Source: Candidatus Woesearchaeota archaeon (GTDB lineage: Archaea > Nanobdellota > Nanobdellia > Pacearchaeales > GW2011-AR1). Taken from it: 45,391 nt of DNA. Both the position numbers and the translations under genes were made by a program. Location: positions 1 to 45,391 of the forward strand of contig CAZAAB010000001.1 in NCBI GenBank assembly GCA_964483015.1. The letters run 5' to 3'. Within the stretch, counting starts at the first letter, position 1. Every line of letters starts with the position of its first letter. This document shows, one piece after another, positions 1 through 45,391 of this stretch. The notes beneath the pieces were generated by a model. That model had not been told where the DNA came from. It did no database searches and was given only the letters and a program-made list of their open reading frames with translations.

Positions 1-139
1 TTTATTGATTTCATTTGTTTGACGACGGGTGAAATCGGGGCTCTTCGGAGCCCCCTTATTTACTTACTTATTAGGTATACTTATTAAGTAATACAACTAT
101 ATAAACTTTTGGGTTATTAGGTTAACCTAAATAGTAAAC

Positions 140-147
140 TTTATATA
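140..147 (+). promoter_or_regulatory. TATA-box-like TTTATATA, 21 nt before the ATG at 169
   Basis: Same box and spacing as seen before many genes in this window; the spacing fits a leaderless mRNA. Confidence 0.4.
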
Positions 148-168
148 TTTCAATTCTTTAGATTGATT

Positions 169-312
169 ATGGCAATACAGAAAGTGTTTGGAGATAATGA
201 AGTCTATAAGTGTGAGAAATGTGGGCATGTTTGGATGAAAAGGAGAGATGAAAAACCCCTTATTTGTCCTAAATGCAAAACTGCCAGATGGAACAAGCCC
301 AAGAAGAAATAA
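169..312 (+). CDS. zinc-ribbon mini-protein (47 aa), not in the ORF track
   Basis: Hand translation MAIQKVFGDNEVYKCEKCGHVWMKRRDEKPLICPKCKTARWNKPKKK; CxxC...CxxC; TATA-like box 21 nt upstream. Confidence 0.5.
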   Translation: MAIQKVFGDNEVYKCEKCGHVWMKRRDEKPLICPKCKTARWNKPKKK

Positions 313-355
313 TTTTTTTAGTCATCTCAAGTCCCGCTTAGGTAACAATGTTCTT

Positions 356-3055
356 TTAATAATACTGCTCCTTGGCTCTCCGAAGTTCTTCAGGATAATC
401 CCTACTTAAATACTCTGCCTTAAATTCTATATTTTCAGGATAGTTTATCTTCCATATTTTAATAGGCCCCTGAATCCCGCCATACCTGACAATGTCACCT
501 ATGTCAACCCCCTGATTTTGAATATTTTGAACTATGGCGTTTGGTTCTTTATGAGCAAGTTCAAAATTTTCACCTTCATCAAATAAATAAAGTTTTACCC
601 ATAAAGCTTTCATAGATTTTTCAGTTATGAACAATGCTGAACCCTTTTTTTGAACGTTTGTCTGACCGACTTGAGGGATTATATATAAACAGCCGCCGTA
701 GCCTTTTTCAAACTCATATTTTTCTTCTTCATAATAAATACATTTTAATGGAATATTAACCTGTTTTCCCTGATAAACAAAGGCGGTTGTAGGCTGTTTA
801 AAACTGCCGTCTTTTCCAGTCCTGACAAAAACACCTCCTATTCCTGCCTTAAAGCGTGGGAAGAATATCTGTTTGTCTTCAGTTTTCCACATAAAGTCTT
901 CGTCAAGAAAAGTGCCCCCGCTATAAAAATAAACTGTTTCATTTTTTGTTTCTTGGATATTTTGCTCATCTAAATAAAAAGTTGGCATCTGACTATACCT
1001 GTCATAATTAACATCTCCCCCAATGCTTGAAAAAGCAGAATACTTCCCAATATCTGTAGAATCAATCAATAAATGTGTTGAATTATGGGCATAAAGGAAT
1101 TCTAATGCCTCCTCTTCTGAGTGTCCTATCAGAACATGCCTTCCCATGAGGTGATTCCAGTAAGATATGGAGTTTCCACCATCTAATACTGTAGCTCTAT
1201 TTCCTATTGACTGAACCCAGTAACCATAGTCCCACCAGTGCGCAAATACAGCGCTTCTTTCTGTATTTTCTCTTACCCATGCCATTGCTCTTTGCCACTG
1301 ATGAGTATATGAAGAAGGAATCATAGACTCAGCACTTTTTTTAGAAACTTGATAGTTATAATAAAAACTATATGCAGAACATAAAACAATAATAATGGCA
1401 AGAACCGAGAATACGATTTTTAGGGTTTCTCCTTTTTCTTTGGCTGCTCTCCCAACTATGTTTACTGCAAGAAAGCCAGCCATTATAGCTGCAGAAGGAG
1501 CCAAACCCATAATTAACCTTATAGCAGACCTTGCCCCTATAATACTGATAAAGAAGTATAGTATTAAAAATAGATAAGCGAAGTTAATTTTTTCAAACTC
1601 GTTTAGCGAATTTTCTTTATAGTGCTTATAATAAGATAATATTCCTACTATAAAGACCAATGCTATAGATCCAAAGTAAATAAACCTGCTGATAAAATTC
1701 TCACCATTCAAAACACTATTTTGAGAATATCTGCTAAAAATTAATCCGAAGAGAAAAACAATATAAGTAAGTGTAAAAATCCACCTGTCTTTATTTTTAA
1801 ACTTCTTTAAAGTTTCATAAACTAAAAATATTGAACCAGTAAAAAAAAGCCAGAATAACAGGGGGAGATTTTTTATATTGGGGCCAAAGCTTCCTTTCCA
1901 GGTATCAAAATATGGCTGCCTGTTTTCTGCAACAGTAAAAGCAAGTCTGTCAGAATAAGGTTGCTTTAAATGGAAGAAAATGTCTCTAATAAAGGTTGGA
2001 AGAAAAGAAATACCCAAAAATACAGAAGATAGAACAATAGCAAGAACCACAAAAACAATCAAAGAGAAAATCCGGTCTGGCATCTTTTTCTTTATTTTGT
2101 CTACAAATCCAATTTTTTTAACAGGCGTTTCAAAAATAATAAAATCCACCAAATAAAGGAAAAAAACTGCAAAACATAATCCACTGGTAGAAGAAGCCAT
2201 CAAACCCCTAAAAGAGTATCTTTGCGAAAACAATAAAGGAAGGAACATTGAAATTAAAAACCAGGAAAAATAAACTATCCTTGTTTTTTTATTAATTTTT
2301 CCAAGAATGAAAACTACAGAAAAAAATAAAGAAACAGTAGTTAAAATATAAATCCACCCACCCCACACAAGCCCCATCATTGCTGTGGAAATACCAGCAA
2401 GACAAGAAAAGATTATCGCTTTTTTCAGCTTGTTTTCTCTCCATGAACAAATAAGAAAATAAAAGGCAAGGAAGAGAAAAAAGAAGCCGGCAGACTCCTT
2501 TTCTGGGATACCTGCCACTGTTCTTGAAACTAAGGAAGGGGACATGATTAAGAAGGCCGTGGAAATCAAAGCTACGATTTTTCCGTGCTTGTTTTTTTCA
2601 AAAATCTTATTAACAAATAGAAAAAAGGCAAGTGCAGTGAGGACAAACATAAAAGCAGGATAGATAGTAGCAGAGTAATTAACAGATACAGATGAAAATA
2701 AGTTTAATGCTTTATGAAAATAAGCAATCATATACGGATGCATTATCAACTCTCTTGAAGTGTCATAACCTAAAGGAACAAATCTCATCGAGTCATGAGC
2801 CATCAAGCGGCCATTATTTATTATATGTTTTGAATATCTTAAAAAAAGAAAGGGGTCAAGATCTGGACCTAAAGTATAATCTCCTGTTGTTACATCTTTT
2901 AAATTTTCAACATTTACTGTTCTTATGTACCACGCAAATCCGAGCAGGAAGAGCAAAACTATAATAACAATAAGGGATTTATTCTGCGATAAAAAATTTA
3001 AAACTTTCTTCTTTCTCTCTTTTACCAGTCTTTCTTCTCTTATTTCATCTTCCAT
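356..3055 (-). CDS. aglB: archaeal oligosaccharyltransferase AglB (STT3 family)
   Basis: 899 aa; many N-terminal TM helices followed by a soluble C-terminal domain; diagnostic WWDYGYW motif (HWWDYGYWVQSIG). Confidence 0.9.
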   Translation of the reverse strand: MEDEIREERLVKERKKKVLNFLSQNKSLIVIIVLLFLLGFAWYIRTVNVENLKDVTTGDYTLGPDLDPFLFLRYSKHIINNGRLMAHDSMRFVPLGYDTSRELIMHPYMIAYFHKALNLFSSVSVNYSATIYPAFMFVLTALAFFLFVNKIFEKNKHGKIVALISTAFLIMSPSLVSRTVAGIPEKESAGFFFLFLAFYFLICSWRENKLKKAIIFSCLAGISTAMMGLVWGGWIYILTTVSLFFSVVFILGKINKKTRIVYFSWFLISMFLPLLFSQRYSFRGLMASSTSGLCFAVFFLYLVDFIIFETPVKKIGFVDKIKKKMPDRIFSLIVFVVLAIVLSSVFLGISFLPTFIRDIFFHLKQPYSDRLAFTVAENRQPYFDTWKGSFGPNIKNLPLLFWLFFTGSIFLVYETLKKFKNKDRWIFTLTYIVFLFGLIFSRYSQNSVLNGENFISRFIYFGSIALVFIVGILSYYKHYKENSLNEFEKINFAYLFLILYFFISIIGARSAIRLIMGLAPSAAIMAGFLAVNIVGRAAKEKGETLKIVFSVLAIIIVLCSAYSFYYNYQVSKKSAESMIPSSYTHQWQRAMAWVRENTERSAVFAHWWDYGYWVQSIGNRATVLDGGNSISYWNHLMGRHVLIGHSEEEALEFLYAHNSTHLLIDSTDIGKYSAFSSIGGDVNYDRYSQMPTFYLDEQNIQETKNETVYFYSGGTFLDEDFMWKTEDKQIFFPRFKAGIGGVFVRTGKDGSFKQPTTAFVYQGKQVNIPLKCIYYEEEKYEFEKGYGGCLYIIPQVGQTNVQKKGSALFITEKSMKALWVKLYLFDEGENFELAHKEPNAIVQNIQNQGVDIGDIVRYGGIQGPIKIWKINYPENIEFKAEYLSRDYPEELRRAKEQYY

Positions 3056-3097
3056 ATTCTTTCTCTCTTCAAGTTTGGTTTAAAAGATTTCAAAACC

Positions 3098-3235
3098 CTA
3101 CTTAACATTTACTTTATCAACTATTTCTGAGGCAGACTTTTCTTTTTCAACATTCTCACTGTTGCAATAAGGACATCTTTTTTTCTTGTCACTCTTAAAA
3201 GCGAAATTACATTCTTGGCACCTAAAGGAAACCAT
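3098..3235 (-). CDS. zinc-ribbon mini-protein (45 aa) directly upstream of aglB, not in the ORF track
   Basis: Hand translation MVSFRCQECNFAFKSDKKKRCPYCNSENVEKEKSASEIVDKVNVK; two CxxC pairs; TATA-like box 22 nt upstream; ends 42 nt before the aglB start. Confidence 0.5.
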   Translation of the reverse strand: MVSFRCQECNFAFKSDKKKRCPYCNSENVEKEKSASEIVDKVNVK

Positions 3236-3257
3236 TTTTTCTAAAAAGATTAAGGGT

Positions 3258-3265
3258 TATTTAAA
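3258..3265 (-). promoter_or_regulatory. TATA-box-like TTTAAATA (minus strand), 22 nt before the ATG at 3235
   Basis: Box and spacing match the window-wide pattern. Confidence 0.4.
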
Positions 3266-3282
3266 ATTAACCATACAAAATT

Positions 3283-4137
3283 TTAAAAGAATAACGGAGT
3301 TATATAAACTTCGATTAATGCAGAAATAAGCAAAATTGCTATGGCAATAATAGTTAAGTTAAGAAAGTCCTGCAAAATTTTCCAGAATTTTTCATTGCTT
3401 ATGTCGTGTTTTATTATTGCTGTTGAAACAATCCCCCCTGCTAAGGCAACAATAAAATAAGCTGCTATTTCTGGCAAACCGTGAACCATGTATCTCCAAA
3501 CCCCAATATGCAACCTACTAATATTATATTTTGTAAAAATGCCTATAGCTGCCGCTATAACTGAGGCATTCCAAGCTAAGACAAAAATAGCGCCCGCACC
3601 GAAAATAAGGGAAAAAACAATTGTAAAAATTAAAACATACATATTGTTAAAGAAAATGTTGAAAACTCTTCCAGTGCTTGTTGACATTCCAGCTAAACTT
3701 CTGCTTTCAATGCCATACTCTTTAACACAGCCATCTACATTAGTTGGCTTGTTTATAAGACAGTACGTTTCAACCTGTGCCTTTAAGCTATTACTGTCTC
3801 CTAAAACTATATGCATAAAGGAAAAAGCTACAATAAATCCTAAGAAAAGCCATAGCAAGGCAAGCAATGCTCTACTATGCTCTCTAAGTATTCTTAAAAT
3901 ACCCTCATATTCCATATCTTTCTCTTCTTCATCTTTAATTAAATAATACATAAATGGCAGAGTGAACATTACAGTAAATGTCACAACTAAAATTCCAGAA
4001 TATTGAGATAGGACAACATCTTCTGAAAAAATCCAGCTAACCAGCAACATAGATAAGGCAGCATAGAATAATCCCACAAAGAACATTTCCCAAGGCCTTC
4101 TTTCAGCTTTTTTTGGACTTAACAACAACTCTAACAT
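3283..4137 (-). CDS. integral membrane protein, SpoIIM-like (DUF95) family
   Basis: 284 aa, about 6 TM segments; the HGLPEIAAYFIVALAGG motif resembles the HG-x-x-E-I signature of the SpoIIM family. Confidence 0.5.
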   Translation of the reverse strand: MLELLLSPKKAERRPWEMFFVGLFYAALSMLLVSWIFSEDVVLSQYSGILVVTFTVMFTLPFMYYLIKDEEEKDMEYEGILRILREHSRALLALLWLFLGFIVAFSFMHIVLGDSNSLKAQVETYCLINKPTNVDGCVKEYGIESRSLAGMSTSTGRVFNIFFNNMYVLIFTIVFSLIFGAGAIFVLAWNASVIAAAIGIFTKYNISRLHIGVWRYMVHGLPEIAAYFIVALAGGIVSTAIIKHDISNEKFWKILQDFLNLTIIAIAILLISALIEVYITPLFF

Positions 4138-4205
4138 TTTTCTCTTTCTTGTTTTAAATCTTGCTGCAGTTTTAAATCTTTCTTTTAGAAATTATTCACA
4201 ACATT

Positions 4206-4213
4206 TTTATAAT
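4206..4213 (+). promoter_or_regulatory. TATA-box-like TTTATAAT, 19 nt before the ATG at 4233
   Basis: Box and spacing pattern. Confidence 0.4.
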
Positions 4214-4232
4214 CTCTTTTTTTTAACTTAAC

Positions 4233-5066
4233 ATGTTAAAAAAATTGGTTGAAAAAGTAAAGAAAAATAGGAAGCAGAAGAAAGTAGATAAAATAGTTAA
4301 AAAAATTAAGCAGATAAAAATTCAGGGCGCAACCAACATAGCAAAAGCAGCACTAAAAGCATACTTTATACTTCCAACAAAAAAAACAAAAAAGAAACTA
4401 ATTAAGGCAAGGCCTACTGAACCCTTGCTGATAAATGTTTTAGAAAAAGTAGATAAAACAGGAAAAGAAGAAATTTTAAAACATCTTGAAAAAAGCCAGG
4501 AAAAAATAAATAAAAATATTTTAAGTTTGATAAAAAAGAATTCAGTAATTTTTACCCACTGTCATTCAACAAATGTTGTCAAGGCCTTAATTTATGCAAA
4601 GAAAAAAGGCAAACAGTTTGAAGTTTACAATACTGAGACAAGACCCCTGTATCAGGGAAGGACAACAGCAAAAGAACTGAAAAAAGCAGGAATCAAGGTA
4701 ACTACTTTTGTAGATTCTGCTGCAAGAATAGCATTAGAAGCATTACAAGGCACGAAAAAAGCTGATTTTGTTTTTTTTGGATGTGACGCAATTTTAAAAG
4801 ATGGAGCAATCAATAAAATAGGCAGCGGAATGTTTTCTTCAATAGCAAGGCAGGAAGATATTCCAGTTTACATTATTGCAGATTCTTGGAAATATACTAA
4901 TAAGGTTAAGTTAGAAGAGAGAGATTTTAATGAGGTTTGGAAAAATGCCCCAGTAAAAATAAAAAATCCTGCTTTTGAAAAAATAGAAAAGAAAAACATT
5001 AAAGGAATTGTTTCAGAGTTAGGTATTCTAACCTTGCCAAAGTTTATTAAAAAAGCTGAAAAATAA
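4233..5066 (+). CDS. e2b2: eIF-2B alpha/beta/delta family protein, probable ribose-1,5-bisphosphate isomerase
   Basis: 277 aa; IQGATNIAKAAL near the N-terminus, then THCHSTNV, ETRPLYQGR, and GCDAILKDGAINKIGS, typical of the IF-2B family. Confidence 0.75.
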   Translation: MLKKLVEKVKKNRKQKKVDKIVKKIKQIKIQGATNIAKAALKAYFILPTKKTKKKLIKARPTEPLLINVLEKVDKTGKEEILKHLEKSQEKINKNILSLIKKNSVIFTHCHSTNVVKALIYAKKKGKQFEVYNTETRPLYQGRTTAKELKKAGIKVTTFVDSAARIALEALQGTKKADFVFFGCDAILKDGAINKIGSGMFSSIARQEDIPVYIIADSWKYTNKVKLEERDFNEVWKNAPVKIKNPAFEKIEKKNIKGIVSELGILTLPKFIKKAEK

Positions 5067-5771
5067 TTAAGATAAGTTTGATGAATCTGATTTGGGGGTA
5101 TAACCTATCTCTTTTTTTAAATCACTTAAATCAACAAATTTTTCAGAATTATTAGACACGCAAGGAACGTTTGCAAAACCTTCATAATTTATAGCTCTTT
5201 TTATTATCTCTTTAAAATCTTCATAACTTAACCATGTCGCATTACCCCACGGATTTGGAAGAGGTTTATTGTCTTTAGAAACCGATCCAATTCTTAGGTT
5301 TAATCCTGAAATTCCAAATCTATCATGATAAGCTTTGATTAAGTTTTCTGAAATAATTTTAGAAAGTTTATAATAGAAAAATTTTGGGGCTTTTCTTTCT
5401 CTAGGATCAATAAAGCTTCTTGGAGTTTTAGTTGTTATCCTGCCGCCTTCAAAAAAAATCCCAGCAAAATTATAAACATACAATGAACTAGAAAAAACAA
5501 CTCTTTTAGCATCATTTTTTCTAACAGCTTCTAAAACATTATAAGTCATATCAATGTTTTCTCTCGCCTCTTCAGAAGAAATCCAGGGCTTTGAATTTGC
5601 AGCCAAATGAATAGCAGTATCCACACCAGAAAAATCAGCTTCAATTTTATTTAATAAATCTGTATTTAGTTTTTTATCTAATAAAATAAGCGTATGTTGT
5701 CCTTGCAAGGTTTTTTTTACTAAACCACCTAATAAACCTTCTGAACCAGTAATAAGAATTTTCTTTCTCAT
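5067..5771 (-). CDS. short NAD(P)-dependent epimerase/dehydratase (SDR) family protein
   Basis: N-terminal Rossmann motif ILITGSEGLLGG; YxxxK catalytic motif (YKLSK). Confidence 0.65.
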   Translation of the reverse strand: MRKKILITGSEGLLGGLVKKTLQGQHTLILLDKKLNTDLLNKIEADFSGVDTAIHLAANSKPWISSEEARENIDMTYNVLEAVRKNDAKRVVFSSSLYVYNFAGIFFEGGRITTKTPRSFIDPRERKAPKFFYYKLSKIISENLIKAYHDRFGISGLNLRIGSVSKDNKPLPNPWGNATWLSYEDFKEIIKRAINYEGFANVPCVSNNSEKFVDLSDLKKEIGYTPKSDSSNLS

Positions 5772-5780
5772 ATAATAGGA

Positions 5781-6176
5781 TTATCTTTGATTCCTTGCTT
5801 TTTCTATCACCTGCCTTAACTGTTGGTTCAACTTTTCTATTTCTTCAAGCAGGTTATTTTTAATTTTCTTTAACTGTTCAACCTGCTTGTCAACTATTTT
5901 TTTTGCTTGTTCTGGCTTTTTTCTTAAAACTATATTGCTTCCAACATTGACAAATAATTTTTTATTCTGGATTTTAGAGAGAAAATAAATACCCCTGCCA
6001 ACAGGAGCTAACATTTCATGATTTTCATCAACATCATCAATTTCTTCTAAACTTTTTTTCAAATCTTCAAACTGTTTAATCTGACTATTAACTTGCTGTA
6101 CCTGTTCTTCTAACTGATTGCCTCTTTCTTGCAGCATATTTAACTGCATTAAGTATTGTTGTTTTTCTTCTGCCAT
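5781..6176 (-). CDS. pfdA: prefoldin alpha subunit
   Basis: 131 aa; coiled coil, then beta-hairpin region (LAPVGRGIYFLSKIQNKKLFVNVGSNIVLRKKPEQA), then coiled coil. Confidence 0.75.
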   Translation of the reverse strand: MAEEKQQYLMQLNMLQERGNQLEEQVQQVNSQIKQFEDLKKSLEEIDDVDENHEMLAPVGRGIYFLSKIQNKKLFVNVGSNIVLRKKPEQAKKIVDKQVEQLKKIKNNLLEEIEKLNQQLRQVIEKARNQR

Positions 6177-6233
6177 TTTTTTCCTTTTTTCAACTCTTCA
6201 GGTTTTTGATTAAACTTTTTTTCAAAAAGTTTA

Positions 6234-6647
6234 TTAGGCTATTTTTAAAATTTTTCTCCATATTAAGCTAAAGACAAGTGAGAAACCGATGTAATACCAA
6301 AGCCAGCTGGAAAGTATAGGATGATAAACATCTTTTAGCCAGTAAATTAATATTAATAACGGCAACATAGTAATTAACATTGGCTTAAAGGAATGTTTGA
6401 AAGTTTCGCCCATATGTGAAAATAATTCTTTTTGAAGCTCCATAACTTTATCATGATTTCCATTTTTTTGATGCTCTTTCATTTCCTGCTGTAAACTTTT
6501 CTGCTTACCCTTAATTTCTTTCATCCTTTCCTGATTGCCAAAATATTTTTGTATAATAGAAATAAAAAAACTTGCAAGCAAAGCAATTACAGCTATACTA
6601 ATTCTTGGATATGTTTCAATTAACTCAATCATTTTAATTTTAAACAA
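6234..6647 (-). CDS. DUF106/EMC3-TMCO1-like membrane protein (archaeal YidC-like, MJ0480 type)
   Basis: 137 aa; TM, then Lys/Gln/Glu-rich coiled region (MKEIKGKQKSLQQEMKEHQK), then 2 TM; lies downstream of secY as in other archaea. Confidence 0.6.
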   Translation of the reverse strand: MFKIKMIELIETYPRISIAVIALLASFFISIIQKYFGNQERMKEIKGKQKSLQQEMKEHQKNGNHDKVMELQKELFSHMGETFKHSFKPMLITMLPLLILIYWLKDVYHPILSSWLWYYIGFSLVFSLIWRKILKIA

Positions 6648-6680
6648 AGCAGTATTTAAAAACCTTAATATTTTTTAAAT

Positions 6681-8072
6681 TTAACCCATCATTTTCTTTA
6701 AAGCAGGATGCATATCTACAGCATGCTGTTGTGCAATATTTTGATAAAATTTATACATAATCATAACCACCAATAAAATAGCAGTTCCAGAAGCTATTGC
6801 TCCTAATAAGTTTGCAGAAGCTGCAAGCAAACCTATTGATGCACCACCCATAACAGTTAATGGCATAACATATCTTGATAAAACAGATTCTAAAACTCTT
6901 TTATCTTTTCTAAAACCAGGTATTTGCAAGCCAGAAGACATTATTTTTTCAGCCTGGCTTTCTGCATCCATACCAGAAGTTTTCACCCAAAAAATAGAAA
7001 AGATTGTGGCAAAAACCATATAAAATAATATATGAGTTATAGCTTTTAAAATATAGATAGATCTTAAACTTCCAGTAATAACAGCACTTAATATGTTGAC
7101 TGAAGAAAGCCAAAATGCCAGCCCAGCGACTGGCTGACCTTGAGAAAATGTTCCAAGAAAGGTGGGATGCCCCAACCATCCTTCTAACAAGCCTGCAAAT
7201 AACTGCAGGTTAGCTGCAAGAGCAGCAGTCAAGATAACAGGAATAACTGACGCATAAAAAAATGCAAGAGGCCATCTAATTCCATAACCCCTTAATCTTG
7301 AAAAAGATAAAGGCACTTCTATTTTTAGTGACTGGGCCCAAACTACTGCAAGAAATACCAACCCGGTAACAATAATAACTGCCAAAGCACTTAAAGCTTC
7401 AGTAGGCGCCTGATTAATTAAAGATTGGATAACAACTAAAACTTTTCCAGAGCAGGCAGTTTGACCAAAGTTCAACAAGCAGTTTTGTCCTTGCGCATTA
7501 ATAAACTGGAATAAGCCAGTAAAAAGTCTCCAAGAAACACCAGCAGCAATAAATAATGAAATTCCAGAGCCAAAACCCCATTTTTGACTTAACTCATCCA
7601 TAAATAAAATAGCAAGACCTCCAAGTATAAGCTGGAAAATAACAATAAAAGTATATCCAGGCATAGCTTGTAAGCCCCTCATTAAAACATAAACAATTGC
7701 TTCAAAAATAATAAAAAAGAATACCATCATTTTTTGCAAACCCTGAAAATATTTTTTCCCGTCTTCTGTTGAAGTATCAATATCAATAATCTTGCTCCCA
7801 ACTAATAACTGCAAGATAATAGAGGCCATAACTATTGGTCCTATTCCTAAACTAATTATGCTTCCAAACTGTGTCCCAAGAATTGTAGCAAGATATTCAA
7901 ATCTTTGTAATGCAGCACTTGCAAGGCCGTATAAAGGAATGTTTGCCATCACAAAAAAAGCAATAAGTATGAAAAGAGTCCACTTTAGCTTAGTATTAAA
8001 GTCAAGTTTTTTTCTTAAAGGTCCTTTAACCTCTGGCAAGTTTTTTAATATATTTTTAAATTGCATTTTCAC
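6681..8072 (-). CDS. secY: preprotein translocase subunit SecY
   Basis: 463 aa, 10-TM architecture; position after uL15; typical N-terminal LPEVKGP and C-terminal motifs. Confidence 0.95.
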   Translation of the reverse strand: MKMQFKNILKNLPEVKGPLRKKLDFNTKLKWTLFILIAFFVMANIPLYGLASAALQRFEYLATILGTQFGSIISLGIGPIVMASIILQLLVGSKIIDIDTSTEDGKKYFQGLQKMMVFFFIIFEAIVYVLMRGLQAMPGYTFIVIFQLILGGLAILFMDELSQKWGFGSGISLFIAAGVSWRLFTGLFQFINAQGQNCLLNFGQTACSGKVLVVIQSLINQAPTEALSALAVIIVTGLVFLAVVWAQSLKIEVPLSFSRLRGYGIRWPLAFFYASVIPVILTAALAANLQLFAGLLEGWLGHPTFLGTFSQGQPVAGLAFWLSSVNILSAVITGSLRSIYILKAITHILFYMVFATIFSIFWVKTSGMDAESQAEKIMSSGLQIPGFRKDKRVLESVLSRYVMPLTVMGGASIGLLAASANLLGAIASGTAILLVVMIMYKFYQNIAQQHAVDMHPALKKMMG

Positions 8073-8503
8073 TTCTTTTCATTTTTTTCACCGTTATCTT
8101 CTTCAAAACTGCCGCCCGCTTTTTCTATTTTCTCTCTTGCTTTTTTTGAAAATGAGTAAGCTTTTATTTTCATCTTCTTCCTTACTTCTCCACCTCCTAA
8201 AACCTTATATCCTGGGAGTTCAATCTTTCCATTTTTTTCAAGACTGTCAAGATTCTTTTCTATATCTCCGATATTTATCTTATCTTCTCTCTTTTTCTTC
8301 TTATTCTTAAGTTTCGCATTTACGCCAAAATAAGGTTGTTCATATTTTAATATGTATGTTTTCTTTTGGTCAGCTCTTTTTCCACTACCTGCTTTTCCCT
8401 TGCCCCCTTTATGGCCTTTCCCTCTATGTTTTTTCCTGCTGCCATATCCAGAAGTCTTACTTCCCCTGCCTCTTGAAGATTTTTTTCTTTTTTTGACTTT
8501 CAT
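8069..8503 (-). CDS. rpl15: 50S ribosomal protein uL15
   Basis: Gly/Lys-rich N-terminus (GRGSKTSGYGSRKKHRGKGHKGGKGKAGSGKR); operon position. Confidence 0.9.
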   Translation of the reverse strand: MKVKKRKKSSRGRGSKTSGYGSRKKHRGKGHKGGKGKAGSGKRADQKKTYILKYEQPYFGVNAKLKNKKKKREDKINIGDIEKNLDSLEKNGKIELPGYKVLGGGEVRKKMKIKAYSFSKKAREKIEKAGGSFEEDNGEKNEKK

Positions 8504-8766
8504 TTCACTTTTCTTATTTGATTTAATCTATCCTCATAAACAAAAGTGTCAGTACCATAATTTTCCTTAACATACCCAATAGCTTGTCTAAGTTCATCTA
8601 AATCAAGTACATCTGTCCTTTGTCTATTTTTAACACCACGACCTTTTTCAGCCAAATCAGTTAAAGTTTCGAAATGCTCAAGACTATACTCAATCATTGC
8701 CTTAAGTCCTTTTTCTGTTAAAGTTATTGGTAAAGGGACATAGTCTTCGATATCTTCAAGTCTCAT
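8500..8766 (-). CDS. hypothetical 88-aa acidic protein inserted between uL30 and uL15
   Basis: ORF with an ATGA overlap onto the uL15 start (8500-8503) and a 1-nt gap after the uL30 stop; no motif I recognise. Confidence 0.6.
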   Translation of the reverse strand: MRLEDIEDYVPLPITLTEKGLKAMIEYSLEHFETLTDLAEKGRGVKNRQRTDVLDLDELRQAIGYVKENYGTDTFVYEDRLNQIRKVK

Positions 8767-8767
8767 T

Positions 8768-9172
8768 TTATAACATCCTTTTAATTAACTCATCTATTTT
8801 TTTATTTTCACCTAAAACACCCCTTGGAAAATGTTTTTTAGTATTAATTCCTCCTCTTGGAGGATGCAGGTTAAAAACATCTTTTATCCCAAGTTCAGAT
8901 AATTTTTTATCTTTATCTTTAAAATTTTTAATAACTTCTTCAGCTTTTTCTTTTTTCACCTTTCCCCTTTTTTCTAGCAATTCTTTAAATGTTTTATTAT
9001 CTATTTTTCCATAAGCAACATAGCTTCTTATTTTTCTTAGCATTCCCAGAATTTCTTTGTTTTCTTTTACAACAATGCAGGAGTATTTCTTTTTCAGCTT
9101 TAATCTTAAAAGAGTTTCTTTTATAGTTTGGGGAACATCTACTTTTCCGGTTATTCTGATTATAGCTATCAT
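8768..9172 (-). CDS. rpl30: 50S ribosomal protein uL30
   Basis: MIAIIRITGKVDVPQTIKETLLRLKLKKKYSCIVV is a typical uL30 N-terminus; operon position. Confidence 0.9.
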   Translation of the reverse strand: MIAIIRITGKVDVPQTIKETLLRLKLKKKYSCIVVKENKEILGMLRKIRSYVAYGKIDNKTFKELLEKRGKVKKEKAEEVIKNFKDKDKKLSELGIKDVFNLHPPRGGINTKKHFPRGVLGENKKIDELIKRML

Positions 9173-9173
9173 T

Positions 9174-9887
9174 TTATTGTTTTTTGTTTATTTTTGCAGT
9201 TTTTTTCAGAGCTTTAAAACATGCCTGAGCAAGATTAACTGTAGACCTTGTTTGGCCAAAAGTCTTACTATAAACATCTTTAATCCCTGCCAACTCTAAA
9301 ATTTTTTTACACTCATCACTTGCGACTAAACCTGTTCCTTGGGGTGCTGGCTTTAAAATAATCCTACTGCTCCCGCATTTTCCCTCAACTTTTAATGGAA
9401 CAGAGTGGGGTTCGTTGCAAGAACAGTCAAAAGAACCACACCCTCTTTTAATCTTAATTAGATTCAGTCTTGCTTTTCTTAATGCCTTATCTCTTGAGGG
9501 AAATGTTTCAGAAGCTTTTCCCATTCCAATTCCAACATGCCCGTCTTTATCACCAACTACAGCCATGGACTTAAATGAAACAGTTGTTCCTTCAGCAGTT
9601 TTTTTCTGAGTCTGCATCCAGATTCTTCTTTTACCGCCCCCATACTTGCCTTTTGATTGGCCAATGTTTAATAATTCAGTCTCAACATTAATTAAACTAT
9701 CAACAATTTCAGGCTCAATAATTTTATAGCTTTCAATAGCATCATCTATATTTTTTATTTTACCTTTTTTTACTATTTTCCCAAGTTTTGTTTTGGGGTT
9801 CCAGCTGTCTATTCTCTCTTTTTCTTTTTCTTTCCTTCTCTCTTTCCTACTTTTCTTTCTTTTTTTCTTCTTTTCTTCTTTTGCCAT
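9174..9887 (-). CDS. rps5: 30S ribosomal protein uS5 (Lys-rich N-terminal extension)
   Basis: dsRBD plus S5 C-terminal domain motifs (VVGDKDGHVGIGMGKA, GTGLVASD); operon position. Confidence 0.9.
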   Translation of the reverse strand: MAKEEKKKKRKKSRKERRKEKEKERIDSWNPKTKLGKIVKKGKIKNIDDAIESYKIIEPEIVDSLINVETELLNIGQSKGKYGGGKRRIWMQTQKKTAEGTTVSFKSMAVVGDKDGHVGIGMGKASETFPSRDKALRKARLNLIKIKRGCGSFDCSCNEPHSVPLKVEGKCGSSRIILKPAPQGTGLVASDECKKILELAGIKDVYSKTFGQTRSTVNLAQACFKALKKTAKINKKQ

Positions 9888-9890
9888 CTT

Positions 9891-10379
9891 TTACTTAAAG
9901 CTGTTATTTATTTTATCTTTAATTTTCCCAACTTCAACTTTATTTTTCATGTTTTTCCCTTCAATTATTTCCTTGCCCGGGAATATTTCCTTACTTGCCT
10001 TAACTTTAATTCCAGAATCAATTATCCCTTTCAAAAAACCATAAGCTCTTGAATTTTTAATATTTCTTGTCAAACCAATGTCAAAAACCCCTTTTTCCCT
10101 GCCTTTGTCCAACATTTTTTTACCAAGTAAAAACCCTGTTAAGTAAGATGCAGGCACTGATTTTAAACTTCCCATAGCTTTTTCTGGCCACCCGTATTTT
10201 AATAATATTTTAGAGTCAAGACCAATAATAACCTTATCTTTAGCCTCTCCACTTTCTATGTACTGGCAGATTATGCACTTATTGGTTTTTCTAAACACTA
10301 CTCTACCCTTTTCACTTTTAAGAAGGGCAAGCCTTGCCTTATAATCAGTCTTTCCCTGTTTTCTTCTTTTCTTTATCAT
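9891..10379 (-). CDS. rpl18: 50S ribosomal protein uL18
   Basis: RRKQGKTDYKARLALL N-terminus; operon position. Confidence 0.9.
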   Translation of the reverse strand: MIKKRRKQGKTDYKARLALLKSEKGRVVFRKTNKCIICQYIESGEAKDKVIIGLDSKILLKYGWPEKAMGSLKSVPASYLTGFLLGKKMLDKGREKGVFDIGLTRNIKNSRAYGFLKGIIDSGIKVKASKEIFPGKEIIEGKNMKNKVEVGKIKDKINNSFK

Positions 10380-10786
10380 TTTTCCTTAATATTTTCTTGA
10401 ATATATCTTTTTAATTGCCTTAAATCATCAAATTTTCTCGCCCTTATCTTTTTTCTTAAATCATAATACTCTTCTCTTGAAATTTCTTTATTGTTTAAAG
10501 ATTTTTTCAAGTATCTTCTCAACTTCCTTGTCATGACAATGTATTCTTTTTTCCTGTTATTCTTTCTTTTCCTTTTTTTACCTTCTCTTTTTTTTGTTTT
10601 TCTCTTAACATTTTTTCTCCTGCCTTTCTTCTCTTTAATTTTTATTGCTCCTTGCTTTAACAAATCTTTTATGTCCTGCCTTGTAATAGCTTCATTTATT
10701 TCATCAAGTCTATTTTCATCTAAGATAACCCTTTTTATACCTACATCTAATGTTCTTGCTACCATTTCCTTCTTATTTTTTTTCAT
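10376..10786 (-). CDS. rpl19e: 50S ribosomal protein eL19
   Basis: Basic 136-aa protein between eL32 and uL18 with an eL19-like N-terminus (RTLDVGIKRVILD). Confidence 0.85.
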   Translation of the reverse strand: MKKNKKEMVARTLDVGIKRVILDENRLDEINEAITRQDIKDLLKQGAIKIKEKKGRRKNVKRKTKKREGKKRKRKNNRKKEYIVMTRKLRRYLKKSLNNKEISREEYYDLRKKIRARKFDDLRQLKRYIQENIKEK

Positions 10787-11132
10787 TTTCCTTCTTTGGC
10801 TTGTTTAGTATTTTTGCCCCTTTTTCTTCAACTTTTTTAATAAGTTTTTCTTTCTTTTTCTTTCCTACTTTTCCTAAAATGACTAAATCATCTTTCTTTA
10901 TCTTATCTACCTGCTTCAAGTTTTCAACTCTTTTTGGCTTTTTCCCATCAATTTTTCCTCTTTCTTCTTTTTTCTTCCTATAGCCTATTGAAACTAAAGG
11001 AGGTCTTGATTTTCTTTTTTCTCTAACCTTATTATCCCTCCCTTTAGGTCTTCTCCATTTCTTTTTCTTTTTTTTACCCTTTCCTAATTTTGAGTATCCC
11101 CTGTCTCTTCTCACAAATTTTTTCTTTGTCAT
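10773..11132 (-). CDS. rpl32e: 50S ribosomal protein eL32
   Basis: WRRPKGRDNKVR motif; operon position. Confidence 0.85.
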   Translation of the reverse strand: MTKKKFVRRDRGYSKLGKGKKKKKKWRRPKGRDNKVREKRKSRPPLVSIGYRKKKEERGKIDGKKPKRVENLKQVDKIKKDDLVILGKVGKKKKEKLIKKVEEKGAKILNKPKKENEKK

Positions 11133-11665
11133 TTTCTTCTTCCTTTTTCTTTTTTAGTTATGAAAATACCATCCTGAAAAACTCTTCTATCTCTATCCTT
11201 AACCTTGCTCGCTTTTTCAATGTTTGCAGCTGTCTGTCCTGCTTTTTCCTTATCATGACTTTTAACTGTTATAATATCTTTTTCTATTTTTACATCAGCT
11301 CCTGGCAGTATTTTTGCCTGCCTTGGGATGGTTTCCCCAAGAAAATTTTTAATTATAACATTATTGCCTTTAACTGAGACATTTACCGGGAAGTGAACAG
11401 ACGCTATTTTTAGTTTATACTCATATTCTTGTTCTAAACCAGAAATCATGCTTCTGATAATGGCTGCAGTGGTTTTGATTAGTTTTTTATCTCTTTTAGT
11501 CGGGCTTTTGTTTTCAATAACAATCTTATTTCCCTCTTTTTTTATAGGATAAGGTAATTTTTTTTCATTTTCCCTGTCATTTTTCTCTATCTTTATTTTT
11601 CCTTCTTCTATATTTGCATTTATACCATCACCAATTTCAATTACTTCTCTTATTTTTTTTCTCAT
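11129..11665 (-). CDS. rpl6: 50S ribosomal protein uL6
   Basis: 178 aa, two-domain uL6 pattern; between uS8 and eL32. Confidence 0.9.
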   Translation of the reverse strand: MRKKIREVIEIGDGINANIEEGKIKIEKNDRENEKKLPYPIKKEGNKIVIENKSPTKRDKKLIKTTAAIIRSMISGLEQEYEYKLKIASVHFPVNVSVKGNNVIIKNFLGETIPRQAKILPGADVKIEKDIITVKSHDKEKAGQTAANIEKASKVKDRDRRVFQDGIFITKKEKGRRK

Positions 11666-11666
11666 T

Positions 11667-12047
11667 TTAATAAAAATAAGCTATTAAGCTTCCCCCAATT
11701 TTTTCTTTTAATGCTTCTTTGTGTGTCATTAAACCCTTGCTTGTACTGATAATAAGTATCCCAAGATTCCTGCTTGGAAGATATCTCTCCATGTATTTTT
11801 CAATTTTGTCAACACTGGCATGAAATCTCGGCTTTATCGGCTTGCATTTATTTAAACTGCCAATAGCTATCTTAACTTCCCTATTCTCTTCATCAGTTTC
11901 ATAGTCTTTAACATATCCTTCTTTATTAGCAATTTCAAGAACATTTAAGAAAAGTTTGGAATAACCTCTAACTACAATATTTCTTCTTCCAGATATTTTA
12001 CTATTCATTATCTGGTTTATTCCATCAGCAACTATATCTTGTGACAT
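11667..12047 (-). CDS. rps8: 30S ribosomal protein uS8
   Basis: DIVADGINQIMNS N-terminus and GGSLIAYFY C-terminus; operon position. Confidence 0.9.
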   Translation of the reverse strand: MSQDIVADGINQIMNSKISGRRNIVVRGYSKLFLNVLEIANKEGYVKDYETDEENREVKIAIGSLNKCKPIKPRFHASVDKIEKYMERYLPSRNLGILIISTSKGLMTHKEALKEKIGGSLIAYFY

Positions 12048-12057
12048 TTTCTTGTAT

Positions 12058-12288
12058 TTATGAGTATTTTTTAAATCCTACTTCTTCAGCTATTTCTCTG
12101 AAACATTGCCTGCATAAATTTAAGCCATATAAAGAAATGTGACCCCCCAATCTACCGCATCTCTCACATTTCTTAGTAGAGATTCCAAACTTTCTTTCTT
12201 TTGGCTTGTTATGCTTTAAAAATTTTTCAACTTTGTGCTTTTTTCCCTTTAACTGATTTAACAGCTTTTTCCAGTCTCCGGCAGTCAT
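12058..12288 (-). CDS. rps14: 30S ribosomal protein uS14 (zinc type, with N-terminal extension)
   Basis: CERCGR...CRQCFRE zinc motif; between uL5 and uS8. Confidence 0.85.
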
Positions 12289-12824
12289 TTTCTTTTCCTC
12301 CTCATTATTACTTCTGTGTTGAAATTTTTTTCTAAATAATTTATTATGTCTTGTTTTGTAACATGCTGTTTTTTAGGCAGTTTTCTTTTCTTCTTTCTTC
12401 TTTTGCTAATTCTTTTGCCTTTCCTGTAAAAACTTACACACACTGCTAATCCAATTATCCCTATGTCTCTCTGATACTCAATTCCAGGGATTTCTATATA
12501 TTCAGGTATCCCAAAAGAGAAAGTATCTGTAGAAATCTGCTTTTCCCTAATTTTATTGTCTATAGCTGCAAGCATTTTCTTTAAAATAGCTTTTGCCTCC
12601 CGACCTCTTAAGGTTACTATACATCCAACTTCCATCCCAGGGCTTACCCCCAAACCAGGTATTCTTTTCTCGCTTTTTCTTTTAACTGGTTTTTTATTTG
12701 TCAGTTTCTGCAACAGCTTAACACCCTTGTCTAAATCTTCTTCTCTCCCGCCTATGCTTAAAACTACTTTTTCTATTCTTGTTTTTCTCATCTCATTCTT
12801 ATTTTGTTTGTTTTCTTCTGCCAT
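12285..12824 (-). CDS. rpl5: 50S ribosomal protein uL5
   Basis: [15 protein letters not shown] typical uL5 start; operon position. Confidence 0.9.
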
Positions 12825-12826
12825 TT

Positions 12827-13450
12827 TTAACCTATAACTATCAAACTTTCTTGTTTTGTGTTTACTTTATCTTTTTTTATCTTAACTATAATCTCTTCTT
12901 TTTTCATCTCTTCAATCTTTCCTTCCTGCCCCATATGTTTCCCGCTTATGAATAAAACCCTGCTTCCTTTTTCTAACTTTAAAACATCAGAAATCTGATT
13001 TTTCTTAAAATCTATAATTACTGAATCTCCTGTGTTTATTTTTTTATCACTTATGTAGTTTCTTCCGTCACTTAAATTAACCTGTTGTTTATTGCCTTTT
13101 ACTAATTTCTTATCTTTAACCTTGCATATCTTATTTATTTTATCAGTTTTTTCTAATCCCATTTTTTTATTTTTTAAGACAACCTTAAACTTCTTGTCAT
13201 CTAAACCTAAAATATCAAATAAAGATAAAGGCATTTTTTCATCTTTTACTTTTTTCCCATTAACCTCGATTTTTCCTAAGTTCATTAATTTTTTTGCCTC
13301 TTTTCTGTTTTTAACTATGTTTAGTATGTCTCTTAAAGCTAAAATTACAGTTATAACATTTTCAAGACCGTGGTTAGGCTTAGCTAAATATTTAGTTCCT
13401 TTTCTTTCAACTGGCCATGATTTTGGCATGATTTTTCTTTTTAAGTACAT
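12827..13450 (-). CDS. rps4e: 30S ribosomal protein eS4
   Basis: MYLKRKIMPKSWPVERKGTKY N-terminus plus a KOW-like C-terminal part; operon position. Confidence 0.9.
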   Translation of the reverse strand: MYLKRKIMPKSWPVERKGTKYLAKPNHGLENVITVILALRDILNIVKNRKEAKKLMNLGKIEVNGKKVKDEKMPLSLFDILGLDDKKFKVVLKNKKMGLEKTDKINKICKVKDKKLVKGNKQQVNLSDGRNYISDKKINTGDSVIIDFKKNQISDVLKLEKGSRVLFISGKHMGQEGKIEEMKKEEIIVKIKKDKVNTKQESLIVIG

Positions 13451-13451
13451 T

Positions 13452-13910
13452 TTACTTCTCCTTCTTATTTTTCTTCTTCAACTTCTTACTCTTAACACCC
13501 TTGTCTTTTTCCTGTTTCTCACTTATCTTTTCTCCTTTTGTTAATGAAACTTCTCTTTCTCTGTCATCAAGATTTAGTTCTTGTATTTGCAGTTTTGATG
13601 GGTGAAAATAAGCATTTATCTTTGTCCCGTCCTTCTTCTGTCTTTGAATTTTCTCTATAGCGACTCTTGTTCTTTTTATCTCAACATTATTTATTTTCCC
13701 TGTTTTTCCCTTAAACTTGCCTCTCATAACCTTAACTAAATCCCCTTTTTTAACAGGAAAACTTTTTCTGCCATATTTTTTTCTTAAATCTTTGCTTAAG
13801 TTAGAAGATAAAAATTTCTTCCTTAAATGAAGGGGAGCATTAGCTAAATATTTTCTCTGTTTTCTTCTCTGCTTACTTTTCTTCCAGTTCTTACTAAATT
13901 TTTGTTTCAT
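13452..13910 (-). CDS. rpl24: 50S ribosomal protein uL24 (Lys-rich C-terminal tail)
   Basis: KOW motif VKKGDLVKVMRGKFKGKTGKI; operon position. Confidence 0.9.
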   Translation of the reverse strand: MKQKFSKNWKKSKQRRKQRKYLANAPLHLRKKFLSSNLSKDLRKKYGRKSFPVKKGDLVKVMRGKFKGKTGKINNVEIKRTRVAIEKIQRQKKDGTKINAYFHPSKLQIQELNLDDREREVSLTKGEKISEKQEKDKGVKSKKLKKKNKKEK

Positions 13911-14281
13911 CTTCTTACTCTTTCAAATGTGTCATCATAAATCTTATTTAAAGGGATATTCTCATGCTGCCTGTAGCCCCTTCTGTTTAATGTTGTTAGC
14001 ATTTCTATAGCTATTTTTTGCGCAACAAGCAACTTATACCTTTTTTCTCCAAGATAACCTCTCCAGCTTCCACTTATATCAACAACATCTTCACCCAGTT
14101 CTGCTAAACTTTCTGCAAGAGAATTTAAAAAACTACTTTCTGTTTTGCCAAAATCTCTCCAATTGCTGGCTGTTGCTATCCTCCTAAAAATGTCTTTTTT
14201 AGAATTATGTAGCGGAAGTTCTGCAAACTCGTCTAATTCTTCTCTGCTTACTCCTTTTGCTTTTAAACTTTCTTCTAACAT
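13907..14281 (-). CDS. hypothetical 124-aa protein inserted between uL14 and uL24
   Basis: ORF with a TAATG overlap on the uL14 stop (14279-14283) and an ATGA overlap on the uL24 start (13907-13910); the only motif noted is an R-x4/5-H pattern (R100/R101...H106). Confidence 0.6.
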   Translation of the reverse strand: MLEESLKAKGVSREELDEFAELPLHNSKKDIFRRIATASNWRDFGKTESSFLNSLAESLAELGEDVVDISGSWRGYLGEKRYKLLVAQKIAIEMLTTLNRRGYRQHENIPLNKIYDDTFERVRR

Positions 14282-14682
14282 TATACTATAACAGAAGCGA
14301 TTTTAGCAACTTCTTTCCACCTTTCACTTATTTCTCTTGGAACAGGCCCTTTTATTTGAGTTCCCTTTGGATTTCCTTTTTCATCTTTTAACAAGGCAAC
14401 AGCATTATCAGTAAAACATATTCTTTCTCCTGTTAATCTTCTGTATGGTTTTTTCTGTCTAACCACAATAGCATCAAAAACCTCGCCTTTAACATCAGGA
14501 TTTCCAACCCTAACTGAAACTTTAACCCAGTCTCCTATTTTGCATCCCATCTGCCTTTTCTTTTTCTTGCTTGCTTTTTTAACAGAAACAATCCTGACTA
14601 TTCTTGCTCCCGAATTGTCAGCTACAGGAACCTTGCTTCCTACATGTAATCCTTCTGTTGCTCTTGCTGAAATTGGTTTCAT
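14281..14682 (-). CDS. rpl14: 50S ribosomal protein uL14
   Basis: Start reassigned to the internal Met (MKPISARATEGLHVGSKVPVADNSGAR), which forms an ATGA overlap with the uS17 stop at 14679-14682. Confidence 0.9.
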   Translation of the reverse strand: MKPISARATEGLHVGSKVPVADNSGARIVRIVSVKKASKKKKRQMGCKIGDWVKVSVRVGNPDVKGEVFDAIVVRQKKPYRRLTGERICFTDNAVALLKDEKGNPKGTQIKGPVPREISERWKEVAKIASVIV

Positions 14683-15008
14683 TTTTCTCCTACTTTCTTT
14701 AAGTAAACAAAATGTATTAACTTGCTTAATGGCCTGCACTCTCCAATCTGCACATAATCTCCAACCTTAACTTTCTCTTTCTTGCAGTCAGGCAATCTTG
14801 CATGAAGTTTTGTTTTTTCTTTTTTATATCTTTCATATTTTTTAACAGGAACAACCCTTTCAAATTCCACAACTATTCTTTTTGGAAATTTTTTAGTTAC
14901 ATACCCTTTAAATTTTCTACCCCTAACTTTTAAGTTTCCATGAAAAGGGCATTTCACATCGCTACAGCTACCATTTTCTTTCTTCTGCTTCTCAATTTTC
15001 TCTACCAT
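14679..15008 (-). CDS. rps17: 30S ribosomal protein uS17
   Basis: CPFHGNLKVRGRKFKGYV and GDYVQIGECRPLSK motifs. Confidence 0.9.
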   Translation of the reverse strand: MVEKIEKQKKENGSCSDVKCPFHGNLKVRGRKFKGYVTKKFPKRIVVEFERVVPVKKYERYKKEKTKLHARLPDCKKEKVKVGDYVQIGECRPLSKLIHFVYLKKVGEK

Positions 15009-15043
15009 TTTCTTTCTATTTTTATTACAGCTAATTTTTAAGG

Positions 15044-15343
15044 TTAGCTGCTTATTTGGTCTTCCTTAAATCCCATCCCTACCAAAACTTTCTTTATTTT
15101 TTTCCTGTGGTCGCCTTGCAATTCTATGTTGCCTTCTTTTACTGTTCCTCCGCAAGCAAGTTTTGTTTTCAGCTTCTTTGATATATCCTTTAAGTCCACG
15201 TCTTTGTCAAACCCGCTTACTACTGTTGTTTTTTTACCAAACTTTCTTGTCTCTGTGTCTACTGTTATTTTTTGTTCTTCCTTTGCTATTTCCTGACATA
15301 TACAGGCTTCTTTTGGAAGACCGCATTTTGGGCATATTTCCAT
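15044..15343 (-). CDS. sui1: translation initiation factor aSUI1 (eIF1)
   Basis: N-terminal Cys knuckle [13 protein letters not shown]; [24 protein letters not shown] is typical of SUI1. Confidence 0.9.
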
Positions 15344-15344
15344 T

Positions 15345-15548
15345 TTATTTTTTTGAGTTTGAACTTTTTTCTAACGAGTTTTTCTTGCTTAATACTCTTG
15401 CTATAGCTTTTTTAATCTCTTTTCTATTTACTTTCATTGATTCAGCTGAAACATTTTTTTTAATTAGTTCTTTTCTTAGCTCTTTTAATTTTTTATTTAA
15501 TTCTTTTTCTCCCATATTTTCTATTTCTTTTTGTTTTAAAACTGCCAT
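15345..15548 (-). CDS. rpl29: 50S ribosomal protein uL29
   Basis: 67-aa helical protein ([13 protein letters not shown]) between uS3 and SUI1. Confidence 0.85.
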
Positions 15549-15550
15549 TT

Positions 15551-16237
15551 TTATTTCTTACTTTTTTTCTTTTTTTTATGTTTCTTTTTATCACCACCTT
15601 CTTTCTTCTCTTCTTTATTTTTACTTGCCTCAATTTCTTCAATAATTTCTTCTACTTCTACCTGGTCATGCAATCTAACATTTGCCGGGAGAATACTAAC
15701 TTTAATGCCGACAGTTCCAGATATAGTGTTTGCTTCAGCTTTAGCTCTATTGACCACTTTAGCTGTTTCTCCCGTTTTTTTAAGGTAGCCATGTGCAAAT
15801 CTCCAGCTTCTTGACCTGTCTGAAGGCAGTTTTCCAGATAATCTAATTTCAACACCTTTTGCCCCCGCCTTAACAATTCTTTCTAGCATTTTATAAGCTA
15901 TTGCCTTAAATCTTATAGGCCCGAATCTTTCTAACCCCTGAGCAATACTGTCTGCAACATACTGAGAGTCAAATTCTGGTTTTTCAACTTCATCAATTTC
16001 AATATGAGGGTTTTCAAGCCCGAATCTTTTTTTTAGGATTTTTGTAAGGCCTTCAATTCTTTCGCCACTTCTTCCAATAACATAACCAGGACTTGTTGTG
16101 GTTATAGTTATTTTTTCTCCGACAGGGGTATACTCTATATGTATGCTGCTCATTTTTCCCTTGCCCAGCTGTTTTTTTACATATTCTTTTATCTTATACT
16201 CTTCTTTTTTCAGCCTGACGAATTTTTCTTCTTCCAT
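15551..16237 (-). CDS. rps3: 30S ribosomal protein uS3 (Lys-rich C-terminal tail)
   Basis: KH domain (GYVIGRSGERIEGL) and a uS3 C-terminal domain; operon position. Confidence 0.9.
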   Translation of the reverse strand: MEEEKFVRLKKEEYKIKEYVKKQLGKGKMSSIHIEYTPVGEKITITTTSPGYVIGRSGERIEGLTKILKKRFGLENPHIEIDEVEKPEFDSQYVADSIAQGLERFGPIRFKAIAYKMLERIVKAGAKGVEIRLSGKLPSDRSRSWRFAHGYLKKTGETAKVVNRAKAEANTISGTVGIKVSILPANVRLHDQVEVEEIIEEIEASKNKEEKKEGGDKKKHKKKKKSKK

Positions 16238-16241
16238 TTTC

Positions 16242-16823
16242 TTATTTCTTCTTTTCTTGTTTTATTTCCCTTGTTTCTAAATAAACATTTGTTCTTTTTT
16301 TTCTTCTGCTTCCAAATCTTCTGTATGGCCTTGATGCAACGTCAGCTTTTACCGTTTTAATATAAGGTTTTTCTAAACCATTAAGATGAGAGTTTGCAGT
16401 TAGCTGTTTTAGTAATTTTATGAAAATAGTTGAAGCTTTTACAGGGTATTTGCCGCTTTCCATGCCTTTTTTATGAGCTATTTCCCCCCTTACAGGAACA
16501 GCCTTTTTCTTGTCTTTAACCTGCCTTAATATTTTTACTGCTTCTCCTATTTTCTTTCCCCGTATTAAATTACATATTGCTACTGAATATTTTGTAGACA
16601 TTTCTAAATTCTTTCCATTTACTACTGCCTTGTCTTTTTTTACCTTCTTCTTTTCTTTTTTCTTACTTTTCTCTTTCCCGCCTCCATCTTTCTTCATCTT
16701 CTTTTCTTTTTTTTTCTTCTCATTATCTCTCTTCTCACTTTTTTCTTCTTTCTCAGCTCCAGCTGCCTTTTTCTTCTCCTCATCTTTTTGTGTTTTTATT
16801 TCTTTATTTTTTTCTTTTGCCAT
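16242..16823 (-). CDS. rpl22: 50S ribosomal protein uL22 with an N-terminal Lys/Glu-rich extension of about 70 aa
   Basis: Core STKYSVAICNLIRGKKIGEAVKILRQV; operon position. Confidence 0.85.
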   Translation of the reverse strand: MAKEKNKEIKTQKDEEKKKAAGAEKEEKSEKRDNEKKKKEKKMKKDGGGKEKSKKKEKKKVKKDKAVVNGKNLEMSTKYSVAICNLIRGKKIGEAVKILRQVKDKKKAVPVRGEIAHKKGMESGKYPVKASTIFIKLLKQLTANSHLNGLEKPYIKTVKADVASRPYRRFGSRRKKRTNVYLETREIKQEKKK

Positions 16824-16830
16824 TTTATTG

Positions 16831-17223
16831 TTATTTTACAGACAATGCAGCTGAACTTCTTGTAGCTCCTATTCCTGGTGCTCCATGAGTTACATCTTTT
16901 CTTGTCCTGACAAATTCTCCTAATTTGTGGCCAATCATCTCTGCTTTTATACTAACCGGAGCATATTTTTGACCGTTATAAACATGAATAGTCATTCCAA
17001 TCATCTCAGGAACAATAACTAAATCTCTTGAATGCGTCCTTATTTGTTTACCCTTTTCCTGCTTTTTCTTGCATCTCTCTAAAAATTTCTCAATTTTATC
17101 AAAATTTCTCAATACTGTCCTTCTTGTTCTTGAATCAACAAATTTTGCAAATTCACGTATGTCTAACTGCTGAAGCTCTTCTAATGTTTTTCCTTTAAAT
17201 GTAAATTTCTTCTTTTCTGCCAT
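16831..17223 (-). CDS. rps19: 30S ribosomal protein uS19
   Basis: RDLVIVPEMIGMTIHVYNGQKY motif. Confidence 0.9.
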   Translation of the reverse strand: MAEKKKFTFKGKTLEELQQLDIREFAKFVDSRTRRTVLRNFDKIEKFLERCKKKQEKGKQIRTHSRDLVIVPEMIGMTIHVYNGQKYAPVSIKAEMIGHKLGEFVRTRKDVTHGAPGIGATRSSAALSVK

Positions 17224-17224
17224 T

Positions 17225-17932
17225 TTACTTCTTCTTCCTCCCAGTTCTTTTTGGTCTTAAGGTTCCAACTTTTGCACCAGCCGGGGCATTTTTTTTAGGT
17301 ATCTTGCCTTTTCTACCATGTGAGACATTTCTCCCTCTCCCGCTTCCAAAAGGATGGTCAACAGCATTCATTTTTACTGGGGATGTTTTTGGATATAATT
17401 TTCCTTTAGCTTTCATAATATAATACTTTTTACCTGCCTTAACTATTGGCTTTTCTAACCTTCCCTGTCCTGCAATAACTCCAATAGTGGCCCTGCAGTT
17501 TTTGTCAAGCCATTTTTCTTTTTTTGAAGGCAGTAATACAGCGACCCTGCCTTTTTCTTTTTTAGTAACTATAGCAGAATTTCCAGCTGTTCTTATTAAT
17601 TTGCCCCCGTCTCCGGGTCTGGACTCAATATTGAAGATTCTTGTTCCTGAAGGTATTTTTTCTAACTTAACTATATTCCCTTTTTCTATCTTTTCTCCAA
17701 TTTCAATCTCCTGTCCTTTAATAAGATTATTTAAGGCAGGAATGTAAAAAATTTCTTTCCCCACTTTTATTTTAGCTAAAGGGGCAGTATGTGCAGGGCT
17801 ATTAATTATATCTATTACCTTCCCCTTGCCTTCTTCCCGAGGATACCTCATTTTATTTCTAAATGCTCTTTTCTTTCTTCTATACTTAAAAGAGCCTCTT
17901 CCTCGTCTTTGCTGTATTATTCTTTTTCCCAT
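17225..17932 (-). CDS. rpl2: 50S ribosomal protein uL2
   Basis: MGKRIIQQRRGRGS start; DHPFGSGRGRNVS motif near the C-terminus. Confidence 0.95.
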   Translation of the reverse strand: MGKRIIQQRRGRGSFKYRRKKRAFRNKMRYPREEGKGKVIDIINSPAHTAPLAKIKVGKEIFYIPALNNLIKGQEIEIGEKIEKGNIVKLEKIPSGTRIFNIESRPGDGGKLIRTAGNSAIVTKKEKGRVAVLLPSKKEKWLDKNCRATIGVIAGQGRLEKPIVKAGKKYYIMKAKGKLYPKTSPVKMNAVDHPFGSGRGRNVSHGRKGKIPKKNAPAGAKVGTLRPKRTGRKKK

Positions 17933-17988
17933 CTTAAGACACCTAAGGTTTTTCCAACCCCCATTTATTTAATTGATTATTTGTCATT

Positions 17989-18228
17989 TTACATCATCCC
18001 CAAGCTTGTAGCAAGGTCAATAGCCTCGCTTCCCTTTAATTTAACATAAGCTATCTTCTTATTATCTTTAATATGACTTCTAATTTTCTCTACCTTAACA
18101 TTAAACATTTCTTCTACCTTTTTTTTAATCTCTGGCTTTTTCATTCTCCTATCTACCATAAACATAATTGTGTTTTCAGCTTCTATCAACTTTACGGCTT
18201 TTTCAGTTGTTATTGGTTTTATTGTCAT
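17989..18228 (-). CDS. rpl23: 50S ribosomal protein uL23
   Basis: 79 aa; TEKAVKLIEAENTIMFMVDRRMKKPEIKKKVEEMFNVKV. Confidence 0.9.
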   Translation of the reverse strand: MTIKPITTEKAVKLIEAENTIMFMVDRRMKKPEIKKKVEEMFNVKVEKIRSHIKDNKKIAYVKLKGSEAIDLATSLGMM

Positions 18229-18812
18229 TTTAACTTTTTAAAAATTTTTTCAAAACATCCAGCTTCTAATTTACAATCTTCTAACGCGTTATGGGGTTTT
18301 CCTTCAGTTATCTTGCCATTATTATTTTTTCTTCTTTCGTCTTTTACATTAAACATCTTTAAAATATCTGATAAACCCATACCATTTTTCCCGTCTTTAA
18401 TTTTAAATTTTCCATTTTTTATTTTGTAAAGTATCTGGGCAAGCGTAGACAATTCAAATCCCCTGTGCCCCAAAAACTTATCAAACTCATCTCTCAACCC
18501 ATATTTCAAACATTTAGTTTCTATAAACATGATATCAAAACCAATAGCCTGCCCGGCAATTATTCTTTTATCAACTTTTTCCAGCCATTTAAAAAATTCT
18601 TCTAATAATTCTTTTTGGCTTTGCTTGCCTTGTCTTAAATCTTCTTCTTTTTTTCCAACAATTTCTAAAGCTTCTTTCATAACCTCGTCTTCACCATCTA
18701 ATCTACATTCTTGCAGAAATTCTTCTCCTGTTTCGGTATTTATAGCCCCAATTTGCCAAATACCATTTTTGCTTATGTCTATTCCTGAAGTTTCAATATC
18801 TAAAACTATCAT
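18225..18812 (-). CDS. DEDDh-type 3'-5' exonuclease (DnaQ/RNase T-like) embedded between uL4 and uL23
   Basis: Exo I VLDIETSG, Exo II GQAIGFDIMF, Exo III HNALEDC; ATGA overlaps with the uL4 stop (18809-18812) and the uL23 start (18225-18228). Confidence 0.8.
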   Translation of the reverse strand: MIVLDIETSGIDISKNGIWQIGAINTETGEEFLQECRLDGEDEVMKEALEIVGKKEEDLRQGKQSQKELLEEFFKWLEKVDKRIIAGQAIGFDIMFIETKCLKYGLRDEFDKFLGHRGFELSTLAQILYKIKNGKFKIKDGKNGMGLSDILKMFNVKDERRKNNNGKITEGKPHNALEDCKLEAGCFEKIFKKLK

Positions 18813-19633
18813 TTTCCTTCCTTATTTGATTTATTTTTATCATTTTCCTTCCTGAACAATTTATTTAATTCTTTAACAGCTTTTTCAGTATAAATAGTTA
18901 AACGACCAAGAGGCCACAAATCTTCAATGTCAAGTTCAGCTGCTTTTTTTACATCAACTTTTTGAAATCTTGCATTTTCTTCACTACCTATAACTAACAA
19001 TAAACCCCGGGTTTTCTTATTTTTCCTGTTTCTTATCTTCCCCTTGCCGCTTCTTTTTTGTTTCTTTTTTATAACAACCTTATTAAGGTTGTTAAGAATT
19101 TTTTCTAATGCTTTGTAAAAGCCATTTGCCTTTAAATTCAAAATCTTGCTCTCTATAATTAGCGGCAAATCCAGATTAACTTCATTTATAGAAGAGTATC
19201 TTTTTTTAATTAAATTTTTTGTTATTGTTGCTGTCAATGCAGACCTTACAGCCTTTATTTTTTCTTTCTTGTTTATCTTTTTTCTTGCTTTTTTTGGTTT
19301 TGGAGGATGAGCTCTTCTCCCGCCTTTTGTTCCAGAAACACCAGCACCTTCCCAGTAAAATTGTGTACCTCTCCTCCAAAAAACTTTTCTTGGAACTCGC
19401 GAGATTCCCCTGCCATAATGGCTTCTAAATTTGTTTCTTGCATGCCTTGTTTTTCCTACTGCTGAAAATAACTTGCCAGAAAGATAATAAGGGCCATAAG
19501 GCTGTTTTTTCATCAGTTTTGAAACTTCATAATACTTTTGTGCTATATCTTCTCTAATCTGGCAAGAAAAACATTCAGGCAAATCTATTTTTCCTTTTTC
19601 CTTACCCTTAACATCCAAAATCTTTGCTTTCAT
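18809..19633 (-). CDS. rpl4: 50S ribosomal protein uL4
   Basis: GRGISRVPR and GGRRAHPPK motifs; follows uL3. Confidence 0.9.
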   Translation of the reverse strand: MKAKILDVKGKEKGKIDLPECFSCQIREDIAQKYYEVSKLMKKQPYGPYYLSGKLFSAVGKTRHARNKFRSHYGRGISRVPRKVFWRRGTQFYWEGAGVSGTKGGRRAHPPKPKKARKKINKKEKIKAVRSALTATITKNLIKKRYSSINEVNLDLPLIIESKILNLKANGFYKALEKILNNLNKVVIKKKQKRSGKGKIRNRKNKKTRGLLLVIGSEENARFQKVDVKKAAELDIEDLWPLGRLTIYTEKAVKELNKLFRKENDKNKSNKEGK

Positions 19634-20565
19634 TCTAACTTTATAAATTGATATTTTTGTTTAGTTTGTTTTTTTGACGGCCTTAAAGGCATTGTTAAAA
19701 GCAACGGCCTTTTTTTTGAGCCTTGCAAACTTCCCTTAATAACCATATACCCTGTTTTAATCTTGCCATAGCGTTTCCATTCTCCAAGCTTGTTTTCAGC
19801 TTTCCCCATTTTTAAAATATTGTTGTTGTATTGAATTCTTGTCTGCATGCCTGTTTGTCCAGCCATAGGAATTCTAAAAGTAACATGAGAAGGATGCCAA
19901 GGTCCTATACTTCCCACTTTTCTCCTGCCTTTTTCAGATTTATGATCCCTAAGCTTAATCCCAAATCTTTTTACAGGCCCTTGTATACCCTTGCCTTTTG
20001 TCAAACCTCTAATATCAACCAAATCATTTTCATTAAAATAATCAGAAGCAAGAATTTCCTTATTTAAGTTTTCTTTTACCCATTTTAGCTTTTCTTCCTT
20101 GCTTCCTGACAAACCAATTTCAGTTAAGTCAGGCTTCTTTTTTATACCTGTATTTTTAACTAAACTATAAGCAAGAATAGAAACATCATCATAATCTTTA
20201 ACTTTTTCTAAATCTTCTTTTTTTATTTTCTTTGGTAGTTTAACTTTCTTTTTCAGTTCTTTGTCACTACTAACAATAATATCTTGTTTAACCCTTCCAT
20301 TTTTATAAAATCTAACAGAAAAGATTTTCATTGGAGGAGTTTCAACAACAGTAGAAGCAAGAACAATATCCTTATTCTGACTTAATGAATTTTCTGTGTT
20401 ATCTTTAACAAAACAAGAAGCCATCCCAACTTTATAAGCAATAAACCCCAGCAATTTTTTATCAGAATTAATGACAGAATAGTTTACTCTAGGCAAAAAC
20501 TTTCTACTCCGTTTCCTTGGCCAGTACTGCAAAGAACCGGCTCTTGGTTTTGAATGCTTTGGCAT
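19630..20565 (-). CDS. rpl3: 50S ribosomal protein uL3
   Basis: MPKHSKPRAGSLQYWPRKR N-terminus; first gene of the cluster. Confidence 0.95.
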   Translation of the reverse strand: MPKHSKPRAGSLQYWPRKRSRKFLPRVNYSVINSDKKLLGFIAYKVGMASCFVKDNTENSLSQNKDIVLASTVVETPPMKIFSVRFYKNGRVKQDIIVSSDKELKKKVKLPKKIKKEDLEKVKDYDDVSILAYSLVKNTGIKKKPDLTEIGLSGSKEEKLKWVKENLNKEILASDYFNENDLVDIRGLTKGKGIQGPVKRFGIKLRDHKSEKGRRKVGSIGPWHPSHVTFRIPMAGQTGMQTRIQYNNNILKMGKAENKLGEWKRYGKIKTGYMVIKGSLQGSKKRPLLLTMPLRPSKKQTKQKYQFIKLE

Positions 20566-20809
20566 GTTTTACTTTTACTGAATTTAATGTAAGCTTTAAT
20601 TCTAGCTTTAGCTGAGATTCTAATTCAGGGATCATTTTAAATTATTATTTTAAACATAAGCAACTAACTTATATTCCTACACCGTATTATTTTCAAGAAA
20701 ATAAAGCTTTTTAAAGCTTTTTGTGTGTTATTGATCAATGCCTTTTCTGAGTTTAAACCCACCCAATATCAACAAGTTTTTTTAAAGCTCTTCTAAGAAT
20801 TTTTGCCAA

Positions 20810-21013
20810 TCAGGTTTCTGAATTTCTTAGCATGGCTCTTCCGTGATCAGTCAGGTTTGCCGTTCTAAATGGTCTTTTACTAATTACACACCCTCTTGAG
20901 TTAAAATAAATAGGATTACCTCTTAAATAACCTAAATCTTCTTCATCTACAATCCTACCGCCATCATACTTTTTCAACAAATCTATCCTAATATCTGTAG
21001 ATTCATAACTCAT
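20810..21013 (-). CDS. hypothetical 67-aa protein
   Basis: ORF with its own TATA-like box (21035-21042) 21 nt upstream. Confidence 0.45.
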   Translation of the reverse strand: MSYESTDIRIDLLKKYDGGRIVDEEDLGYLRGNPIYFNSRGCVISKRPFRTANLTDHGRAMLRNSET

Positions 21014-21034
21014 ATAGCCAGTATGAAATCTTGC

Positions 21035-21042
21035 TATTTAAA
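21035..21042 (-). promoter_or_regulatory. TATA-box-like TTTAAATA (minus strand), 21 nt before the ATG at 21013
   Basis: Box and spacing pattern. Confidence 0.4.
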
Positions 21043-21097
21043 TTTAATCATAATTGAGAATAATGAAAAACCTTAAAATCAATAAAGAACAATAATT

Positions 21098-21355
21098 TCA
21101 TTTACCAACTTCTTCTTCAAATTCAGGAAAATAACTATTTATTGTTTTTAAGTTAAATTCTTTTAAAATAGATTGATTAGATTCTCTCCTCAATAAAAAC
21201 TGAAATGCCTTTTTAATCAACTCTTCTCTTGAGATTTTCTTTTTAGTCAATTTTTCATAATAATCTTCATCTAATTCAACAAGATGTTCGGTTTTCTGTT
21301 TATTGTCAACGGTAACCTTAAACTTCTTGTCTGCTTTCTCTATTTGAATTTGCAT
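21098..21355 (-). CDS. hypothetical 85-aa protein
   Basis: ORF 2 nt downstream of the 240-aa ORF; no family assigned. Confidence 0.5.
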   Translation of the reverse strand: MQIQIEKADKKFKVTVDNKQKTEHLVELDEDYYEKLTKKKISREELIKKAFQFLLRRESNQSILKEFNLKTINSYFPEFEEEVGK

Positions 21356-21357
21356 TT

Positions 21358-22080
21358 TTAAATAATAAACTCTTTTTCTTTTTTCTTCTTTCTACCACCA
21401 ACATCAATTTTCCTTATAACTTTTCCCTGCCTTTTTGCCATCTCTCTAATCTGCTTAGGAGATTTTTCTTTCATCAACTCTTTTATATTTTCAGGATACT
21501 TTATATTGTTTACAATAATATCGTGACTAATACTAACCTCATTAAAACTACTAATATCAAACAACAAGTCTTTAACAAGCTCTTTATCTCTTGTCTTCAG
21601 TTTGCAAAACCCAGTTTTTTTCTTGCCTTTCTTCTTACCGGGCTTAGCACTTCTTGGACTTTTCTCTTTTATCTTTAAATCAAAATTAGGAGAAGAAAAC
21701 GACAAACCGTAAAAAACTCTTGGATTTTTTTCTATCAACTCTTGCAACTTGTTTTTACTTGTTTCAGTATCAATAACATATTTTATCATCCCCATATATT
21801 TTTTCTTATCTTTTAATGGAAACTTAATGTCTTCTTCAATATCATATGTAGAGATTATAATGCCTCTTATTCTTATTTTTTCGTCAACTTTATTCAGGCA
21901 TTTTTCAATAAGAAAATTAGAAAATTCAGCTGAGGTTGAAATTTTAAACTTGCCGTCTTTCTGCTTTTTTACTTCAATATTATATCTATCTTCAAAATTA
22001 CCTTTCCCAAACTTAACAAACTCGTCATGAACCTTATCATCAATCTTATTTTCAAAAACTTTTTTTATTGGATTTTCCAT
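21358..22080 (-). CDS. hypothetical 240-aa basic protein
   Basis: Long ORF with a leaderless-type TATA spacing; no family assigned. Confidence 0.55.
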   Translation of the reverse strand: MENPIKKVFENKIDDKVHDEFVKFGKGNFEDRYNIEVKKQKDGKFKISTSAEFSNFLIEKCLNKVDEKIRIRGIIISTYDIEEDIKFPLKDKKKYMGMIKYVIDTETSKNKLQELIEKNPRVFYGLSFSSPNFDLKIKEKSPRSAKPGKKKGKKKTGFCKLKTRDKELVKDLLFDISSFNEVSISHDIIVNNIKYPENIKELMKEKSPKQIREMAKRQGKVIRKIDVGGRKKKKEKEFII

Positions 22081-22103
22081 CTTCTAATTAAAAAAAGATT
22101 AAG

Positions 22104-22111
22104 TTTATAAA
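22104..22111. promoter_or_regulatory. single palindromic TTTATAAA box shared by divergent genes (23 nt from the 22080 start, 21 nt from the 22133 start)
   Basis: The 52-nt intergenic region is centred on the box. The flanks are nearly symmetric (AGATTAAG-TTTATAAA-TCTAATCT). Confidence 0.5.
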
Positions 22112-22132
22112 TCTAATCTCCTTTTTTCAAAC

Positions 22133-23161
22133 ATGAAAGAGGAAGTTAGTTTTAAAAAATTATCTGCCATTGCTTCTTTAGCAATACTTGGAATTTTAAC
22201 TTTAATAATACTTTGGCCAATTGCTTCAGCGATAGTCTCAGGTTTAGTAGTAGCATATGTTTTTAACCCAGTACATAAAAGAGTTTTAAGTGTGGTTAAA
22301 GAAAAAAATATTTCAGCCTTAATAATTATTTTGTTAGTCGTCTTATTAATCTGTGTACCTTTGTGGTTTCTCTTGCCAATAATAGTTAAACAGATTTTTG
22401 ACATATACTTATTTTTACAAAACGTAAATTTTCTTGATATTTTTAGAAGAATCTTCCCCTCTTTAAGCAGGACCGAATTTACAGTTGATTTTGCATCTTC
22501 TTTAAACAGTTTCATATCTGGAATAGCAAACAGAATATTTTCAAGTGTTTCAGATATCTTCTTAAATTTGCCAAATTTTATCTTAAAAGCAGCAGTAATG
22601 TTTTTTGTATTTTTCTTTGCAATGAGAGACTCTGAGTCGTTAATAAAATATGTAAAAACTTTATCACCTTTTTCAAAAAGAACAGAAGCAGATGTAATAA
22701 GGAAATTTAAAGGAATTACTAACAGTGTTCTTTATGGCTTTATAATCGTAGGCATTATCCAGGGTCTTTTAACAGGATTCGGCCTTTTTATTTTTCAGGT
22801 TCCCCAAGCATTACTTCTAACTTTACTTTCAATATTTGCGGCAATGATTCCAATTTTAGGTTCATGGGTAATCTGGGTTCCAGCAGTTCTTTACCTTCTT
22901 TTAACAGGACACATTTTGTTAGGATTCAGCCTTCTCGCTTATGGCTCTTTGCTTGTTTCATGGGTAGACAACATCATTAGGCCATACATAGTAGCTAAAA
23001 AAGTAAAAATTTCTTCAGCAATTGTTTTAATTGGAATGATAGGAGGCCTTATCATGTTTGGAATTCTTGGTTTTATTATAGGGCCATTAGTATTATCTTA
23101 CCTTCTTTTAATATTAGATGCTTACAGAAAAAATAAACTCCCAAGCTTGTTTTCGGGATAA
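22133..23161 (+). CDS. AI-2E family transporter (PerM/UPF0118-like permease)
   Basis: 342 aa, about 8 TM; C-terminal IGGLIMFGILGFIIGPLVLS pattern typical of the family. Confidence 0.7.
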   Translation: MKEEVSFKKLSAIASLAILGILTLIILWPIASAIVSGLVVAYVFNPVHKRVLSVVKEKNISALIIILLVVLLICVPLWFLLPIIVKQIFDIYLFLQNVNFLDIFRRIFPSLSRTEFTVDFASSLNSFISGIANRIFSSVSDIFLNLPNFILKAAVMFFVFFFAMRDSESLIKYVKTLSPFSKRTEADVIRKFKGITNSVLYGFIIVGIIQGLLTGFGLFIFQVPQALLLTLLSIFAAMIPILGSWVIWVPAVLYLLLTGHILLGFSLLAYGSLLVSWVDNIIRPYIVAKKVKISSAIVLIGMIGGLIMFGILGFIIGPLVLSYLLLILDAYRKNKLPSLFSG

Positions 23162-23214
23162 ATAAAAACATATAAAAACAACTTCTTGTTCTATTTTAAA
23201 AAGAGGAAATAATA

Positions 23215-24690
23215 ATGGCAAGGTTAAAGGTTAAGCTTTTAAAACTTAAGGCAGGAAAGCCAGTAGCAATTTTACATAAAAAGTTTGCAGAAAAATCAAC
23301 AATACATGTGGGTGAAAGAGTAATTATAAATGGTAACAAAAAAACAATCACAGCAATAATAGACACAGCTACAGGATTCCTTAATGAGAAAGAAGTAGTC
23401 CTTTCAAACGAGGTTGTAGAAAGGTTAAAAATAGATGAAGATGATTTTGTTGAAGTGAGTCAGGCCCCAAAACCTCGAACAATTTCTTTTATACATAAAA
23501 AATTAGAAGGAAAAAAGTTAGGCAAGGAAGAACTAAAAAAAATTATGTATGACATAGCCAATAACAATCTAACAGAAGCAGAAATTGCTTACTTTATAAC
23601 AGCGGTTTATAAAGAAGGGATGACAATGAAAGAGACAGCAGATATGACAAGAGCAATGGTTGAAACGGGAGAAAAGTTAAATTTAAGAGGAAAGATAGTT
23701 GACAAGCACAGCATAGGGGGAATTCCAGGAAGACTTACACCAATAATTGTTTCAATATGTTCAGCTGCGGGATTAAAAATGCCTAAAAATTCTTCAAGAG
23801 CAATTACTACAGCATCGGGAACAGCAGATGCAATGGAAACTATATGCAAGGTTGATTTCAAGCCAAAAGAAATTAAAAAAATTCTAAAAAAAACAAACGC
23901 AACATTAATTTGGGGGGGCAGTTTAAATTTAGCCCCGGTAGATGAGGAAATAATACGGGTAGAAAAAATACTTAATATTGACCCGGTTCCACAGCTTCTT
24001 TCAAGCATTTTAGCAAAAAAACTTGCAATTAACGCAAAGTATGTCTTAATCAACATACCTTATGGCAAAAATGCAAAAGTAACAAAAAAACAAGCTGGAA
24101 AATTAAAAAGAAAATTCAGTAAACTTGCCAAACATTTTAACATGCATATTAAATGTTTTTTAAACAATGTAAAAGAACCTTACGGAAATGGGATAGGCCC
24201 CGCATTAGAGATTAGAGATTCAATAAAAGTTTTGAAAAGGGAAAGTTCTTGCCACAATTTAGAAAAAAAAGCATTAATATTGTCAGGGAAGATTTTAGAG
24301 ATGACTGGGAAGGCAAAAAAAGGAAAAGGCAGAAAAAAAGCAAAAGAAATTCTTGATTCAGGAAGAGCATTTGAAAAATTCAAGCAGATTATTAAGGCCC
24401 AGAAAGGCAGCTTGAAAAATTTAAATAAAATTAAGCAGGCAAGGTTCAAGAAAATAATAAGAAGTGAAAAAAAAGGAAGGGTTAAAGAGATAAATATAAA
24501 AGAAATAAACAGTTTAGCAAGAATGGCTGGCTGCCCATTAGATAAATCAGCAGGCATTTATCTACATAAACATTTAAAAGATAAAGTTAAGAAGCAGGAA
24601 AAACTTTTAACAATCTATGCTAAGACAGAACAGGAATTAGAGCACGCAGTAAGATATTACAAAGAGGTTAAACCAGTAAGGATTAATTAA
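23215..24690 (+). CDS. deoA: AMP phosphorylase (archaeal thymidine-phosphorylase family)
   Basis: 491 aa with the extra N-terminal domain; DKHSIGGIPG motif; glycosyltransferase family 3 core. Confidence 0.8.
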   Translation: MARLKVKLLKLKAGKPVAILHKKFAEKSTIHVGERVIINGNKKTITAIIDTATGFLNEKEVVLSNEVVERLKIDEDDFVEVSQAPKPRTISFIHKKLEGKKLGKEELKKIMYDIANNNLTEAEIAYFITAVYKEGMTMKETADMTRAMVETGEKLNLRGKIVDKHSIGGIPGRLTPIIVSICSAAGLKMPKNSSRAITTASGTADAMETICKVDFKPKEIKKILKKTNATLIWGGSLNLAPVDEEIIRVEKILNIDPVPQLLSSILAKKLAINAKYVLINIPYGKNAKVTKKQAGKLKRKFSKLAKHFNMHIKCFLNNVKEPYGNGIGPALEIRDSIKVLKRESSCHNLEKKALILSGKILEMTGKAKKGKGRKKAKEILDSGRAFEKFKQIIKAQKGSLKNLNKIKQARFKKIIRSEKKGRVKEINIKEINSLARMAGCPLDKSAGIYLHKHLKDKVKKQEKLLTIYAKTEQELEHAVRYYKEVKPVRIN

Positions 24691-24762
24691 AGATTACAAG
24701 CATTTATTATTAGGATTAATTAAATCTTTCATCACTGATTAACAGCATTTTGAACAGAAAGA

Positions 24763-24770
24763 TTTATAAA
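24763..24770 (+). promoter_or_regulatory. TATA box TTTATAAA upstream of the surface glycoprotein gene (36 nt to the ATG; AGAGG Shine-Dalgarno-like element in between)
   Basis: Box identical to the window consensus. Confidence 0.4.
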
Positions 24771-24806
24771 GTATAAAATTGTAAAGTTAACAATAAAAGA
24801 GGCAAA

Positions 24807-25982
24807 ATGAATAACAAGAAGAATTTATTGATACCAACTTTAATAATTTCTATAGCCTTAACAGCATACATAGTTTTAGCAGCAACCCAATCTATACACA
24901 CGCCTGTAACAGGAGGAAATTATTCTGGAACTATAACATTTAATGTATCTACAAACACAACAAGATGTAATGCGTGTAGAAATGCTACGATATATTATAA
25001 TTCTTCTGGAGCAATTAATGTGAAAGATAAAGCTGTTTTAACAAATTTAACAACACTAACTAACAACACTGCAAATGATGTAAGTTTTAATGGTACAATA
25101 AGTGTAACAAGTTTAGGAGATTTGCCAACATATAGTTTTGCAGCATTATTAGACAACGGAACAAAGCAAAACTGGACAGGAGTTGTTTCAAGCATCACAA
25201 TAGATAACACTGGACCAAATGTATCTATAAATGCCCCTGTAAATAATCTTAACACAAGCAGTGAAAGTCTTGTTTTAAATGCAACTGTAAATGATTCTTT
25301 ATCAAGTGTTCAGGCAGTTTATTTTAATTTAACTAATTCTACAGGACAGCAGGCATTTACAAATGCCACAGAAATAGGGAAAAACTATAATGTCACTTTA
25401 AATACTTCTTCATACAAAGACGGCTCTTATGTATTTACCGTATATGCAAATGATTCATTAGGGAATTTAAATAAAACTGAAAATATTACAATAAACATAG
25501 ACTCTACAGTCCCTTCAATTACATTAACAAAGAAAGATTCAGGAAAACATTCTTTGTCAATTACTATATCTGTTTCAGACACAACCGGAGTTAATGGGTT
25601 ATGTACAACTGACAGATCAACAACAGTAACTGGAAGATCAACAACAACACAAACAACAAATGAATCTGGGTTAAGCTGTGGAAGCACATATGATTATACT
25701 GTAACCTGTACAGATTATGTTGGAAATAGTAATGCAGCAACAAGTTCATTCACAACTTCTTCATGTAGTGGTGGTGGGGGAGGAGGAACAACATCTTCAT
25801 ACTGGGGGATGACATATGCCCCAAATAAAGAACAGGTAAGTGAAGGATATGAGAAAACAATGAGAGAAAAGCAGAGAGTAAGAGTTTCAGTGAATAATAG
25901 GGAGCATTATGTAGGGGTTTTGGCTGTTTCAGAAAATACAGCAACAATAAATGTTTCAGTGACCCACAACAAGCGACATTAA
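24807..25982 (+). CDS. secreted cell-surface glycoprotein, N-terminal reading frame
   Basis: N-terminal signal/TM (LLIPTLIISIALTAYIVLA); more than 20 N-x-S/T sequons by eye; Thr/Ser-rich and Gly-rich linker; ends at a stop with an open -1 frame continuing. Confidence 0.7.
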   Translation: MNNKKNLLIPTLIISIALTAYIVLAATQSIHTPVTGGNYSGTITFNVSTNTTRCNACRNATIYYNSSGAINVKDKAVLTNLTTLTNNTANDVSFNGTISVTSLGDLPTYSFAALLDNGTKQNWTGVVSSITIDNTGPNVSINAPVNNLNTSSESLVLNATVNDSLSSVQAVYFNLTNSTGQQAFTNATEIGKNYNVTLNTSSYKDGSYVFTVYANDSLGNLNKTENITINIDSTVPSITLTKKDSGKHSLSITISVSDTTGVNGLCTTDRSTTVTGRSTTTQTTNESGLSCGSTYDYTVTCTDYVGNSNAATSSFTTSSCSGGGGGGTTSSYWGMTYAPNKEQVSEGYEKTMREKQRVRVSVNNREHYVGVLAVSENTATINVSVTHNKRH

Positions 25983-26254
25983 CAGCAGGACAAGAAGAAA
26001 AGTTTGAAGTTACAGATGATAATTATTATGATTTATTAGTTAAGTTAAACTCAATTGTTGACAGTGAAGCTAACTTAACAATTAAAAGCATACACGAAGA
26101 AATAACAGAACAAGAAGAAACAACAGAAGAAACAGAAGAAGCTGAAGCTGAAGAAGAAGCTGAAGAAGAAACAGGAAGCATGATATGGTTATGGGCATTA
26201 ATTGTAATTGTAATAGCAGTAGTAATTTATGTTCTGTATAAACAAAGACAATAG
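25961..26254 (+). CDS. C-terminal continuation of the same surface protein in the -1 frame (no start codon of its own)
   Basis: Hand translation DPQQATLTAGQEEKFEVTDDNYYDLLVKLNSIVDSEANLTIKSIHEEITEQEETTEETEEAEAEEEAEEETGSMIWLWALIVIVIAVVIYVLYKQRQ; acidic linker, TM anchor, then a basic tail. The frame is open from 25901. Confidence 0.6.
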   Translation, partial: DPQQATLTAGQEEKFEVTDDNYYDLLVKLNSIVDSEANLTIKSIHEEITEQEETTEETEEAEAEEEAEEETGSMIWLWALIVIVIAVVIYVLYKQRQ

Positions 26255-26297
26255 AAGATTTTTTAAACTTCTTTTTCCTTTGTAGTAAAAGAGGAAA

Positions 26298-26591
26298 ATG
26301 ACAGAAACTTATCTTCAGCAATTAATAAATTATGTAGAAAATAATATTTCTAAAGGATACACATTAGAAAGTTTAAAGTGGGCATTGATAGAACAAGGAT
26401 ATTCTCGTTCTTCAGTTAAGAAGGCTGTTAAAAAAGTAAATGAAAAACTTGCAAAAAAAGCACCAAAGCTTAAGGAAAAGCCAAGAATAAAGGTAGAAAA
26501 AGAGCCAATATTAAAAGAGATGGAAAAAAGCACATTTAAAAGCAAAATCAAAGATTTTTTTAGAAATTTAAAAGATATTATAACAAGCTAG
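26298..26591 (+). CDS. hypothetical 97-aa protein
   Basis: ORF with an AGAGGA Shine-Dalgarno-like element upstream; Lys-rich C-terminal half. Confidence 0.5.
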   Translation: MTETYLQQLINYVENNISKGYTLESLKWALIEQGYSRSSVKKAVKKVNEKLAKKAPKLKEKPRIKVEKEPILKEMEKSTFKSKIKDFFRNLKDIITS

Positions 26592-26598
26592 TTTTGAA

Positions 26599-26750
26599 CG
26601 CCCGCGCCCGGAATCGAACCGGGAGGCCCATAAAGGGCCCGGCTTACTTGAATTTCATTAATCAGCTATCTTCTCGCCTGAAAATTTTTTGCGTTTTGAT
26701 TTAAAACTTTTATTCTCAAGGCCGGTGCAATACCATTATGCGACACGGGC
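26599..26750 (-). tRNA. tRNA-Ser(UGA) with a 70-nt intron (26645-26714) at the canonical 37/38 position
   Basis: Acceptor GCCCGTG/CGCGGGC, G73. Anticodon stem CCGGC/GCCGG with loop CTTGAG|A. Long variable arm GCCC-TTTAT-GGGC. T arm CCCGG-TTCGATT-CCGGG. TCAAG at the intron 3' end pairs with the anticodon loop. Confidence 0.7.
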
Positions 26751-26772
26751 ATATTTTTATATGTTATTTTTA

Positions 26773-26780
26773 CTTATAAA
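26773..26780 (-). promoter_or_regulatory. TATA box TTTATAAG (minus strand), 22 nt before the tRNA-Ser 5' end
   Basis: Box and spacing pattern. Confidence 0.45.
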
Positions 26781-26832
26781 CTTTTCTCAGCAAGAACTAA
26801 GAATGCGAAGGTCTCCAAAATAAATTAAAAAA

Positions 26833-27123
26833 TTAACCAAATAAACTGCCGAGACCTTCAGCTGCTTCTTCTTTTTTTTCTTCTTTCTCTTCTTCTTCTT
26901 TGCCTTTCTTCTCTTCCCCACTTTCACCGCCACCCTGAGGAGCAGCCAATGTAGCTGATTCTAATTCTTTGTCAATGTCAACATCTTTTAATGAAGCTGT
27001 CAATGTCTTTAATTTAGATTCATCTGCCTTATTACCTGTAGCTTCAATTACTTTTTTTAAGTTCTCTTCATTTACCGGCTTTCCTGCTTTGTGAAGTAGA
27101 AGTGCAGCATATACATATTCCAT
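26833..27123 (-). CDS. rpl12: 50S ribosomal stalk protein P1 (aL12)
   Basis: Start reassigned to the internal Met: MEYVYAALLLHKAGKPVNEENLKKV...; the C-terminus EEKKEEAAEGLGSLFG is the conserved stalk tail. Confidence 0.9.
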   Translation of the reverse strand: MEYVYAALLLHKAGKPVNEENLKKVIEATGNKADESKLKTLTASLKDVDIDKELESATLAAPQGGGESGEEKKGKEEEEKEEKKEEAAEGLGSLFG

Positions 27124-27124
27124 T

Positions 27125-28072
27125 TTATTTTTCCTCCTGTTGTTTATTTTTTTGAGTATCTTCTTTTTGCTCTTGTTTTTTATCTTCCTGCTTTTCTTCA
27201 GGTTTGTTTTTGTTTTCACTTTCTTCAGCATTTTCTTTATTATTTTCATCAACCTCTTCTGTCTTTTTTTCATTTCCACCACCTTGTTTTATAAATTCAT
27301 TTAAAGTATTTTCATGACTTTTAGCCTTAATTAGCAAGAATTTAATTGTATCTTTTATAGGATAAGCAATAGCAACAGCAAAAGCTAAAGCCTTGCTATT
27401 ACTATCTTTAAGATTTTCAATACTTTTTTCAATATCAACCTTAACATCTTCATACAACTTGTCCTGTTTTTTATCATAAGCTACAATAGGTTCAAGCCCA
27501 ACCTCTATAGGCTTAATATCAAATTTTGACATTATATCAGCCTTATTTTCATCAACCTCTTCGCCTTTTTTCAATATCTCTTTGTCTTTTCTAATATTTA
27601 CCTTGCCTTCTTTAATCTCAAACTGAATGCCCAAATCACCTAACTGAGAAATAATAGGTCCAGGAGTTAGCTCAGTGGGGCCCTCTCTAATAACAACATC
27701 CTTATTAACTGTCTGTCCCGGCCTTGCCCTTGCCTCAGACTTATTTTTGGCAAGAATAGCCGAAAGCTCAAAAGGGTCAAGATTAGAAAAAAGTAATGCA
27801 GTATTGGCTTCAACATACTGCTTTAATTTTTTTATCAGCCCTTTCTCTATCTTATCAATAGCCCTGTTTAGCAAGGTTTTTTTCACAACTTTTAATTTTA
27901 CCTTGCCCCTCAACTTTTTAATAATAAGCTGAAGCTGTTTAGCAGGCAGGTTTTTTATAGAAACAACTACAATACTTTTACTTTCTTTTAGCAAGTTTTT
28001 AAGATTTTCAACTGTTTCTTTCTTCTGCTTTGGTATTTCCTTTGTCCTGAAATTTCTTTTTTCTTCTGCCAT
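27125..28072 (-). CDS. rpl10: 50S ribosomal protein uL10 (P0); C-terminus lacks the stalk tail motif
   Basis: uL10 N-terminal domain (KKETVENLKNLLKESKSIVVVSIKNLPAKQLQ); lies between uL1 and P1. Confidence 0.9.
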   Translation of the reverse strand: MAEEKRNFRTKEIPKQKKETVENLKNLLKESKSIVVVSIKNLPAKQLQLIIKKLRGKVKLKVVKKTLLNRAIDKIEKGLIKKLKQYVEANTALLFSNLDPFELSAILAKNKSEARARPGQTVNKDVVIREGPTELTPGPIISQLGDLGIQFEIKEGKVNIRKDKEILKKGEEVDENKADIMSKFDIKPIEVGLEPIVAYDKKQDKLYEDVKVDIEKSIENLKDSNSKALAFAVAIAYPIKDTIKFLLIKAKSHENTLNEFIKQGGGNEKKTEEVDENNKENAEESENKNKPEEKQEDKKQEQKEDTQKNKQQEEK

Positions 28073-28074
28073 TT

Positions 28075-28695
28075 TTATCTTTCAATTTTTAATGGTTTAG
28101 ACATAGTAAATTTAATTTTAACATTTTTCACGTTTTCCTTGCTCGGCAATTCTTTTACAATCTGGTTATAAGCAGAAATTATGTTTTCAGCAATTTTATC
28201 ATCGCCCATTTTTTCTTTTCCTATACAAAACTTTAAGCTCGGCTCTTCACTTCTTAGCCTCACAATTTTTTCAAGCCTCTTAACCAAATTTTTAATTTTA
28301 TCATCTTTTTCTTCTTGAACAATGCCCAATTCTGGGGAAGGCATCTTTCCTCTTGGCCCAAGATATTTCCCAAAATTGCTTGCTATTTTCTGCATTAATG
28401 AGGAAGAAGCAATAAAAAAGTCATACTCTTTAGCAAGTTTCTTAGCTTTTTTCTTATCCTTATACTTGCTAAAATCTTTTTCAGTTATAGTATCAACAAC
28501 ATCACTTTTATTTGTTAGAAAACCAGCAATTTTTTTGCCTTTAATCTTGTGAGGAACATCTATCCACATGTTTATTGTGTTTTTTTTAGGCATTTCTCTT
28601 AAATTTATAATTAAATCTACTGACTGTTCAAAGTTTCTTTTCTTCTTTTTCTCTTTCAATTGTTTTAATACAGCTATAACTTTTTTCTTTTCCAT
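28075..28695 (-). CDS. rpl1: 50S ribosomal protein uL1
   Basis: 206 aa; FEQSVDLIINLR and GKYLGPRGKMPSP motifs. Confidence 0.9.
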   Translation of the reverse strand: MEKKKVIAVLKQLKEKKKKRNFEQSVDLIINLREMPKKNTINMWIDVPHKIKGKKIAGFLTNKSDVVDTITEKDFSKYKDKKKAKKLAKEYDFFIASSSLMQKIASNFGKYLGPRGKMPSPELGIVQEEKDDKIKNLVKRLEKIVRLRSEEPSLKFCIGKEKMGDDKIAENIISAYNQIVKELPSKENVKNVKIKFTMSKPLKIER

Positions 28696-28884
28696 TTTTA
28701 GACAATTTTTCTGTCAAATCTTCTTTTGAAGATTTATTTGCCCACTACCTAATGCATCTGAACCCAGAATTTTAGATTTCGATGATGTAGTTTGGCTGAT
28801 TACAAGATTAGTTTTGCATTTATAAACCTTGTTATTATAATAATTCATATAAATCTTTTTAAACCTTTTTTCCATTCCCAGAAT

Positions 28885-29235
28885 ATGGAATTAGTAGCTT
28901 TACTTTCAACAGGAAAAGGTTCATGGGGCCAGGTTTCTGGATTGATAAAAAGGGGGGAATGGGAAAACATCATTTTAATTGGGGATGATTTTGCATCTAA
29001 ATTCAATACAGATGAGAAGCATGAATTCATTAAAGTAAACACTAATCAACAAATAAAAGATTTGAAACAGGATTTATTAGAAAAATTAAAAGGCAAGATT
29101 AAGGGAACTGAAGTAGCCTTATCAATTGCCTCAGGAACAGGCAAAGAGCATATGGCATTAATTTCTTCCTTACTTTCACTACCAACAGGAATAAGATTTA
29201 CAGTTTTAACTAAAGAAGGCATTATTTATTTGTAG
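28885..29235 (+). CDS. hypothetical 116-aa protein, possibly a Rossmann-like fold
   Basis: Start reassigned to the ATG at 28885 (MELVALLSTGKGSWG...); the upstream part of the track ORF starts at TTG and is hydrophobic junk; ASGTGKEHMAL motif. Confidence 0.5.
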   Translation: MELVALLSTGKGSWGQVSGLIKRGEWENIILIGDDFASKFNTDEKHEFIKVNTNQQIKDLKQDLLEKLKGKIKGTEVALSIASGTGKEHMALISSLLSLPTGIRFTVLTKEGIIYL

Positions 29236-29274
29236 GTTTTGTAATAATTATTAAGTAGTAAAAAATCCAAAAGA

Positions 29275-29282
29275 TTTATAAA
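29275..29282 (+). promoter_or_regulatory. TATA box TTTATAAA, 21 nt before the ATG at 29304
   Basis: Box and spacing pattern. Confidence 0.45.
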
Positions 29283-29303
29283 TAGAGAAAGTATGCAAAT
29301 AAA

Positions 29304-30095
29304 ATGGAAGAAGTTGAATTAATGCCAAGAAAAATTAGAGAAGAGGGATGGCCTAAAGCCAGATTTTTATCAAAGCAAGAGCAGGAAAAATATGAAGAAT
29401 CTTGTGAAAGGTATAGTGGAAAGGCAGGGCAAAGTTTAAATGTTCCAAGAAAAGGTTCAAATTTATTTAAAGTTCTTCAGTTAAATCAGATAGGGATTAG
29501 AACAGCAACAACTCCAGAATTAGAGCTTGCATTAGAAAATGGTTTAGATTACGGGTTTGGAGACGGAAGAGAAGCAATTTTAAGAAGCAAAAAAGATTCT
29601 TATCATCCTAATGATTATGTTGCAAAAGATTTAGCAAAAAAATTAGGAATTAAAACAGTTAAAAATCCTTTAATTGTTACTGGATTGGGATTAGAAGAAG
29701 ATGAAGCTTCTGTATACGGGTTAACCTTAAAACCAACAGATTCTACTAATATAATTGAGGCTCCGGATTTTTCTCATGAAAACAATAGAAGAAAATTTAA
29801 AAGAGTGAATCCAGATTATACAATTGAATTTTCAGATAAAGGAATAACTTTATGGACAAGAGAAGAGGGTATTTCGAGGTTGTGCTCGATTCCTAGGGGC
29901 TTGGGTTCCAACTGCAGGGATTTGGCTAACTCGGGTAGTCTCGGCAGGGTAGTTGTTGTCAGTGGCGAAGCCACTACGCAAAATTTAGAACGGTATGTTA
30001 AGGATTTGAGAGAAAAAACACAAAAACAAATATCAGAAATACAAGAAAGGGCAAGAAAGGCTGAAAGCTATGTTAGGACAGGAAAATTAGAATAA
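29304..30095 (+). CDS. hypothetical 263-aa protein
   Basis: Long ORF with a leaderless-type promoter; no family assigned; contains a local GC-rich segment. Confidence 0.6.
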   Translation: MEEVELMPRKIREEGWPKARFLSKQEQEKYEESCERYSGKAGQSLNVPRKGSNLFKVLQLNQIGIRTATTPELELALENGLDYGFGDGREAILRSKKDSYHPNDYVAKDLAKKLGIKTVKNPLIVTGLGLEEDEASVYGLTLKPTDSTNIIEAPDFSHENNRRKFKRVNPDYTIEFSDKGITLWTREEGISRLCSIPRGLGSNCRDLANSGSLGRVVVVSGEATTQNLERYVKDLREKTQKQISEIQERARKAESYVRTGKLE

Positions 30096-30168
30096 TTTAA
30101 AAACCAATATTTCTTTTAAAGATTCCTAGCCATATTTATGGCTGGGGAATGAGAATATTGAATTATTT

Positions 30169-31122
30169 TTAAACCCCGCTCTCTTTTATCTTCATTTTCT
30201 TTTTATCTTTACCTAGCAATACAACTCTGCTTTCAATTTGCTCATCTAAAAACTTGTATTTTGGCAAAAATTTTAGCAACAGTTTACTGTAATGTTCAAT
30301 CTCTTTATGACTTGGCATCTTGTCATAACCATATCTTTTTCTTGCCTCGCCTATAGACATAAAGCTTTTTACCTCAACAAAATCAGGATTAGCTTTCTTT
30401 ATCAATCTTGCAAAACCCTCTAAAAATCTTTTTTTCATATTCTTTTTTCTCATCAATGTCAACCTTATAACTTTTCTCGTTTTCAACTTTTTCATTAAAT
30501 CCAAACTTTTATTAAATCTTTCCCAAGCATCTTTTAACTTGCTTTGATGCCATTTTTCATACTCTTCTTTATTAGGACTGTTTAAGGAAATGTATAACTG
30601 GGTAGGCAACTGATTATTCTCTTTTAATTTTTTTATTGCTTCAGGATATAAGCCATTAGTAACAAGAAAACTTTTAATTTTTCTTTTTCTTAATTCTTGA
30701 ATTAATCTGCCCAACTTAGAATGCAATGTAGGCTCTCCAATCAAACTTATGGCAAACTGATTTGGATTTCTTGCTTCTTCAAGCTTTTTCATATTAATAT
30801 TTTTATTGCCCTTAAAACCAGTTAATAGTTTTCTTTGATTTTCTATACTTTTTTCAATAATCTCTTCAGGTTTTTTTATTTCTTCCTCACTTTTTTCTGT
30901 TAATTTAATAGGCCTCCAGCAATGTATACATTTATTTGGACAAGAAATAAAAGGAGACATCTGGCAGCACCTATGTGAAGAAATGCCATAAAACTTTTCT
31001 TTATAGCAGCAGCCTTTATCTAATAAGCTATTTTTAGTCCAGTTACAAATTTGAACTGCCGAATTCCCAAATAATCTATATTGTTTTCTCTCTAATTGTT
31101 TTTTCATATCTCCTGAAACCAT
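30169..31122 (-). CDS. taw1: tRNA 4-demethylwyosine synthase (radical SAM, TYW1/Taw1)
   Basis: CCYKEKFYGISSHRCCQMSP followed by the CPNKCIHCW (CxxxCxxC) cluster, typical of TYW1. Confidence 0.85.
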   Translation of the reverse strand: MVSGDMKKQLERKQYRLFGNSAVQICNWTKNSLLDKGCCYKEKFYGISSHRCCQMSPFISCPNKCIHCWRPIKLTEKSEEEIKKPEEIIEKSIENQRKLLTGFKGNKNINMKKLEEARNPNQFAISLIGEPTLHSKLGRLIQELRKRKIKSFLVTNGLYPEAIKKLKENNQLPTQLYISLNSPNKEEYEKWHQSKLKDAWERFNKSLDLMKKLKTRKVIRLTLMRKKNMKKRFLEGFARLIKKANPDFVEVKSFMSIGEARKRYGYDKMPSHKEIEHYSKLLLKFLPKYKFLDEQIESRVVLLGKDKKKMKIKESGV

Positions 31123-31156
31123 AGTAAGAAATAAAGAGAGGGAATTTTAAAACTTT

Positions 31157-32551
31157 CTAAAAAAAGTTAACCACCCACAAATACATCAATAGCAAGAAAA
31201 TGAAAATTAAAAAATAAGTTGAAAAGTTGTAAGCTTTTTTAGCAATTTTCTTTGATTTTGTCAGGCCAAGTATTGTAAGGTAGAAAACACGGCCGCCATC
31301 AAAAATTCCCAAAGGCAGCATATTGACCAAAGCTACTGAAAAACTGATTAAGATAACCCACCACAACAAATTATATATAAATATTATTAAATTGCCATCT
31401 ATTCTTGGCCTATAATATGTAAAAGGGTCGCGGAAAAATAAAAGGCTATCTCTCAAACTTTTTAAACCCCCAAAAGAACTTGTTTTAGCCGGAGAAATAC
31501 CTAAGTAAGATTTATTATTGTCTGGTCTTTCTGCCAACTGGATATTAAACTCTTGTATGGAATCATTTAGCGAAGTTTTAATTAAAACATTGTCTCCTGG
31601 ATTTTTTTTATTTAAAGCTGATTCTAAATCTTTATTATCTTTAATTTCTTTACCATCAAAACTAACTATGATGCCTGCTAAACCAGCCTTTAAAGCAGGG
31701 CTATTTTGGAAAGCAATAACCTGGCTAACATTATTTTCTTTTGCATTTTCTAAAATTGTTTTTTCTATAAAAAAAGTCTTGTTATTTGATTTAACTTCAG
31801 TCAAGTTTAAACCCCCATTTAAATCAATAGAAAGATTATTGTTTATATTGGTTATATTGTTTGTGGCAATAACTGATGAAGCATATGAGCCAAAAACAAC
31901 ACCTGAAGGAGAGTAAGCAAGAGAAAAAAATAGCCAAAGAACAAAAAAGAACAAAATAGCCATCAAAACATTTGCAAAAGTTCCAGCAGATAAAAACCCT
32001 AACTGTTCTTTTATCTTCAACTTGCTGGCTTTTTTTTCATCTGGCTCTACAAAAGCCCCGGTAAAAGGGCCTAAAAATGCAAAACCAGTAGATTTTATTT
32101 TAACATTTCTCGCCTTAACAAAAATCCCGTGAAAAAACTCGTGAGGAATAGCAGCTATAGCTAAAACAATTATCCAGTAAGTAAAGTAAAATGGGGGCAA
32201 AAAATCAGCCTTGAAAATTCTTGGAAGATAAGGGACAAGAGGCATTAAAGGAGGAACCTTAACAATTTTAAACAACTCAGGGAACTTAGAAAAAACATAA
32301 ACAAGTCTAAACAACAAGTATAACATAATAGCCATTAAAGCATAGCCAGTAGCAATAACCACGTACTCAAGCCAGTGCAATAATCTTTTGTACTTTTCTC
32401 CCAATGTTTTAATAATTTTTAATCCTAACTTTGTCCTGTAAAGAAAAACAATACCTTCCCTCCCTAAATTTTTTCTCTTAATTATAAGAAAAGTAATTAA
32501 AAAAGCACTAAATACAGCTAAGAATATCAAATCATAAATAAAAAAATCCAT
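31157..32551 (-). CDS. M50 family site-2-type membrane metalloprotease with a PDZ-like insert
   Basis: HEFFHG (HExxH) in a TM segment; NMLPLGIFDGG motif; soluble insert between the TM blocks. Confidence 0.8.
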   Translation of the reverse strand: MDFFIYDLIFLAVFSAFLITFLIIKRKNLGREGIVFLYRTKLGLKIIKTLGEKYKRLLHWLEYVVIATGYALMAIMLYLLFRLVYVFSKFPELFKIVKVPPLMPLVPYLPRIFKADFLPPFYFTYWIIVLAIAAIPHEFFHGIFVKARNVKIKSTGFAFLGPFTGAFVEPDEKKASKLKIKEQLGFLSAGTFANVLMAILFFFVLWLFFSLAYSPSGVVFGSYASSVIATNNITNINNNLSIDLNGGLNLTEVKSNNKTFFIEKTILENAKENNVSQVIAFQNSPALKAGLAGIIVSFDGKEIKDNKDLESALNKKNPGDNVLIKTSLNDSIQEFNIQLAERPDNNKSYLGISPAKTSSFGGLKSLRDSLLFFRDPFTYYRPRIDGNLIIFIYNLLWWVILISFSVALVNMLPLGIFDGGRVFYLTILGLTKSKKIAKKAYNFSTYFLIFIFLLLMYLWVVNFF

Positions 32552-32554
32552 TTT

Positions 32555-32734
32555 TTATACTGTAGTAGCTTTTTGCCTCTTTTTTATCTGTCTAAAAGAC
32601 CTTTTATGGCATTTTCTGCATTTTATCTTGCCTTCAACTATTTTTCTAGGGTCAGCCCTAATCTTACTCTTACAGTTTTTACAAACAAAAACATTCTTAA
32701 ACAATCTGTTTTGTGCTTCAGGTATTTTTGCCAT
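32555..32734 (-). CDS. rpl40e: 50S ribosomal protein eL40 (59 aa), not in the ORF track
   Basis: Hand translation MAKIPEAQNRLFKNVFVCKNCKSKIRADPRKIVEGKIKCRKCHKRSFRQIKKRQKATTV; CxxC...CxxC and basic tail; starts 1 nt after the aIF5A stop. Confidence 0.75.
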   Translation of the reverse strand: MAKIPEAQNRLFKNVFVCKNCKSKIRADPRKIVEGKIKCRKCHKRSFRQIKKRQKATTV

Positions 32735-32735
32735 T

Positions 32736-33125
32736 TTACAATTTTCTTTTAATTATTTTTTCTCCTTCAGCATCCCAGTATTCAACATTATCCCCTTCAT
32801 CAATCTTATCTTTCATCTCTTCACTTATGTCAACATCTATCGTTTTATAGTTTTCGGTATCCATAATATTCGCCACATTTTTGTTTACCGACAAGACTTG
32901 CGCCTTGCCCTTAATAACTTCTGGAATCTTCATTCTTTCATGTCCAGGGACCACCATAACTTTTTTTCTGTTATTTAAAATCCCCTCAGCTTCTATTCTA
33001 ACTTTTTTATGCCCATGTCTCCCAGTAGTACTGGTATCAACTTTACTCACAGTATAGGGGTTTTCATCTATAATTATAGCATTTCCGGTCTTAATGTCTT
33101 TAGCATCAATCAATTTTAGAGTCAT
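32736..33125 (-). CDS. eif5a: translation initiation factor 5A (aIF5A), Arg at the hypusine position
   Basis: 129 aa; the STTGRHGHKKVRI loop aligns with the canonical SK(P/T)GKHG(H/S)AK; OB-fold C-terminal domain. Confidence 0.85.
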   Translation of the reverse strand: MTLKLIDAKDIKTGNAIIIDENPYTVSKVDTSTTGRHGHKKVRIEAEGILNNRKKVMVVPGHERMKIPEVIKGKAQVLSVNKNVANIMDTENYKTIDVDISEEMKDKIDEGDNVEYWDAEGEKIIKRKL

Positions 33126-33179
33126 AAGAAAGAAAAAAAAATCAGCTTTATAAACCTTTCTCGCTTTTTTCCAGACTTT

Positions 33180-33440
33180 TCATCTTGTTTTATAAGTTAT
33201 GTAAGTAAGTATTGCCAACCCTTTAACAAATTCAATATCTTCTGGTTTTATTTCATAATACCTTTCTTCATCAGACATTGCCCTTGAAACTAGGTTATCT
33301 ATCATACACAGACCTTCATCTTTACCATTTTCTTCACAAATATAACAAGAATTAGGAACAGACAAAGACACTTCTTTACCACTTTCAGTAATTCCTATTA
33401 AGCCATGATTTGTACTTTCTACTTTCTTTAGCAAAGGCAT
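33180..33440 (-). CDS. hypothetical 86-aa protein
   Basis: ORF only; no family assigned. Confidence 0.4.
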   Translation of the reverse strand: MPLLKKVESTNHGLIGITESGKEVSLSVPNSCYICEENGKDEGLCMIDNLVSRAMSDEERYYEIKPEDIEFVKGLAILTYITYKTR

Positions 33441-33521
33441 GTTTAAACAATCTTTTTTTGATTTATAATTATTTCTATGATTAGAACAACATTTAAAAAC
33501 CGTTTTCTTTTACTATTAAAA

Positions 33522-34211
33522 ATGGCAGAAAAAAACAAGGAAAAAACAAAAGAAAAGCTGGAAAAAAATGATTTTGTCAATTTAGAGTATATAGGCAAGA
33601 CAAAAGAAGGGAAGATTTTTGACACTAATATCAAGCAAGAGGCAAAAAAAATCAATATGAATATTGAGACAAGGCCATTAGCAATATGTATAGGTCAGGG
33701 AATGATTTTGCAAGGAATTGACGAATTTTTAAAAGGTAAGGAAACAGGAAAAGAGTATACTTTAGAATTAAAACCAGAAAAAGCATTTGGTAAAAGAAAA
33801 AAAGAGCTGGTAAAAACAATGCCTATTTCTGTATTTGAAAAACAAGATGTTGCCCCAAGAAGAGGAATGATGTTCAATTTTGACAACAGCATAGGAAGAA
33901 TTTCAGCTGTTTCAGGAGGAAGAGTAATAGTAGATTTTAACAACCCTCTTGCTAACAAAGATGTTATTTATGATTTAAAAGTTAAAGAAAAAATTAAGGA
34001 TAAAAAAGAAAAGGCAAAAATATTAATAAAGACTTTTTTTAGAAAAGAATTTGATTTTGAGATAAAAGATAAAAAGTTAATTATAAAGATGCCAAAACCA
34101 TTTAGCCAGCTGGCAAACATGTATAAGAGAAAATTTAAGGAAATATTGGGGTTAGATTTAGAAGTTAAAGAAGTAAAGAAAGAAGAAAAAAAACAAGGAA
34201 ACAAGAAATGA
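33522..34211 (+). CDS. FKBP-type peptidyl-prolyl cis-trans isomerase (SlyD-like, with C-terminal extension)
   Basis: Start reassigned to MAEKNKEK; DFVNLEYIGKTKEGKIFDTN and GQGMILQGIDEFLKG motifs. Confidence 0.8.
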   Translation: MAEKNKEKTKEKLEKNDFVNLEYIGKTKEGKIFDTNIKQEAKKINMNIETRPLAICIGQGMILQGIDEFLKGKETGKEYTLELKPEKAFGKRKKELVKTMPISVFEKQDVAPRRGMMFNFDNSIGRISAVSGGRVIVDFNNPLANKDVIYDLKVKEKIKDKKEKAKILIKTFFRKEFDFEIKDKKLIIKMPKPFSQLANMYKRKFKEILGLDLEVKEVKKEEKKQGNKK

Positions 34212-34719
34212 GAGAAAATAAATTTGAAAGTGTAGTGTATCAGTGGGCAGAGTTTTTTGTTAGAGTAATACCTTCAACCTTAGGTGTAAGAATTAGAAAG
34301 CATTTTTATAATTTTATTTTGAATGATTTTGGAGAAGTTTGGGTAAAAAGAGGAGTAACAATCAGAGCACCTTATAACCTTAAAATGGGTAATAGGGATA
34401 GTATTGGAGAATATTCCTGGCTTGACGCTACTGGAGGATTAGAAATAGGCGATGATGTGATAATAGCGCCTTTCTGTTTAATCTATTCTTCTAATCATAA
34501 TTTTAAAGATGCCCAAAAAAAATAAGTGTTCAAGGTTATATAAAACATAAGGTAAGGATAGGCAATAATGTCTGGGTGGGGGCGAACACTAAAATACTTC
34601 CTGGAGTTGAAATTAAAGATAATTCTGTAATCGGTGCTGGCTCAGTAGTAACTAAAGACATACCTAAAAATTCAGTGGCTGTTGGGAACCCTGCTGAAGT
34701 TATTAGAAAAAGAAAATAA
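34208..34719 (+). pseudogene. hexapeptide-repeat (LbH) acetyltransferase interrupted by a -1 frameshift at an A8 run (34515-34522)
   Basis: Frame 1 ends ...[12 protein letters not shown]-stop. The -1 frame continues [65 protein letters not shown] to the stop at 34717-34719. Confidence 0.7.
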
Positions 34720-34805
34720 AAAAGAAAAAAGAAGATAAATAACTCATTATAAAACATACAAAGTACTATATAAAAGTTTAAAAACTTCTTTCTTTTAGAT
34801 TTTAT

Positions 34806-35930
34806 ATGCAAGATTTTAATCAGGAAATTCAGCAAAAAGAGGAACCAACAAATGTTCAATCTAATGGTTCTTTTTCTCAGCCAAGCGATATTGATAAAGA
34901 GTTAGAAGAGATTTTAAAAAAACAAGAGGCAAATGTAAAAGTTATCGGTGTGGGAGGAGGTGGAGGAAACACTATAAGCAGGATGAAAGAGATAGGTATA
35001 AAGGGGGCAGAACTTATAGCTGCTAATACTGATGCCCAAGACCTACTTTATAGCAATTGTGATAAAAAAATATTAATTGGCAAAGAATTAACTCATGGTT
35101 TAGGAGCTGGAAGCAATCCAAAAGTAGGTGAAGAGGCAGCAAAAGAGTCCCAACAAGAGATAAAAAAGAAATTGGGAGAAAGTGATATGATATTTGTGAC
35201 TTGCGGTTTAGGAGGAGGAACAGGGACAGGAGCAGCACCAATAATAGCTGAAACAGCAAAAAAATCTGGCAGTTTAACAATAGGGATTGTAACCCTGCCA
35301 TTTACAATAGAAGGAAGGAAAAGAATAGAAAATGCCAACTATGGATTAGAAAGACTTGAAAATGTTGTAGACACTTTAATTGTTATTCCTAACGATAAGT
35401 TATTAGAGTTAGCTCCAGAATTGCCATTACATACAGCATTTAAGGTTGCAGATGAAATTTTAACAAATGCAGTAAAAGGCACAACAGAGTTAGTAACTTC
35501 TGCAGGCCTTGTTAACCTTGATTTTGCTGACATAAAAGCTGTTATGTTAGATGGAGGGGTTTCTTTAATCGGGATGGGTGAATCTGACAGTCAGGAGAGA
35601 AGCATTGAAGCTGTTGAAAAAGCATTAAATAACCCTCTGCTTGATGTAGATGTCAGTAATGCTAATGGAGCTTTGGTGAACATAATCGGAGGCCCTAACT
35701 TAAGTTTAGACGAAGCAAGAAACATTATAGAGTATATAGGGGAAAAGTTAGGAACAGAAGCTAAGCTAATCTGGGGAGCACAATTAAGCAAGGATATGGA
35801 AAAAGCTATTAGGGTTATGTTAATAGTAACAGGAGTAAGGAGCAGTCAAATATTAGGAAGAGAAGAGACAAAAGGAGAGCAAGTTAGAGGAGATATGTCA
35901 GAAGAGTTAGGAATTGAATTTTACGAGTAA
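34806..35930 (+). CDS. ftsZ: cell division GTPase FtsZ
   Basis: GVGGGGGNTISRM and GLGGGTGTGAAPIIAE tubulin signature. Confidence 0.95.
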   Translation: MQDFNQEIQQKEEPTNVQSNGSFSQPSDIDKELEEILKKQEANVKVIGVGGGGGNTISRMKEIGIKGAELIAANTDAQDLLYSNCDKKILIGKELTHGLGAGSNPKVGEEAAKESQQEIKKKLGESDMIFVTCGLGGGTGTGAAPIIAETAKKSGSLTIGIVTLPFTIEGRKRIENANYGLERLENVVDTLIVIPNDKLLELAPELPLHTAFKVADEILTNAVKGTTELVTSAGLVNLDFADIKAVMLDGGVSLIGMGESDSQERSIEAVEKALNNPLLDVDVSNANGALVNIIGGPNLSLDEARNIIEYIGEKLGTEAKLIWGAQLSKDMEKAIRVMLIVTGVRSSQILGREETKGEQVRGDMSEELGIEFYE

Positions 35931-35932
35931 AA

Positions 35933-36109
35933 ATGGCAGAAAAAAACCAAGAATATGAGACAGTAAGAGAGAACTATGAAACTGGCAGAACTCTTGTTAG
36001 ATGGCCAAATGGAAGAGAAAGTGTTAGATTATCTCCAGAAGAAAGTGAATTTATTAGAAAAATCATAAAAATCAAAGAAAGAGAAGAAATTCCTAACTAT
36101 AAAATTTAA
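35933..36109 (+). CDS. hypothetical 58-aa protein between ftsZ and secE, not in the ORF track
   Basis: Hand translation MAEKNQEYETVRENYETGRTLVRWPNGRESVRLSPEESEFIRKIIKIKEREEIPNYKI; starts 2 nt after the ftsZ stop. Confidence 0.35.
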   Translation: MAEKNQEYETVRENYETGRTLVRWPNGRESVRLSPEESEFIRKIIKIKEREEIPNYKI

Positions 36110-36129
36110 CAAGCCCAACAATCTTAACA

Positions 36130-36137
36130 TTTATAAA
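36130..36137 (+). promoter_or_regulatory. TATA box TTTATAAA, 21 nt before the secE ATG
   Basis: Box and spacing pattern. Confidence 0.45.
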
Positions 36138-36158
36138 CCAAATTTTTCTTATTTTAAT

Positions 36159-36338
36159 ATGATTAAAAAAATAGCAAGAAAAACAGGCTCGTTTTTCAGG
36201 CAGTGTATAAGGGTATGGCACTTATTAAGAAAGCCGGGAAAACAAGAATTTACAGTAACAGCAAAGGTTTCAGGAATAGGTATTTTAATAATAGGATTTA
36301 TCGGATTTTTAATATCTTTGTTTATGGACTTTTTCTAA
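36159..36338 (+). CDS. secE: preprotein translocase subunit SecE (Sec61-gamma), 59 aa, not in the ORF track
   Basis: Hand translation MIKKIARKTGSFFRQCIRVWHLLRKPGKQEFTVTAKVSGIGILIIGFIGFLISLFMDFF; amphipathic basic N-terminus plus a single TM; conserved position before spt5. Confidence 0.8.
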   Translation: MIKKIARKTGSFFRQCIRVWHLLRKPGKQEFTVTAKVSGIGILIIGFIGFLISLFMDFF

Positions 36339-36352
36339 TTTTTTTAGAATAG
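36337..36352. repeat. left copy of the 16-bp direct repeat AATTTTTTTAGAATAG (putative target-site duplication)
   Basis: Identical 16-mer at 37295-37310; overlaps the secE stop codon. Confidence 0.7.
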
Positions 36353-37294
36353 TGTGCGCCCTACAGACATATGTCACCCTACTTTAGATTCCAAAAGTTG
36401 AAGTAGATTTCAGCAGGACTTCTTCGATCAAGGCTAGTATGTGGCCTAAAATGATTATATCTCATCCTAAATTCGTGATGGTCCTTGCAGAATCTAAGTT
36501 CTTTTTCCAAACTCTGAAAGAATCTTTCTATCTTTCCAGTTGTTGTAGGACTGTGAACTGCAGTTCTAATATGATTTATCTTCCTTCTTCTACACCATCT
36601 ATCAAACTTAGAGTGCTTGCTCTTCAATCCGAAAACACTACCATTATCAGTCAAAATTTCTCTAGGCCTTCCATGATAATCGACGAGATTATCAAGGATG
36701 TGGGTTACAACCGCAGTTGTAGCTCTATTAAGGTCCAGTAAACCAACACAATATCGAGAACAATCATCAATAACTGCAAAACAATACTTGTCTTCAATTT
36801 TCTGATCACTAACATCAATCTGCCATAGTGAATTAGGATGTTTTCTCTGCCATCTAATATACTTGTTCCTCTTTTTATAACGACAAGCAGGATTTGTGAG
36901 TTTGTTTTTATTCAAGATTTTATTAATCGAGCTATGTCCAATACTGACATAATTCGAGATCTTGTCTTCTCCCCAGCCAGTCTTATTTCTAAGTTTGATG
37001 ACTTTTTTCTCGATTGTAGGATTTATTTTATTATGAATTGTCTTAGGTCTTCTTGATCTGTCTCTTAAGTCCCAGTTGGTTTCATAATGCCGTTTTGTCC
37101 ATCTTTGCAATGTTCTTTTAGAAACTTCATATCCAAACTGAGAAAGAAGGATCTTTCTGCATTGATTTTGAGAATGCCCTTTAATTCTCAATCTGAAATA
37201 TTCTTTCCTAATTTCTTCTTTTTTCATTAGGAAAGCACGAAATCAAAGCAGAACTAATTTTCGGTTCCTAGTGACATATGTCACCAGGCTATAC
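36353..37294 (-). mobile_element. IS481-like insertion sequence (942 bp)
   Basis: Single DDE transposase ORF. Imperfect terminal inverted repeats TGTGCGCCCTACAGACATATGTCAC / TGTATAGCCTGGTGACATATGTCAC. Flanked by the 16-bp direct repeat. Confidence 0.8.
36379..37227 (-). CDS. DDE transposase (rve integrase core, IS481-like)
   Basis: 282 aa; N-terminal HTH; WQIDVSD, LTDNGSVF and KIERFFQSLEKE fit D, D, E catalytic segments. Confidence 0.8.
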   Translation of the reverse strand: MKKEEIRKEYFRLRIKGHSQNQCRKILLSQFGYEVSKRTLQRWTKRHYETNWDLRDRSRRPKTIHNKINPTIEKKVIKLRNKTGWGEDKISNYVSIGHSSINKILNKNKLTNPACRYKKRNKYIRWQRKHPNSLWQIDVSDQKIEDKYCFAVIDDCSRYCVGLLDLNRATTAVVTHILDNLVDYHGRPREILTDNGSVFGLKSKHSKFDRWCRRRKINHIRTAVHSPTTTGKIERFFQSLEKELRFCKDHHEFRMRYNHFRPHTSLDRRSPAEIYFNFWNLK

Positions 37295-37310
37295 AATTTT
37301 TTTAGAATAG
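37295..37310. repeat. right copy of the 16-bp direct repeat AATTTTTTTAGAATAG
   Basis: Identical to 36337-36352. Confidence 0.7.
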
Positions 37311-37436
37311 ATAAATTTATAAATATCTTTTTTGTGAAAATAATAATTACTTCTTAAATTATTAAGGGGTAGTTAGAGCTAAACTTTTTACAAAGCAAGA
37401 AAAACTTATAAGAGTAAAAATTAAAACCTAATAAAA

Positions 37437-37964
37437 ATGAACAAGAAAAAGGAAACAAAAGAAAAAAGAAAGAAAAAATCTGAAGAAGCTGAAGAAGAAA
37501 GCAGAATTTTTGTAATTAAAATAACAACGAATAAAGAAGACAAAGCTTTAGATATGATTAAGCAAAAAGCAGAAAAGAAAAATCTTGCTGTTTATAGTTT
37601 AGTTAGACCAAAAGGTTTAAGAGGCTATATCTTCCTAGAAGCAAAAGGAAGAGAAGAAGCTGAAGAAGCGGCCTTTAATCTACCATATGTCAAGGGAATT
37701 TTAAAGAAAACAGTTTCATATGACGAGATTGAAAACATGTTAGAGCCAAAAGTTGCAGAAATTAATATTGAAGAAGGAGATATTGTAGAGATAGTAACAG
37801 AACCTTTTAAAAAAGAAAAAGCCAAGGTGACAAGAGTAAACAAGGGCAAGGGGGAGGCAGTAGTAACATTATTGCAAGCAGCAATCCCGATACCAGTAAC
37901 AGTTAAGCTTGATAATTTAAGAGTTTTAAGAAGAGAAGAAAAGGAAGAATTAACAAAAGAATAA
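37437..37964 (+). CDS. spt5: transcription elongation factor Spt5 (NusG)
   Basis: NGN domain (IFVIKITTNKEDKALDMI...GYIFLEA) plus KOW (GDIVEIVTEPFKKEKAKVTRV); precedes uL11. Confidence 0.85.
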   Translation: MNKKKETKEKRKKKSEEAEEESRIFVIKITTNKEDKALDMIKQKAEKKNLAVYSLVRPKGLRGYIFLEAKGREEAEEAAFNLPYVKGILKKTVSYDEIENMLEPKVAEINIEEGDIVEIVTEPFKKEKAKVTRVNKGKGEAVVTLLQAAIPIPVTVKLDNLRVLRREEKEELTKE

Positions 37965-37966
37965 AA

Positions 37967-38665
37967 ATGAAGTTGAAATTATTAATAGAGGGAGGAAACA
38001 TGCAGCCAGGGCCTTCAGTAGCTCAAAAAGTAGGCCCCCTAGGCATAAATATGGGAAAAGTAATTCAAAAAATCAATTCAGCAACTCAGGATTTCAAGGG
38101 GTTGAAAGTGCCTGTTGAATTAGACATAAATCCAGAAACAAAAGATTTTGAAGTAGAGGTTTTTTCCCCACCAGTAGCAGAGTTAATTAAGAAAGAGTTA
38201 GGAATTGACAAGGGAAGCGGGGAGCAGGCTAAATTAAAAGCAGGAAATCTGGCTATAGAGCAGGCAATAAAAGTTGCTAAAACAAAATATCAAAATATGC
38301 TTGATAAAACACTAAAACAAGCAGTCAAGTCAGTAATAGGTTCTTGTGTTAGTTTAGGTGTTTTAGTAGAAAGTGAGGAGCCTAAAAAAGTTATCAGTCA
38401 GATAGATTCGGGAAAGTATGACAAAGAAATAGAAGAAGAAAAAACAGAAGCTAGCGAAGAAAAGCTGCAGAAATTACAACAAAGGTTTGAGGCTATTAGG
38501 GAGAAAGAAGAAGAAATAATCAGAAAAGAAGAGGAAGAAGCCGAAGTTGAAGAAGAAGAACCAACAGAAGAACAAGAAGAAACAGAAGCTGAAGCCGAAG
38601 TTGAAAAAGAAGAAGGCGAAAAAGAAAACAAGGAAGTAAAAGTTAAGGAAAAAAAGCAAAGTTAA
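37967..38665 (+). CDS. rpl11: 50S ribosomal protein uL11 with a C-terminal acidic extension of about 80-90 aa
   Basis: IEGGNMQPGPSVAQKVGPLGINMGKV core; Glu-rich tail from about aa 140. Confidence 0.9.
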   Translation: MKLKLLIEGGNMQPGPSVAQKVGPLGINMGKVIQKINSATQDFKGLKVPVELDINPETKDFEVEVFSPPVAELIKKELGIDKGSGEQAKLKAGNLAIEQAIKVAKTKYQNMLDKTLKQAVKSVIGSCVSLGVLVESEEPKKVISQIDSGKYDKEIEEEKTEASEEKLQKLQQRFEAIREKEEEIIRKEEEEAEVEEEEPTEEQEETEAEAEVEKEEGEKENKEVKVKEKKQS

Positions 38666-38666
38666 A

Positions 38667-38674
38667 TTTATAAA
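38667..38674 (+). promoter_or_regulatory. TATA box TTTATAAA, 23 nt before the tRNA-Pro 5' end
   Basis: Box and spacing pattern. Confidence 0.45.
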
Positions 38675-38697
38675 TAAAATTGCCCCTCTTTTTGAGA

Positions 38698-38770
38698 GGG
38701 GTTGTGGTGTAGCTTGGAAGCATCGGAGCTTTGGGAGCTTCAGACCCCGGTTCAAATCCGGGCAACCCCA
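38698..38770 (+). tRNA. tRNA-Pro(UGG)
   Basis: Acceptor GGGGTTG/CAACCCC, A73. Anticodon stem GGAGC/GCTTC with loop TTTGGGA (G37). T arm CCCGG-TTCAAAT-CCGGG. No encoded CCA. Confidence 0.85.
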
Positions 38771-38782
38771 TACGAATTAAAA

Positions 38783-39028
38783 ATGGCAAGAACAAAAAAA
38801 ATCAAATCAGCAGGAAGATTTGGCGCAGGTTACGGGATTAGGGTGAGGAAGAGGATTAAAAAGATAGAGGAAACTCAGCGAAAAAAACAAGAATGCCCTT
38901 TTTGCGGTAAAAAAGGAATTAAGAAAATAGCTAGCGGAATTTGGCAATGCAAAAAATGCGGCAAAAAGTTTGCTTCTGGAGCATACACAGTAAGAAAAAA
39001 AGCATTAGGAGAAAAAACCAAGATTTAA
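38783..39028 (+). CDS. rpl37ae: 50S ribosomal protein eL43 (L37Ae)
   Basis: Start reassigned to MARTKKIKSAGRFGAGYGIRVRK; CPFCG...CKKCG zinc ribbon; the track ORF extension overlaps tRNA-Pro. Confidence 0.9.
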   Translation: MARTKKIKSAGRFGAGYGIRVRKRIKKIEETQRKKQECPFCGKKGIKKIASGIWQCKKCGKKFASGAYTVRKKALGEKTKI

Positions 39029-39053
39029 AAAAGAAAATATGTTAATGTTAAAA

Positions 39054-39191
39054 ATGGCTTCATATAAATGTTTTAAATGCGGTAAAAAAATATCTTCAAA
39101 ACAGCTTGAAAAGAGATTTTCATGCCCTGCTTGCAACAGCAAGATATTTTTCAAGCCGAGAAAGCATACCACAAAGGTAAAGGCAAGATAA
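39054..39191 (+). CDS. rpoP: DNA-directed RNA polymerase subunit P (Rpo12/RpoP), not in the ORF track
   Basis: Hand translation MASYKCFKCGKKISSKQLEKRFSCPACNSKIFFKPRKHTTKVKAR; in-frame ATGs also at 39039 and 39045; conserved position after eL43. Confidence 0.8.
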   Translation: MASYKCFKCGKKISSKQLEKRFSCPACNSKIFFKPRKHTTKVKAR

Positions 39192-39192
39192 A

Positions 39193-39564
39193 ATGCAATT
39201 AGATAAAGAAACACAGCAAAAAATCCAGGAGATGCAGGCAGTAGAACAAAACCTTCAAAACTTTCTTCTTCAGAAGCAAAATTTTCAGACAGAATTAAAT
39301 GAGGTAGAGTCAGCATTAGAAGAAACTGAAAAAGCAGAAGACGATGTTTATAAAATTGCTGGTCAGGTAATGATAAAAGCAAAAAAGGAAGAAGTAATAA
39401 AAGACCTGAAAGAAAGTAAGAAAACACTTAACTTAAGGGTAAAAACAATTGAGAAGCAAGAAAAGAAGCTAAGAGACAAACTGGAAGGTACAAGAAAAGA
39501 AATTGAAAGCGAAATAAGAAAAGATAGCAATAAAGATAAAAACAAAAAACAGGAGAAAAAATAA
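39193..39564 (+). CDS. pfdB: prefoldin beta subunit
   Basis: 123 aa; coiled coil, beta hairpin (VYKIAGQVMIKAKKEEV), coiled coil; follows rpoP. Confidence 0.8.
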   Translation: MQLDKETQQKIQEMQAVEQNLQNFLLQKQNFQTELNEVESALEETEKAEDDVYKIAGQVMIKAKKEEVIKDLKESKKTLNLRVKTIEKQEKKLRDKLEGTRKEIESEIRKDSNKDKNKKQEKK

Positions 39565-39578
39565 ATTTCATAGAAATA

Positions 39579-39586
39579 TTTATAAA
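39579..39586 (+). promoter_or_regulatory. TATA box TTTATAAA, 21 nt before the ATG at 39608
   Basis: Box and spacing pattern; supports the ATG at 39608 rather than the TTG at 39602. Confidence 0.45.
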
Positions 39587-39607
39587 CTCCTGTATTTTAT
39601 TTTGAAC

Positions 39608-39985
39608 ATGGCAGGAATAAAAGAGAAAATCTCGAATTTTTTTAATAAGCAGAGTGAAGACCCTGAATATATTGAAATTGATTTAGGACAGGAAGTAGAA
39701 AAAAAGAAGGTTCAGGTCAGGCCTTTTGTTTTAAAAGATTTTGATACAGTTGAAAAAATATTAAATAGCTTAAGAGAAGGGTACACTATAGCAGTTATTG
39801 ACATCTTGCCGTTAAAAAAGAAAGATATGATAGAATTAAAGAGAGCTATAGCAAAAATTAAGAAAACTGCACAAGCTTTAGAAGGCGAGGTGGCTGGTTT
39901 TGGTGAATCCATGATAATTGTAACTCCCTCTTTTGCAGAAATTTACAAGCCAAAGAAAAAGAAGAAAGAAAAAAAGAAAGAATAA
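39608..39985 (+). CDS. sepF: cell division protein SepF (DUF552)
   Basis: VQVRPFVLKDFDTVEKILNSLREGYTIAVIDILPLKKKDMIELKRAIAKIKKTAQALEGEVAGFGESMIIVTP matches the SepF core pattern. Confidence 0.7.
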   Translation: MAGIKEKISNFFNKQSEDPEYIEIDLGQEVEKKKVQVRPFVLKDFDTVEKILNSLREGYTIAVIDILPLKKKDMIELKRAIAKIKKTAQALEGEVAGFGESMIIVTPSFAEIYKPKKKKKEKKKE

Positions 39986-40017
39986 TTTTTCTACAAACTA
40001 TTAATTTAAAAATTAAG

Positions 40018-40025
40018 TTTATAAG
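40018..40025 (+). promoter_or_regulatory. TATA-like TTTATAAG upstream of the Dph2-like gene (54 nt to the ATG at 40080)
   Basis: Box like the consensus; an out-of-frame ATG at 40043 lies 17 nt downstream. Confidence 0.3.
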
Positions 40026-40079
40026 TATCTGCCCCTAATTTTATGCAGCAATCAGAGCAGGAAAATTTCAATATAAAAA

Positions 40080-40775
40080 ATGAAAACATTATTTATAGAA
40101 GCAAGAAAGAAGTTTAAAGATATAAATATAGATAAAGATATAGAGAAAATCAAAAAAAAGCTGAAAAATAATCAGGTTCATCTTCTCTACTCAATACAGT
40201 ATAAAGAATTGGCAGAAAAAATAAAAAAACAACTGGAAAAAGAAAATATCAAGGTGATATTTCAACAGATTTTAGGTTGTAGCAATATCAAACCTAAGTC
40301 TACACTATTTCTAATAGGCAGTGGAAGTTTTCACGCAATACAACTTGCATTAAGAACAAACAAAGAAGTTTATGTATATCCTGGTTTAAGTAAAATAGGG
40401 AAGAAAGAAATAGAAAAACAGAAGAAGAAAATTAAGGCCAAGATAAAAAAGTTTTATTCTTCTAAAAATATCGGGATAATTATATCAGTAAAGCAGGGAC
40501 AGAAAGTTAAGGTAGAAAAAGTAAAAAAACAATTAGAAAATAGGTTCAAAGATAAAAGTTTTCATTTTTTCATAGCTGATAATATAAATGAAGAAGAACT
40601 TGAAAACTTTAAGATTAGCCTATGGATAAATACTGCATGCCCTGGTTTAGAGTATCAAAACAAAAAAATAATTAATTATCAAACATTAAAAGAGCCTTTT
40701 CTTTTCTTGAAAGAAAAGAAAACCCTCGGGAAAAGAAAAGAACAGATAATCTCGGGAAAAGAAAAGAACAGATAA
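40080..40775 (+). CDS. dph2: Dph2-like diphthamide synthesis protein, shortened (231 aa)
   Basis: ILGCS...LIGSGSFHAIQLAL, IGIIISVKQGQ and WINTACPG resemble Dph2 domains 2-3; no equivalent of N-terminal domain 1; only two Cys in total. Confidence 0.55.
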   Translation: MKTLFIEARKKFKDINIDKDIEKIKKKLKNNQVHLLYSIQYKELAEKIKKQLEKENIKVIFQQILGCSNIKPKSTLFLIGSGSFHAIQLALRTNKEVYVYPGLSKIGKKEIEKQKKKIKAKIKKFYSSKNIGIIISVKQGQKVKVEKVKKQLENRFKDKSFHFFIADNINEEELENFKISLWINTACPGLEYQNKKIINYQTLKEPFLFLKEKKTLGKRKEQIISGKEKNR

Positions 40776-40802
40776 TCTCGGGAAAAGAAAAGAACAGATA
40801 AT
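40725..40802. repeat. perfect tandem repeat, 3 x 26 bp (CTCGGGAAAAGAAAAGAACAGATAAT)
   Basis: Copies at 40725-40750, 40751-40776 and 40777-40802, followed by a partial CT; the gene's stop codon (40773-40775) lies in copy 2. Confidence 0.9.
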
Positions 40803-41046
40803 CTAACCGCCAGTTTTTAATTGAGAGTTTATAGATACAGGATTCCTAAAATTAGAGCCAAATATTCGGCTTTTAGCATTTACAAATTAAATAGACAGAA
40901 CGTTTTAGAAAATCCCTGATTTCAATTTTAACGAAATTACAATTCTTATTAAATAGGTATTTGCATCTGGTTTATAAGACAGGATTTATAAAATAATAAA
41001 AACTCAATTAAAACAATATAAAAATAAAATAAAAAAAAGAGAAAAG

Positions 41047-41397
41047 TTATTTCTTTGCCATCGCAAAAAGCGATTTCAAAGCCACAACAATTGTTGCAGG
41101 TACAAACAAGACTACTAAAGCATTGACTATGTTACCTACATAAGGAATCAATCCTAAGTACTGATTACCTCCAGCTAAAGCACTAACAACAACCAATACT
41201 GCACCAGCCAACATAAAGTCTTTTAATTCCTTGCCGCCGACATTAAGCAAACCAATAACTATACCTAAAACCACCAATACAAGTGCTGCTGTCCCGCTTG
41301 TAGCACTCCATGAAGGCATCACACCAACAATTACTGCAAGTATAACACCAGCTAAGAATGACCATGCTCCAAGAATGTTCTTACTTTTTTTTGCCAT
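41047..41397 (-). CDS. small membrane protein (116 aa, 3-4 TM)
   Basis: Gly/Ala/Val-rich TM segments; strong GGAGGT Shine-Dalgarno element (complement of 41402-41409) upstream. Confidence 0.6.
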   Translation of the reverse strand: MAKKSKNILGAWSFLAGVILAVIVGVMPSWSATSGTAALVLVVLGIVIGLLNVGGKELKDFMLAGAVLVVVSALAGGNQYLGLIPYVGNIVNALVVLFVPATIVVALKSLFAMAKK

Positions 41398-41590
41398 TTT
41401 TACCTCCTTTTCTCTTTTTAGCCTTTTTATAAGGCAATTACTTGCTAAAACAAGGTATTTAACTTTTAAAAACCTTTTTATTCTTCTTCTAAAACATATA
41501 TATTAAATAACAGAAATATTTATAAACCATCGTAACTCCAGAATAATTACAAAAAGCAAAGTTCAGGTTTATTAACAAAAAAAATTAAAG

Positions 41591-43225
41591 ATGAAGGGAA
41601 AAATTTTAACAGGATTGTTAGGAATTTTACTAATATTAACAGTTAGTTTTGCTTCTGCTTTAAGTATTTCAGCAAGTCCAAGCTCACTAACTTTAAACAG
41701 GTTTGATAATTCTAAAACAATAACCTTAACAAGTACAGATAATTTTGATATTTCTGCAATAAGCCAAAAAACAATCACAGATTCAGATGGAGATTCAATA
41801 ACCTTAACTGTAAGCCCCACTAATTATAATAATGTTACTGAAGCAGAATTTAATATAACAGCTTCAGGAGATTTTGATGATTTAAATTTAGGAGAGTATT
41901 CTACTGAACTTAATTTTAATGCTGTAAATGCAAACAACAGTAATGATACAAGAACAATAAATTATACAGTTAATTTTAACCAGGTTTTTTGTGAAGCTAA
42001 AAACCCTGGAGAATTATCAATTTCTGATATAGAGTTTGATGTAAAGGCTGGATATGGAGATGATGAAGATTTTTGGTACCCTTTAGACGAAATTGAAGTA
42101 GAGTTTGATGTTGAAAATGATGGAGACTGGGATGTAGAAGATATTGAAATTGAAGCTTGTTTATATGATTTAGATGAAGAAGAGTGTGTTATAGATGAGG
42201 GAGATATGGATATAAGCAATGATGATTTTGATTTAGACGAAGACGATGATGAAAAAACAGTAAGATTAACATTTGACTTAGACCCAGACGACTTAAATGA
42301 AGGAAACAATGATTATAGATTATACTTGAGAGCAACAGGAGAGATAGATGATTCAGATGCAGGAGATTTAGACGGCAATGCAACTTGTGTTAGCGATTTT
42401 GAAGATATTGAAATAATAACAGATGACGAGTTTATGGTTTTAGGCAATTTTGATATTCCAGAAACAGTTGGTTGCGATGAAGAATTCCAGGTTTATGCAG
42501 AAGCATGGAATATAGGAGATGATGAATTAGACGATGTTTCTGTAGTTATAAGAAACGAAGAATTAAACATAACCAAAGTATTGTCTTTAGGAGATGTCGA
42601 TTCATTTGACAGCGTAGATGTTTTAACAAACTTGAAAATACCTCAAGATGCAGAAGAAAAAATATACAGCTTGATATTTGAAGTTTTTGATGATGATGGA
42701 GATTTGTTTGAAAATGATGAAGATGATGAAGCAAGAGTACTTAAAAGATTAGAAGTTAAGGGCAATTGTAAAAAAGAAGTAAACGCTTCAATAACAGCTT
42801 CTTTAATTTCATCAGAAGATGCTATTAAGGCAGGAAACACTATTGAGATTAAAACAGAAATAACAAACACAGGAGAACAAGAAACTACATACACTTTAGC
42901 TTTAGACAGGAATGAACTATTTTCAACAGTACAAAATATTCAGCCTTCTTCACTAACCCTTGAACCAGGAGAAGAAGGAAGTTCAACAATAACATTAAAG
43001 TTGTTAGAAGATGCAGAAGGAGAAAAAGTTTTTGATATAAAAACTGTCTTTAATGGAAATGAGATTAAACAGCCAGTATCTTTAACAATAGCAAAGGGAT
43101 TTTCACTAGGAAACTTAGGACAAAGTTTTAAAGATAACTGGTTTATATGGGTGATTGTTCTTATAAACATAGTTTTGATTGTAGCAATAATAATTGTGGC
43201 AGTAAAGATGACAAAATCTTCTTAA
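41591..43225 (+). CDS. highly acidic secreted surface protein with a C-terminal membrane anchor
   Basis: 544 aa; signal peptide (LLGILLILTVSFASA); long Asp/Glu-rich beta-type domains; C-terminal DNWFIWVIVLINIVLIVAIIIVAVKMTKSS. Confidence 0.7.
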   Translation: MKGKILTGLLGILLILTVSFASALSISASPSSLTLNRFDNSKTITLTSTDNFDISAISQKTITDSDGDSITLTVSPTNYNNVTEAEFNITASGDFDDLNLGEYSTELNFNAVNANNSNDTRTINYTVNFNQVFCEAKNPGELSISDIEFDVKAGYGDDEDFWYPLDEIEVEFDVENDGDWDVEDIEIEACLYDLDEEECVIDEGDMDISNDDFDLDEDDDEKTVRLTFDLDPDDLNEGNNDYRLYLRATGEIDDSDAGDLDGNATCVSDFEDIEIITDDEFMVLGNFDIPETVGCDEEFQVYAEAWNIGDDELDDVSVVIRNEELNITKVLSLGDVDSFDSVDVLTNLKIPQDAEEKIYSLIFEVFDDDGDLFENDEDDEARVLKRLEVKGNCKKEVNASITASLISSEDAIKAGNTIEIKTEITNTGEQETTYTLALDRNELFSTVQNIQPSSLTLEPGEEGSSTITLKLLEDAEGEKVFDIKTVFNGNEIKQPVSLTIAKGFSLGNLGQSFKDNWFIWVIVLINIVLIVAIIIVAVKMTKSS

Positions 43226-43273
43226 TTCTTTTAATTTAATAACATATTTAAACCTCATTCCAATTTAATAGAT

Positions 43274-43798
43274 ATGAAAAAAAACAGGTTTTATTTTCTT
43301 ATTTTAAGATACATTATTTTAGTTTTAGTAGCTCTTCCTAACCTGTATCTTTTTTACTCTATTTTTACACCCTTAACTATTTTCCCTGTTTTTTACCTTT
43401 TAAATATTTTTTTTAAAACTTCTTTAACTGATGCAGCAATAACTTTTAACGGAACAACAATACACCTTGTTAAAGCGTGTATTGCTGGCTCAGCATACTA
43501 TCTTCTTTTAATACTTAACTTGACAACTCCCATGAAAATTAAAAAAAGGATATTTTCTATCTTATTTTTATTTTCTTCTTTTCTAATTGTAAATATAGTA
43601 AGAATTCTTTTATTTTCTATAATTCTCCTAACCAGTTTTTCTTTATTTAAAACCCTGCATTTAATAACTTGGTATTTTCTTTCAGCAGCAATAGTCTTTT
43701 TAATCTGGCTTTTAAATATTAAAATATTTAAAATTAAAAAAATCCCTGTTTATTCTGATATTTCTTCTTTATTTAAAGTTGTTAAGAAAAAGAATTAA
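43274..43798 (+). CDS. archaeosortase/exosortase-family-like membrane protein (short, 174 aa)
   Basis: Polytopic; Cys69 in VKACIAGS, Arg110 in NIVRIL, His129 in TLHLITW, in the order and context of the exosortase Cys/Arg/His signature. Confidence 0.5.
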   Translation: MKKNRFYFLILRYIILVLVALPNLYLFYSIFTPLTIFPVFYLLNIFFKTSLTDAAITFNGTTIHLVKACIAGSAYYLLLILNLTTPMKIKKRIFSILFLFSSFLIVNIVRILLFSIILLTSFSLFKTLHLITWYFLSAAIVFLIWLLNIKIFKIKKIPVYSDISSLFKVVKKKN

Positions 43799-44267
43799 AT
43801 AAGTTAATAATTCCTAAACTTGCTAATAAAATTATTATTCCTGCTATCAAAACCCCCAAGGCTATTGCAGGGATGCTTTTCTTTTTTTCTAAGCCTAAGA
43901 GCCAGGCTATTAAACAGCCAGTCCATGCCCCAGTTACAGGCAGTGGAATAGAAACAAACAATGTTAACGCAAAATAGCCAAGAGAAGGCATCCTTTTTTC
44001 AACCTTATCAACCCTTTTCCTTACTCTTTTAACATAAAAATTAAAAATCTTTTTGTATAGATAGATTTTCATAAATGAGTCATGCAAAAAATCAAGAAAA
44101 AAGAAAATTAAAAAAATAACCAGGATATTTAATAAAACTATTAAAGTAAATATTGGCAAAAGGGGGAGGTTGTTTTTTAATGCATAATTTATTGCCAATG
44201 GTAGGCCGCCTCTCAACTCAGTTATAGGAAGCAGAGATAATATCACCCCTATCAATAATTGGTTCAT
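43782..44267 (-). CDS. small membrane protein, COG2426 / small multidrug-export-like family
   Basis: 161 aa, 4-5 TM; LPITELRGGLPLA N-terminal motif. Confidence 0.45.
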   Translation of the reverse strand: MNQLLIGVILSLLPITELRGGLPLAINYALKNNLPLLPIFTLIVLLNILVIFLIFFFLDFLHDSFMKIYLYKKIFNFYVKRVRKRVDKVEKRMPSLGYFALTLFVSIPLPVTGAWTGCLIAWLLGLEKKKSIPAIALGVLIAGIIILLASLGIINLFNSFS

Positions 44268-44270
44268 TTT

Positions 44271-44957
44271 CTAAATAGCTTTATAATCTTTATACCACTC
44301 AATGATAAACTTTTCAGCCAGCTCCATATTTGTACAGTTGGCAACATTTAAAAGATAGCAATTGCCTTTTTGTTCTATACTGCTTTCATTGCTTTTTTTA
44401 AATATAACAGCTTTATAGCTACTTTCACTACAGTTTATGTAAGTGCTTTTTGTCAAGTTTGCTTCTGATTTGTTAGGTGTTCCAGGAAAAGCTTTAACCC
44501 CTATTTGAGAAAAAAAGGGAATAGAAAGAGTAGCTGCAGCTTTAATACTGTCTTTACAGCTTTCAATGTCTTTTTTTGATGAAGCTATTGACATATTTTT
44601 CTTCAATATAATTTCTTCTGTATTAACCTGGATGTATTCTAAGTCTCTGGGATCGTTTCTAAAACTGAAAGGAAGATATTTGATAGTTTCCCCATACTTA
44701 TTTTTTAATGGCAGGTTTGTGTTATAATAAATAATCTTCCCTTCTTTGCCTTTTTTAAATTCTAAACCCTCATACTCAAAAGTTTCTGTACTCTTAACTA
44801 TTAGGTTTATAAGAAAAATAAATGCAATTAACCCAACCATAACAAATATAGCCAATCTAATCTGTTTTTCCTGCTTTTCTTTTTGTTCTTTCTTACTTTT
44901 TTTCTTTTCTTTTTTCTCAATCCCTTCTTTACTTGCCTTGTTTTTTTTCTTTGTCAT
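44271..44957 (-). CDS. membrane-anchored hypothetical protein (Lys-rich N-terminus, one TM, extracytoplasmic Cys-containing domain)
   Basis: ORF architecture only. Confidence 0.5.
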   Translation of the reverse strand: MTKKKNKASKEGIEKKEKKKSKKEQKEKQEKQIRLAIFVMVGLIAFIFLINLIVKSTETFEYEGLEFKKGKEGKIIYYNTNLPLKNKYGETIKYLPFSFRNDPRDLEYIQVNTEEIILKKNMSIASSKKDIESCKDSIKAAATLSIPFFSQIGVKAFPGTPNKSEANLTKSTYINCSESSYKAVIFKKSNESSIEQKGNCYLLNVANCTNMELAEKFIIEWYKDYKAI

Positions 44958-44961
44958 TTTT

Positions 44962-45391
44962 TTAGTTATTTAATTTTAGAAGCTTGTAAATAAAAGCATC
45001 ACTCGCTTTTAGAACATCTTCTTTTTTTGAGTCAATATAAACACAATTATTATTCTGGTTTATTAAGGTTTTGTTTCTCTCTCTGATTATAATCATATTG
45101 TTACTACAGTTTTTTACAGGCAAGTTTTCTTCACAATTTTCAACACATGCAAGCTGTGTTCTTTGTATAAAGTGTTGAAGATTTCTGGCAATTTCTTGAA
45201 CTGCCTGCCTGTTACTTTTGTAATGAAAATATAAAGGTTTGTTGTAATAATCTTGTAAAGTTAATGTTAAAAATCCCGAAGCATTTTGTGTCTGTTCTGG
45301 ATTAAATAAAGTAGAAAACTGGTAACCTTCTATACTAAAATGCCATAACCCATCTTCTTGCAATTCAAATTCAATATCTTTATATTTTACT
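44962..45391 (-). CDS. hypothetical protein, 5' end probably outside the window
   Basis: The reading frame stays open to the window edge; the track start at 45363 is a TTG. Confidence 0.45.
   Translation of the reverse strand, partial: VKYKDIEFELQEDGLWHFSIEGYQFSTLFNPEQTQNASGFLTLTLQDYYNKPLYFHYKSNRQAVQEIARNLQHFIQRTQLACVENCEENLPVKNCSNNMIIIRERNKTLINQNNNCVYIDSKKEDVLKASDAFIYKLLKLNN

Follow-up and report, generated by a model that had tools for sequence, protein, structure and literature searches.

A DEDDh exonuclease gene recurrently placed between uL4 and uL23 in Pacearchaeota and Woesearchaeota

In a 45,391-nucleotide stretch of a Candidatus Woesearchaeota genome (hereafter, the window), we identified a gene for a stand-alone DEDDh 3'-5' exonuclease that lies between the ribosomal protein genes uL4 and uL23 and overlaps both. 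The same placement recurs in most of the DPANN genomes found to carry the gene. With a probability of roughly 60%, we read the gene as an accessory, horizontally exchanged cassette that would be expressed by translational coupling and whose substrate leans towards DNA. The L3-L4-L23-L2 string is among the most conserved in Bacteria and Archaea and is the basis of most genome phylogenies of uncultured archaea; to our knowledge, nothing normally sits between L4 and L23. No prior report of this insertion or of the family was found in the literature searched, whose coverage excluded subscription journals. The enzyme is ordinary-looking among DEDDh exonucleases, and its interest lies in how the gene behaves in genomes, not in a new mechanism.

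The exonuclease gene and its junctions

The features of the locus, all on the minus strand, are the following.

12285-20565, minus strand: archaeal S10/spc-type ribosomal protein operon, profile-confirmed part from uL3 to uL5 (Pfam)
18809-19633, minus strand: uL4 gene, upstream neighbour (Pfam Ribosomal_L4, 1.3e-19)
18816-18823, minus strand: Shine-Dalgarno-like, purine-rich AAGGAAGG within the uL4 3' end, 4-11 nt before the exonuclease ATG
18809-18812, minus strand: ATGA overlap of the uL4 TGA and the exonuclease ATG (direct sequence reading)
18225-18812, minus strand: stand-alone DEDDh (DnaQ-like) 3'-5' exonuclease CDS, 195 amino acids (ORF, Pfam, AlphaFold2, Foldseek)
18783-18806, minus strand: Exo I motif VLDIETSG with catalytic D5 and E7, both invariant in 81/81 family members
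18525-18554, minus strand: Exo II motif GQAIGFDIMF with catalytic D93, invariant in 81/81
18273-18293, minus strand: Exo III motif of the h type, HNALEDC, with H174 and D179, in 80/81
18225-18228, minus strand: ATGA overlap of the exonuclease TGA and the uL23 ATG (direct sequence reading)
17989-18228, minus strand: uL23 gene, downstream neighbour (Pfam Ribosomal_L23, 4.3e-15)

All three motifs that a sequence-only reading of this DNA had pointed out were found in the 195-residue product (IVLDIETSG at residues 2-10, GQAIGFDIMF at 87-96 and HNALEDC at 174-180), and Exo III follows the H-x4-D pattern of the h subtype, not Y-x3-D. The full set of D5, E7, D93, H174 and D179 is kept in 80 of 81 copies, the odd one being a truncated fragment of 144 amino acids. 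The DEDD fold expected by that reading was detected both by profile and by structure. Pfam PF00929 RNase_T matched residues 2-182 with 49.9 bits (cutoff 24; 7e-13), and the AlphaFold2 model (pLDDT 95.4, pTM 0.90) adopted the RNase H-like alpha/beta fold of DEDDh enzymes. Foldseek returned 204 PDB matches at E ≤ 1e-3, of which the best 50 were all DEDDh-type exonucleases or exonuclease domains; RNase T, DnaQ, Cas2-DEDDh, the PolC exonuclease and phage DnaQ were among the matches. We retrieved 261 homologs. Within the group, sequence identity is 40-60%. A dN/dS of 0.06-0.35, where measurable, indicates that the gene is still under purifying selection, and its GC content (30.4% vs. 31.6% for the window) is native-like. 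Profile, invariant residues and predicted fold together identify the product as an intact DEDDh 3'-5' exonuclease, here of a Pacearchaeota-type DPANN archaeon.

Both junctions proved to be ATGA overlaps, as had been claimed. The minus strand reads AAGGAAGGAAAATGATAG at the upstream junction, so that the exonuclease ATG (18812-18810), its start codon, overlaps the uL4 TGA (18811-18809), and GTTAAAATGACAATA at the downstream junction, so that the uL23 ATG (18228-18226) overlaps the exonuclease TGA (18227-18225). The gene shares the strand of its neighbours, with no space for a promoter or terminator of its own. Across operon-type loci, the 4-bp overlap was present upstream in 40 of 52 and downstream in 33 of 52. 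A GGAG-like 4-mer lay at -17 to -3 in 39 of 41 loci, and the Shine-Dalgarno-like motif together with the ATGA overlap was kept in 39-40 of 41. These signals agree with the earlier proposal that the nuclease is made in step with ribosomal proteins, in that the arrangement appears built for joint translation. The ribosomal-protein mRNA would include the exonuclease as one of its cistrons, with termination on uL4 probably leading to coupled re-initiation at the exonuclease ATG.

The uL4-exonuclease-uL23 block is preceded by uL3 and followed by uL2 in an operon whose ORFs are co-directional and tightly packed, with Pfam matches to uL3, uL4, uL23, uL2, uL22, SUI1, uL14, uL24, eS4 and uL5. Further co-directional ORFs run downstream of the profiled part to about 6681; judged by position, they probably comprise SecY and the remainder of the spc cluster. 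Overlaps of 4 bp, found at about 7 of the 22 junctions in the window, are the norm in this operon, so the coupling marks the exonuclease as an ordinary cistron and nothing special. In strand, spacing and coupling the gene behaves as an S10-type operon cistron, but it is not present lineage-wide.

Distribution, alternative homes and allele exchange

The order uL4-exonuclease-uL23 was found in 53 of the 80 species-level DPANN genomes (Pacearchaeota/Woesearchaeota) carrying the gene, counted as 52 genome-collection contigs with both flanks plus one contig ending before uL23. It was also found in nine metagenome contigs, and a few of the genome-collection and metagenome contigs duplicate one another. 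In a survey of 66 relatives anchored on uL2, uL4 and uL23 were directly adjacent in 53 and the exonuclease occupied the slot in nine, the slot being empty in about 80% of related lineages. The survey of this junction suggested by the sequence-only reading thus gave a divided result: the placement recurs, but it is not universal. The exonuclease is an accessory gene, absent from the uL4-uL23 slot in most related lineages. On the ribosomal-protein tree, which like all our trees was built by neighbour-joining from short, saturated alignments, occupied and empty slots interleave, with about 23 parsimony changes.

This distribution bears on whether the insertion at the uL4/uL23 junction is a recent neutral event or an artefact of assembly or binning, a reading favoured only by the general rarity of inserts there. 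Many studies contributed the roughly 60 separate contigs that show the same arrangement; this recurrence refutes it, and the conserved catalytic residues, dN/dS below 0.35, native composition and conserved coupling signals likewise argue against it; we discount it almost entirely. Three outcomes had been named as fatal to the original interpretation, namely the lack of a DEDD fold, homologs that are scattered and never operon-linked (as after a neutral insertion), and an assembly error at the junctions. As the placement is conserved over many genomes, none of them holds: operon linkage in 53 of 80 genomes rules out the second, and the same order in 52 genome-collection and nine metagenome contigs the third.

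The operon itself proved to be porous. Most of its junctions hold small, mostly unrelated ORFs in about 6-27% of lineages, and of all inserts the exonuclease alone is widely conserved, being kept across dozens of species, unlike the lineage-specific ORFans in the other slots. The window has a second insert at 13907-14281, for which the homolog search gave only itself and tblastn gave one homolog, in L080.

Outside the operon, Gins51 lay immediately downstream of the exonuclease in 16 of 27 loci by tblastn (15 by ORF clustering), and the exonuclease stop overlapped the Gins51 start in 11 of these 16 (-4 in eight, -14 in three). In three other loci aIF2alpha was immediately downstream; here the exonuclease sits directly 5' of aIF2alpha-aEF1beta and abuts or overlaps aIF2alpha in the two loci with an intact exonuclease gene. 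Three loci place it beside a RecJ/Cdc45-like DHH-CID protein, and because about 235 nt lie between it and RecJ, its more likely position is at the head of the aIF2alpha unit. In 80 loci, the genes identified directly next to it were ribosomal protein, Gins51, aIF2alpha or ApgM genes, with no polymerase gene among them. An Rfam search of the inserts of about 130 nt upstream of Gins51 gave no match, the only hits elsewhere in those loci being tRNAs. We rejected the idea that operon and non-operon copies form two paralogous families, as both interleave in the protein tree.

The Gins51 and RecJ-like neighbours would fit a replisome exonuclease that binds Gins51 or CMG/GAN, perhaps through a C-terminal tail, and that clears away 3' flaps and mismatched or RNA 3' ends as replication proceeds. 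The position next to translation genes would then reflect the known archaeal clustering of replication and translation genes. The links to Gins and aIF2alpha echo the clusters of Berthon et al. 2008 (PMC2643942), in which Gins15-PCNA-PriS is contiguous with L44E-S27E-aIF2alpha-Nop10, and the enzyme is related to exonucleases of the DnaQ, PolC and phage polymerase-exonuclease types. Even distant relatives retain a tail motif, RLxYGKxLFxEFxKxxxP, which is missing, however, from the window's own protein and its sub-clade. The gap to RecJ further weakens the connection, and PolD/DP1 and PolB already supply proofreading. The SUI1/aIF1, SecY and Gins15-PCNA-PriS clusters resemble the exonuclease loci in that non-ribosomal information-processing genes are packed co-directionally, but their associations are near-universal and vertical, whereas the exonuclease is patchy, alternates between three homes and passes horizontally between lineages, as core replisome parts do not. 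We consider a replisome role unlikely.

The exchange is seen most clearly in L077 and L141, whose flanks are 95% identical (uL2 dS 0.28) while their exonucleases are 66% identical with saturated dS. Nucleotide identity falls from about 0.9 to about 0.67 exactly over the body of the exonuclease gene. The exonuclease alleles group L063, L066 and L077 against L139 and L141, and the flanks disagree with this grouping. Flank identity reached 0.75 or more in 23 pairs, and in 17 of these the exonuclease lay at least 15 points below the flanks; its Mantel r was only 0.34, compared with 0.64-0.85 among ribosomal proteins. The exonuclease thus behaves as a gene whose alleles have been swapped between lineages independently of the flanking genes, and such swapping may proceed by homologous recombination through the highly conserved neighbours.

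In L141 the exonuclease gene is flanked by a GC-rich element, which in L077 and L063 marks the 3' end of the gene. Since this element is restricted to one small clade, a repeat-flanked mobile element was rejected as the general transfer mechanism. Chimeric metagenome assembly at conserved genes could imitate part of an allele incongruence; to set against this, every allele is present in two or three separate contigs.

Relatives and candidate substrate

Neither DEDDh sequence nor DEDDh fold alone reveals the substrate. Among solved structures, RNase T was one of the top matches (TM about 0.68, E 1.5e-9, full-length alignment), and the best fold match overall was a phage stand-alone DnaQ (TM 0.78). 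We dropped fold comparison as a means of deciding between RNA and DNA, as RNase T, DnaQ, the PolC exonuclease, epsilon, ERI and TREX-like proteins all fell at TM 0.62-0.71.

Profile comparisons separated the candidates more clearly, placing DNA-type exonucleases ahead by 8-15 orders of magnitude in E-value. The best profile E-value was 1.9e-20, to phrog_192, "DNA polymerase exonuclease subunit". Against the PDB, the family profile matched the DnaQ domain 8h18 (2e-13), the PolC exonuclease 2p1j (1.4e-12), RNase T (4e-5) and epsilon (3e-4), and gave no match to Orn at E ≤ 0.01. The top-ranked named NCBIfam families were PolC and DnaQ models, though below cutoff: TIGR01406, NF004316 and TIGR01405 (epsilon/PolC) scored 24.8-31.1 bits against cutoffs of 196-1043. 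RNase T (TIGR01298) scored 13.6 bits, far below its cutoff of 246.2, and Orn (NF003765) 23.1 bits, far below 106. By analogy with its closest relatives, the substrate leans towards DNA.

The resemblance to replicative proofreading subunits is partial. The exonuclease has the DEDDh motifs and fold in common with the PolC exonuclease domain and Pol III epsilon (DnaQ), which work in partnership with, or fused to, a C-family polymerase; it is a single domain. Epsilon carries a C-terminal segment that binds polymerase and clamp, and a protein of 195 amino acids comprising only the catalytic domain leaves no room for such a segment. Among 1.84 billion representatives searched, longer family members were tandem duplications, one member had an unrelated C-terminal domain, and no fusion partner pointed to a pathway. 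Unlike hosts of the PolC/epsilon systems, these archaea reportedly rely on PolD and PolB for replication. Published work on these lineages describes PolD subunits and a PolII-like B7 PolB and mentions nothing on lost proofreading. With PolD/DP1 and PolB supplying proofreading, there is no obvious DNA-side gap to fill, and we rejected a missing proofreader as the rationale for the gene.

Other relatives come from phages and CRISPR systems. Phage DnaQ-like/DEDDh proteins (PHROG 192; BFVD A0A6J5RX21 and A0A8S5MDI5) are likewise single-domain and of about 196 amino acids, and superpose on the exonuclease at TM 0.78/0.78 and 2.6 Å rmsd with only 20-24% identity; their function is mostly inferred. 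CRISPR DEDDh/DnaQ domains (Cas2-DEDDh 8fyc/8fy9; Streptococcus thermophilus 8h18/8h2f) are the closest solved sequences (2e-13 to 3e-11) and share the DEDDh core (TM 0.67-0.71 on the query, 0.78-0.80 on the target). In those systems the domain is either fused to a Cas protein or has a Cas gene beside it, and its described activity is the trimming of DNA ends for spacer integration. The archaeal exonuclease is unfused, flanked by uL4 and uL23 or elsewhere by housekeeping genes, and differs further by two insertions in the stretch from Exo II to Exo III.

Such relatives raise the question of a conflict-related or selfish hitchhiker, for example a defence or anti-defence nuclease of viral origin kept, as other rapidly turned-over ORFs of these slots would be, by its coupling before essential genes. 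The best PADLOC match was the CRISPR-associated DEDDh PDLC01247 (3.4e-15, 54.9 bits, residues 2-187), in a library without a curated cutoff, and both the best fold and the best PHROG matches were phage exonucleases. The patchy spread, the replacement of alleles, clean presence and absence between sister lineages, and junction slots full of lineage-specific ORFans would also suit a hitchhiker. Against this, catalytic residues are invariant, the 40-60% identity is accompanied by purifying selection, and the gene is conserved over dozens of species, as the ORFans are not. Across 160 fetched loci the immediate neighbours were ribosomal protein, Gins51, aIF2alpha and other housekeeping genes, with no cas or other defence gene among them; Hainich and Rifle-type groundwater are among the sources of the fetched contigs. 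The archaeal gene is chromosomal, in housekeeping operons and nearly absent from viral contigs, unlike the phage proteins: IMG/VR held only two distant exonuclease relatives (27-30% identity), on which basis viral origin or carriage was rejected. We regard a hitchhiker as quite improbable.

The sequence-only reading had favoured a ribosome-associated enzyme or an rRNA/tRNA 3'-end trimmer. In its fuller form this would be an RNase T/ERI1-like trimmer or an Orn-like nanoRNase, made stoichiometrically with ribosomal proteins in a reduced genome. RNase T and Orn are bacterial DEDDh RNases, acting in stable-RNA 3' trimming and nanoRNA degradation, respectively, and archaeal ribosomal-protein operons are known to include genes for RNA processing and translation, such as SUI1 in the window. 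The embedding and coupling in 53 of 80 genomes, the second home directly upstream of aIF2alpha-aEF1beta and the high rank of RNase T among solved structures all speak for such a role. All three recurrent homes include translation genes (uL23, aIF2alpha) or belong to known archaeal translation-replication clusters, which leaves some probability for an RNA role. Pfam PF16473, the Rv2179c-like exoribonuclease, also scored above cutoff over the full length (35 bits vs. 27; 1.5e-8), but it covers the same residues as the stronger RNase_T match and is thus superfamily-level evidence, not proof of RNA specificity.

The remaining evidence leans to the other side, and the trimming proposal is not supported. 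Of 66 related lineages, 53 have nothing between uL4 and uL23, the exonuclease is exchanged horizontally and is discordant with its flanks, and its commonest alternative partner is Gins51, a replisome protein. RNase T shares the fold, but its equivalog score, like that of Orn, is far under cutoff, and the E-value ranking favours DNA-type enzymes. With so many unrelated inserts in the operon, guilt by association loses force and context is weak evidence. A dedicated RNase therefore has, in our view, a low probability. On the accessory-cassette reading that we prefer, the enzyme would use two-metal catalysis to strip single-stranded nucleic acid of nucleotides at its free 3' ends. DNA 3' ends would be the likelier substrate, in growth-linked end clean-up or nucleotide recycling and not in dedicated rRNA/tRNA trimming.

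The ribosomal-protein operon as a possible capture platform

A wider reading, which we put forward tentatively and at somewhat less than even odds, is that the ribosomal-protein operon of Pacearchaeota and Woesearchaeota serves as an integrase-free platform for gene capture and expression. Promoter-less, coupled cassettes would enter ribosomal-protein junctions, with the ribosomal genes as homology arms, and would then be swapped, lost or replaced between lineages. If this is true, no other cassette of this kind would have been as successful or lasted as long as the exonuclease, and the Gins51 and aIF2alpha junctions would work in the same way.

These findings indicate that the otherwise stable L3-L4-L23-L2 string is repeatedly interrupted within one large DPANN group, and that guilt by association within an operon deserves less trust here than it is commonly given. 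Phylogenetic markers drawn from the syntenic ribosomal block may be mosaics of segments with separate recombination histories. The exonuclease, being small and well folded in prediction (pLDDT 95), is a tractable candidate, and knowing its substrate could show in what way symbionts with reduced genomes deal with nucleic-acid ends or reuse nucleotides.

The exonuclease cistron and its enzyme class

The sequence-only reading had described a DEDDh 3'-5' exonuclease (EXO) between uL4 and uL23, with all three DEDD motifs and ATGA overlaps with both neighbours. Inspection of the ORF and of the minus-strand sequence bore this out: within AAGGAAGGAAAATGATAG the exonuclease ATG overlaps the upstream gene's TGA, and within GTTAAAATGACAATA the exonuclease TGA overlaps the ATG of the gene that follows. 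Pfam identified these neighbours as uL4 (upstream, minus strand, 1.3e-19) and uL23 (downstream, minus strand, 4.3e-15), with uL3 and uL2 beyond them.

Features of the window
18225-18812, minus: exonuclease, 195 aa, ATG start, motifs IVLDIETSG, GQAIGFDIMF and HNALEDC
13907-14281, minus: second coupled insert, 124 aa, between uL14 (14281-14739) and uL24 (13452-13910) and overlapping both
16242-16823, minus: uL22 with an extremely Lys- and Glu-rich N-terminal extension of ~65 aa, the Pfam L22 domain being restricted to residues 70-182
20810-22080, minus: three consecutive ORFs (67, 85 and 240 aa) directly upstream of uL3, with no significant match in a Pfam scan; the operon promoter region presumably lies nearby
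23215-24690, plus: AMP/pyrimidine-nucleoside-phosphorylase-like gene (Glycos_trans_3N, Glycos_transf_3, PYNP_C), 2.6 kb from the operon
26599-26750, minus: Rfam tRNA match (38.7 bits) missed by ARAGORN; at 152 nt, roughly twice the normal length, probably an intron-containing archaeal tRNA
36379-37227, minus: IS-type transposase/integrase (rve core and HTH_32) between FtsZ and the uL11 region

Otherwise the window is a typical stretch of archaeal chromosome. SUI1 lies within the long operon running from uL3 to uL5, downstream of which come further co-directional ORFs; AglB/STT3, prefoldin, FtsZ and Tyw1 are also encoded, as are uL1, uL10 and uL11. The genomes nearest by r-protein similarity carry the label Candidatus Pacearchaeota. 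The phosphorylase-like gene is a nucleotide-salvage enzyme and may bear on the idea that the exonuclease recycles nucleotides.

The enzyme class was supported by several lines of evidence. Pfam RNase_T matched residues 2-182 at 49.9 bits (cutoff 24), and the related Rv2179c-like model also exceeded its own cutoff. D5, E7, D93, H174 and D179 were invariant in a 33-sequence family alignment, and these five catalytic residues were intact in 80 of 81 copies, the exception being a 144-aa fragment. The AlphaFold2 model was of high confidence (pLDDT 95.4, pTM 0.90), and its best Foldseek matches in the PDB included DEDDh proteins. The NCBIfam models for RNase T (13.6 bits, cutoff 246), Orn (23.1, cutoff 106), and epsilon and PolC (25-31, cutoffs 196-1043) all scored below their cutoffs, indicating that the protein represents an uncharacterised DEDDh subfamily. 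Public records name the family simply "3'-5' exonuclease", and an exhaustive profile search recovered ~125 clusters (50% identity) at E ≤ 1e-30. We found no earlier description of the exonuclease or its insertion in the searchable literature.

Most family members, distant ones included, share a conserved C-terminal tail of ~20 aa, RLxYGKxLFxE[FY]xK[FY]x[IV]PxxL (family alignment columns ~225-245; proteins P0019-P0111, P0145, P0184 and P0261), which is possibly a protein-interaction motif; the window exonuclease and its closest relatives have lost it. Among distant relatives (P0122, P0145, P0184, P0261) we observed tandem duplications with one degenerate-looking copy, a fusion to an unrelated C-terminal domain of ~130 aa in one protein, and replacement of the catalytic H-x4-D by H-x4-G in some.

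Recurrence and probable exchange of the uL4/uL23 insertion

Scanning one genome per GTDB species yielded 80 loci carrying the exonuclease. The order uL3-uL4-EXO-uL23-uL2-uS19 was found on one strand in 52 of them, and one more contig stops before uL23. Four-bp overlaps joined uL4 to the exonuclease in 40 of these 52 operon loci and the exonuclease to uL23 in 33. Among 41 aligned start regions, 40 contained ATGA and 39 a GGAG-like motif at -17 to -3, within the uL4 coding tail. The recurrence of the placement and these coupling signals rule out both an assembly error at the junction and a one-off neutral insertion, and the conserved overlaps and motif uphold the predicted translational coupling. 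Since 4-bp overlaps are frequent all along this operon, coupling marks the exonuclease as an ordinary cistron rather than singling it out.

We then surveyed relatives anchored on uL2 (66 informative metagenome loci, 53-63% uL2 identity). uL4 directly adjoined uL23 in 53 loci, while the slot held the exonuclease in nine and a different insert in four; the exonuclease is thus a non-universal operon member. On a neighbour-joining tree of concatenated uL4, uL23 and uL2 (107 loci), loci with and without the gene interleaved in both deep branches, requiring ~23 parsimony changes.

Exonuclease distances correlated weakly with r-protein distances (Mantel r 0.34, reached in 0 of 2000 permutations), compared with 0.64-0.85 among the r-proteins themselves. 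In the contigs L077 and L141, uL3, uL4, uL23, uL2 and uS19 were 91-99% identical (uL2 dS 0.28), whereas the exonucleases were 66% identical with saturated dS. Nucleotide identity fell from ~0.9 to ~0.67 over the gene body and recovered within its last ~60 nt. The flanks paired L077 with L141 and L063 with L139, whereas the exonuclease alleles grouped as L063, L066 and L077 (0.85-0.88) and L139 and L141 (0.87), with ~0.65 between groups. In 17 of the 23 pairs whose flanks were at least 0.75 identical, exonuclease identity was at least 15 points lower. Its dN/dS, where measurable, was 0.06-0.35, similar to its neighbours, and its GC content was native. The simplest reading of these distance-based trees and sequence comparisons is cassette replacement by recombination through conserved flanks, which would also explain clean presence or absence between sister lineages. 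Chimeric assembly at conserved genes could produce such incongruence, yet two or three separate contigs carried each allele.

One small clade of these AT-rich genomes was alone in carrying a GC-rich element, GGGACACCCC...TACGCAT...TGCCCCCGAGGA. It lies on both sides of the gene in L141 (1519-1573 and 2293-2345) and at its 3' end in L077 (5613-5661) and L063 (3681-3725); the L077 copy encodes a C-terminal extension of the exonuclease.

Other genomic homes and the likely substrate

Outside the operon, Gins51 (Pfam Gins51_C, 1.6e-8) lay directly downstream of the exonuclease in 16 of 27 loci by tblastn (15 by ORF clustering), with stop/start overlaps of -4 in eight loci and -14 in three. In three loci, one of them from the complete genome CP061211, the order was uS15, RecJ/Cdc45-like DHH-CID protein, exonuclease, aIF2alpha, aEF1beta; a gap of ~235 nt follows RecJ, and in the two loci whose exonuclease gene is intact, that gene adjoins or overlaps aIF2alpha. 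At each alternative home the gene downstream of the exonuclease is essential. In the protein tree, copies from inside and outside the operon are intermixed, indicating one family. The neighbours at the alternative homes are reminiscent of the archaeal replication-translation clusters in which Gins15-PCNA-PriS is contiguous with L44E-S27E-aIF2alpha-Nop10 (Berthon et al. 2008, PMC2643942).

In three Gins51-type loci, a GC-richer insert of ~130 nt separates the exonuclease stop from Gins51 (L024:3472-3603, L049:5609-5743, L070:5606-5739). In L024 and L049 a second copy of the opening ~33 nt of Gins51 (MITYKDIYEAA) precedes it, and the actual Gins51 start comes after the insert. An Rfam search of these inserts gave no match; they could be small mobile or structured elements.

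By sequence similarity, the relatives of the exonuclease lean towards DNA. It matched PHROG 192 "DNA polymerase exonuclease subunit" (1.9e-20) and a PADLOC CRISPR-associated DEDDh model (3.4e-15). Against the PDB, the family profile matched DnaQ domain 8h18 (2e-13), PolC exonuclease 2p1j (1.4e-12), Cas2-DEDDh (5e-12), RNase T (4e-5) and epsilon (3e-4); Orn was absent from these matches. The best fold match was a stand-alone phage DnaQ of 196 aa (TM 0.78/0.78), with RNase T at ~0.68. The family is almost absent from IMG/VR. Published work attributes both PolD subunits and a PolII-like PolB to these lineages, so the need for an extra proofreader is not evident.

Inserts along the ribosomal operon

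In the uL2-anchored set, we surveyed operon junctions for inserts of 150 nt or more.

Junctions occupied by inserts of at least 150 nt
uL3/uL4: 10 of 49
uL4/uL23: 11 of 64
uL23/uL2: 9 of 73
uL2/uS19: 11 of 71
uS19/uL22: 6 of 55
uL22/uS3: 9 of 49
uS3/uL29: 1 of 18
uS17/uL14: 10 of 37
uL14/uL24: 8 of 35
uL24/eS4: 2 of 33
uL29/SUI1, SUI1/uS17 and eS4/uL5: none seen

Most junctions held such same-strand inserts in ~6-27% of lineages. Their ORFs (50-170 aa) were nearly all unrelated singletons; likewise, 62 same-strand ORFs of at least 50 aa at the uL3-to-uS19 junctions of 53 exonuclease-anchored operon loci were almost all mutually unrelated. Ten insert ORFs were scanned with Pfam, most without a match. 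Exceptions included a Nudix hydrolase (L054:4618-5004, between uL4 and the exonuclease, 6e-17), an HD_3/YfbR-like 5'-deoxynucleotidase (L075:3600-4187, between uL23 and uL2, 3e-30) and small four-cysteine proteins. A 501-aa lipoprotein-like ORF (L037:4205-5710, between the exonuclease and uL23) had no Pfam match; nucleotide-metabolism enzymes thus make up two of the three cargo ORFs of L054, L075 and L037.

In five species, the slot between uL4 and the exonuclease holds an ORF of 52-87 aa containing four or five cysteines (L003:4829-4987, L007:635-793, L014:4828-5004, L020:4726-4989, L023:4795-4983). These ORFs share a loose pattern, G-x-C-E...C...C...C, and are too short and diverged for BLAST clustering; the only one scanned gave a sub-threshold ZZ zinc-finger match.

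The 124-aa ORF between uL14 and uL24 matched nothing in Pfam or PHROG. Its sole detected homolog (L080:2123-2518, 43% identity, E 7e-31) occupies the slot between uL4 and the exonuclease, and this gene family appears to move between ribosomal-operon slots.

Among the inserts, only the exonuclease was conserved in dozens of species. Since this operon takes in miscellaneous cargo, location within it argues only weakly for a ribosomal function. Of the original interpretation, the enzyme class and coupled expression stand, while a role dedicated to rRNA/tRNA trimming or associated with the ribosome is unsupported and somewhat disfavoured. We favour, at a probability of roughly 60%, an accessory, horizontally exchanged DEDDh cassette. 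It would be expressed by translational coupling from slots directly upstream of essential information-processing genes, and would probably act on single-stranded 3' ends, with DNA somewhat the likelier substrate. The enzyme itself belongs to a known class; more novel is the possibility that the ribosomal operon behaves as a cassette platform.

Follow-up and report, generated by a model that had tools for sequence, protein, structure and literature searches.

The aIF5A gene and its neighbourhood

The window analysed here, that is, the whole stretch of 45,391 nucleotides from a Candidatus Woesearchaeota archaeon (GCA_964483015.1), encodes an aIF5A that lies between a divergent FKBP-type prolyl isomerase and, downstream, a small Cys-rich protein and an M50 protease (Table 1). 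The deduced aIF5A scored 99.2 bits against TIGR00037 (cut-off 75.45) and 37.2 against PF21485 (27.1), and PF08207 was matched too, while the stricter equivalog NF003076 was narrowly missed (122.6 vs 138) and the score against TIGR00038 was 39.5 bits, with a cut-off of 185.8. The whole window genome gave this single aIF5A match, and a second aIF5A or EF-P copy was not found in it.

Table 1. Features of the aIF5A locus in the window and of the deoxyhypusine synthase (DHS) locus on contig C6 of the same genome
Feature	Sequence	Coordinates	Strand	Remarks
TYW1-like radical-SAM wyosine-formation gene	Window	30169..31122	-	PF04055 and PF08608; downstream of M50, position conserved in relatives
M50 site-2 protease with PDZ domain	Window	31157..32551	-	Pfam; conserved downstream neighbour, marks aIF5A orthology
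Small Cys-rich, zinc-ribbon-like protein, 59 aa	Window	32555..32734	-	Directly downstream of aIF5A; conserved neighbour
aIF5A coding sequence	Window	32736..33125	-	ORF of 129 aa; the genome's sole aIF5A; TIGR00037, PF21485, PF08207
Lys40 codon AAA	Window	33006..33008	-	Ala/Ser in relatives; H-A-K to H-K-K; confined to this genome
Arg36 codon AGA	Window	33018..33020	-	Column of the hypusine-acceptor Lys; single transition from AAA
Thr33 codon ACT	Window	33027..33029	-	Lys in relatives; S-K-T-G-K to S-T-T-G-R
86-aa ORF between FKBP and aIF5A	Window	33180..33440	-	No Pfam match
FKBP-type prolyl isomerase, FKBP26-like	Window	33477..34211	+	Pfam; divergent from aIF5A; conserved neighbour
c3	C6
DHH gene	C6	322..1356
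317-aa gene	C6	1360..2313		In the DHS slot; EamA transporter (PF00892, 98.5 bits)
ProRS gene	C6	2316..3746

The loop of the window protein is S32-T33-T34-G35-R36-H37-G38-H39-K40-K41. When it was aligned with PDB chains using phmmer, R36 fell opposite the Lys of G-K-H-G in 1IZ6, 1BKB, 8PUT and 1EIF, in each case ungapped ('tsttgRhghkk' against 'vsspgKhgsak' in 1IZ6 and 'ksktgKhgsak' in 1BKB). The sequence-only reading had placed an Arg at the position of the hypusine Lys, within the loop S-T-T-G-R-H-G-H-K-K and encoded by the complement of 33018-33020; sequence and PDB alignment agree with this, and the Arg stays in the hypusine column when solved archaeal aIF5A structures are used as the reference. 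Recoding of AGA was considered and rejected, as this gene also uses AGA for the Arg of K-V-R-I-E, which is invariant in the family. In the AF2 model, which was built with 41 homologues in the input and had a mean pLDDT of 92.3, the protein consists of an N-terminal SH3/KOW-like barrel and a C-terminal OB fold, with R36 midway along the loop that connects strands 22-33 and 40-48. The top Foldseek matches of this model were 1BKB, 1IZ6, 2EIF and 8PUT, with TM scores from 0.79 to 0.89, the latter for 1BKB.

The gene order FtsZ-FKBP-aIF5A-M50 is common to relatives of both loop types, and the M50 gene occupies the same place in L088, in L216 and in 11 Arg-type loci. The Cys-rich neighbour is 54 aa long in relatives and has a weak, sub-threshold Pfam match to LIM. 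Throughout the family, FKBP and aIF5A form a divergent pair, with a single intergenic region between two factors that are both related to proline. In the window, this region also holds the 86-aa ORF, for which a set of 1.84 billion representative proteins contained eight relatives; some of its homologues occur as six to eight tandem repeats within proteins of 960-2350 aa, and one lies near the aIF5A gene of G431. As the ORF belongs to such a tiny, repeat-like family and occurs at just two of the 13 Arg-type loci, it was rejected as a partner of aIF5A. A conserved, Arg-type-specific neighbour of aIF5A was absent from the 13 loci. Sequence, fold and synteny all place the window protein in the aIF5A family, although the acceptor Lys and the partner DHS, both treated as defining, are missing.

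Distribution of Arg-type aIF5A and of deoxyhypusine synthase

The nearest relatives of the window aIF5A in a collection of 5.8 billion proteins are 44-62% identical to it and almost all carry S-K-T-G-K-H-G, as did nearly all of the approximately 230 aIF5A loops of relatives that we read. An orthologue with 59% identity (P0005), recovered both from NCBI (GCA_964566345.1) and from the Logan assembly of SRR7048220, has the loop I-S-T-T-G-R-H-G-H-A-K within the same FtsZ-FKBP-aIF5A-M50 order, and a relative 82% identical to this orthologue also reads S-T-T-G-R. A search started from P0005 led to four Arg-type sequences, with the loops STTGR (P0029), STPGR (P0050), SRPGR (P0102) and SKTGR (P0126). 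A degenerate DNA pattern encoding S-x-[TPAS]-G-R-H-G-H-x-K-x-R-x-E was also run against the species genomes of GTDB and matched 19 loci, 10 of which were Arg-type aIF5A; nine of these ten carry the label Pacearchaeota, Woesearchaeota, Nanoarchaeota, 'archaeon' or 'bacterium', and the tenth is labelled Dojkabacteria. The scan gives a lower bound, as shown by the SKPGR sequence of G161, which surfaced separately. Since the same Arg is found in diverged orthologues from independent assemblies, Arg-type aIF5A is a lineage trait and not an error.

The comparisons below are based on 12 Arg-type genomes (G000, which is the window genome, G347, G267, G288, G431, G161, G452, G454, G455, G456, G457 and G458); G449, G450, G451 and G453 correspond to G347, G288, G267 and G431, respectively, with identical coordinates and sequences. 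Each Arg-type genome retains one intact, full-length aIF5A, and the Arg codon is AGA or AGG in 13 of 13 loci, a single transition away from AAA or AAG. A second aIF5A/EF-P copy was absent from 9 of 10 other Arg-type genomes. The exception, G452, which is labelled Candidatus Dojkabacteria, carries an extra, partial Lys-type aIF5A on another contig (L100/L111). Both G452 and G454 (L104, labelled 'bacterium') bear bacterial labels, yet they encode an archaeal aIF5A in the DPANN gene order, and both bins are probably mislabelled or mixed.

Among the sequences without Lys at the hypusine site, 17 have Arg and one has Ala. The Ala variant (P0026, S-K-P-G-A-H-G-H-A-K) is known from two records (L216, 443-829, and L217, 436-822) with the usual FKBP-aIF5A-M50-TYW1 synteny and lies within the SKPGR/SRPGR clade, which speaks against a strict need for Arg in all lineages. 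The position three residues before the site also varies: Thr occupies it in 5 of 17 Arg-type sequences, from three Arg-type lineages, as compared with 4 of 106 Lys-type sequences.

The number of origins was estimated on maximum-likelihood trees of 98 and then 124 aIF5A sequences, from which the loop columns had been removed and whose resolution is limited by the short alignment. Well-supported branches forced at least five changes between K and R in the smaller set and at least seven in the larger one. The window protein grouped with L088 and P0029 (STTGR; support 97/85), and this group joined G173 (SKTGK) and G296 (STTGK) with support 100/84. Genome taxonomy agrees with the trees: Arg-type species occur in the GTDB genera g1, g6, g30 and g39, each of which also includes DHS-positive species, as well as in g96 and g201. 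Arg-type aIF5A has accordingly arisen at least 5-7 times. Phylogenetically independent pairs of aIF5A residue and DHS status were concordant in 4.5 of five cases on average and discordant in none, a comparison that is underpowered at this sample size (n=5, p ≥ 0.06).

The window genome comprises 535,671 bp in 49 contigs and is 83.6% complete and 0.1% contaminated; PF01916 (DHS) gave no match in it at E ≤ 1 at this completeness. By comparison, DHS was detected in 147 of 151 genomes of the order sample and in 365 of 401 of the family sample. None of the 12 Arg-type genomes, for six of which completeness is reported, had a DHS match, while Lys was present in each of the 75 DHS-positive genomes for which we read the aIF5A loop. 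Approximately 30 of 395 Lys-type genomes of the family sample (7.6%) likewise gave no DHS match, and most of them have a contig end at the DHS locus (G205, G295, G137, G024, G254, G153, G311 and G402).

In relatives, DHS is found in one of two arrangements, ProRS-DHH-(c6)-DHS-c3-c4-c5-c7 (G043, G126, G061, G249, G284, G021, G009 and G128) or ProRS-DHS-DHH-c3 (G173, G057, G015 and G075). G173, a relative from the same genus with an S-K-T-G-K aIF5A and a DHS, has the order ProRS, DHS, DHH, c3, and contig C6 of the window genome is colinear with it across nine genes, the EamA transporter gene standing where G173 has its DHS (Table 1). In four other Arg-type genomes the flanking genes abut without a DHS: c3-DHH-ProRS with a 275-bp gap in G347, c3-c6-DHH-ProRS with a 199-bp gap in G288, ProRS-557 bp-DHH-c3-c14 in G267 and DHH-c6-126 bp-c3-c4-c5-c7 in G452. 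In two more the slot has been refilled, with other genes between c3 and c6 in G454 and between c6 and c4 in G161. The resulting count of 7 of 12 assembled loci, which includes the window genome, leaves out three in which the locus is rearranged (G431, G455 and G456) and two too distant for the DHH probe (G457 and G458). A family HMM of 18 DHS members, run at --max sensitivity on six-frame translations, detected no relic of the gene in these Arg-type loci or anywhere in the window genome (best E 0.85). As the locus is assembled and devoid of DHS in seven Arg-type genomes, while the Lys-type genomes that lack a match mostly have contig breaks there, the loss of DHS is real and not an assembly gap.

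Several further observations were made at these loci. The former DHS interval of G454 and G161 contains homologous HTH-type genes with the N-terminus MxxxKxxLMxLxDEK... (L190, 2957-5074, and L187, 3192-3794, respectively). Among the Lys-type relatives (L174-L185), two DHS subtypes can be told apart by their identity to the G173 enzyme (55-67% and 28-37%), and in G088 the divergent subtype is clustered with an agmatinase gene and, as judged by eye, a fold-III PLP decarboxylase-like gene. The genes near DHS in G173 that are absent from the window genome are, again by eye, one serpin-like gene and two without an obvious family, none of them polyamine-like.

The supply of agmatine was compared between the 12 Arg-type genomes and 12 Lys-type, DHS-positive ones. 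Pyruvoyl arginine decarboxylase (PvlArgDC, PF01862) was present in 0 of 12 and 7 of 12, respectively, and an agmatinase-type enzyme (PF00491) was intact in 2 of 12 (plus one frameshifted, in G457) and 9 of 12; every Lys-type genome of the panel had one or both. The supply side of the agmatine route thus tends to disappear together with DHS. The agmatinase-type gene of G457 (L144, G457:C10, 2073-2758) is split by a frameshift and a stop with its metal-binding motifs still readable, and reflects either recent pseudogenization or an error of assembly. The arginine decarboxylase of G173 lies in a region of approximately 19 kb (L143, G173:C1:59000-78999) that has no counterpart in the window genome, being either a variable island or unassembled here. 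A syntenic deletion of the decarboxylase was therefore discarded as uninformative, the entire region being without a counterpart.

Of the four Lys-type sequences with Thr at -3, two belong to genomes; these genomes, G179 (L139) and G296 (L077), have an S-T-T-G-K aIF5A with Lys retained, no DHS match and no flanking DHH gene. They may be intermediates between the loss of DHS and the change from K to R, with a DHS locus that is unassembled. As for the order of events, no Lys-type genome proved to be a verified case without DHS, the locus being unassembled in these two and broken in most of the others.

The proposal, made from the sequence alone, that the organism may lack hypusination is supported by the Arg in the acceptor column together with the absence of a DHS and of a Lys-type copy. 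It had pointed to a dhs gene and a second, Lys-type aIF5A as findings that would speak against it, and to the joint occurrence of the K-to-R change and dhs loss in relatives as a further check. In the genome, no dhs was detected by either PF01916 or the six-frame family HMM, and no Lys-type copy was found; among the relatives, all 12 Arg-type genomes were without a DHS match, the locus being assembled and empty of DHS in seven of them.

Function of the Arg-type protein

The window aIF5A is intact and not fast-evolving. No variation is seen among Lys-, Arg- and Ala-type sequences at G35, H37, G38, K41, R43 and eight more columns, and the median terminal branch length is 0.20 for Arg-type and 0.18 for Lys-type sequences (p = 0.53). 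The window proteome contains five PPP motifs in 146,602 residues, compared with four in 114.4k aa for the DHS-positive congener G173. A lower number of polyproline motifs in the Arg-type genome was accordingly rejected, the density being equal to that of G173. One of the five motifs, D-T-P-P-P-T-V-S-G, lies in a class-I aminoacyl-tRNA synthetase-like fragment, and we take it to resemble a conserved ValRS motif. A low polyproline demand may make the loss of DHS tolerable in the group as a whole; since the density is the same in G173, it leaves unexplained which lineages lost the enzyme.

We consider it most probable, at roughly 60%, that these organisms have a single functional aIF5A, that hypusination has been lost, and that R36, most likely unmodified, at least partly replaces (deoxy)hypusine. 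The DHS gene would have been excised from its conserved locus and the agmatine-supplying enzymes largely lost, and the acceptor Lys would then have changed to Arg by one A-to-G transition. The Arg-type protein would still bind the ribosomal E site and reach the peptidyl-transferase centre, where the contact that (deoxy)hypusine makes with the CCA end of P-site tRNA would be provided, at least partly, by the guanidinium of R36, which is long and cationic. It would most likely do so without a modification, which could be tolerable perhaps because polyproline motifs are very few. That Lys was replaced repeatedly by Arg in particular suggests that Arg is better than a bare Lys, and its predominance over Ala (17 to one) suggests selection for Arg rather than drift. 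In eukaryotes, K50R eIF5A cannot be hypusinated and is perhaps also inactive, which counts against function with a bare Arg. Mouse models carrying the K50R substitution are reported to have impaired hypusination (PMC10084858).

Alternatively, R36 could be the acceptor of an undescribed modification, introduced by an enzyme unrelated to both DHS and EarP and analogous to the rhamnosylation of Arg in EF-P; we regard this as possible but doubtful. The same predominance of Arg, in at least five independent events, is what one would expect if a particular acceptor or functional group were selected for, and bacterial Arg-type EF-P is rhamnosylated at the tip Arg (PMC6544042). His at +3 is found in 17 of 17 Arg-type loops, 10 of which were pre-selected for it by the search pattern, as compared with 68 of 106 Lys-type loops. 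However, EarP (PF10093) was not found in five Arg-type genomes, no conserved gene specific to the Arg type lies beside aIF5A at the 13 loci, and the sole extra neighbour, the 86-aa ORF, has the sparse distribution described above. Moreover, these genomes, of 0.4-1.3 Mb, are shedding pathways, and the Ala variant P0026 is nested within an Arg-type clade. That Arg-type DPANN recruited a new modifier of R36 after losing hypusination, which would represent a third way of modifying the tip in the EF-P/IF5A superfamily, this one archaeal, seems to us slightly more doubtful still.

A decay of aIF5A in reduced symbionts, in which the protein would have become non-functional after the loss of DHS and the change from K to R would be neutral drift, is improbable. 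The variation at -3 (K to T or R), the Ala of one relative, the highly reduced genomes and the rarity of polyproline motifs are what such a decay would lead one to expect, but every Arg-type genome keeps an intact, full-length copy, whose surrounding loop residues and other columns are invariant, whose branches are as long as those of the Lys type and whose structure is modelled with confidence; drift would not give Arg in 17 of 18 sequences, and the ValRS-type PPP motif is still encoded. Finally, although this is a MAG of 49 contigs at 83.6% completeness and some 8% of the Lys-type genomes of the family, mostly with contig breaks, are also without a DHS match, it is highly improbable that AGA is a sequencing or assembly error for AAA with DHS hidden in the unassembled 16%, as this Arg recurs in assemblies made independently and in the genomes of 11 other species, and comes together with two more substitutions in the loop. 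Moreover, the DHS locus of the window genome is contiguous, with both flanks present and the EamA gene in the slot, and no relic was detected genome-wide.

If aIF5A functions with an Arg that is most likely unmodified, as we favour, hypusination, which is regarded as universal among archaea and eukaryotes, seems to be dispensable in these tiny-genome, Pacearchaeota-like DPANN lineages. Natural lineages have removed DHS and exchanged Lys for Arg repeatedly and recently, within genera that keep DHS-positive species, and they offer an experimental handle on what the hypusine side chain contributes at the peptidyl-transferase centre, on whether plain arginine suffices and on which compensating changes are needed. 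The role of the DHS homologues of DPANN is not obvious, because some of them may act on agmatine and be similar to bacterial enzymes of the homospermidine type; the tight co-variation of the aIF5A residue with DHS is comparative evidence that they act on aIF5A. Annotation is affected as well: these genomes will be misjudged by equivalog models and marker-gene sets built on a universal archaeal DHS and G-K-H-G. The finding is of interest to specialists in translation and polyamines.

Comparison with known systems

Our literature search returned nothing on Arg-type aIF5A or on archaea without DHS. [quoted passage not shown] Canonical archaeal aIF5A, as represented by P. horikoshii (1IZ6), P. aerophilum (1BKB), M. 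jannaschii (1EIF/2EIF) and the Sulfolobus aIF5A-DHS complex (8PUT), shares with the window protein its two-domain fold, its length and a loop frame in which G-x-H-G...K.R is invariant, and it is likewise encoded by a single-copy gene in a conserved housekeeping neighbourhood. The window protein differs from it in the change of the acceptor Lys to Arg, in that of the Lys at -3 to Thr and in the absence of the partner DHS.

Rhamnosylation of the tip Arg is needed for the activity of Arg-type EF-P. The EF-P/EarP system of Pseudomonas, Shewanella and Neisseria (PMC6544042, PMC4739656) has in common with the window protein the tip Arg, the beta3/beta4 loop and a homologous KOW-like domain directed toward the peptidyl-transferase centre. 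However, EF-P has three domains and the window aIF5A, with 129 aa, two, and the window loop, T-G-R-H-G-H, is of the aIF5A and not of the EF-P type, its Arg originating from a recent K-to-R change within aIF5A and not from the EF-P lineage. The analogy with a rhamnosylated Arg, to which the sequence-only reading had drawn attention, was rejected in its EarP-like form, with PF10093 found in none of the five Arg-type genomes searched, the window genome included.

The best functional analogy is provided by the modification-free members of the same superfamily, namely the PGKGP-type EF-P of Actinobacteria (bioRxiv 10.1101/2023.09.18.558224) and EfpL/YeiP of E. coli (PMC11611912; loop in PMC13602936), which act without a dedicated tip-modifying enzyme. 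These bacterial, three-domain proteins compensate by means of a special loop, with either a two-residue extension or a palindromic PGKGP, whereas the loop of the window aIF5A has neither an extension nor a palindromic P-G-K-G-P and retains the canonical length, ungapped, with the sequence T-T-G-R-H-G-H.

Follow-up and report, generated by a model that had tools for sequence, protein, structure and literature searches.

The window, by which we mean the whole stretch of 45,391 nucleotides that was analyzed, carries a gene for an acidic, secreted-type protein and, 48 nt 3′ of its stop codon on the same strand, a gene for a small polytopic membrane protein [Table 1]. A DedA-superfamily gene is convergent with the latter and overlaps its 3′ end by 17 nt. 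The initial annotation of this DNA described a 174-aa polytopic protein with Cys69, Arg110, and His129, the Cys and the Arg being 41 residues apart, and upstream of it a 544-aa Asp/Glu-rich secreted-type protein ending in -KMTKSS. Both descriptions are exact on re-reading of the two open reading frames. The source genome is 536 kb in size and 84% complete.

Table 1. Features of the locus and of the second surface protein in the window (feature, coordinates, strand, remarks).
PACE-CTERM putative S-layer protein gene	41591..43225	+	544 aa, acidic; NF033506
Predicted Sec signal peptide (MKGKILTGLLGILLILTVSFASA, followed by LS)	41591..41659	+	Basic N-terminus, hydrophobic core, A-S-A; cleavage site inferred
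C-terminal tripartite sorting signal, aa 515-544	43133..43225	+	DNWFIW, TM helix VIVLINIVLIVAIIIVAV, basic tail KMTKSS
Pacearchaeosortase gene	43274..43798	+	174 aa, polytopic, pI 10.25; NF033505
PF06695 (Sm_multidrug_ex) DedA-superfamily membrane protein gene	43782..44267	-	PF06695 117.5 bits
Body ORF of Ig-like (Big_13) surface protein	24807..25982		391 aa, stops at 25982

The 174-aa protein had been read as an archaeosortase, to be checked against the NCBIfam exosortase and archaeosortase models. With hmmscan it matches NF033505, "pacearchaeosortase", at 199 bits (cut-off 80; E 5.5e-59), and the alignment is full-length, residues 8-170 corresponding to positions 3-166 of the 167 in the model. 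A profile search of the source genome finds one copy over the cut-off (198.5 bits). The remaining NCBIfam matches are weak and are all to exosortase/archaeosortase models, i.e., ArtE, the exo_archaeo signature, XrtX, and heimdallarchaeosortase. The score of the exo_archaeo signature, TIGR04178, stays just under its cut-off of 23 both with hmmscan (19.8 bits) and in the genome search (22.1 bits). ArtE (TIGR04124, model of 153 positions) is of similar size and gives a weak match from end to end (2-153 to 2-152 of 153; E 7e-5), and XrtX (NF046081, model of 168 positions) is similarly small. Membership in either family was nevertheless rejected, given scores of 22.9 bits vs a cut-off of 95 for ArtE and 17.9 vs 170 for XrtX. 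The cognate signals of these families also differ. No family was matched in a Pfam scan. Moreover, hhalign comparison with L077, an archaeosortase of a relative that is positive for the signature (TIGR04178 49.9 bits), gives a weak alignment (E 0.006), which pairs ACIAG with PCSG and VNIVRI with VNVIRI, such that the Cys and the NxxR motif are aligned. The NF033505 match, the exclusively exosortase/archaeosortase nature of the weak matches, and the hhalign result together argue for homology to this superfamily, and the proposed identity as an archaeosortase-type enzyme is therefore supported at the level of sequence.

The pattern of conservation points in the same direction, as the initial annotation had anticipated for Cys, Arg, and His. 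A search of 5.8 billion proteins returned 1413 homologues, and in the best 120 of these 1413 (47-100% identity) Cys69, Asn107, Arg110, and His129 are invariant (120/120), as are Arg12, Arg92, Trp133, Trp145, Pro158, and Asp162. The same four residues, C69, N107, R110, and H129, are likewise invariant in 56/56 homologues in a second alignment. Cys69 (in VKACIAGS) is the sole Cys of the protein, Arg110 (in NIVRIL) sits in the NxxR motif, and His129 is part of TLHLITW; Cys69, Arg110, and His129 are thus candidate catalytic residues. In the AF2 model (pLDDT 88, pTM 0.81), helices span residues 3-46, 72-84, 89-120, and 122-151, with a small β-sheet at 49-64. Hydropathy, the positive-inside rule, and the AF2 secondary structure combined would place the three candidate residues in the outer halves of the consecutive helices 72-84, 89-120, and 122-151. 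A PDB sequence search with the sortase gave nothing at E<=10, and a Foldseek comparison of the AF2 model with the PDB gave nothing below E 3.7.

A close known parallel is offered by ArtA and its PGF-CTERM substrates, such as the S-layer glycoprotein: in both cases a polytopic membrane protein is paired with an S-layer-type protein whose C-terminus consists of a motif, a TM helix, and a basic end. In Haloferax ArtA, Cys173, Arg214, and Arg253 are critical (PMC9263693), and the distance from Cys173 to Arg214 in the Haloferax volcanii enzyme is 41 residues, the same as that between Cys69 and Arg110; the similarity in spacing noted in the initial annotation is correct. For Arg253, the pacearchaeosortases have no equivalent Arg that is invariant, and carry the invariant His129 instead. 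There are further differences. ArtA is about 300 aa long vs 174 aa for the pacearchaeosortase, and it has many substrates, whereas one substrate is predicted here. In addition, the ArtA model is not among the NCBIfam matches of the sortase, and the tail of the neighboring protein has no PGF before the helix, where it reads DNWFIW.

The 544-aa protein belongs to NF033506 ("PACE-CTERM-PROT, putative S-layer protein"), whose model it matches at 379.7 bits (cut-off 110; E 2.9e-113). Residues 35-542 align with positions 122-626 of the 627 in the model, so that the C-terminal region of the model is covered, and in a profile search of the source genome this is the only NF033506 copy above the cut-off. 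The protein has a pI of 4.05, 22.8% Asp+Glu, and eight N-x-S/T sequons, together with weak Pfam matches to Ig-like/fn3 domains at residues 409-480. A role in the S-layer is putative, suggested by the name of the curated model, the acidity, the predicted signal peptide, and the sequons. It begins with a signal-peptide-like N-terminus and ends in ...DNWFIWVIVLINIVLIVAIIIVAV-KMTKSS, with an internal Asn within the TM helix VIVLINIVLIVAIIIVAV of the sorting signal. Seventeen orthologue tails, with the window's own tail included, give the consensus G-DNW[YF][LI]W-x-IG-xx-N-[VI]IL...IIIVA[VI]-[KR]V.R[KR]. An HMM built from these tails and run on the six-frame translation of the source genome finds a single match below E 0.01, namely the 544-aa protein (53.4 bits, E 4.5e-15), the next best match having an E of 0.013. 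Membership in NF033506, conserved adjacency (see below), and the conserved tripartite tail support the reading that this protein is the cognate target of the adjoining sortase. The earlier proposal of cognate substrates thus holds for the upstream acidic protein but not in the plural: the 544-aa protein is the single substrate predicted in the source genome.

This pair is already known and does not constitute a new kind of system. NCBIfam curates both partners, as pacearchaeosortase and PACE-CTERM-PROT, and public GenBank records name homologues "pacearchaeosortase [Nanoarchaeota archaeon]" and "Candidatus Pacearchaeota archaeon"; since such models and record names exist, the system has been catalogued, and the description of its motif as undescribed has to be withdrawn. 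In the window, enzyme and partner both score above the curated thresholds, essentially over their full length, with the same pairing in the same lineage, and we see no difference of substance between the NF033505/NF033506 pair and the locus in the window. A search of a literature library found no paper on this family.

How far enzyme and substrate travel together was assessed in 401 genomes of the phylum, 91 of which have an NF033505 match over the cut-off. In the family to which the window belongs, 25/27 genomes have the enzyme, and in at least 23 of those 25 the substrate gene comes immediately before it, co-directional and no more than 2 kb away. In the other families, at least 29 of the 66 sortase genomes have the substrate within 6 kb, in 28 cases on the opposite strand. 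These substrate counts are among the NF033506 matches listed, so genomes without a listed substrate may be overcounted; the gaps are distances between the edges of HMM matches, and the relatives that enter the counts are not independent samples. Because the two genes are co-directional in the window's clade vs on opposite strands in other Nanoarchaeota families, the pairing survives changes in gene order and orientation. The tails differ along the same line, with DNW[YF][LI]W, an Asn in the helix, and IIIVA[IV][KR] in the window's clade vs a FWIIGD-type tail in the other families.

The initial annotation further expected the motif to be enriched in genomes that carry the enzyme, and this expectation was largely borne out. 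The NF033506-like proteins of 16/16 sortase-less genomes have a different anchor, with ...GLIIGFNKLR, an acidic stretch, and then [TP]YY. In sortase-bearing genomes, 13 of the 16 tails fetched read, by eye, W/F-x-I/L-G/A-D or W...N with a basic end, while the other three proteins (L068, L073, and L074) have other endings, also judged by eye. Judged from these sequences, the tail type appears to track the presence of the enzyme in most of the genomes sampled. The exceptions are of two kinds. One genome of the window's own family, G241 (95% complete), has a PACE tail and an empty sortase slot, with a DedA gene directly 3′ of the S-layer gene. Five others, G062, G108, and G184 (family f42) and G163 and G177 (f26), have broadly similar W/F-rich, basic-ended tails and no detected pacearchaeosortase; the FW..GD core is found only in G108 and G177 among these five. 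A search for a divergent, hidden sortase in G241, G354, G184, and G062 gave none at E<=10. The weak sortase match in G108 was discarded, as it is a different, longer archaeosortase beside a PEF-CTERM-like protein; neither G184 nor G062 has a homologue of it.

A second surface protein in the window, spanning 24807..26254, had been linked to the sortase on account of its C-terminal end. The tail ...GSMIWLWALIVIVIAVVIYVLY-KQRQ does exist, ending at 26251 with the stop codon at 26252..26254, but it is out of frame with the 391-aa body ORF; a frame break at about 25955-25970 splits the body from the anchor. Orthologues have continuous frames of 480-600 aa, which bears out that the window copy is broken. 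Likewise, the W-x-(I/L)-W start said to be shared by the two tails is present in the 544-aa protein (W-F-I-W), while the second protein reads W-L-W. This protein belongs to the Big_13 Ig-like family and is not a member of NF033506, and the tails of its orthologues are of a type of their own, in which an acidic linker leads to [TW]W[LI]W, where the helix begins, and the helix has no polar residues and is followed by KKRK. With the PACE tail HMM, the window's second tail scores 1.7 bits (noise) and the orthologues at most 9 bits, and the tail is absent from the genome-wide matches at E<=10. Tail HMM, family, and orthologue tails thus give no support to the second protein as a substrate, and this reading is rejected. 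A census of ORFs with a C-terminal TM and basic tail in the source genome, suggested at the outset as a way to find a common motif, gave about eight plausible anchored proteins with no common pre-helix motif, and a broad substrate set is for this reason rejected.

Collectively, these data make it very likely that the locus encodes a dedicated pair for surface-protein sorting, with one enzyme and one substrate, in archaea of the Pacearchaeota type (GTDB Nanoarchaeota). What is observed is the parts list and its conservation, while each chemical step is deduced from the analogy with Haloferax ArtA and the bacterial exosortases. On this analogy, the putative S-layer substrate would be exported through Sec and would stay membrane-bound through its C-terminal helix. 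Both the DNW[YF][LI]W motif and the helix with its Asn would then be recognized by the sortase, and Cys69 would attack the chain near the motif, resulting in removal of the helix and the basic tail. The new C-terminus would then be joined to an acceptor in the membrane, which is probably a lipid.

This acceptor marks a difference from Haloferax. Lipidation of ArtA substrates in Haloferax is supported by PssD, and the PS decarboxylase PssD (PF02666) was found neither in the source genome (84% complete) nor in five out of five near-complete sortase-bearing relatives. A PssA-type CDP-alcohol transferase (PF01066) was likewise not found in the source genome at this completeness, and was found in three of the five relatives. 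An ArtA-style ethanolamine-lipid acceptor is therefore apparently not encoded, and the acceptor, if any, is, as judged from gene content, not made via the ArtA-associated route.

The convergent gene behind the sortase is of interest in this context. It is the sole DedA-superfamily gene detected in the source genome, and the corresponding slot holds a PF06695 gene in 11 of 30 loci and a DedA/VTT gene in another nine, i.e., 20/30 together. PF06695 and DedA/VTT are both part of the DedA superfamily (bioRxiv 10.1101/2020.12.18.423352), and bacterial DedA proteins act as undecaprenyl-phosphate flippases (PMC10127716, PMC12893004). The association is observed, and we infer from it a possible accessory gene; that its product supplies or flips a lipid is speculation.

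An alternative that bears on the last step of the model is that the enzyme only cleaves. The helix would be removed and the S-layer protein released, to be kept in place by the lattice or by other non-covalent contacts, and no lipid would be attached to it. The negative search for PssD (with PF01066 in only part of the relatives) would fit such an enzyme, as would the absence of an invariant Arg counterpart to the third critical residue of ArtA and the general view that DPANN archaea are without lipid synthesis. Against this, transpeptidase-like sortases typically carry the Cys/Arg/His set that is invariant here, lipids derived from the host could act as the acceptor, and the usual neighbor of the sortase is a lipid-handling gene of the DedA superfamily. 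On balance, we regard cleavage alone as unlikely. The same considerations also lend themselves to a transfer reaction whose chemistry departs from that of ArtA: the S-layer protein might be attached to a lipid that comes from the host or is of the polyprenyl type and that the DedA-superfamily protein presents, with recognition perhaps via the conserved polar residue inside the helix (Asn here, Asp in other clades). This proposal is put forward because a PssD route is not found in these lipid-dependent symbionts and a DedA-superfamily gene accompanies 20/30 loci, as the sole copy here; it is tentative, and we consider it rather improbable in this particular form.

The dedicated sorting pair has also to be weighed against readings in which enzyme and neighbor are coupled less tightly. 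The Ig-like protein, and perhaps other anchored proteins, could be processed as well, by way of a loose aromatic-Trp signal where the helix begins. The [TW]W[LI]W of the Ig-like orthologues, followed by a basic tail, is superficially like the PACE [YF][LI]W, but an interfacial Trp is common in any TM anchor, and these tails carry neither an intramembrane Asn/Asp nor DNW. Given in addition the near-background scores with the tail HMM, the broken frame of the window copy, and the lack of a common motif in the other approximately seven C-terminally anchored ORFs of the genome, such a multi-substrate system is very unlikely. It is harder still to credit that the small membrane protein does not act as an enzyme on its neighbor at all, having another role in the membrane and an adjacency that reflects inherited synteny. 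The sub-threshold score with the generic TIGR04178 signature and the PACE tail that G241 retains without a sortase gene would be compatible with it. The pairing, however, outlasts changes in order and orientation between families, the tail type follows the enzyme in most genomes sampled, and the polar triad is invariant at a fixed spacing.

If the dedicated-pair reading is correct, some of the smallest archaea keep a sorting enzyme devoted to their main surface protein, which aids the annotation of DPANN cell envelopes. These organisms also appear to be without the lipid pathway on which Haloferax draws at this step. The logic is also that of bacterial sortase A, a Cys/Arg/His transpeptidase that acts on LPXTG proteins with a C-terminal signal composed of a motif, a TM helix, and a basic end. 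The likeness of sortase A to these enzymes has been described as convergent (PMC9263693). Sortase A is unrelated in fold and sequence and is an extracellular enzyme with a single anchor, whereas the pacearchaeosortase is polytopic, with its active site predicted to lie in the outer half of the membrane.

A DedA-superfamily gene occupies the slot immediately after the pacearchaeosortase gene in 20 of 30 loci (the window and L008-L036). Eleven of the 20 are PF06695 genes, all on the strand opposite to the sortase, and the remaining nine are DedA/VTT genes, seven of them on the sortase strand. No second DedA-superfamily gene was detected in the window's genome besides the copy listed below. In about seven loci the slot is filled by the 228-aa/133-aa Cys-containing proteins. 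Their synteny with the sortase locus is conserved in several relatives, and in G241 they come after the DedA gene.

Coordinates of the features discussed
Feature	Location	Strand	Remarks
DedA-superfamily gene	window 43782-44267	-	directly behind sortase
Cys-containing protein, unknown family	window 44271-44957	-	228 aa; N-terminal anchor; FEYEG motif
Cys-containing protein, unknown family	window 44962-45363	-	133 aa
Ig-like (Big_13) surface protein	window 24807-26254	+	N-glycosylation-rich; frame-broken
S-layer locus (L053)	G241:C1:378000-383000
Archaeosortase (L077)	G108:C59:1-2306		298 aa; distinct from pacearchaeosortase
Tandem pacearchaeosortase genes	G141:C8:12228-13245
Tandem pacearchaeosortase genes	G279:C25:1928-2991

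G241 belongs to the window's own family (95% complete, 4 contigs). Its 649-aa S-layer protein retains the PACE-type tail; the sortase gene is absent from its usual slot, and none was found elsewhere in this genome at E<=10. In the 16 genomes without pacearchaeosortase (L037-L052), the NF033506-like surface proteins (420-470 aa) all share a distinct, highly conserved C-terminal anchor, in which GLE[IV]AL.VLVIILIIIGLIIGFNKLR is followed by 10-15 acidic residues and, at the extreme C-terminus, [QE][TP]YY. This anchor looks like a separate cytoplasmic-tail signal.

The G108 archaeosortase scores 49.9 bits against TIGR04178 (cut-off 23 bits), matches ArtC and VPEID-exosortase weakly, and has a paralogue (41% identity) on contig C42. 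It adjoins a 147-aa secreted protein, the C-terminal end of which, ...IPEFGLIGGAIAILGSGIGFLTLRRKHN, resembles a PEF-CTERM signal. Pacearchaeosortase genes form a tandem pair in two genomes of the same genus (G141 and G279), and a TAA stop splits the gene of G324.

The window's Big_13 surface protein is split by a frame change near 25955-25970, leaving a 391-aa body that stops at 25982; the other frame encodes the last ~96 aa (domain end, acidic linker, and TM anchor). Either the assembly is wrong at this point or the gene is a pseudogene. Orthologues are 480-600 aa in an unbroken frame.
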